DNA of 32,000 bases from Pseudocitrobacter vendiensis (GTDB lineage: Bacteria > Pseudomonadota > Gammaproteobacteria > Enterobacterales > Enterobacteriaceae): positions 1 through 32,000 of the forward strand of contig NZ_CALSBS010000035.1 of NCBI RefSeq assembly GCF_943590815.1, in the 5' to 3' direction. Below are positions 1 to 32,000 of this stretch, piece by piece. Both the position numbers and the translations under genes were made by a program. The first letter of the stretch is position 1. Every line of letters begins with the position of its first letter. Below the pieces are notes generated by a model. The model searched no databases and was not told where the DNA came from. It was given only the letters and a program-made list of their open reading frames with translations.

Positions 1-301
1 GGAAGAAACTTTATTGAAAGCAGGCATGAATAAAAAGGATGCTACTTTTCTTATTAAATTAGCCAAGAGGAAAAACATTATCCTGGGGCGGGCATTTTTG
101 CTTTATTCCTGGAAATATTATGCCTGGAGTGGAGTTTTGTTTCTCCTCGTTGTTTTTGTATCAATCCCCGATGGTATTGAATTTCTGATAGCCAACTTGC
201 TCTTCTGCCTTGCTGCAGCTTTCATTTCTCTCTTCTTTTCGTCTTTTGTCATAAATCTAATTTGGAGTATTAAAATTCAAATCAGGTTAATCGGAAAGTA
301 A
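1..301 (+). CDS. small two-TM membrane protein, 5'-truncated by the window edge (paralogue of 1468..1782)
   Basis: The frame is open from nt 2 (..EETLLKAGMNKKD..) and aligns with the N-terminus of the downstream paralogue (..KSILAQAGMKERD..), so the true start lies upstream of the window. About 50% identity over about 90 aa to 1468..1782 (LKLAKRKNI, AFLLY.WK.YAW, FINL.WS..QI.L.GK). Two hydrophobic helices. Very AT-rich. Confidence 0.6.
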   Translation, partial: EETLLKAGMNKKDATFLIKLAKRKNIILGRAFLLYSWKYYAWSGVLFLLVVFVSIPDGIEFLIANLLFCLAAAFISLFFSSFVINLIWSIKIQIRLIGK

Positions 302-313
302 CAGGAGGTTACT

Positions 314-1105
314 TTGAGTAGTTATGGGTTAATGAATTTACAACGTGAAAAAGATAAAATTGATCGACTTGTTTTTGAAATCGTTTTTTATTATTTACAT
401 AACAGCCAGTTACGAACAAAATTTATGGCAGAGGAAAATAGGGTTACAGACGGCTGCATTGATGATTATCGGCGTGGGAAATTAACCTTAGGGGAGGCAG
501 TAAAAAAATTACAGGATCATTATTTTTCGTTAAAAAAATACTCTATGCAATTACAGATGGGAGGTATTAAGCTTTATGTAATTGCCCAAAAAGAGCGAGA
601 TGCTACATCATTAACGACACTATCACTAAAAGGTGTCGGTTTTGCGAGTGGTTTGTTTCAAATTTTTGGCGGCATTGGTTTTTGCGTTAAAGATATTCGC
701 AGTGCATGTGGGAAGTTGGGTGTTCCGTTAATGATACAGGGCGGAGAAAACTCTTATGAAAATGGATATTATCTATTTACTCATAAAGAACCAACTACGG
801 TACCTATCCGACAAGCTTATCGCTATATAGCAAAATTATTGGGCGGTGATGATAAAGTTGGGGATATCGCTTTCTCATCTGTTGATGTGGCACTTTCTGC
901 TGGTTCTTTAGGTGGCATGACGCGTATTGATGGTGCCAGAAAGCTCTTTTACTATATTCGTGAAGATTTTATTCGTGGCTGGCGAGCTATGGGAGGTGCG
1001 GGGATAGGCTCAGAGCTTGTGGGCGATGCTTCTAGTGGGTTTTCTATATATCAGATGGTTTCTCAACCAGAAACTAATTGGTCTGAATTAGAGTCGGAGG
1101 ATTAA
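314..1105 (+). CDS. hypothetical 263-aa protein with Gly-rich hydrophobic segments; family not confidently recognised
   Basis: AGGAGG at 303-308 lies 5 nt upstream of TTG 314 (alternative ATG at 332). The ORF is uninterrupted in an AT-rich region. Hydrophobic/Gly-rich stretches are GVGFASGLFQIFGGIGFCV and GGAGIGSELVG. It is tightly packed with the flanking small genes. Confidence 0.6.
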   Translation: MSSYGLMNLQREKDKIDRLVFEIVFYYLHNSQLRTKFMAEENRVTDGCIDDYRRGKLTLGEAVKKLQDHYFSLKKYSMQLQMGGIKLYVIAQKERDATSLTTLSLKGVGFASGLFQIFGGIGFCVKDIRSACGKLGVPLMIQGGENSYENGYYLFTHKEPTTVPIRQAYRYIAKLLGGDDKVGDIAFSSVDVALSAGSLGGMTRIDGARKLFYYIREDFIRGWRAMGGAGIGSELVGDASSGFSIYQMVSQPETNWSELESED

Positions 1106-1109
1106 TTTA

Positions 1110-1445
1110 ATGAGCGAGGGGGAATATCAATGTTCTATTATGAAGTTGATGGCGTTAGGATTAACAGAATATAAAGCAGTGCGTTTGATCAGGTTTGCTC
1201 AGGATGAGGGGCTGAGTCTACAAGAAGCGTATTATGAAAGTTATTGCCGCATATTTAGAGTAGATATGATATTGCTAAGCATCTATCTATTTTTCTTTGC
1301 CAGTACCTTTATTAGTGGCGATCATGATGGGATTTTCATGTTGTTTTTCTTTGTGCTATTATTTATAGGTTTTGAATTTTTCTTTCGCTTCCATAAAGGT
1401 TGCTGGGCACATTTTAAAATTTATCGTAGCCTTAAAGGGTTATAA
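1110..1445 (+). CDS. small membrane protein (111 aa), distant third member of the flanking small-protein family
   Basis: ATG lies 4 nt after the stop of the 263-aa gene. The N-terminal motif GLTEYKAVRLIRFAQDEGLSLQEAY parallels GMKERDIYFLLKLAKRKNISVSKAF of the paralogues. Phe-rich hydrophobic helices follow. Confidence 0.5.
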   Translation: MSEGEYQCSIMKLMALGLTEYKAVRLIRFAQDEGLSLQEAYYESYCRIFRVDMILLSIYLFFFASTFISGDHDGIFMLFFFVLLFIGFEFFFRFHKGCWAHFKIYRSLKGL

Positions 1446-1467
1446 ATTTCATTACAAGGAGTTGGTC

Positions 1468-1782
1468 ATGGAACAGGATGTAAAGAGCATACTTGCTCAA
1501 GCTGGAATGAAAGAAAGAGATATCTATTTCTTACTCAAACTTGCAAAGAGAAAAAATATTAGTGTCAGTAAGGCTTTTCTTTTATATGCCTGGAAAGGTT
1601 ATGCCTGGGGCTGTATATTGTTATTAACTATGCTTTTCCCTGCCACAATGGGTGGTATTGAGATTTTCCTTGTCTATATGCTATGCAGTTTGGCTTTGGT
1701 GATAGTTTCCGTCTTTTTTAGCCCGTTTTTCATTAATCTTGTCTGGAGTGTCAGGGTTCAGATAAAACTAATGGGTAAATAA
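1468..1782 (+). CDS. small two-TM membrane protein (104 aa), paralogue of 1..301
   Basis: ATG 1468 is preceded by AAGGAG (1456-1461). About 50% identical to the partial ORF at 1..301. The upstream part of the 1372 ORF overlaps the previous gene and is unlikely to be coding. Confidence 0.6.
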   Translation: MEQDVKSILAQAGMKERDIYFLLKLAKRKNISVSKAFLLYAWKGYAWGCILLLTMLFPATMGGIEIFLVYMLCSLALVIVSVFFSPFFINLVWSVRVQIKLMGK

Positions 1783-1897
1783 TGAATCCATCTGATGAAA
1801 AAAGTAAGACCGTGACTTGCGATAGTACAACCGCTGCGCATGACCTGGTGCTCAAAATCTGCGATAATTACCGCATACCCCTTTTACAGAGATGATT

Positions 1898-2569
1898 ATG
1901 CAGTACCCGATTAATGAAATGTTCCAGACCCTGCAAGGCGAGGGTTACTTCACTGGCGTTCCCGCTATCTTTATTCGTTTACAGGGATGCCCGGTGGGCT
2001 GCGCCTGGTGTGATACCAAGCATACCTGGGAAAAACTTAGCGATCGGGAAGTGTTTCTGTTCAGCATCCTGGCAAAAACCAAAGAGAGCGATAAATGGGG
2101 CGCGGCAGAGGAAGACGATCTGTTAACCGCCATTGCCCGTCAGGGCTGGACAGCGAAGCATGTTGTCATCACCGGCGGCGAACCCTGCATTCACGACCTC
2201 ACCCCGCTAACGACCTTGCTCGAGCAAAATGGTTACAGCTGCCAGATTGAAACCAGCGGTACTCACGAAGTACGTTGCACACACACCACGTGGGTCACGG
2301 TTTCCCCGAAAGTGAATATGCGCGGCGGCTATGACGTGCTATCGCAGGCGCTGGAGCGGGCTGATGAAATCAAGCACCCGGTAGGCCGTGTGCGCGATAT
2401 TGAAGCACTGGACGAGCTGCTGGAGACGCTGACGGATGACAAACAGCGTGTGATTGCCCTGCAGCCGATCAGTCAGAAAGAAGATGCCACACGCCTTTGC
2501 ATTGATACTTGCATCGCGCGCAACTGGCGTTTGTCGATGCAGACGCATAAGTATTTGAATATTGCCTAA
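1898..2569 (+). CDS. queE: 7-carboxy-7-deazaguanine synthase (radical SAM)
   Basis: The product starts MQYPINEMFQTLQGEGYFTG and carries the Cys cluster CPVGCAWC. It is collinear with E. coli QueE/YgcF (223 aa), so ATG 1898 is preferred over ATG 1892 by homology. Confidence 0.93.
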   Translation: MQYPINEMFQTLQGEGYFTGVPAIFIRLQGCPVGCAWCDTKHTWEKLSDREVFLFSILAKTKESDKWGAAEEDDLLTAIARQGWTAKHVVITGGEPCIHDLTPLTTLLEQNGYSCQIETSGTHEVRCTHTTWVTVSPKVNMRGGYDVLSQALERADEIKHPVGRVRDIEALDELLETLTDDKQRVIALQPISQKEDATRLCIDTCIARNWRLSMQTHKYLNIA

Positions 2570-2573
2570 TAAA

Positions 2574-2605
2574 AAGGCCCGGTAACATAGCATCTACCGG
2601 GCCTT
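2574..2605. terminator. bidirectional hairpin terminator between convergent queE and queD
   Basis: GGCCCGGTA (2576-2584) pairs with TACCGGGCC (2595-2603). An A-run precedes the hairpin and TT follows it. It sits between two convergent stop codons. Confidence 0.7.
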
Positions 2606-2622
2606 AATCGTTTCGCAGGAAA

Positions 2623-2988
2623 TCACTCCCCGCGATAAACACAGCCCGCCGTACAGGTCTCTTTCACCATCACCGCGCTCAGCAGCGGCACAACCGGTTT
2701 CACCTGTTCCCAAATCCAGCGCGACAGCACTTCGCTGGTCGGATTCTCCAGGCCCGGAATATCATTGAGATAATAGTGATCCAGACGATCGTAAGTCGGT
2801 TTAAACGCCGCTTTCAGTTCGGCGAAATCCATGATCCAACCGGTATGCGGATCGACTTCACCCGTAATCTCAAGGCGCACCATAAAGGAGTGGCCGTGCA
2901 GGCGACCGCATTTATGCCCTTCGGGTACGTGAGGCAAATGGTGAGCGGCTTCAAAAGTGAAATCTTTAAACAGTGTGGTGGACATCAT
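2623..2988 (-). CDS. queD: 6-carboxy-5,6,7,8-tetrahydropterin synthase
   Basis: 121 aa, [35 protein letters not shown]..., essentially the E. coli QueD/YgcM sequence. Confidence 0.95.
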
Positions 2989-3291
2989 GAACTCTCAGTC
3001 TTGCGGAAAAAACCGCCGCATAGTACCGGAAAGCACATTTTTTATCATTAACTAAAACCCACAAATGGGTCTGAAGAGCGTAATGGATTGTGTCCATGCT
3101 TCATTTGCTATCTATATCAATAGCTTATCCAATCACTTTTATTGCTAATAACTACCTGGAAATCAGGTTAGTCCATTTGGTTATTTGATATTTCCAACCC
3201 TTCTTTAATTGTTATTATCCAGCTCGTTAACCTTACATTCAGTTTTGTTTTTCCCGATTTAAAACAGCTTTGATACTGGAACATAACAAGC

Positions 3292-5100
3292 ATGACAACA
3301 CAGGTCCCCCCTTCCGCGCTGCTGCCGCTTAATACGGAGCAACTGGCACGCCTTCAGGCGGCCACGACTGACTTAACGCCGACCCAGCTTGCCTGGGTTT
3401 CCGGCTATTTCTGGGGCGTGCTCAACCAGCAGCCTGGTGCGGCAACCGTTGCTGCAACGCCCGCTGCGGTTGAAGCCCCAACCATTACACTTCTCTCTGC
3501 CTCGCAAACCGGTAACGCTCGCCGCGTTGCTGAAGCGCTGCGTGATGATTTACTCGCCGCGAAGCTGAACGTGAACCTGGTGAATGCCGGGGATTATAAA
3601 TTCAAACAAATCGCGTCAGAAAAACTGCTGGTTGTCGTTGCCTCCACACAAGGGGAAGGTGAGCCGCCGGAAGAAGCGGTGGCGCTGCATAAGTTCCTGT
3701 TCTCGAAAAAAGCACCGAAACTTGATGGCACTGCGTTTGCCGTGCTGGGGCTGGGCGATACGTCATATGAATTCTTCTGCCAGGCCGGGAAAGATTTCGA
3801 CAGCAAACTGGCGGAGCTTGGCGGCGAGCGTCTGCTTGATCGTGTAGATGCGGATGTTGAATATCAGACGGCAGCCAGTGAATGGCGTGCACGCGTAGTC
3901 GACGTGTTAAAAGCACGCGTGCCGAAAGATACGCCCGCGCAGGCTGCCGTTGCTGCTACTGGCGCAGTGAATGAAATCTATACCAGCCCGTACAGCAAAG
4001 AAGCGCCGTTGACGGCCAGCTTGTCCGTTAATCAGAAAATTACCAGCCGTGATTCAGAAAAAGATGTTCGCCATATCGAAATTGATTTAGGCGATTCTGG
4101 CCTGCGCTATCAGCCGGGCGATGCGCTGGGTGTGTGGTATCAGAACGATCCTGACCTGGTGAAAGAACTTGTCGAATTGCTGTGGCTGAAAGGTGATGAA
4201 CCTGTCACCGTCGAGGGCAAAACGTTGCCTCTGAACGAGGCCCTACAGTGGCACTTCGAACTGACCGTCAACACCGCCAACATCGTTGAGAACTACGCCA
4301 CGCTTACCCGCAGTGAAACGCTGCTGCCGCTGGTGGGCGATAAAGCGAAGTTGCAGCATTACGCCGCGACGACGCCGATTGTCGACATGGTGCGTTTCTC
4401 TCCGGCGCAGCTTGACGCTGAAGCCCTGATTAACTTGCTGCGCCCGCTGACGCCGCGCCTGTACTCCATCGCCTCCTCGCAGGCGGAAGTCGAGAACGAA
4501 GTACACGTCACCGTTGGCGTGGTGCGTTATGACGTGGAAGGCCGCGCCCGTGCTGGCGGTGCCTCCAGCTTCCTTGCGGACCGTGTGGAAGAAGAGGGCG
4601 AAGTCCGCGTATTTATCGAACATAACGACAACTTCCGCCTGCCAGCAAACCCGGAAACGCCGGTGATTATGATTGGTCCAGGCACCGGCATCGCACCGTT
4701 CCGCGCCTTTATGCAGCAACGTGCTGCTGACGAAGCGCCGGGTAAAAACTGGCTGTTCTTCGGCAACCCACACTTTACGGAAGATTTCCTCTACCAGGTG
4801 GAGTGGCAGCGCTACGTCAAAGAGGGCGTGCTGACACGTATCGATCTTGCCTGGTCGCGCGATCAAAAAGAAAAAATTTACGTACAAGACAAACTGCGCG
4901 AACAGGGCGCAGAGCTGTGGCGCTGGATCAATGACGGTGCCCACATTTATGTCTGCGGCGACGCTAATCGCATGGCGAAAGACGTTGAACAGGCACTTCT
5001 GGAAGTGATTGCCGAATTTGGTGGCATGGACACCGAAACGGCGGATGAATTTTTAAGTGAGCTGCGCGTAGAGCGCCGTTATCAGCGAGATGTCTACTAA
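3292..5100 (+). CDS. cysJ: sulfite reductase [NADPH] flavoprotein alpha subunit
   Basis: 602 aa. Flavodoxin-like N-domain ([13 protein letters not shown]) and FAD/NADPH domain ending RYQRDVY. Near-identical to E. coli CysJ over most of its length. Confidence 0.97.
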
Positions 5101-6812
5101 TGAACGAAAAACATCCAGGGCCTTTAGTGGTCGAAGGAAAACTGACAGACGCCGAGCGCATGAAGCTTGAGAGCAACTACCTGCGCGGGACCATTGCGGA
5201 AGATTTAAACGACGGTCTGACCGGCGGCTTTAAGGGCGACAACTTCCTGCTGATCCGTTTCCACGGTATGTATCAGCAGGATGACCGCGATATCCGCGCC
5301 GAACGTGCTGAACAGAAGCTGGAACCGCGTCATGCGATGCTGCTGCGCTGCCGTCTGCCGGGTGGGGTGATCACCACTAAACAGTGGCAGGCAATTGATA
5401 AATTCGCCGGTGAAAACACCATTTATGGCAGCATTCGCCTGACCAACCGCCAGACGTTCCAGTTCCACGGCATTCTGAAAAAGAACGTCAAACCGGTGCA
5501 CCAGATGCTGCATTCGGTCGGTCTTGATGCGCTGGCGACCGCCAACGACATGAACCGTAATGTACTCTGCACCTCGAACCCATTTGAATCTCAGTTGCAC
5601 GCGGAAGCGTATGAGTGGGCGAAGAAAATCTCTGAACATCTGCTGCCGCGAACCCGCGCCTACGCGGAGATCTGGCTCGATCAGGAAAAAGTCGCCACCA
5701 CTGACGAAGAACCGATCCTCGGTCAGACCTATCTGCCGCGTAAATTCAAAACCACGGTAGTGATCCCGCCGCAGAACGATATCGATCTGCACGCCAACGA
5801 CATGAACTTCGTGGCGATCGCGGAAAACGGCAAGCTGGTGGGCTTCAACCTGCTGGTGGGCGGTGGGCTTTCTATCGAACACGGCAACAAGAAAACCTAC
5901 GCCCGCACGGCGAGCGAGTTTGGCTATCTGCCACTGGAGCATACGCTGGCGGTGGCGGAAGCGGTCGTTACCACTCAGCGCGACTGGGGTAACCGAACCG
6001 ATCGTAAAAATGCCAAAACCAAATACACGCTGGAGCGCGTGGGGGTCGAGACGTTTAAAGCAGAAGTGGAACGTCGCGCGGGGATCAAGTTCGAACCGAT
6101 CCGTCCGTATGAATTTACCGGGCGCGGCGATCGTATCGGCTGGGTAAAAGGGATCGACGACAAATGGCACCTGACGCTGTTTATCGAAAATGGTCGCATC
6201 CTTGATTATCCGGGGCGTCCGCTGAAAACCGGCCTGCTGGAGATCGCGAAGATCCACAAAGGTGATTTCCGCATTACGGCGAACCAGAATCTGATCATCG
6301 CCGGTGTGCCGGAAAGTGAGAAAGCGAAGATCGAGAAGATCGCCAAAGAGAGCGGGTTAATGAATGCCGTCACGCCGCAGCGTGAAAACTCAATGGCCTG
6401 CGTGTCATTCCCGACTTGCCCGTTGGCGATGGCGGAAGCGGAGCGTTTCCTGCCGTCGTTTATCGATAACATCGATAATTTAATGGCGAAACATGGTGTC
6501 AGCGATGAGCACATCGTGATGCGTGTAACAGGCTGCCCGAACGGTTGTGGTCGCGCGATGCTGGCGGAAGTTGGCCTGGTGGGTAAAGCGCCGGGTCGCT
6601 ACAACCTGCATCTTGGTGGCAACCGCATTGGGACACGTATCCCACGGATGCATAAAGAAAACATCACCGAGCCGGAAATCCTGGCGACGCTTGATGAACT
6701 GATAGGGCGCTGGGCGAAAGAGCGTGAAGCGGGTGAAGGCTTCGGCGACTTTACGGTGCGTGCGGGCATCATTCGCCCGGTGCTCGATCCGGCGCGCGAT
6801 TTGTGGGATTAA
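5100..6812 (+). CDS. cysI: sulfite reductase [NADPH] hemoprotein beta subunit
   Basis: 570 aa. The ATG overlaps the cysJ TAA. Siroheme/4Fe-4S cysteine motifs are present ([19 protein letters not shown]). Confidence 0.97.
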
Positions 6813-6839
6813 TATGAATTGCCGCTTCAACTCGGTTTT

Positions 6840-6918
6840 GTAGGCCTGATAAGCGAAGCGCCATCAGGCACTGTGACACCTTTTGCCGGATGTGGCATAA
6901 ACGTCTTATCCGGCCTAC
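6840..6918. repeat. REP/BIME-type palindromic units in the cysI-cysH intergenic region
   Basis: GTAGGCCTGATAAGCGAAGCGCCATCAGGC (6840-6869) and GCCGGATGTGGCATAAACGTCTTATCCGGCCTAC (6885-6918) match the enterobacterial REP consensus (GCCGGATG...CTTATCCGGCCTAC) in inverted orientation. Confidence 0.8.
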
Positions 6919-6948
6919 TTAACCCGCAAGGCAAACAGTGAGGAATCT

Positions 6949-7683
6949 ATGTCCAAACTCGATCTAAATGCGCTGAACGAACTGTCGAAGGTGGATCGCA
7001 TTCTGGCGCTGGCGGAAACTAACGCCGAGCTTGAAAAACTGGATGCTGAAGGCCGCGTCGCCTGGGCGCTGGATAATCTGCCCGGTGAATATGTGCTTTC
7101 TTCCAGCTTCGGCATTCAGGCGGCGGTGAGCCTGCATCTGGTGAATCAGGTTCGCCCGGATATTCCGGTGATCCTCACCGATACGGGTTATCTGTTCCCT
7201 GAAACCTACCGCTTTATTGACGAGTTAACGGACAAACTCAAGCTCAACCTGAAAGTGTACCGCGCTACCGAAAGCGCTGCCTGGCAGGAAGCGCGCTACG
7301 GTAAACTGTGGGAACAGGGCGTTGAAGGCATTGAAAAGTACAACGATATCAACAAAGTCGAACCGATGAACCGTGCGTTGAAAGAACTGAAAGCGCAAAC
7401 GTGGTTTGCTGGCCTGCGCCGTGAACAATCCGGCAGCCGCGCTAATTTACCGGTGCTGGCAATTCAGCGTGGCGTATTTAAAGTGCTGCCGATTATCGAC
7501 TGGGATAACCGAACTATTTATCAGTACCTGCAAAAACATGGCCTGAAATATCACCCATTATGGGACGAAGGATATTTATCGGTTGGTGATACCCATACAA
7601 CCCGTAAATGGGAACCCGGCATGGCGGAAGAAGAAACGCGTTTCTTTGGCTTAAAAAGGGAATGTGGGTTGCACGAAGGGTAA
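6949..7683 (+). CDS. cysH: phosphoadenosine phosphosulfate (PAPS) reductase
   Basis: 244 aa. SD GAGGAA lies upstream. C-terminal ECGLHEG motif. Collinear with E. coli CysH. Confidence 0.96.
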
Positions 7684-7701
7684 AACTTCGCACCGCGTAA
7701 T

Positions 7702-7741
7702 AAACGCCTCTGTCAGAAAAGATGGGGGCGTTTTTATTTTG
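7702..7741 (+). terminator. probable rho-independent terminator of cysJIH
   Basis: AAACGCC (7702-7708) pairs with GGCGTTT (7727-7733), followed by a TTTTATTTT run. The loop is rather large. Confidence 0.5.
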
Positions 7742-7855
7742 CGAGCCGCATTCCGGCATTTAAACGTGAATATAGCAGGGGAAATCAACAGTTATAGAAT
7801 GGCGTCGGGTGCTTGAGGCTGTCTGGCGTTGAGCATTCGCGAGGTTCCAGATGGA

Positions 7856-7908
7856 CAAAAGCCCCAGGCGATATTTCTATCAACCTGAGGCTCGCGTTCG
7901 AACGTTGC
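7856..7908 (-). ncRNA. predicted Sok-like antisense RNA (promoter 7916..7944, terminator hairpin 7861..7892)
   Basis: On the minus strand, TTGCCT (7944->7939), a 17-nt spacer and TAACAT (7921->7916) form a sigma70-like promoter overlapping the hok SD. Downstream, an 8-bp hairpin (GCCTCAGG / CCTGGGGC) is followed by UUUU (7860->7857). The position, antisense to the hok mRNA leader, matches hok/sok organisation. Confidence 0.45.
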
Positions 7909-7947
7909 AATTCGGATGTTAGTCTCTTCTTTGCAGGGAGGCAAGAC

Positions 7948-8100
7948 ATGCTAACAAAATATGCCCTTGTGGCAATCATAGTGCTGTGTTTTACAGTACT
8001 GGGATTCACGCTGATGGTAGGCGACTCGTTGTGTGAGTTGAGTATCAGAGAGCGTGGTATGGAGTTTAAGGCAGTTCTCGCTTACGAATCGAAGAAGTAG
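7948..8100 (+). CDS. Hok/Gef-family type I toxin (50 aa)
   Basis: [50 protein letters not shown] has one TM helix plus the family C-terminal signature SLCE....R......A.AYES.K (compare Hok [24 protein letters not shown]). SD GGGAGG is at 7936-7941. GC-rich nested hairpins follow the stop (8101-8141). Confidence 0.85.
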
Positions 8101-8336
8101 CCATCACGCGGGGGTAAACCCCCGCATATTGGATTGTGATGGTTTGGTCTCCGGCACCCTTTTTAATTTTAATTGCTCATATGGTAATTTTTACTGTGTT
8201 TATTATTGATTTGTATTTCAAATAAAAAGCATTAGGTTATTCATAATGTAAATATTTTATTGAACGATATATATCACAGATAATTTTTAATATATGCGTA
8301 AATATCCTTTAAGTTTTACTGAAGGATAAAAACATT

Positions 8337-10994
8337 GTGACTTTCTTTGATTTCTGGGGAAAAACCCGACGTGGCGAGAAAGAGGGTGGCGACGATTATC
8401 ACCTTCTTTGCTGGCATTCGCTGGATGTAGCCGCGATGGGCTATTTAATGGTCAAAAGCAATTACTTCGGGCTGGATGACTATTTTCGTCAATTAGGTTT
8501 CGCTGACACGGAGCAGGCAGCACAATTTTTCGCCTGGTTGTTGTGCTGGCACGATACTGGAAAATTTGCCCGCTCATTTCAGCAACTTTACCTGCACCCA
8601 CAACTCAAGGTTCCGGAAGGCGCAAGAAAGAATTACGAAAAGATCTCTCATTCAACGCTGGGTTACTGGTTGTGGCATCATTATTTAATTGAATGTGAAG
8701 AGTTGCTTCCCTCATCTTCACTCTCTCCCCGCAAACTTAAACGGGTAATAGAGATGTGGATGCCCATGACTACCGGGCATCATGGTCGGCCTCCTGATCG
8801 TATGGATGAACTGGATAATTTTCTGCCTGAAGACAAAGCCGCTGCACGAGATTTTCTCCTTGCAATCAAGGCACTGTTCCCGCTCATCGAGATCCCCGCA
8901 TTCTGGGATGATGACGAGGGCATTGAACTTATAAAACACCTTTCCTGGTATATCTCTGCAACCGTCGTGCTCGCAGACTGGGCGGGTTCGTCAACGCGAT
9001 TTTTTCCACGCGTCGCACACCCAATGGATATTAAAGATTACTGGCAGATTGCTTTAGCTCAGGCTCAAAACGCATTAACCGTCTTTCCTCCAAAAGCAGA
9101 AACCGCACCTTTCACTGGAATTAACACGCTGTTTCCTTTTATTGAGAACCCAACACCGTTACAGCAAAAGGTGCTGGATCTGGATATCAGCCAGCCAGGA
9201 CCGCAGTTGTTTATTCTGGAAGATGTGACTGGCGCAGGTAAAACAGAAGCGGCGCTTATCCTGGCGCACAGGTTGATGTCTGCGGGGAAAGCACAGGGTT
9301 TGTTTTTTGGCCTGCCAACAATGGCAACGGCTAATGCCATGTACGATAGGTTGGTCAAAACCTGGCTTGCTTTCTATTCGCCACAATCCCGCCCCAGCCT
9401 GGTGCTGGCACACAGCGCTCGTTCGCTAATGGATCGCTTTAACGCATCGCTGTGGTCTGGTGATTTTGTGGGGTCAGAAGAACCGGATGAACAAACGTTC
9501 AGTCAGGGATGTGCGGCCTGGTTTGCCGACAGTAACAAGAAGGCGTTGCTGGCTGAAATTGGCGTCGGCACGCTGGATCAGGCGATGATGGCGGTGATGC
9601 CGTTCAAACATAATAATCTGCGGCTTCTGGGGCTGAGTAACAAAATCCTGCTAGCCGATGAGATCCACGCCTGTGACGCTTATATGTCGTGCATTCTTGA
9701 AGGGCTGATCGAGCGGCAGGCGCGTGGCGGAAACAGCGTTATTTTGCTTTCTGCTACGTTGTCTCAACAGCAGCGTGACAAACTCGTCGCCGCCTTTGCG
9801 CGTGGTGCAGAGGGCCAGCAAGAAGCTCCGTTGCTGGAAAAAGATGATTATCCCTGGCTGACGCATGTCACGAAATCCGATGTGCATTCGCACCGGGTAG
9901 CGACGCGCAAAGACGTTGAGCGCAGCGTGAGTGTGGGTTGGCTTCATAGCGAACAAGAGTGTATTGCGCGTATCGAATCGGCGGTAAGTCAGGGGAAATG
10001 CATCGCCTGGATTCGGAATTCTGTCGATGACGCCATCCAGGTTCATCGTCAGTTACTTGCCCGCGGCGTCATTCCTGCTTCCAGCCTTTCACTTTTTCAT
10101 AGCCGCTTTGCTTTTAGCGATCGCCAGCGAATTGAAACGGAGACGCTGGCACGCTTTGGTAAAGAAGACTGTTCACAGCGTGCCGGAAAAGTCCTCATTT
10201 GTACTCAGGTCCTGGAGCAGAGCGTCGACTGCGACCTGGACGAAATGATTTCCGACCTTGCCCCTGTTGATTTGCTGATCCAGCGAGCAGGGCGATTACA
10301 GCGACATATCCGCGATATTAATGGTCAGTTAAAGCGTGACGGTAAAGACGAGCGTCACCCTCCTGTATTGCTGATTCTGGCCCCCGTCTGGAACGACTCT
10401 CCGGGTGAAGAATGGTTTGGCAGTGCCATGCGTAACAGTGCATTTGTCTATCCCGATCATGGGCGAATCTGGTTGACGCAGCGTGTGCTGCGTGAACAAG
10501 GCGCGATTCAGATGCCACACTCAGCCCGGCTTCTGATTGAATCAGTCTACGGTGAGGATGTGGTAATGCCGGAAGGGTTTGCCCGCAGCGAGCAGGAGCA
10601 AGTGGGCAAATACTACTGCGATCGTTCAATGGCTAATAAGTTTGTGCTGAACTTCAGGCCCGGCTATGCCGCCAATATCAACGATTACCTTCCGGAAAAA
10701 CTGTCGACACGTCTGGCTGAGGAGTCTGTTTCCTTGTGGTTGGCTACCTGTATTGACGGTGTGGTGAAGCCTTATGCCACTGGCGCTCACGCATGGGAAA
10801 TGAGCGTTGTCAGAGCGCGCCAAAGCTGGTGGAAAAAACATCGGGATGAGTTTTCTTTACTGGAAGGGGATGCGTTCAGGCAGTGGTGCGTTGAACAGCG
10901 GCAAGATCCGGAGATGGTAAATGTGATTTTAGTTACCGATGACGAAAGTTGCGGGTATTCGGCTACGGAGGGATTGATTGGCAAGGTTGGTTGA
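8337..10994 (+). CDS. cas3: type I-E CRISPR-associated nuclease/helicase Cas3
   Basis: 885 aa with a GTG start. HD-domain motifs (HSLDVAA, CWHDTGKF, TGHHG), helicase Walker A (TGAGKTEAA) and DExH box (LADEIHACD). Preceded by about 170 bp of extremely AT-rich DNA. Confidence 0.95.
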   Translation: MTFFDFWGKTRRGEKEGGDDYHLLCWHSLDVAAMGYLMVKSNYFGLDDYFRQLGFADTEQAAQFFAWLLCWHDTGKFARSFQQLYLHPQLKVPEGARKNYEKISHSTLGYWLWHHYLIECEELLPSSSLSPRKLKRVIEMWMPMTTGHHGRPPDRMDELDNFLPEDKAAARDFLLAIKALFPLIEIPAFWDDDEGIELIKHLSWYISATVVLADWAGSSTRFFPRVAHPMDIKDYWQIALAQAQNALTVFPPKAETAPFTGINTLFPFIENPTPLQQKVLDLDISQPGPQLFILEDVTGAGKTEAALILAHRLMSAGKAQGLFFGLPTMATANAMYDRLVKTWLAFYSPQSRPSLVLAHSARSLMDRFNASLWSGDFVGSEEPDEQTFSQGCAAWFADSNKKALLAEIGVGTLDQAMMAVMPFKHNNLRLLGLSNKILLADEIHACDAYMSCILEGLIERQARGGNSVILLSATLSQQQRDKLVAAFARGAEGQQEAPLLEKDDYPWLTHVTKSDVHSHRVATRKDVERSVSVGWLHSEQECIARIESAVSQGKCIAWIRNSVDDAIQVHRQLLARGVIPASSLSLFHSRFAFSDRQRIETETLARFGKEDCSQRAGKVLICTQVLEQSVDCDLDEMISDLAPVDLLIQRAGRLQRHIRDINGQLKRDGKDERHPPVLLILAPVWNDSPGEEWFGSAMRNSAFVYPDHGRIWLTQRVLREQGAIQMPHSARLLIESVYGEDVVMPEGFARSEQEQVGKYYCDRSMANKFVLNFRPGYAANINDYLPEKLSTRLAEESVSLWLATCIDGVVKPYATGAHAWEMSVVRARQSWWKKHRDEFSLLEGDAFRQWCVEQRQDPEMVNVILVTDDESCGYSATEGLIGKVG

Positions 10995-10997
10995 TAT

Positions 10998-11023
10998 GCC
11001 CTGGCGTCGGATGACGCCAGGGC
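10998..11023. other. 11-bp perfect hairpin immediately after the cas3 stop
   Basis: GCCCTGGCGTC-GGAT-GACGCCAGGGC. There is no convincing U-run on either strand. Its 3' arm overlaps the end of degenerate repeat psiR1. Confidence 0.6.
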
Positions 11024-11101
11024 TTATCCCCGTTGACACGGGGAACGGGAACCAATTTTAGTATCTCACTAACTTGGTTAATCCCTGGAATCAGGGAATG
11101 G
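11020..11101 (-). CRISPR. degenerate two-repeat mini-array (psiR2 - 26-nt spacer - psiR1), antisense to the cas genes; candidate crRNA-like regulatory RNA
   Basis: Read on the minus strand: CCATTCCCTGATTCCAGGGATTAACCA | AGTTAGTGAGATACTAAAATTGGTTC | CCGTTCCCCGTGTCAACGGGGATAAGCCC. The array repeat is GTGTTCCCCGCGCCAGCGGGGATAAACCG. psiR1 is 22/29 identical to it. Both pseudo-repeats keep the hairpin through compensatory changes and keep an ATAAACCG-like handle (ATAAGCCC, ATTAACCA). Confidence 0.6.
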
Positions 11102-11148
11102 ATTTATTTTATCAATGCTATTGTGATTATGATAGATGGGTAATTTCT

Positions 11149-11177
11149 ATGAGTTATTTAGAAACTAAAATTTCTAA
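11149..11177 (+). promoter_or_regulatory. putative Cascade binding site: ATG PAM plus partial protospacer for the mini-array spacer
   Basis: ATG|AGTTATTTAGAAACTAAAATTTCTAA versus spacer AGTTAGTGAGATACTAAAATTGGTTC. 18 of the first 21 positions match, with mismatches at 6, 8 and 12. The site contains or overlaps two TAAAAT -10-like hexamers (11166-11171, 11175-11180). Confidence 0.45.
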
Positions 11178-11259
11178 AATGTCCGGAACTGGAATTGAGT
11201 CACACCGTTACAAGGCGTATTTTCGTGACCAGTGAAAAGCTGCGGTGAAGAGGACTACG

Positions 11260-11400
11260 ATGTTGTCGATTTTTTTGCTTCAACTTGTGCTAAATCTGCT
11301 TTCAAAACGACAAACTAAGTTCGATTTTCGTATCACATTCAACGTCTTTTCTTTTATCCGACTCAGATTAAGTCTCCAACTAAATCTGAAAATATGGTGA
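11260..11400 (+). CDS. possible 46-aa hydrophobic/basic small ORF upstream of cse1 (unverified)
   Basis: GAAGAGGA (11247-11254) lies 5 nt upstream of ATG 11260. Product: MLSIFLLQLVLNLLSKRQTKFDFRITFNVFSFIRLRLSLQLNLKIW. The region is AT-rich, so a chance ORF is quite possible. Confidence 0.2.
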   Translation: MLSIFLLQLVLNLLSKRQTKFDFRITFNVFSFIRLRLSLQLNLKIW

Positions 11401-11443
11401 TGGACAACCGACCAGGGATGGTCTTTTTTACGAGAGGATGCGT

Positions 11444-13006
11444 ATGAACTCGTTTTCACTTCTGACAACCCCGTGGTTGCCCGTTCGTTATAAAGATGGA
11501 ACGACAGGCAAGCTGGCACCAGTCGATCTGGCTGATGAAAATGTTGTCGATATCGCTGCGCCGCGGGCAGATCTCCAGGGGGCGGCATGGCAGTTTTTGC
11601 TGGGACTACTACAAACCAGCTTCGCGCCCAAAAATCACGGTCGTTGGGATGATATCTGGGAAGACGGGCTGGAGGTTGAAAAGCTACGGGAAGCATTGCT
11701 GTCTTTAGAACACGCTTTCCAGTTTGGCCCAGATTCCCCTTCATTTATGCAGGATTTCGAGGCGCTTACGGGAGATAAAGTTCCGGTAGCTTCATTACTG
11801 CCTGAAATTCCCGGCTCTCAAACGACGAAGTTTAATAAAGACCACTTTATCAAGCGTGGTGTAACGGAACACCTGTGCCCCCATTGCTTAGCATTGGCCT
11901 TGTTCTCTTTACAGTTGAATGCACCAGCGGGCGGCAAAGGCTACCGCACCGGTTTACGCGGCGGTGGGCCGATGACGACGCTGATTGAATTACAGGAATA
12001 TCAGGGCAATCAACAAACACCCTTGTGGCGCAAACTGTGGCTCAACGTGATGCCGCAGGATGAATCTGACTTACCGCTACCCAAAAAATTTGACGATCTG
12101 GTTTTCCCCTGGCTTGGCCCGACGCGTACCAGTGAACTGGCCGGTGCGGTGGTAACTGATGATCAGGTCAACAAACTCCAGGCGTACTGGGGAATGCCTC
12201 GGCGCATACGTGTTGATTTTAATACCACGACAGTCGGCAACTGCGATATTTGCGGTGAGCAGAGCGACGCGCTCCTGAGCCTGATGACGACCAAAAATTA
12301 CGGTGCGAATTATGCCATGTGGCAGCATCCCTTAACGCCTTACCGTGTACCACTTAAAGAGGGCGGCGAGTTTTACTCGGTCAAGCCACAACCGGGCGGT
12401 TTAATCTGGCGCGACTGGTTAGGTCTTATCGAAACGGGTAAGTCAGAAAACAATACGGAACTTCCCGCGCTGGTGGTGAAACTCTTTAATCCCAGCAGTC
12501 TGAAACAGGCAAAAGTGGGCCTGTGGGGATTTGGCTATGATTTCGACAACATGAAAGCGCGCTGTTGGTACGAACACCATTTCCCGCTACTGCTCAATAA
12601 AAAAGAAGGCCAGATACCAAAGCTGCGGCTGGCTGCGCAAACGGCTTCACGGATTCTAAGTCTGTTACGGAGTGCATTGAAAGAAGCATGGTTCTCCGAT
12701 CCAAAAGGTGCACGGGGTGATTTCAGTTTTGTGGATATCGACTTCTGGAACAAAACTCAGCATCGCTTCCTGAGGTTAGTGCGTCAAATTGAAGAAGGTC
12801 AGGAGCCGGATGAATTACTCAGCAAATGGCAAAAGGAAATGTGGTTATTCGCGCGTCAGGATTTTGACGAGCGGGTATTCACTAATCCTTATGAGCCCGT
12901 TGATTTGAAACGCGTCATGACCGCGCGCAAGAAATATTTTACAACATCGGCGGAGAAGCAAAGTGCTAAAGCCGCCAGGGAGAAAAAGCAGGAGGCTGCT
13001 GAATGA
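11444..13006 (+). CDS. cse1: Cascade large subunit Cse1/CasA (Cas8e)
   Basis: About 520 aa. N-terminus LLTTPWLPVR, typical of Cse1 (compare E. coli NWIPVR). Internal Cys pairs (CPHC ... CDICG). GAGAGG (11432-11437) favours ATG 11444 over ATG 11438. First gene of the Cascade operon. Confidence 0.9.
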   Translation: MNSFSLLTTPWLPVRYKDGTTGKLAPVDLADENVVDIAAPRADLQGAAWQFLLGLLQTSFAPKNHGRWDDIWEDGLEVEKLREALLSLEHAFQFGPDSPSFMQDFEALTGDKVPVASLLPEIPGSQTTKFNKDHFIKRGVTEHLCPHCLALALFSLQLNAPAGGKGYRTGLRGGGPMTTLIELQEYQGNQQTPLWRKLWLNVMPQDESDLPLPKKFDDLVFPWLGPTRTSELAGAVVTDDQVNKLQAYWGMPRRIRVDFNTTTVGNCDICGEQSDALLSLMTTKNYGANYAMWQHPLTPYRVPLKEGGEFYSVKPQPGGLIWRDWLGLIETGKSENNTELPALVVKLFNPSSLKQAKVGLWGFGYDFDNMKARCWYEHHFPLLLNKKEGQIPKLRLAAQTASRILSLLRSALKEAWFSDPKGARGDFSFVDIDFWNKTQHRFLRLVRQIEEGQEPDELLSKWQKEMWLFARQDFDERVFTNPYEPVDLKRVMTARKKYFTTSAEKQSAKAAREKKQEAAE

Positions 13007-13539
13007 GTATTGTAAAAGAGGAGCACAAAGCCACGCTGCGCAAATGGCACGAGGAATTGCAGGAAAAACGCGGCAATCGTGCCAGTCTGCGGCGTAGTAC
13101 GACGGTTAATGATGTTTGTTTGTCAGAAGGGTTTCGTTCTCTGCTAATGCAGACCCACACGTTGTGGAAAGTTGAAGCGCAAGAGTGGCGTTTTACCGCA
13201 CTGGCACTGGTCGCTGCAGTTAGCGCCAATGTAAAAGCCATTGATGAACGGCAGCCTTTTGCCGCGCAGCTGGCGGCAGTAATGTCAGAAGGGCGGTTTT
13301 CGCGCCTGTCGGCAGTAAAAACGCCGGATGATTTACTGCGCCAGTTACGTCGCGCGGTCAAATTATTAAACGGTTCCGTCAATCTTATCTCTTTGGCAGA
13401 CGATATTTTCCGCTGGTGCCAGGAGAGTGACGACCTGCTCAACCATCACCGCCGTCAGCAGCGGCCAACAGAATTTATCCGTATCCGCTGGGCGCTGGAA
13501 TATTACCAGGCTGGCGACGCCGATAACGAACAAAATTAA
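13003..13539 (+). CDS. cse2: Cascade small subunit Cse2/CasB (Cas11)
   Basis: 178 aa, basic and helical. The ATG overlaps the cse1 stop (ATGA). Position between cse1 and cas7 is canonical for type I-E. Confidence 0.88.
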   Translation: MSIVKEEHKATLRKWHEELQEKRGNRASLRRSTTVNDVCLSEGFRSLLMQTHTLWKVEAQEWRFTALALVAAVSANVKAIDERQPFAAQLAAVMSEGRFSRLSAVKTPDDLLRQLRRAVKLLNGSVNLISLADDIFRWCQESDDLLNHHRRQQRPTEFIRIRWALEYYQAGDADNEQN

Positions 13540-13553
13540 TAAAGGACTATCTC

Positions 13554-14609
13554 ATGACGACATTTATTCAGCTCCATTTGTTAACCGCTTACCCTGCAGC
13601 CAACCTTAACCGTGATGACACCGGTGCGCCGAAAACCGTGGTGCTGGGTGGAGCAACGCGTCTGCGCGTTTCCTCGCAAAGTCTGAAACGTGCGTGGCGC
13701 ACTTCTGCACTTTTTGAACAGGCGCTGGCGGGCCATATTGGTATTCGTAGTGGGCGTATCGCGCGCGAGGCAGCAACTATCATGATTGAGAAAGGAATCG
13801 AAGAAAAAAAAGCCATCGAATGGGCGGCAGATATTGCCGATTATCTTGGTAAAGCCAAAAAAGACAAAAAAACAAAAGATCCGCTCACTAACGCTGAAAC
13901 TGAACAGCTCGTCCATATCAGCCCTGCAGAATTTGACGCCGTAAAAGCGCTGGCCCATCAACTGGCAGAAGAAAAGCGCGCGCCAAAAGAGGACGATCTC
14001 GCTTTGTTACGTAAAGATCGTATGGCGGTAGATATCGCCATGTTTGGTCGTATGCTGGCGAATAAACCCGAGTTTAATGTTGAAGCCGCCTGTCAGGTCG
14101 CGCATGCGTTTGGTGTCAGTGAAACGATTGTCGAAGATGATTTTTTCACCGCCGTTGATGATTTGCGCCAGGCCTCTGAAGATGCTGGTGCAGGGCATCT
14201 TGGTGAAACTGGGTTTGGTTCTGCGCTGTTCTACACCTATATCTGCATTGATAAAGATCTGCTGGTCGAAAACCTCGGCGGTGACGAAGCATTAGCTAAT
14301 CAGACCCTGCGCGCCTTTACGGAAGCAGCGTTTAAAGTTTCCCCAACCGGTAAACAAAACAGCTTTGCCAGCCGTGCCTACGCCTCCTGGGCGCTGGCAG
14401 AAAAAGGCACCGAACAACCGCGTTCTCTGGCGGCGGCTTTCTATGAACCCATTAATGGCACACGTCAGTTAGATGTGGCAGTGCAGCGTATTACAACGCT
14501 TCGCGAAAACATGAATACGGTTTACGAACAGAAGACCGAATGCGCAAGTTTTGACGTGATGAACAAACAGGGAAGCATGAAGGACGTGCTGGACTTTATC
14601 TGCGCGTAA
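13554..14609 (+). CDS. cas7: Cascade backbone subunit Cas7e/CasC
   Basis: 351 aa. N-terminus IQLHLLTAYPAANLNRDDTGAPKT, typical of Cas7e. SD AAAGGA lies upstream. Confidence 0.93.
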   Translation: MTTFIQLHLLTAYPAANLNRDDTGAPKTVVLGGATRLRVSSQSLKRAWRTSALFEQALAGHIGIRSGRIAREAATIMIEKGIEEKKAIEWAADIADYLGKAKKDKKTKDPLTNAETEQLVHISPAEFDAVKALAHQLAEEKRAPKEDDLALLRKDRMAVDIAMFGRMLANKPEFNVEAACQVAHAFGVSETIVEDDFFTAVDDLRQASEDAGAGHLGETGFGSALFYTYICIDKDLLVENLGGDEALANQTLRAFTEAAFKVSPTGKQNSFASRAYASWALAEKGTEQPRSLAAAFYEPINGTRQLDVAVQRITTLRENMNTVYEQKTECASFDVMNKQGSMKDVLDFICA

Positions 14610-14619
14610 GGGGCGGCTT

Positions 14620-15366
14620 ATGAGCCAATATCTGATTTTTCAGCTTCATGGGCCAATGGCATCCTGGGGCGTTGATGCACCCGGTGAGGTGCGTCATACC
14701 CATGAACTGCCTTCGCGTTCAGCATTGCTGGGGCTGCTGGCTGCCGGGTTAGGGATACGGCGTGATGACACCGAATGCTTAAACGCGTTTAATCGCCACT
14801 ATTCACTGGTGGTTTGCGCCAGCCGTAACCCGCGCTGGGCACGGGATTATCACACGGTCCAGATGCCAAAAGAGGTGCGTAAAGCGCGTTATTTCAGCCG
14901 TCGCGAAGAGTTGAGCGACCCTGATCTTCTAAGCGCGATTATCTCCCGGCGCGACTACTACACCGATGCCTGGTGGATGGTGGCCGTGGCAACAACAGCT
15001 GATGCGCCTTATAGCCTCGAACAGTTGCAGGAAGGTTTACGCCATCCGGTTTTTCCGCTTTATCTGGGGCGAAAAAGCCATCCGCTGGCATTACCCCTTG
15101 CGCCGTTACTGCTTGAAGGTAACGCGTCTGATGCCTTACGTAACGCATATCACCAGTATCAGGATAGTTTCCGCGAACTGAAAGTCTCACTCCCGAAACT
15201 TCAGGATGAATGCTGGTGGGAAGGGGAGCACGATGGCCTGGTCTCGAGCAAAATATTACGCCGCCGGGATGTTCCTTTAAATCGTCAGCAGTGGCTGTTT
15301 GGGGAACGCACCGTCAATCAGGGGCCGTGGCTCAGCAAGGAGGAACCATGTACCTCTCAAGAATAA
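14620..15366 (+). CDS. cas5: Cascade subunit Cas5e/CasD
   Basis: 248 aa. N-terminus YLIFQLHGPMASWG matches the Cas5e signature. Canonical gene order. Confidence 0.92.
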   Translation: MSQYLIFQLHGPMASWGVDAPGEVRHTHELPSRSALLGLLAAGLGIRRDDTECLNAFNRHYSLVVCASRNPRWARDYHTVQMPKEVRKARYFSRREELSDPDLLSAIISRRDYYTDAWWMVAVATTADAPYSLEQLQEGLRHPVFPLYLGRKSHPLALPLAPLLLEGNASDALRNAYHQYQDSFRELKVSLPKLQDECWWEGEHDGLVSSKILRRRDVPLNRQQWLFGERTVNQGPWLSKEEPCTSQE

Positions 15367-15994
15367 CCTTACATACCGGCCAGCTTTCGCCTGCGCAGTT
15401 ACTGCATCTGGTGGATCGCGGTGAATATGTGATGCATCAGTGGCTGTGGGATCTTTTTCCTGGCGGCAAAGAAAGGCAATTTCTTTATCGTCGGGAAGAA
15501 CTCCTGGGCGCGTTTCGCTTTTTTGTCCTGTCGCAGGAACGCCCGGCGGAAAGTGAAACGTTCACCATCGAATGCCGGTCATTTGCGCCGGAGCTGCGTA
15601 CCGGACAATCCCTTTTTTTCAACCTGCGAGCGAATCCAACAGTCTGTAAAGCGGGTAAGCGCCACGATCTGCTGATGGAGGCGAAACGGCAGGTGAGGGG
15701 GCAGGCGGAAGGAAGAAATGTCTGGTTGCATCAACAACAGGCGGCGCTGGACTGGCTGGCAGCGCAGGGGGAGAGAAGCGGTTTTACACTGCTGGATACC
15801 TCGGTCGATGCCTACCGACAACAGCAACTGCGGCGGGAAAACTCCCGGCAACTGATCCAGTTCAGTAGCGTGGATTATACAGGGATGCTTACAGTCACCG
15901 ATCCAGGGTTATTTCTGCAACGTCTCTGCCTGGGGTATGGCAAAAGCCGGGCGTTCGGCTGTGGTCTGATGTTAATCAAACCCGGAGCAGAGGC

Positions 15995-15998
<4 letters not shown>
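15348..15998 (+). CDS. cas6e: CRISPR repeat endoribonuclease Cas6e/CasE
   Basis: ATG 15348 is preceded by AAGGAGG (15337-15343). 216 aa, MYLSRITL... C-terminal Gly-rich loop GYGKSRAFGCGLMLIKP. Overlaps the cas5 3' end by 19 nt. Confidence 0.92.
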
Positions 15999-17208
<1,210 letters not shown>

Positions 17209-17304
17209 GTTACCCGTTCTTTAAAAATAAGGAAATGTTTGAATTTAGTTGGTAGATTGTTGATGTGGAATAAAATTGTTTAAAAACAGATACGTATGCT
17301 TAGT
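17209..17304 (+). promoter_or_regulatory. CRISPR leader (AT-rich) with a candidate pre-crRNA promoter
   Basis: 96-bp AT-rich segment between the cas2 stop and the first repeat. A candidate promoter is TTGGTA (17249-17254), 16 nt, TAAAAT (17271-17276). The promoter assignment is tentative. Confidence 0.6.
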
Positions 17305-19101
17305 GTGTTCCCCGCGCCAGCGGGGATAAACCGTTCATGCTGCAAGCTCCTGTTTGTGCTTAAACGTGTTCCCCGCGCCAGCGGGGATAAACCGCGGCGT
17401 GCGTCGATTATTATGCCTGAGGATCCGTGTTCCCCGCGCCAGCGGGGATAAACCGGAATCGTGAATCAGGGAAATGAGGACGCCCGAGTGTTCCCCGCGC
17501 CAGCGGGGATAAACCGTCGTAATCAGCAGGTTTTTGCGCAGATAAAGCGTGTTCCCCGCGCCAGCGGGGATAAACCGCCTGGAAGATAAATTTTTAGGTA
17601 TTCGGCTTTGTGTTCCCCGCGCCAGCGGGGATAAACCGCAGAACAAGCCGACGTGCGCAGACGTTGGCGCGTGTTCCCCGCGCCAGCGGGGATAAACCGG
17701 CGTGGCGTAACGGTCAATTAAAACTCCCGGAGTGTTCCCCGCGCCAGCGGGGATAAACCGTATACGTGGGGGTTGCGCCAGATATTGGCGCAGTGTTCCC
17801 CGCGCCAGCGGGGATAAACCGATCTCTGCAACTGATCGCGGTCAACTTCATACGTGTTCCCCGCGCCAGCGGGGATAAACCGTTTACTCCTGATAAATAT
17901 CTTTCAGTAAAGTGGTGTTCCCCGCGCCAGCGGGGATAAACCGTTGATCCAGATAATTTCCGCGCTATCGCTGAAGTGTTCCCCGCGCCAGCGGGGATAA
18001 ACCGAATTTCAGTCAGTCGTCTCCGCCTGGCGTGAAGTGTTCCCCGCGCCAGCGGGGATAAACCGCAGGGAATGAACCGCAGCGACGGCAAACCGCTGTG
18101 TTCCCCGCGCCAGCGGGGATAAACCGCTTACCAGCAAAACCACGGAGCCGCCGGGCGCGTGTTCCCCGCGCCAGCGGGGATAAACCGAAATAAATAAAAA
18201 AGCCTCTGGTGGTGTAGATGTGTTCCCCGCGCCAGCGGGGATAAACCGTGCATTGAGTCGCAAAATGTGCGGATCCGCGAGTGTTCCCCGCGCCAGCGGG
18301 GATAAACCGTGCCAACCGATACCGGCGGCTATACAATTCGTGTGTTCCCCGCGCCAGCGGGGATAAACCGATTTATCACACGTCGCCGAACGTTATTACC
18401 ACGTGTTCCCCGCGCCAGCGGGGATAAACCGGCCGGAGGCGGCGGAATATATCGGAATAGCGGCGAGTTCCCCGCGCCAGCGGGGATAAACCGTTCAATT
18501 GCAAATGACTGGCTTTGATGCGTCAGAGTTCCCCGCGCCAGCGGGGATAAACCGGCAGGTTGAGCTGCGTCTCGAGTGGAATGGCAGAGTTCCCCGCGTC
18601 AGCGGGGATAAACCGCGCTTAACGCCCTTTCCGGCATCACATTTGAAGAGTTCCCCGCGCCAGCGGGGATAAACCGCAGGGGCCGGTTGCCCGCGAGATA
18701 GTATCGCCGAGTTCCCCGCGCCAGCGGGGATAAACCGATGTAGATGAATCCACAGACGACTGGGAATACGAGTTCCCCGCGCCAGCGGGGATAAACCGTT
18801 GCTCGATGTGAAATTCTGGAACCGCAATTTGAGTTCCCCGCGCCAGCGGGGATAAACCGGCTCCCGCGACGACGTTATCGCCGCAACAAAAGAGTTCCCC
18901 GCGCCAGCGGGGATAAACCGGCTCCCGCGACGACGTTATCGCCGCAACAAAAGAGTTCCCCGCGCCAGCGGGGATAAACCGTGAGCTAACTGTATGAAAT
19001 TATAAGCATTACCGAGTTCCCCGCGCCAGCGGGAATAAACCGAGGCTTTCGTTACGTCCACCTGGCACAATCACGAGTTCCCCGTGCCGAACAAATACCC
19101 G
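17305..19101 (+). CRISPR. type I-E CRISPR array: 30 repeats (29 nt) and 29 spacers (28 of 32 nt, one of 33 nt)
   Basis: 61-nt periodicity. Repeats 1-19 are GTGTTCCCCGCGCCAGCGGGGATAAACCG (starts 17305...18403). Repeats 20-29 begin GAG (starts 18465...19014). The terminal repeat (19075-19101) is degenerate. Spacers 26 and 27 are identical. The leader-proximal end is next to cas2. Confidence 0.99.
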
Positions 19102-19192
19102 AATCCTTGTTAACGAATATCGTTCTGATCAATTTGTTACTCGGAGGGCGCTAGTGGCGTGTATGACGCACCGCGCGGTTCAATCTGATAAG

Positions 19193-19267
19193 TAAGCCGG
19201 ACGGGAGTCGAACCCGCATAAATGCCTGTGAAAACAGGCTCCATTTGACCATTAAACGTACCGGCTT
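19193..19267 (-). pseudogene. tRNA-like element / probable tRNA pseudogene with an abnormal anticodon loop
   Basis: The minus strand AAGCCGG-TA-CGTT-TAATGGTCA-AATG-..-GCCTG-TTTTCA-CAGGC-..-GCGGG-TTCGACT-CCCGT-CCGGCTT-A folds into a cloverleaf. It has a 7-bp acceptor stem, U8, a GG-containing D-loop and a TTCGACT T-loop. The anticodon loop is 6 nt (or 8 nt with a 4-bp stem) instead of 7. Confidence 0.45.
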
Positions 19268-19365
19268 CGGAGAGTATAAAAATTACACGAGAAGCGCTCA
19301 ATACTGCTGGGTTTCAATATGTTAAGGAAGTTTCCCTAACGACAATCCACCTCATAGATCTCAAG

Positions 19366-19387
19366 CAGTCCGGAACCGGACTGTTTT
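19366..19387. terminator. hairpin terminator between the array/tRNA-like region and the iap 3' end
   Basis: CAGTCCGG-AA-CCGGACTG is followed by TTTT on the plus strand. It lies 15 nt downstream of the iap stop on the minus strand. Confidence 0.55.
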
Positions 19388-19401
19388 GCCAGTTCTCCAA
19401 C

Positions 19402-20445
19402 CTAAACCTTCCCCGCCTTTGCCAGTTCCTTCACCAGCGGCATCATCACCTTCACTACATCACGGCTGCGGCGTTCTATTCTGCCCGGTAGGGCTTTATC
19501 AAGATACTGCTGATTATCCAGCCGTGCGTCGTGCCAGCTGTTCCCTTCCGGGAAGCTGCGCGTTTTGGCACGTTGCTGATAACCATCTTTTTTCCCTAAC
19601 GACCAGTTCGTGGCTTCGACAGACAACACGGGAATACCCGCGTTATCAAACACCTCAGCGTCATTACAGCAACCAATACCTTTTGGATAATCAGGATTCA
19701 AACCTGGGTTGGGAAAGGCGGAAATACCCTTGCTGCGCGCAATTGCCAGCGCGCGGTCACGCGTAAGTTTTCGTACCGACGCCGGGGTTTTGACGCCGCT
19801 ATTGAAATAGAGTTTATCGCCGACGACCAGATTATCGAGGTTGATAACCAGCAGCGTATTTTTCTTCTCGGCGGCGCTCATGCGTTTGAGCAGATTCTCC
19901 GCGCCCAGCTTGCCTTCTTCCTCGCCGCTGGTCGCAACGAAGCGAATGCCGTACTCCGTCGGCACGTCTTTCAGACGCTCTGCCAGCTCAAGCATCACGC
20001 CCAATCCCATCGCGTTATCATCAATACCCTGAAGCGTCAGCCCGCCGAGATTATTTTCGACATCGCCATCGTTTTGCGGCGCATAGGTGTCCAGATGCGC
20101 CATCACAATAATCTGCTGCTGCGATTTACCTTCATGCGCCGCGATAACGGTGCTGCCAATCACGTTATGCCAGTTCTGACGGTTATTTTTGGCGGTGTAG
20201 ATATAGCGGCTGTGGAACGTGCGGATATCGCTTTGATAACCCATTTTGGCAAACTGCTGACGCAAATAATCTGCCGACAGCATCTCTGCCGGTGTGCCGG
20301 TAATACGGCCAGGGAAATAGGTTGCGATATAGCGAGCCTGGGTGTTTGCGATAGAACCGGGCGACGTCGTTGTCGCCAGTACCGGGAAGGCAGAGCATAC
20401 GCCAAGCGCCAGTGCAAAGAGGCGGCGACGCAGTGCGGAAGACAT
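19402..20445 (-). CDS. iap: alkaline phosphatase isozyme conversion aminopeptidase (M28 family)
   Basis: The start at MSSALRRRLFALALGVCSAFPVLA (signal peptide) is chosen by homology to E. coli Iap (about 345 aa). AAGGA lies upstream of ATG 20445. Conserved blocks include IRFVATSGEEEGKLGAENLLKRMS and NSWHD.RLDN. Confidence 0.9.
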   Translation of the reverse strand: MSSALRRRLFALALGVCSAFPVLATTTSPGSIANTQARYIATYFPGRITGTPAEMLSADYLRQQFAKMGYQSDIRTFHSRYIYTAKNNRQNWHNVIGSTVIAAHEGKSQQQIIVMAHLDTYAPQNDGDVENNLGGLTLQGIDDNAMGLGVMLELAERLKDVPTEYGIRFVATSGEEEGKLGAENLLKRMSAAEKKNTLLVINLDNLVVGDKLYFNSGVKTPASVRKLTRDRALAIARSKGISAFPNPGLNPDYPKGIGCCNDAEVFDNAGIPVLSVEATNWSLGKKDGYQQRAKTRSFPEGNSWHDARLDNQQYLDKALPGRIERRSRDVVKVMMPLVKELAKAGKV

Positions 20446-20684
20446 AGGGAAATCCTTTAAACAATGCAAAAAATTAGACGCAGCCAGTATGAAACCGAGG
20501 CGGTAAATACACAATTTCATTTCTTCTTAAATGCCCAAAAAAGAGGGTGTTAAGCACTTTTTGATCTTTGCTTTTTCAGGTTGTTATTCCTTTGAGGAAC
20601 TACTCATTCCATTTCGTAATTTCATTTGCACTATGGGGCACCCTATAGTCCCCCTATGACTGATTGTTAGTGAGTTGTAACTCT

Positions 20685-22100
20685 GTGGATTATCTGCCCC
20701 TTTTTGCCGCTGTGAAGGACCGCACTGCCCTGGTGGTGGGCGGTGATGACACTGCTGCTCGTAAGATTACGTTTCTGCTTCGCGCGGGGGCTAACGTTCA
20801 GGTCGTGAGCGAAATGCTGTGCGACGAGTTGGCGGCTCTGGTGGCGGATAACAAGATCGCATGGCTGGCAGACACTTTTCAGGAAACACAGCTCGATAGC
20901 GTTTTCCTCGTGATTGCCGCCACTGAAAATACTGCTCTCAATCAGCGCATTTATGATGCGGCAAATGCCCGTCAGCGGTTGGTGAATGTGGTGGATAGCC
21001 CATCGCAGTGCTCCTTTATTTTCCCGTCCATTGTCGACAGATCGCCACTGCTGGTGGCGATCTCATCTGGAGGCACCGCGCCGGTGCTGGCGCGCATCCT
21101 GCGCGAAAAAATAGAAGCACTGTTGCCAACGCGTTTAGGCCTGTTGGCTGAAGCGGCCAGTTACTGGCGTCATGCGATTAAAACGCACCTGAAAACCACC
21201 GACGAACGCCGTCGATTCTGGGAGCGCGTGTTCCGTGGTCGTATTGCCAACATGTTGCTTGCCGGCAATCAGCAGGCGGCGGAAGCGGCATTACAGGACG
21301 AGTTGTCCCAGCCTCAGCGACGTGTGGGCGAGATTATTCTGGTGGGCGCAGGGCCGGGTGATGCCGGGCTGCTGACGCTGCGCGGGCTTCAGGTTATTCA
21401 GCAGGCGGATATCGTTTTCTACGATCATCTGGTCAGCGATGCCGTACTCGAACTGATTCGCCGCGACGCGGAGCGGGTGTGTGTGGGTAAACGCGCAGGC
21501 GCCACCTCCGTTCCTCAACACGAAACCAATCGCCTGCTGGTTGACGCGGCGCGAGAAGGCAAAAACGTGGTGCGTCTTAAAGGGGGTGACCCGTTTATTT
21601 TCGGGCGCGGCGGCGAAGAACTTCAGGCGGCAGCAGAAGCGGGAATTCCTTTCCAGGTCGTCCCTGGCGTGACGGCAGCCGCAGGCGCAACGGCATATGC
21701 GGGTATCCCGCTAACCCACCGCGACTACGCGCAAAGCGTCACTTTCGTCACCGGGCACTACAAAGCGGACAGCACGCCCTTTGACTGGAAACAACTGGCG
21801 CAAAGCCGTCAGACGCTGGCGATTTATATGGGCACCATGAAAGCGGCGGAAATTAGCCAACAACTGATTCAACACGGACGCGATAGTGAAACGCCAGTGG
21901 CGGTAATTTCGCGCGGTACGCGTGCGGACCAACAGATAAAAACAGGCACCCTGCAACAACTCGAAAACCTGGCGAAAGAGGCCCCCATGCCAGCACTGCT
22001 GGTGGTCGGCGAAGTGGTGGAACTGCATCACCAGCTCACCTGGTTTCAACACACAACAGACTCAGAAAATTTCGATTCTTCTGTAGTGAATCTGGCTTAA
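20685..22100 (+). CDS. cysG: siroheme synthase (CysG-like; precorrin-2 dehydrogenase/ferrochelatase plus uroporphyrinogen-III methyltransferase)
   Basis: The C-terminal methyltransferase motifs [15 protein letters not shown] and [13 protein letters not shown] and the N-terminal domain are collinear with E. coli CysG. GTG 20685 (VDYLPLF versus MDHLPIF) is chosen by homology; TTG 20664 and GTG 20670 are alternatives. The stop lies 9 nt before cysD. Confidence 0.85.
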
Positions 22101-22109
22101 GGAACGGTT

Positions 22110-23018
22110 ATGGACCAAAAACGACTCACTCACCTGCGGCAACTGGAGGCGGAAAGCATCCATATCATCCGTGAGGTGGCCGCCGAATTCGCCAACCCGG
22201 TCATGATGTATTCGATCGGCAAGGACTCCAGCGTGATGCTGCACCTGGCGCGTAAAGCGTTCTATCCGGGAACCCTGCCGTTCCCGCTGCTGCACGTAGA
22301 TACCGGCTGGAAATTCCGTGAGATGTACGAGTTCCGCGACCGTACCGCGAAAGCCTATGGCTGTGAGCTGCTGGTGCATAAAAACCCGGAAGGCGTGGCG
22401 ATGGGGATCAACCCGTTCGTGCACGGCAGCGCCAAGCACACCGATATCATGAAAACCGAAGGCCTGAAACAGGCGCTGAATAAATACGGTTTTGACGCCG
22501 CGTTCGGCGGGGCGCGTCGCGATGAAGAGAAGTCGCGTGCCAAAGAGCGTATCTACTCTTTCCGCGACCGTTTCCACCGCTGGGACCCGAAAAATCAGCG
22601 CCCGGAGCTGTGGCACAACTACAACGGTCAGATCAACAAAGGCGAAAGCATCCGCGTCTTCCCGCTCTCCAACTGGACCGAGCTGGATATCTGGCAGTAT
22701 ATCTATCTGGAAAATATCGAGATTGTTCCGCTGTATCTGGCGGCAGAGCGCCCGGTGCTGGAGCGCGACGGCATGCTGATGATGATCGATGACGATCGCA
22801 TCGATTTACAGCCGGGTGAGGTTATTAAAAAACGCATGGTGCGCTTCCGTACCCTCGGCTGCTGGCCGCTGACCGGCGCAGTAGAATCCGATGCGCAGAC
22901 GCTGCCGGAAATCATCGAAGAGATGCTGGTTTCGACCACCAGTGAGCGTCAGGGCCGCGTGATTGACCGCGACCAGGCAGGCTCGATGGAGCTTAAAAAA
23001 CGTCAGGGTTATTTCTAA
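22110..23018 (+). CDS. cysD: sulfate adenylyltransferase subunit 2
   Basis: 302 aa, [27 protein letters not shown]..., PAPS-reductase-like fold, essentially E. coli CysD. Confidence 0.97.
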
Positions 23019-23027
23019 GGAGCCGCC

Positions 23028-24455
23028 ATGAACAGTTCAATTGCACAACAAATTGCGGATGAAGGCGGCGTTGAAGCGTACCTGCACGCCCAGCAACACA
23101 AAAGCCTGCTGCGTTTTCTGACCTGCGGCAGCGTGGATGACGGCAAAAGTACGCTGATTGGCCGTTTGCTGCACGATACCCGTCAGATTTATGAAGATCA
23201 GCTCTCTTCGCTGCACAATGACAGTAAACGTCACGGTACGCAGGGTGAGCGTCTGGATCTGGCGTTGCTGGTCGATGGCCTTCAGGCTGAACGCGAGCAG
23301 GGCATTACCATTGATGTGGCGTATCGCTATTTCTCTACTGAGAAGCGCAAATTTATTATTGCCGATACCCCTGGGCACGAGCAGTACACCCGTAACATGG
23401 CGACCGGCGCGTCAACCTGCGACCTGGCGATCCTGCTGATCGACGCGCGTAAAGGCGTGCTCGATCAAACCCGCCGCCACAGTTTTATCTCCACGTTGCT
23501 TGGGATCAAACATCTGGTGGTGGCGGTCAACAAAATGGATCTCGTGGAATTCAGCGAAGAGAAGTTTGAGCAGATCCGTCAGGACTATCTGACCTTTGCC
23601 GAACAGTTACCCGGCAACCTGGACATTCGCTTCGTGCCGCTGTCGGCGCTGGAAGGGGATAACGTTGCCAGTCAGAGTGAAAAAATGCCGTGGTACAGCG
23701 GCCCGACGCTGCTGGAAGTGCTCGAAACCGTGCAGATTCAGCGTGTGGTCGACACTCAGCCAATGCGTTTCCCGGTGCAGTATGTGAACCGCCCGAACCT
23801 CGATTTCCGCGGATTCTCCGGCACGCTGGCTTCGGGTCATGTTCAGGTTGGGCAACGCATTAAAGTGCTGCCGTCAGGCGTGGAATCTTCCATCGCACGC
23901 ATTGTCACCTTCGATGGCGACTTGCAGGAGGCGTTTGCCGGCGAAGCCGTGACGCTGGTGCTGAAGGACGAAATCGACATCAGCCGTGGCGACCTGCTGC
24001 TGGATGCCACCGAAACGCTGCCGGCTGTGCAGAGCGCATCCGTGGATGTGGTGTGGATGGCGGAGCAACCGCTGGCGGCGGGCCAGAGCTATGACATTAA
24101 AATCGCAGGCAAGAAAACCCGCGCCCGCGTGGACGGTATTCAGTATCAGGTGGATATCAATAACCTGACCCAGCGTGACGTTGATAACCTGCCGCTGAAC
24201 GGGATTGGCCTTGTGGATCTGACCTTTGATGAACCGCTGGTGCTGGATAAATACCAGCAAAACCCGGTGACCGGCGGCCTTATCTTCATTGATCGTCTGA
24301 CCAACGTCACGGTGGGCGCTGGCATGGTGCGCGAACCGAATATCACCTCTACGGCTGTGGCTTCGGAATTCAGCGCCTTTGAGCTGGAACTCAACGCGCT
24401 GGTGCGTAAACACTTCCCACACTGGGGCGCGCGTGACCTGCTGGGAGGCAAGTGA
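23028..24455 (+). CDS. cysN: sulfate adenylyltransferase subunit 1 (GTPase)
   Basis: 475 aa. GTPase motifs [14 protein letters not shown] and NKMD. Confidence 0.97.
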
Positions 24456-25060
24456 TGGCGGTGCATGACGAAAACGTCGTCTGGCACGCTCATCCGGTCA
24501 CCGCACAACAGCGTGAGCAACTCCACGGTCATCGTGGGGTTGTGCTGTGGTTTACCGGGCTTTCGGGCTCGGGTAAATCGACCGTTGCCGGGGCGCTGGA
24601 AGAAGCGTTGCATAAGCTTGGCGTCAGCACTTATCTGCTGGATGGCGACAACGTGCGTCACGGTTTGTGCAGCGATCTGGGTTTTAGCGATGACGATCGC
24701 AAAGAGAATATCCGTCGGGTGGGCGAAGTGGCTAACCTGATGGTAGATGCCGGGCTGGTAGTTTTAACGGCGTTTATCTCTCCGCATCGTGCTGAGCGTC
24801 AGATGGTGCGCGAGCGAGTGGGGGAAGGGCGCTTTATCGAAGTGTTTGTTGATACGCCGCTTGATACCTGCGAGGCCCGCGATCCCAAAGGCTTATACAA
24901 GAAAGCGCGTGCCGGTGAACTGCGCAATTTCACCGGTATTGATTCAGTCTATGAATCCCCTGAGCGTCCTGAAATCCACCTCGATGGTGAACAATTGGTA
25001 ACAAATTTAGTGGACCAAATGTTAGACCTGCTGAGACAGGACGATATCATCAGATCCTGA
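24455..25060 (+). CDS. cysC: adenylylsulfate (APS) kinase
   Basis: 201 aa from ATG 24455, which overlaps the cysN TGA by 1 nt. P-loop GLSGSGKST. Starts [11 protein letters not shown] like E. coli CysC. Confidence 0.96.
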
Positions 25061-25103
25061 GAGAGTGCCGGGCGTATCGTTGCCTGGCCTGACAGGATTA
25101 ACT

Positions 25104-25430
25104 ATGCGCAATACTCAAAACATCAGCCTGACGCGTTCAGAGTCCATCCCCCCGCCCGATGACGAAACCACCTGGTCTTTGTCAGGCGCCACCGTGGGTT
25201 TCGTCGCCTGGCTGATTGCATTGGGTATTCCCTACCTTTGGTATGGTAATAACACCCTATTCTTCTTCCTCTATACCTGGCCTTTCTTCCTTGCGCTGAT
25301 GCCCGTTGCCGTGGTGGTTGGCGTGGCAATCCACTCGCTGGTGAACAGTAAATTGCGCTACAGTATTATCGCAACGTTGCTTACCGTCGCCGCATTGTGC
25401 GGTCTATTATTTCTATGGTTGATGGGCTAA
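25104..25430 (+). CDS. ygbE: inner membrane protein YgbE
   Basis: Start at MRNTQNISL chosen by homology to E. coli YgbE (about 107 aa). Conserved block NTLFFF.YTWPFFLALMPVAVVVG. Confidence 0.85.
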   Translation: MRNTQNISLTRSESIPPPDDETTWSLSGATVGFVAWLIALGIPYLWYGNNTLFFFLYTWPFFLALMPVAVVVGVAIHSLVNSKLRYSIIATLLTVAALCGLLFLWLMG

Positions 25431-25593
25431 GCCTGACGTTTTTTGTGAAAATCCGCACAATCGCCCGACAACGAGACATAAGTATCGGCAGGCAAAATGT
25501 GATACATTGCCCGCGTGACGCGGTATCGTCCGCAGCCGGCGTAGAGTACGACGGCAAGTTTTGGGATGATGATGCCGTTTTTCAGGGGGCAGG

Positions 25594-25905
25594 ATGGGTA
25601 AATTAACGCTGCTATTACTGGCTTTGCTGGTGTGGTTGCAGTATTCACTGTGGTTCGGCAAAAATGGTCTGCATGACTTTAGCCGTGTCCGTGATGACGT
25701 GTCAGTACAAGAGGCGACTAACGCCAAATTAAAAGCGCGCAACGATCAGCTTTTCGCCGAAATTGATGACCTTAACGGCGGCCAGGAAGCTATCGAAGAA
25801 CGCGCACGCAATGAACTCAGCATGACGAAACCGGGTGAAACCTTCTACCGTCTGGTGCCGGATGCGTCGAAACGTAATCAGAGTTCAGGGCAAACAAACC
25901 GATAA
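25594..25905 (+). CDS. ftsB: cell division protein FtsB
   Basis: 103 aa, [25 protein letters not shown]..., a single TM helix plus coiled coil. Confidence 0.95.
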
Positions 25906-25929
25906 ACAAAATAAGCCCAGGGTTAACAC

Positions 25930-26640
25930 ATGGCAGCAACTTTTCCGGGCGTTTGCGCCGTGGTTCCGGCGGCCGGATTTGGTCGCCGCATGCAAACGGA
26001 CTGCCCGAAACAATATCTCTCAATCGGTAACAAAACGATTCTCGAACATTCGGTGGATGCGCTGCTGGCAAATGCGCGTGTCCAGCGGGTGATCATCGCC
26101 GTCTCTCCCGGAGACGAGCGCTTCAGCCAACTCTCTCTGGCACAGCATCCGCAAATCACCGTCGTTGACGGCGGCGCCGAACGTGCCGATTCTGTGCTTT
26201 CTGGCCTGAAAGCCGCAGGGGATGCCGACTGGGTGCTGGTGCACGATGCTGCACGCCCTTGTCTGCATCATGATGATCTGGCGCGTCTGTTGGCGCTGTG
26301 CGAAACCAGCCGCGTTGGCGGTATTCTGGCCGCGCCGGTGCGCGATACCATGAAACGCGCGGAGCCCGGCAAACCGACTATCGCCCATACGGTTGACCGC
26401 AACGATCTGTGGCACGCCCTGACACCGCAGTTTTTCCCCCGCGAATTACTCTTCGATTGCCTTACCCGGGCGCTCAACGAAGGCGCGACCATCACCGATG
26501 AAGCATCAGCACTGGAATATTGTGGTTTCCATCCGGCGCTGGTTGCCGGACGCGCTGATAATATTAAAGTGACACGCCCGGAAGATCTGGCGCTGGCAGA
26601 ATTTTACCTCACCCGATCGGGACACCAGGAGAAAGCATAA
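25930..26640 (+). CDS. ispD: 2-C-methyl-D-erythritol 4-phosphate cytidylyltransferase
   Basis: 236 aa. The [11 protein letters not shown] motif is typical of IspD. Its stop overlaps the ispF start. Confidence 0.96.
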
Positions 26641-27119
26641 TGCGAATTGGACACGGTTTTGATGTACACGCGTTTGGCGGCGAAGGGCCGATTATTATCG
26701 GCGGCGTGCGCATCCCTTACGAGAAAGGGCTGCTCGCCCACTCGGACGGCGACGTCGCGCTCCATGCGCTGACCGATGCCCTGCTTGGCGCGGCGGCACT
26801 GGGCGATATTGGGAAACTTTTCCCGGACACCGACCCGGCGTTCAAAGGCGCAGACAGCCGCGCACTGCTGCGCGAAGCCTGGAAACGCGTGCAGGCGAAG
26901 GGCTACACCCTGAGCAACGTCGATGTCACTATCATTGCGCAGGCACCGAAAATGCTGCCGCACATCCCGCAAATGCGTGTCTTTATCGCTGAAGATCTTG
27001 GCTGCCATATGGATGACGTTAACGTAAAAGCGACCACCACTGAAAAACTCGGTTTTACCGGGCGCGGTGAAGGCATCGCCTGCGAAGCGGTCGCTCTGTT
27101 GTATAAGGCAAACAAATGA
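26640..27119 (+). CDS. ispF: 2-C-methyl-D-erythritol 2,4-cyclodiphosphate synthase
   Basis: 159 aa, [13 protein letters not shown]...[10 protein letters not shown], the IspF signature. Confidence 0.97.
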
Positions 27120-28145
27120 TTGCATTCGATGACCTGACTTACCTGCACGGTAAGCCGCAGGGGAACGGACTGTTGAAAGCCAACCCGGAAGATTTCCTGG
27201 TGGTGGAAGACTTAGGATTTGAGCCTGACGGCGAAGGCGAACACGTTCTGGTGCGCATCCTTAAAAATGGCTGCAATACCCGCTTCGTGGCTGACGCGCT
27301 GGCAAAATTCCTGAAAATTCATGCCCGTGAAGTGAGTTTTGCCGGTCAGAAAGACAAACACGCTGTCACGGAGCAGTGGCTTTGTGCGCGTGTGCCGGGT
27401 AAAGAAATGCCCGATTTAAGTAAGTTCGAGCTGGAAGGCTGTCAGGTGCTGGAGTATGCGCGACATAAGCGTAAACTGCGTTTAGGCGCGCTGAAAGGCA
27501 ATCAGTTCACGATTATTCTGCGCGAAGTCAGCCATCGTGAGGATGTTGACGCCCGCTTGCAGGCGATGAATGCCCAGGGTGTGCCGAACTATTTTGGTGC
27601 TCAGCGTTTTGGTATTGGCGGCAGCAACCTGCAAGGCGCGCTACGCTGGGCCGAAAGCGGTGCGCCGGTGCGCGATCGCAATAAACGCAGTTTTTGGTTG
27701 TCGGCAGCGCGAAGTGCGTTGTTTAATCAGTTGGTGAGCGCGCGCTTACAGAAACCGGAATTTAATCAAGTTGTTGATGGCGATGCGCTACAATTAGCGG
27801 GACGCGGCAGCTGGTTTGTCGCCACGCCTGAAGAAATGCCCGAATTGCAAACGCGAGTGGACGCGCACGAATTGATGATCACCGCGTCAATGCCGGGGAG
27901 TGGCGACTGGGGAACTCAGCGTGAAGCGCTCGCATTTGAACAACTTCAGCTTGCAGAAGAAACCGCGCTCCAGTCGCTGCTGGTGCGCGAAAAAGTAGAG
28001 GCCGCGCGGCGCGCGATGCTGCTCTATCCACAACAGCTTGAGTGGAACTGGTGGGACGACGTAACCGTCGAGTTGCGTTTCTGGCTCCCGGCGGGCAGCT
28101 TTGCGACCAGCGTGGTAAGGGAACTTATCAATACAACAGGTGAAT

Positions 28146-28165
<20 letters not shown>
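27116..28165 (+). CDS. truD: tRNA pseudouridine(13) synthase
   Basis: 349 aa. ATGA overlap with ispF. Collinear with E. coli TruD (..[20 protein letters not shown]..). Confidence 0.96.
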
Positions 28166-29527
<1,362 letters not shown>

Positions 29528-29652
29528 GACCCGGATTTTTCTTAGGTTTTTCGGCACAATTCAGCGTATCGTGGGGAGACTTTGTAAGAGTCCACGATGG
29601 ACGCGACACGGTTATTAACACACTGGCAGTTAACACTATTCCTGGGGGATAA

Positions 29653-30810
29653 ATGAGCGCGGGAAGCCCAAAAATCACCGTACGCCGTGTTGCGGCATTA
29701 TCACTGGTTTCACTCTGGCTGGCAGGCTGTACGTCTTCTGACAATCCGCCGGCGCCGGTAACCTCTGTTAACGGAAACACCTCCAGCAGCACCAATTCCG
29801 GCATGCTCATCACGCCGCAGCAGAAAGCAGGCGCAACGGCGCAAAACAGCGTGCCAGCCACGCCGCAAATCCAACCGGTGCAGCCGGTCCAAACGCAGCC
29901 GACGCAGATTCAGCCGGTCACACAGCAACCTGTTGCTCAGCAACCGGTGCAAATGCAGAACGGTCATATCGTGTATAACCGTAAATACGGCGATATTCCG
30001 AAAGGCAGTTACGCGGGCGGAAGCACCTACACCGTCAAGCATGGCGACACGCTTTTCTATATTGCATGGGTCACTGGTAACGACTTCCGCGACCTTGCGC
30101 AGCGCAACAATGTCGCCGCGCCTTACGCGCTGAATGTCGGTCAGGTGCTGCAGGTTGGTAACGCATCCGGTCAGCCGATCACCGGCAATAATCCTGTTGC
30201 AATCGCCAGCACGCAGGCGGCAACCACTTCTCAGACGGCAGTCGCAAAACCTGCACAAAATTCAACCGTGGCTGTTGCGTCGCAACCAACAATTACGTAT
30301 TCTGAGGATTCAGGTGAACAAAGTGCTAACAAGATGTTGCCTAATAACAAGCCTGCGACGACAGTCACAGCGCCTGTAACAGCACCGGTTGCGAGCTCTT
30401 CCGTACCCAATGCCAGCAGTACGACAACCAGCGAGCCAATTTCGTCCTGGCGCTGGCCAACTGACGGCAAAATCATCGAAGGCTTTGGCGGTTCCGAAGG
30501 GGGCAACAAAGGCATCGATATCGCAGGTAGCAAAGGACAGGCTATCACCGCGACCGCGGATGGTCGTGTTGTGTATGCCGGTAATGCACTGCGAGGTTAC
30601 GGTAACTTAATTATCATCAAACATAACGATGATTACCTGAGCGCCTACGCCCATAACGACACAATGCTGGTCCGGGAACAACAAGAGGTCAAGGCGGGGC
30701 AAAAAATAGCTACCATGGGTAGCACCGGAACCAGTTCGACACGCTTGCATTTTGAAATTCGTTACAAGGGGAAATCCGTAAACCCGCTGCAGTATTTGCC
30801 GCAGCGATAA
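29653..30810 (+). CDS. nlpD: murein hydrolase activator lipoprotein NlpD (LysM plus M23-like domain)
   Basis: 385 aa. Lipobox LWLAGC. Q/P-rich repeat tract ([16 protein letters not shown]...). LysM block [15 protein letters not shown]-terminal M23 domain. By established knowledge, the major rpoS promoter lies inside this gene. Confidence 0.95.
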
Positions 30811-30916
30811 TTCGGCAGAGTACTAAGCACGGAGTCATTCAGGCGGTGTGAAACGCGCCGTCTGAAGATGAAGTGATAAGGTGCTTTGCCTGGGGATCAC
30901 GGGTAGGAGCCACCTT
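30811..30916 (+). promoter_or_regulatory. distal part of the long rpoS 5' UTR, including the translation-initiation-region hairpin
   Basis: The sequence ends GGGATCACGGGTAGGAGCCACCTTATG, the rpoS translation initiation region as I recall it from E. coli. By established knowledge, this leader is the target of the DsrA/RprA/ArcZ sRNAs and Hfq. Confidence 0.6.
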
Positions 30917-31909
30917 ATGAGTCAGAATACGCTGAAAGTTCATGATTTAAATGAAGACGCGGAATTTGATGAGAACGGAGCAGAGGTTTTCGATGAGAAA
31001 GCCTTAGTAGAAGAGGAACCCAGTGATAACGACCTGGCTGAGGAAGAGCTGTTATCGCAGGGTGCCACACAGCGTGTGCTTGACGCGACTCAGCTTTACC
31101 TTGGAGAGATCGGTTATTCTCCACTGTTAACAGCCGAAGAAGAAGTCTATTTTGCACGTCGTGCATTGCGTGGAGACGTCGCCTCCCGTCGCAGGATGAT
31201 CGAGAGTAACCTGCGCCTGGTGGTAAAAATTGCCCGCCGTTATGGCAATCGTGGTCTGGCATTGCTGGATCTCATTGAAGAGGGCAATCTGGGGCTTATC
31301 CGCGCTGTTGAGAAGTTTGACCCGGAACGCGGGTTCCGCTTTTCAACCTACGCGACCTGGTGGATCCGCCAGACGATTGAACGGGCGATTATGAACCAAA
31401 CCCGTACGATTCGTTTGCCGATTCACATCGTCAAAGAGCTGAACGTCTATTTGCGTACGGCACGTGAGTTGTCCCATAAACTGGACCACGAGCCAAGCGC
31501 AGAAGAGATAGCCGAACAGCTGGACAAACCGGTTGATGACGTAAGCCGTATGCTGCGTCTCAACGAGCGCATTACCTCAGTCGACACGCCGCTGGGCGGA
31601 GACTCTGAAAAAGCGCTGCTGGACATCCTGGCTGATGAAAAGGAAAACGGCCCGGAAGACACCACGCAGGACGATGACATGAAACAGAGCATCGTCAAAT
31701 GGCTGTTCGAACTGAACGCCAAACAGCGTGAAGTGCTGGCACGTCGTTTCGGTTTACTGGGGTATGAAGCTGCAACGCTTGAAGATGTGGGCCGCGAAAT
31801 TGGCCTGACTCGTGAACGCGTTCGTCAGATTCAGGTTGAAGGCCTGCGCCGTCTGCGTGAGATCTTGCAGACTCAGGGGCTGAATATCGAAGCGCTGTTC
31901 CGCGAATAA
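30917..31909 (+). CDS. rpoS: RNA polymerase sigma factor RpoS (sigma-38)
   Basis: 330 aa from [21 protein letters not shown]. Sigma70-family regions 2-4. Virtually identical to E. coli RpoS. The upstream TTG-extended ORF (30881) is not used. Confidence 0.98.
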
Positions 31910-31922
31910 GTGAACATCTGTC

Positions 31923-31958
31923 AAAAAGGCCAGTCGAGAGACTGGCCTTTTTCTTTTT
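31923..31958. terminator. bidirectional rho-independent terminator after rpoS
   Basis: AAAAA-GGCCAGTC-GAGA-GACTGGCC-TTTTTCTTTTT. The A-run upstream and T-run downstream allow termination in both directions. Confidence 0.85.
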
Positions 31959-31969
31959 GGGCAGGTCAT

Positions 31970-32000
31970 TCACCCCATCATTTTCCTCACCAGCCGCGTA
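31970..32000 (-). CDS. possible 3' end of a convergent gene running off the window (..TRLVRKMMG*)
   Basis: A minus-strand frame is open from the window edge to TGA at 31972..31970, just upstream of the bidirectional terminator. Only 10 codons are visible, so it cannot be identified. Confidence 0.2.
   Translation of the reverse strand, partial: TRLVRKMMG

Follow-up and report, generated by a model that had tools for sequence, protein, structure and literature searches.

Through RNAs of the CreR/CreA class, CRISPR systems throttle or safeguard their own genes. The Salmonella enterica type I-E CreR repressed a PcasA-gfp fusion 8.6-fold in E. coli (10.1101/2023.03.10.532045). This repression acts through the E. 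coli Cascade and is relieved by competing crRNAs and by AcrIE8 (Liu et al. 2023, 10.1101/2023.03.10.532045; later work 10.1101/2024.10.29.618823). The type I-E CreTA module of Citrobacter rodentium requires Cascade but not cas3, and an ATG PAM flanks its target (Basta, Campbell et al., Nat Microbiol 2025, PMC12055562), which overlaps an UP element (PMC12055562). A type I-E mini-array of E. coli has been put forward as a prediction only; it runs opposite to cas3, and its downstream target, beside an AAG PAM near Pcas, mismatches the guide at position 6 (Shmakov et al. 2023, PMC10120712). According to the accounts in PMC12055562 and PMC8501985, the type I-B CreTA of Haloarcula hispanica (Li et al., Science 2021) uses a mini-CRISPR RNA to guide Cascade to a partly matching, PAM-flanked promoter, which is repressed without cleavage.

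Here we analyze a 32,000-nt stretch of DNA (the window) that carries an element of this kind between cas3 and cse1. A sequence-only reading of the window had left open whether the element was already described. The kind has been published (Liu 2023, Shmakov 2023, Basta 2025), and the window locus is a new example of the CreR/CreA class. Experiments in this subtype and this bacterial family have already established the principle, namely that crRNA-like RNAs from degenerate mini-CRISPRs cause Cascade to repress a toxin or its own operon.

Anatomy of the mini-CRISPR

The element between cas3 and cse1 is a two-repeat mini-CRISPR in antisense orientation (Table 1). Two degenerate repeat-like units flank one spacer, within the cas locus and outside the CRISPR array; the upstream unit retains the 5' handle and the downstream unit retains the 3' hairpin, a division between the units that Liu et al. 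state for such elements. Both units, the 26-nt spacer and the target are present in the window exactly as the sequence-only reading had quoted them. That reading had also put the identity of psiR1 to the array repeat GTGTTCCCCGCGCCAGCGGGGATAAACCG at 22 of 29 positions, and this value holds against a background maximum of 18/29 across the whole 32 kb. On both strands of the window, psiR1 is the sole site outside the array to exceed 18/29. Its hairpin, UCCCCGU-GUCA-ACGGGGA, has the shape of the array repeat, a 7-bp stem with a tetraloop, and folds at -13.1 kcal/mol. One stem pair is U-A in the window and C-G in E. coli 48 and N3, both sides having changed.

The upstream unit, psiR2, is the sole non-array fit in the window to the repeat skeleton TTCCC-N(6-10)-GGGAT-N-AACC, for which dinucleotide shuffles gave 0 matches. 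It folds at -9.4 kcal/mol (z = -5.1). The last base of its stem, an A, opens an 8-nt tail resembling a 5' handle, AUUAACCA, which matches the repeat consensus AUAAACCG at six of eight positions and differs at two; 11 of 12 lineages keep AACC, the core of the handle, unaltered. The hairpins of psiR1 and psiR2 both end 7-8 nt before the 3' end of their own unit, as in a true repeat. Twelve lineages retain the upstream hairpin with varying stem letters, and in each it stops 7-8 nt short of the spacer. The seed of the guide, AGTTAGTG, or a variant differing in one or two letters, also occurs in E. coli BEC1, 48, M121 and N3, in loci L058 and L051, and in S. enterica L057.

The GC-rich hairpin that immediately follows the cas3 stop codon (10992-10994) was detected as inverted repeat I3, with 16-nt arms that are 94% complementary, and its 3' arm overlaps the end of psiR1. 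A hairpin with other stem letters lies at the same place behind cas3 in Klebsiella spallanzanii, Atlantibacter, Chimaeribacter, C. rodentium and S. enterica. This structure likely marks the end of the converging cas3 and mini-array transcripts.

We rejected a canonical second CRISPR array as a description of the element: its repeats are 22/29 identical or less and contain an indel, its one 26-nt spacer matches the host's own locus, and it runs opposite to the array at 17305-19042. An Rfam scan of positions 10800-11600 at permissive E-values returned chance matches only (E > 1).

Table 1. Features of the cas3-cse1 region of the window
Feature	Position	Strand	Description
GC-rich hairpin	10993..11028		Directly after the cas3 stop codon; GATATGCCCTGGCGTC-GGAT-GACGCCAGGGCTTATC
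psiR1, downstream repeat-like unit	11020..11048	-	CCGTTCCCCGTGTCAACGGGGATAAGCCC; called psiR2 by Liu et al.; would become the mature RNA's 3' hairpin
psiS, spacer-like guide	11049..11074	-	26 nt; AGTTAGTGAGATACTAAAATTGGTTC
psiR2, upstream repeat-like unit	11075..11101	-	6-bp hairpin UCCCUG-AUUC-CAGGGA, then handle-like tail
Candidate extended -10 of the mini-array	11106..11114	-	TGATAAAAT; predicted start ~11099, at the foot of the upstream hairpin
PAM	11149..11151	+	ATG; on the guide-identical strand, 5' of the protospacer
Target site	11152..11177	+	AGTTATTTAGAAACTAAAATT(TCTAA); matches guide positions 1-21 except 6, 8 and 12
ORF a	11179..11235	+	18 aa; MSGTGIESHRYKAYFRDQ
Predicted promoter adjoining the target	11195..11223	+	-35 TTGAGT (11195-11200), 17-nt spacer, -10 TATTTT (11218-11223), start ~11230
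ORF b	11260..11400	+	46 aa; MLSIFLLQLVLNLLSKRQTKFDFRITFNVFSFIRLRLSLQLNLKIW; candidate toxin-like peptide, reality uncertain
cse1	11438..13006	+	Start annotated in E. coli relatives: 11444

Target site and seed mismatch

The guide matches its target at 18 of 21 positions, with positions 22-26 unmatched. The sequence-only reading had arrived at the same count and the same three mismatches, and had correctly taken the ATG for a PAM. Shuffling the 336-bp region 5000 times never gave 18/21, and the second-best guide match in the window is 14/21. The pair was also found independently as inverted repeat I1 (11054-11074 and 11152-11172; 21 nt, 86%). The target had been placed 50 bp away; it is separated from the edge of the mini-array by 47 nt, and between the matching arms there are 77 nt. 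The match is partial and runs from the PAM-proximal seed beside a canonical PAM, as in the CreR/CreA class, with the seed mismatch at position 8 as a caveat.

Type I-E Cascade flips out the crRNA bases at positions 6, 12 and 18. The I-E seed consists of positions 1-5, 7 and 8, and a mismatch there should strongly cut the affinity of Cascade. Position 8 falls on base 11159, which is T in the window and G in all relatives, placing rG opposite dA. Among eight variants of the spacer family this mismatch occurs in the window only, the seven relatives all matching; the earlier worry about it was justified. The mismatch may weaken repression, and the G-to-T change at 11159 probably weakens the circuit in the window strain. 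The sole sign of decay seen in the window is one point mutation.

Predicted promoters

When the region was scanned with a sigma-70 two-hexamer consensus, no promoter was returned on either strand; the candidates described here come from an extended -10 search and from position weight matrix (PWM) scans. The sequence-only reading had seen no convincing minus-strand promoter, and the extended -10 at 11106-11114 (reverse complement) now provides a candidate. Of the 12 lineages scanned, all except K-12 have the motif TGnTAnnn[T/A] starting 36-45 nt upstream of the spacer, and the conserved motif lies 5-9 nt upstream of the first hairpin. By PWM it is the top minus-strand match in Atlantibacter and S. 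enterica L057 and one of the five best in regions of the window type, K. spallanzanii and Chimaeribacter.

On the plus strand, the predicted promoter at 11195-11223 is the probable promoter of the Cascade operon. It is the top PWM match in window-type regions and the second in N3, at the same position (TTGAGA/TACTTT). By eye, the L058 sequence has TTGTAG/TATTTT at the equivalent place, leading directly to cse1. The predicted promoter, which is conserved beside the target, starts 18 nt after the 26-nt protospacer, and a like layout is visible by eye in N3, L058, L057 and C. rodentium. For C. rodentium, the strongest PWM promoter lies 8 nt from the PAM, in agreement with the published overlap of target and UP element (PMC12055562). 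Two TAAAAT hexamers had been proposed as regulated -10 boxes. They are present but not conserved in relatives, the second being absent in BEC1 and the first changing with the spacer in E. coli 48, and we rejected them in that role.

Recurrence and covariation across lineages

We found the antisense mini-array in 13 lineages, members of Escherichia, Salmonella, Citrobacter, Klebsiella, Atlantibacter and Chimaeribacter among them, together with K-12's own. In 12 of these lineages, the spacer has its best non-self match within its locus in the same cas3-cse1 intergenic region, beside an ATG or AAG PAM; L052 has the mini-array, and no target was detected in its locus. Wherever a lineage has a target, the best one is flanked by ATG or AAG, and this PAM is kept across the eight spacer-family variants. 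The target lies 253-319 bp upstream of cse1 in 10 of 11 lineages of the window's cas variant and 546 bp upstream in Chimaeribacter. Scanning metagenomes with the psiR1 pattern yielded 3 loci.

Across the eight variants, guide and target mismatch at position 6 in all eight, at position 12 in six and at position 18 in four, while guide positions 1-5, 7-11 and 13-17 are nearly always matched. The matched letters themselves differ among variants at nine paired positions (3, 8, 9, 10, 14, 15, 16, 17 and 19). The true spacer-target pairing outscores all other 719 of 720 permutations. These data indicate that guide and target co-evolve. The sequence-only reading had suggested such an alignment as a check on its proposal, and the outcome, with the PAM kept, the stems kept and spacer and target covarying, came out in its favor.

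The target need not be inverted relative to the guide. In C. rodentium, K. spallanzanii, Atlantibacter and L060 it lies on the other strand, forming a direct repeat, and the direct-repeat targets of Citrobacter, Klebsiella and Atlantibacter still have the PAM and still mismatch the guide at positions 6 and 12.

The module is patchy. It is carried by 10 of 2447 complete E. coli genomes with the window's cas type (~0.4%), which indicates that it is dispensable; E. albertii and most E. coli have a cas3-cse1 spacer region of 83-97 bp instead. We also looked for Cracr, that is, phage-borne mimics: a blastn comparison with 50,697 phage records returned chance matches only, and an exact 20-mer scan of viral contigs gave 0 matches.

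Small open reading frames

Two small ORFs lie between the target and cse1. ORF a may be a remnant of the CreT N-terminus: the divergent N3 type also retains it as an ORF of 18 aa (shuffle P = 0.0025), and its RYKxxF resembles the NRYKRLF present in CreT of K. spallanzanii (P = 0.015). A strong Shine-Dalgarno sequence, GAGGA (11250-11254), precedes ORF b, ~30 nt past the predicted start. ORF b had no match in Pfam or NCBIfam and no homologue in a collection of 5.8 billion proteins. Compared directly with CreT, it gave an HMM E-value of 0.2 (in a tiny database) and shuffle P values of 0.24-0.30. A CreT profile run against the translated spacer regions of the Escherichia branch found nothing significant. 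ORF b is absent from the L058 and N3 loci.

Proposed mechanism and alternative explanations

[quoted passage not shown] A short minus-strand transcript would start at the extended -10 promoter, and Cas6e would cut it at the two degenerate hairpins, leaving the 8-nt handle, the 26-nt guide and a 3' hairpin. Cascade loaded with this RNA would recognize the ATG at 11149-11151 and pair with 11152-11172. Because pairing stops short of the PAM-distal end, Cascade would remain bound and Cas3 would not be recruited. Bound beside the predicted cse1 promoter, ~20 bp upstream of its -35 box, Cascade would therefore lower transcription of its own operon, a negative feedback that senses free Cascade. The comparative test and the experiments on analogous I-E elements support the earlier proposal, in which Cas6e processes an antisense, crRNA-like RNA and this RNA holds Cascade at a partly complementary site with a PAM, upstream of cse1, leaving the DNA uncut. 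Repression of this kind, dependent on Cascade and guide and without Cas3 cleavage, has been shown for the S. enterica CreR and is implied for C. rodentium.

One alternative, with no link to Cascade, is that guide and target simply form an imperfect inverted repeat, an RNA stem or the site of a dimeric regulator. This idea, also raised by the sequence-only reading, is highly improbable. The copies are indeed inverted and 77 nt apart in the Escherichia/Salmonella subfamily, in a region that is AT-rich, like H-NS and LeuO sites, but the targets of C. rodentium, K. spallanzanii, Atlantibacter and L060 are same-strand direct repeats between which no RNA pairing is possible, and the inverted-repeat explanation is therefore excluded. 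Moreover, neither a stem nor a protein site needs a one-sided ATG/AAG or would be expected to place mismatches exactly every sixth position, and repeat-like hairpins always flank one of the copies. We also doubt that the element is a decaying relic, either a former CreR/CreA now inactive in the window strain or array debris whose similarity reflects recent common descent. H-NS silencing of type I-E systems is established for K-12, and such silencing is common for the I-E systems of the window's group. The confinement of the seed mismatch to the window, the loss of the target in L052 and the lack of the module in E. albertii and in more than 99% of E. coli with the window's cas type would also fit decay. 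However, the hairpins have been maintained by changes in both stem arms, the PAM has been retained, nine paired positions covary across divergent lineages, mismatches are restricted to flipped-out positions and the promoter motif is conserved. These features point to continuing selection at the level of the family.

Instead of a pure autoregulator, the element could be the antitoxin half of a CreTA addiction module, the guide repressing a promoter whose first product is a small toxic peptide (ORF b or the ORF a/b frame), so that a cell deprived of Cascade would die or stop growing, as in C. rodentium. There, the same architecture includes a 32-codon ORF, recovered here as MQEESTRFKCLFLRMMVRLGKKLSISFQLSLH, that is an experimentally shown toxin requiring translation, and clear homologues lie at the corresponding position in K. 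spallanzanii, Atlantibacter and L060. The Shine-Dalgarno sequence of ORF b, ~30 nt past the predicted start, and the RYKxxF common to ORF a and CreT point in the same direction. We nevertheless judge an addiction module unlikely: the similarity of ORF b to CreT is not significant, the protein collection and family libraries hold no homologue of it, L058 and N3 retain mini-array and target yet lack it, hydrophobic ORFs of its kind arise easily in AT-rich DNA, and the Salmonella I-E element was classed as toxin-less by Liu et al. Also rather unlikely, taken as a whole, is a history in which a conserved CreA scaffold (hairpin, antisense mini-array, PAM-flanked target and promoter) exchanged its cargo. 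On that account, the Citrobacter/Klebsiella/Atlantibacter branch would carry the 32-aa CreT toxin; the Escherichia/Salmonella branch would have lost it, with at most the 18-aa ORF a left; and some lineages, the window included, would have gained the unrelated hydrophobic ORF b under a Cascade-controlled promoter. If so, ORF b would represent a new family of Cascade-repressed toxins, and the position-8 target mutation would be a natural partial release from Cascade control.

The contribution of this locus is a comparative one. Natural variation, in a covariation series that spans Escherichia, Salmonella, Citrobacter, Klebsiella, Atlantibacter and Chimaeribacter, directly reveals the PAM, the seed and the periodicity of six bases in Cascade pairing, and the target may occupy either strand relative to the promoter. 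Antisense hairpins that resemble repeats beside cas3 are best treated as an expected feature. The window strain is a natural seed mutant and could serve to gauge what one seed mismatch costs in repression.

Comparison with known systems

The probable counterpart of the element of Shmakov et al. was located in K-12, with the handle ATAAACCG and the target AAG|TTATTCGTTTTATTAT. Like the window element, the E. coli mini-array runs opposite to cas3, has a PAM-flanked target and mismatches it at position 6. K-12 differs in belonging to the other E. coli cas variant (~43% Cse1 identity, measured with a K-12-like Shigella locus), in its unrelated spacer and in missing the extended -10 at the equivalent place.

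The S. enterica CreR resembles the window element in being a degenerate two-repeat mini-CRISPR between cas3 and casA whose upstream unit retains the 5' handle and whose downstream unit retains the 3' hairpin. In both, the guide partly matches a site with a PAM, which lies in the casA promoter region of S. enterica and beside the predicted promoter in the window; the S. enterica element is described as toxin-less. In S. enterica ATCC 51960 the guide begins TAGATACAGTCTTAA and has an AAG PAM, 15 consecutive matches and a target ~140 bp from casA, whereas the window has an ATG PAM, 18/21 interrupted matches and a target ~290 bp from casA. At a threshold of at least 13/15, the ATCC 51960 guide is absent from the window and the related loci compared. 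A different S. enterica genome, L057, has a 26-nt guide with the window's seed and the same architecture.

The C. rodentium CreTA (locus L054) shares subtype and family with the window, its Cse1 is 72% identical, and it occupies the same place, a cas3-casA spacer region of ~450-500 bp. Its spacer (GTGGTGAAAGAC... versus AGTTAGTGAGAT... in the window) is unrelated, its target lies on the opposite strand, and it has a proven 32-codon toxin, whereas the window has no clear homologue. In both, the crRNA-like gene is antisense and directly follows the GC hairpin behind cas3, the PAM is ATG with mismatches at positions 6 and 12, and a promoter directed toward casA, which in the window is a predicted one, has its -35 box shortly downstream of the target. 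As far as the cited accounts describe it, the H. hispanica CreTA differs in being archaeal, of subtype I-B, located between cas6 and cas8 and equipped with an RNA toxin that sequesters tRNA-Arg, and it is alike in the principle proposed here for the window: a degenerate mini-CRISPR RNA through which Cascade represses without cleavage.

An antisense mini-array faces an ATG-flanked site between cas3 and cse1

The window holds a complete type I-E locus, and its 443-bp cas3-cse1 spacer region contains both the mini-array and its target. Window Cse1 is 96% identical to Cse1 of E. albertii and of a further Escherichia species, and window cysIH shows at most 98% identity to any complete E. coli genome. 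The CRISPR array looks like two joined blocks, because its first 19 repeats start with GTG and its last 10 with GAG; an identical spacer (GCTCCCGCGACGACGTTATCGCCGCAACAAAA) occupies two neighbouring units at 18860-18952. Immediately past the degenerate last repeat, ARAGORN predicts a tRNA-like sequence whose two-base anticodon is abnormal (19192-19267, minus strand), probably a tRNA pseudogene or fragment.

Features of the type I-E locus and of its cas3-cse1 spacer region
Feature	Position	Strand	Remark
cysJIH			upstream of type I-E locus
cas3	8337-10994	+	
GC hairpin	10993-11028		16-bp arms; directly 3' of cas3 stop; overlaps end of downstream repeat-like unit
Downstream repeat-like unit	11020-11048	-	
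Guide (26-nt spacer)	11049-11074	-	
Upstream repeat-like unit	11075-11101	-	
Extended -10 TGATAAAAT	rc of 11106-11114	-	candidate mini-array promoter
PAM (ATG)	11149-11151	+	
Target	11152-11177	+	
ORF a	11179-11235	+	18 aa
Predicted promoter	-35 TTGAGT 11195-11200; -10 TATTTT 11218-11223	+	17 nt between boxes; simple PWM; conserved, adjoins target
ORF b	11260-11400	+	46 aa; between predicted start and cse1; strong ribosome-binding site
cse1	11438/11444-13006	+	
cse2, cas7, cas5, cas6e, cas1, cas2	after cse1	+	complete type I-E locus
CRISPR array	17305-19042	+	29 repeats
cysDNC			downstream of array

The sequence-only reading had proposed a two-repeat antisense mini-array here, and comparison with the array repeat bears this out. 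The downstream unit agrees with the repeat at 22 of 29 positions, compared with at most 18 of 29 at other non-array sites on both strands of the 32 kb. The upstream unit carries an indel relative to the repeat; it is the sole non-array site fitting the skeleton TTCCC-N(6-10)-GGGAT-N-AACC, which had no matches in shuffles. Both units fold to hairpins that stop 7-8 nt short of the 3' end, as in a genuine repeat. The proposed partial match between the guide and a nearby site also holds: 18 of 21 positions agree, the runner-up in the window reaches 14 of 21, a score of 18 was never reached in 5000 shuffles of the region, and an ATG directly precedes the site. No minus-strand promoter had been seen by eye, and a two-hexamer promoter scan likewise found none for the mini-array; however, a candidate extended -10 is present, and its position predicts a transcription start at ~11099, the foot of the first hairpin.

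We gathered cas3-cse1 regions from complete E. coli genomes, from one genome per species via Cse1, from metagenome contigs and from contigs with Cse1 homologues, among them those of Citrobacter rodentium and Salmonella enterica. The elements recur in one order: behind the cas3 stop come the GC hairpin, an antisense downstream unit that ends in ...TAAGCCC, a short spacer and then an upstream hairpin with a handle-like tail. In E. coli this layout occurs in four genomes with a window-like region (window-type) and in the divergent N3 type; elsewhere it occurs in contigs L051, L058 and L060, S. enterica (L057), C. rodentium (L054), K. spallanzanii (L006), Atlantibacter (L010) and Chimaeribacter (L011). 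The mini-array alone is present in contig L052, and K-12 has its own version. Despite differing stem letters (CCCUG/CAGGG, CCCUC/GAGGG, CCCAC/GUGGG, CCCCUUCC/GGAAGGGG and others), the upstream hairpin always ends 7-8 nt from the spacer. AACC is retained in the tail of 11 of 12 lineages. Of the 12 lineages scanned, all but K-12 have TGnTAnnn[T/A] starting 36-45 nt upstream of the spacer.

In K-12 MG1655 (L050, 2884139-2884552), an antisense repeat-like unit (CACCTTCCCTACTTAAGTAGGGATAAACCG) with a perfect 5' handle lies behind cas3; the best target of its guide (TTATTGGTCTTATTAT...) is AAG followed by TTATTCGTTTTATTAT, in the Pcas region, with mismatches at 6 and 9. This unit is probably the element that Shmakov et al. 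showed and that Liu et al. cloned under the name 'K12creA'. L058 (1-640) has mini-array, target and cse1 intact and no cas3 in the 600 bp upstream; its downstream unit is identical to the array-repeat core GTTCCCCGCGCCAGCGGGGATAAACCG, and the GC hairpin is missing.

Guide and target covary across lineages

For each lineage, the whole fetched locus was scanned for the best extension from guide position 1, with no regard to the PAM. Twelve of 13 lineages had their best non-self site in their own cas3-cse1 spacer region, preceded by ATG or AAG; the only exception was L052, where the whole-locus scan found no such target. Eight variants share the window seed. Among these, mismatches fall at position 6 (8/8), position 12 (6/8) and position 18 (4/8), while positions 1-5, 7-11 and 13-17 nearly always match. 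In type I-E Cascade every sixth guide base is flipped out and unpaired, so this is the pattern expected from selection for Cascade-mediated recognition. The matched letters themselves vary between these lineages at nine positions (3, 8, 9, 10, 14, 15, 16, 17 and 19). When one variant per distinct spacer was entered in a permutation test, the true spacer-target pairing gave 99 matches, equalled by no other of 720 permutations. The cross-genome comparison called for by the sequence-only reading thus shows spacer and target changing together beside a retained PAM.

The same pair could also be described as an imperfect inverted repeat, acting as an RNA stem or regulator site, as had been cautioned. 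A repeat finder independently called guide and target in the window as an inverted repeat of 21 nt with 86% complementarity. The target lies on the mini-array strand, however, in C. rodentium, L060, K. spallanzanii and Atlantibacter, where it forms a direct repeat and still has a PAM and the mismatches at 6 and 12. These PAM-flanked direct repeats exclude an RNA stem or palindromic protein site.

L051, an Escherichia-like variant from a metagenome, carries two tandem ATG-flanked targets for one guide, 28 bp apart (reverse-complemented locus coordinates 4164 and 4192). Both show one and the same covarying change in the seed, T to C at position 3; the second also overlaps ATGACA, a predicted -35 box.

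A conserved predicted promoter adjoins the target

The predicted promoter ranked first in window-type regions and second in N3, at the same position. An equivalent promoter, read by eye in L058, lies only ~45 nt before cse1 because the intervening 140 bp are absent. With the same PWM, the strongest promoter of C. rodentium lies 8 nt from the PAM. Two TAAAAT hexamers at the target, earlier put forward as the regulated -10 boxes, are not conserved in relatives and were rejected. Overall, the reading of the mini-array as a source of Cascade-guiding crRNA-like RNA is supported. Bound Cascade, its PAM-distal end ~20 bp from the -35 box, would get in the way of RNA polymerase, or of an activator, at the promoter of the Cascade operon.

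A small hairpin (CCA-NGGA-TGG, 11406-11437) lies 20-60 nt before the start codon of cse1; its window form is GACCA-GGGA-TGGTC followed by TTTTTT. It occurs at the equivalent place in L002, L006-L008, L010, L011, L045, L046, L054 and L057-L060, that is, in every relative whose spacer region is at least 80 bp long, with or without a mini-array. A Shine-Dalgarno sequence containing GGA (GAGAGGAT) follows. The sequence CAGGGAUG matches CARGGAUG, the core of the consensus bound by CsrA/RsmA. RsmA represses type I-E cas expression in Serratia (PMC8450108). As an alternative to a CsrA/RsmA site, the hairpin, also flagged by a terminator scan, could attenuate read-through into cse1.

The window carries a seed mutation in a dispensable module

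Target base 11159 (seed position 8) is T in the window and G, matching the guide, in 7 of 7 related variants. The warning that a mismatch at this position may weaken binding was well placed: the mismatch is real and, among the eight variants, confined to the window, where rG stands opposite dA. An rG-dA mismatch at this place in a type I-E seed should markedly reduce Cascade affinity, and the control circuit may be partly released in the window strain.

Of the 2447 complete E. coli genomes that have this cas type, only 10 carry the module (7 window-type, 3 N3-type); the remaining E. coli of this cas type and E. albertii have a cas3-cse1 spacer region of 83-97 bp. The module is dispensable. Compared with L002, L003 and L046, window 10995-11395 shows that the entire module, ~360 bp with mini-array, target, promoter and small ORFs, is a presence/absence polymorphism. 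The short region, also found in Escherichia sp. MOD1-EC7003, still aligns with what is left of the hairpin and shows a loose alignment to the target (CTCTGAATAGTTGATAC vs CTATGAGTTATTGAGAAAC), which suggests that absence arose by deletion.

Small ORFs beside a probable autoregulator

An element of this kind may be a pure autoregulator (CreR) or may be paired with a toxin, CreT, as in CreTA. In the window, ORF b gave no family match and no homologue in the protein collection; its similarity to CreT is not significant, and it is missing from L058 and N3. ORF a weakly resembles the CreT N-terminus and is retained as an 18-aa ORF in N3. For the window element, a pure autoregulator is more likely than a toxin-antitoxin pair. 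The two ORFs share one reading frame with a TGA codon between them. ORF b has a hydrophobic N-terminus and a C-terminus of alternating hydrophobic and polar residues (RLRLSLQLNLKIW); L051 has a 49-aa ORF in its place, and the ribosome-binding site and the position of the stop are similar.

The C. rodentium toxin (MQEESTRFKCLFLRMMVRLGKKLSISFQLSLH) was recovered in L054. K. spallanzanii, Atlantibacter and L060 have clear CreT homologues at the equivalent position; K. indica (L008) and L052 have remnants, in which only the C-terminal two thirds are left. This 32-aa family is conserved (L054 1350-1448, L006 2849-2947, L010 2845-2943, L060 1050-1148; consensus ..YKRLFCRLMIRLGNKLSVSFQLSVR), and nucleotide changes among the Klebsiella-type copies are, by eye, mostly synonymous. 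No homologues of C. rodentium CreT were reported in PMC12055562.

Comparison with known systems

Shmakov et al. reported that ~19% of bacterial I-E loci have mini-arrays, which run antisense to cas3 and have PAM-flanked targets in the cas8 promoter (PMC10120712). Liu et al. named such elements CreR; the I-E creR between cas3 and casA of S. enterica ATCC 51960 repressed PcasA-gfp 8.6-fold through E. coli Cascade, and repression was relieved by competing crRNAs and AcrIE8 and lost on mutating guide positions 1-3 (10.1101/2023.03.10.532045). In the mouse gut, C. rodentium needs its Cascade genes and not cas3, because Cascade, guided by the antisense crRNA-like CreA to an ATG-flanked target, represses a toxin whose 96-bp ORF lies in the cas3-casA spacer region of 495 bp (Basta, Campbell et al., PMC12055562). 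Elements of this kind are already published, and the window adds a new example. The ATCC 51960 guide given in the plasmid list (TAGATACAGTCTTAA...; 10.1101/2023.03.10.532045) differs from the window guide, whose family (AGTTAGTG...) is shared with S. enterica L057 and, in the published work as far as examined, is not the guide tested experimentally. The window element brings no new principle; its value lies in a natural covariation series and a natural seed mutant.
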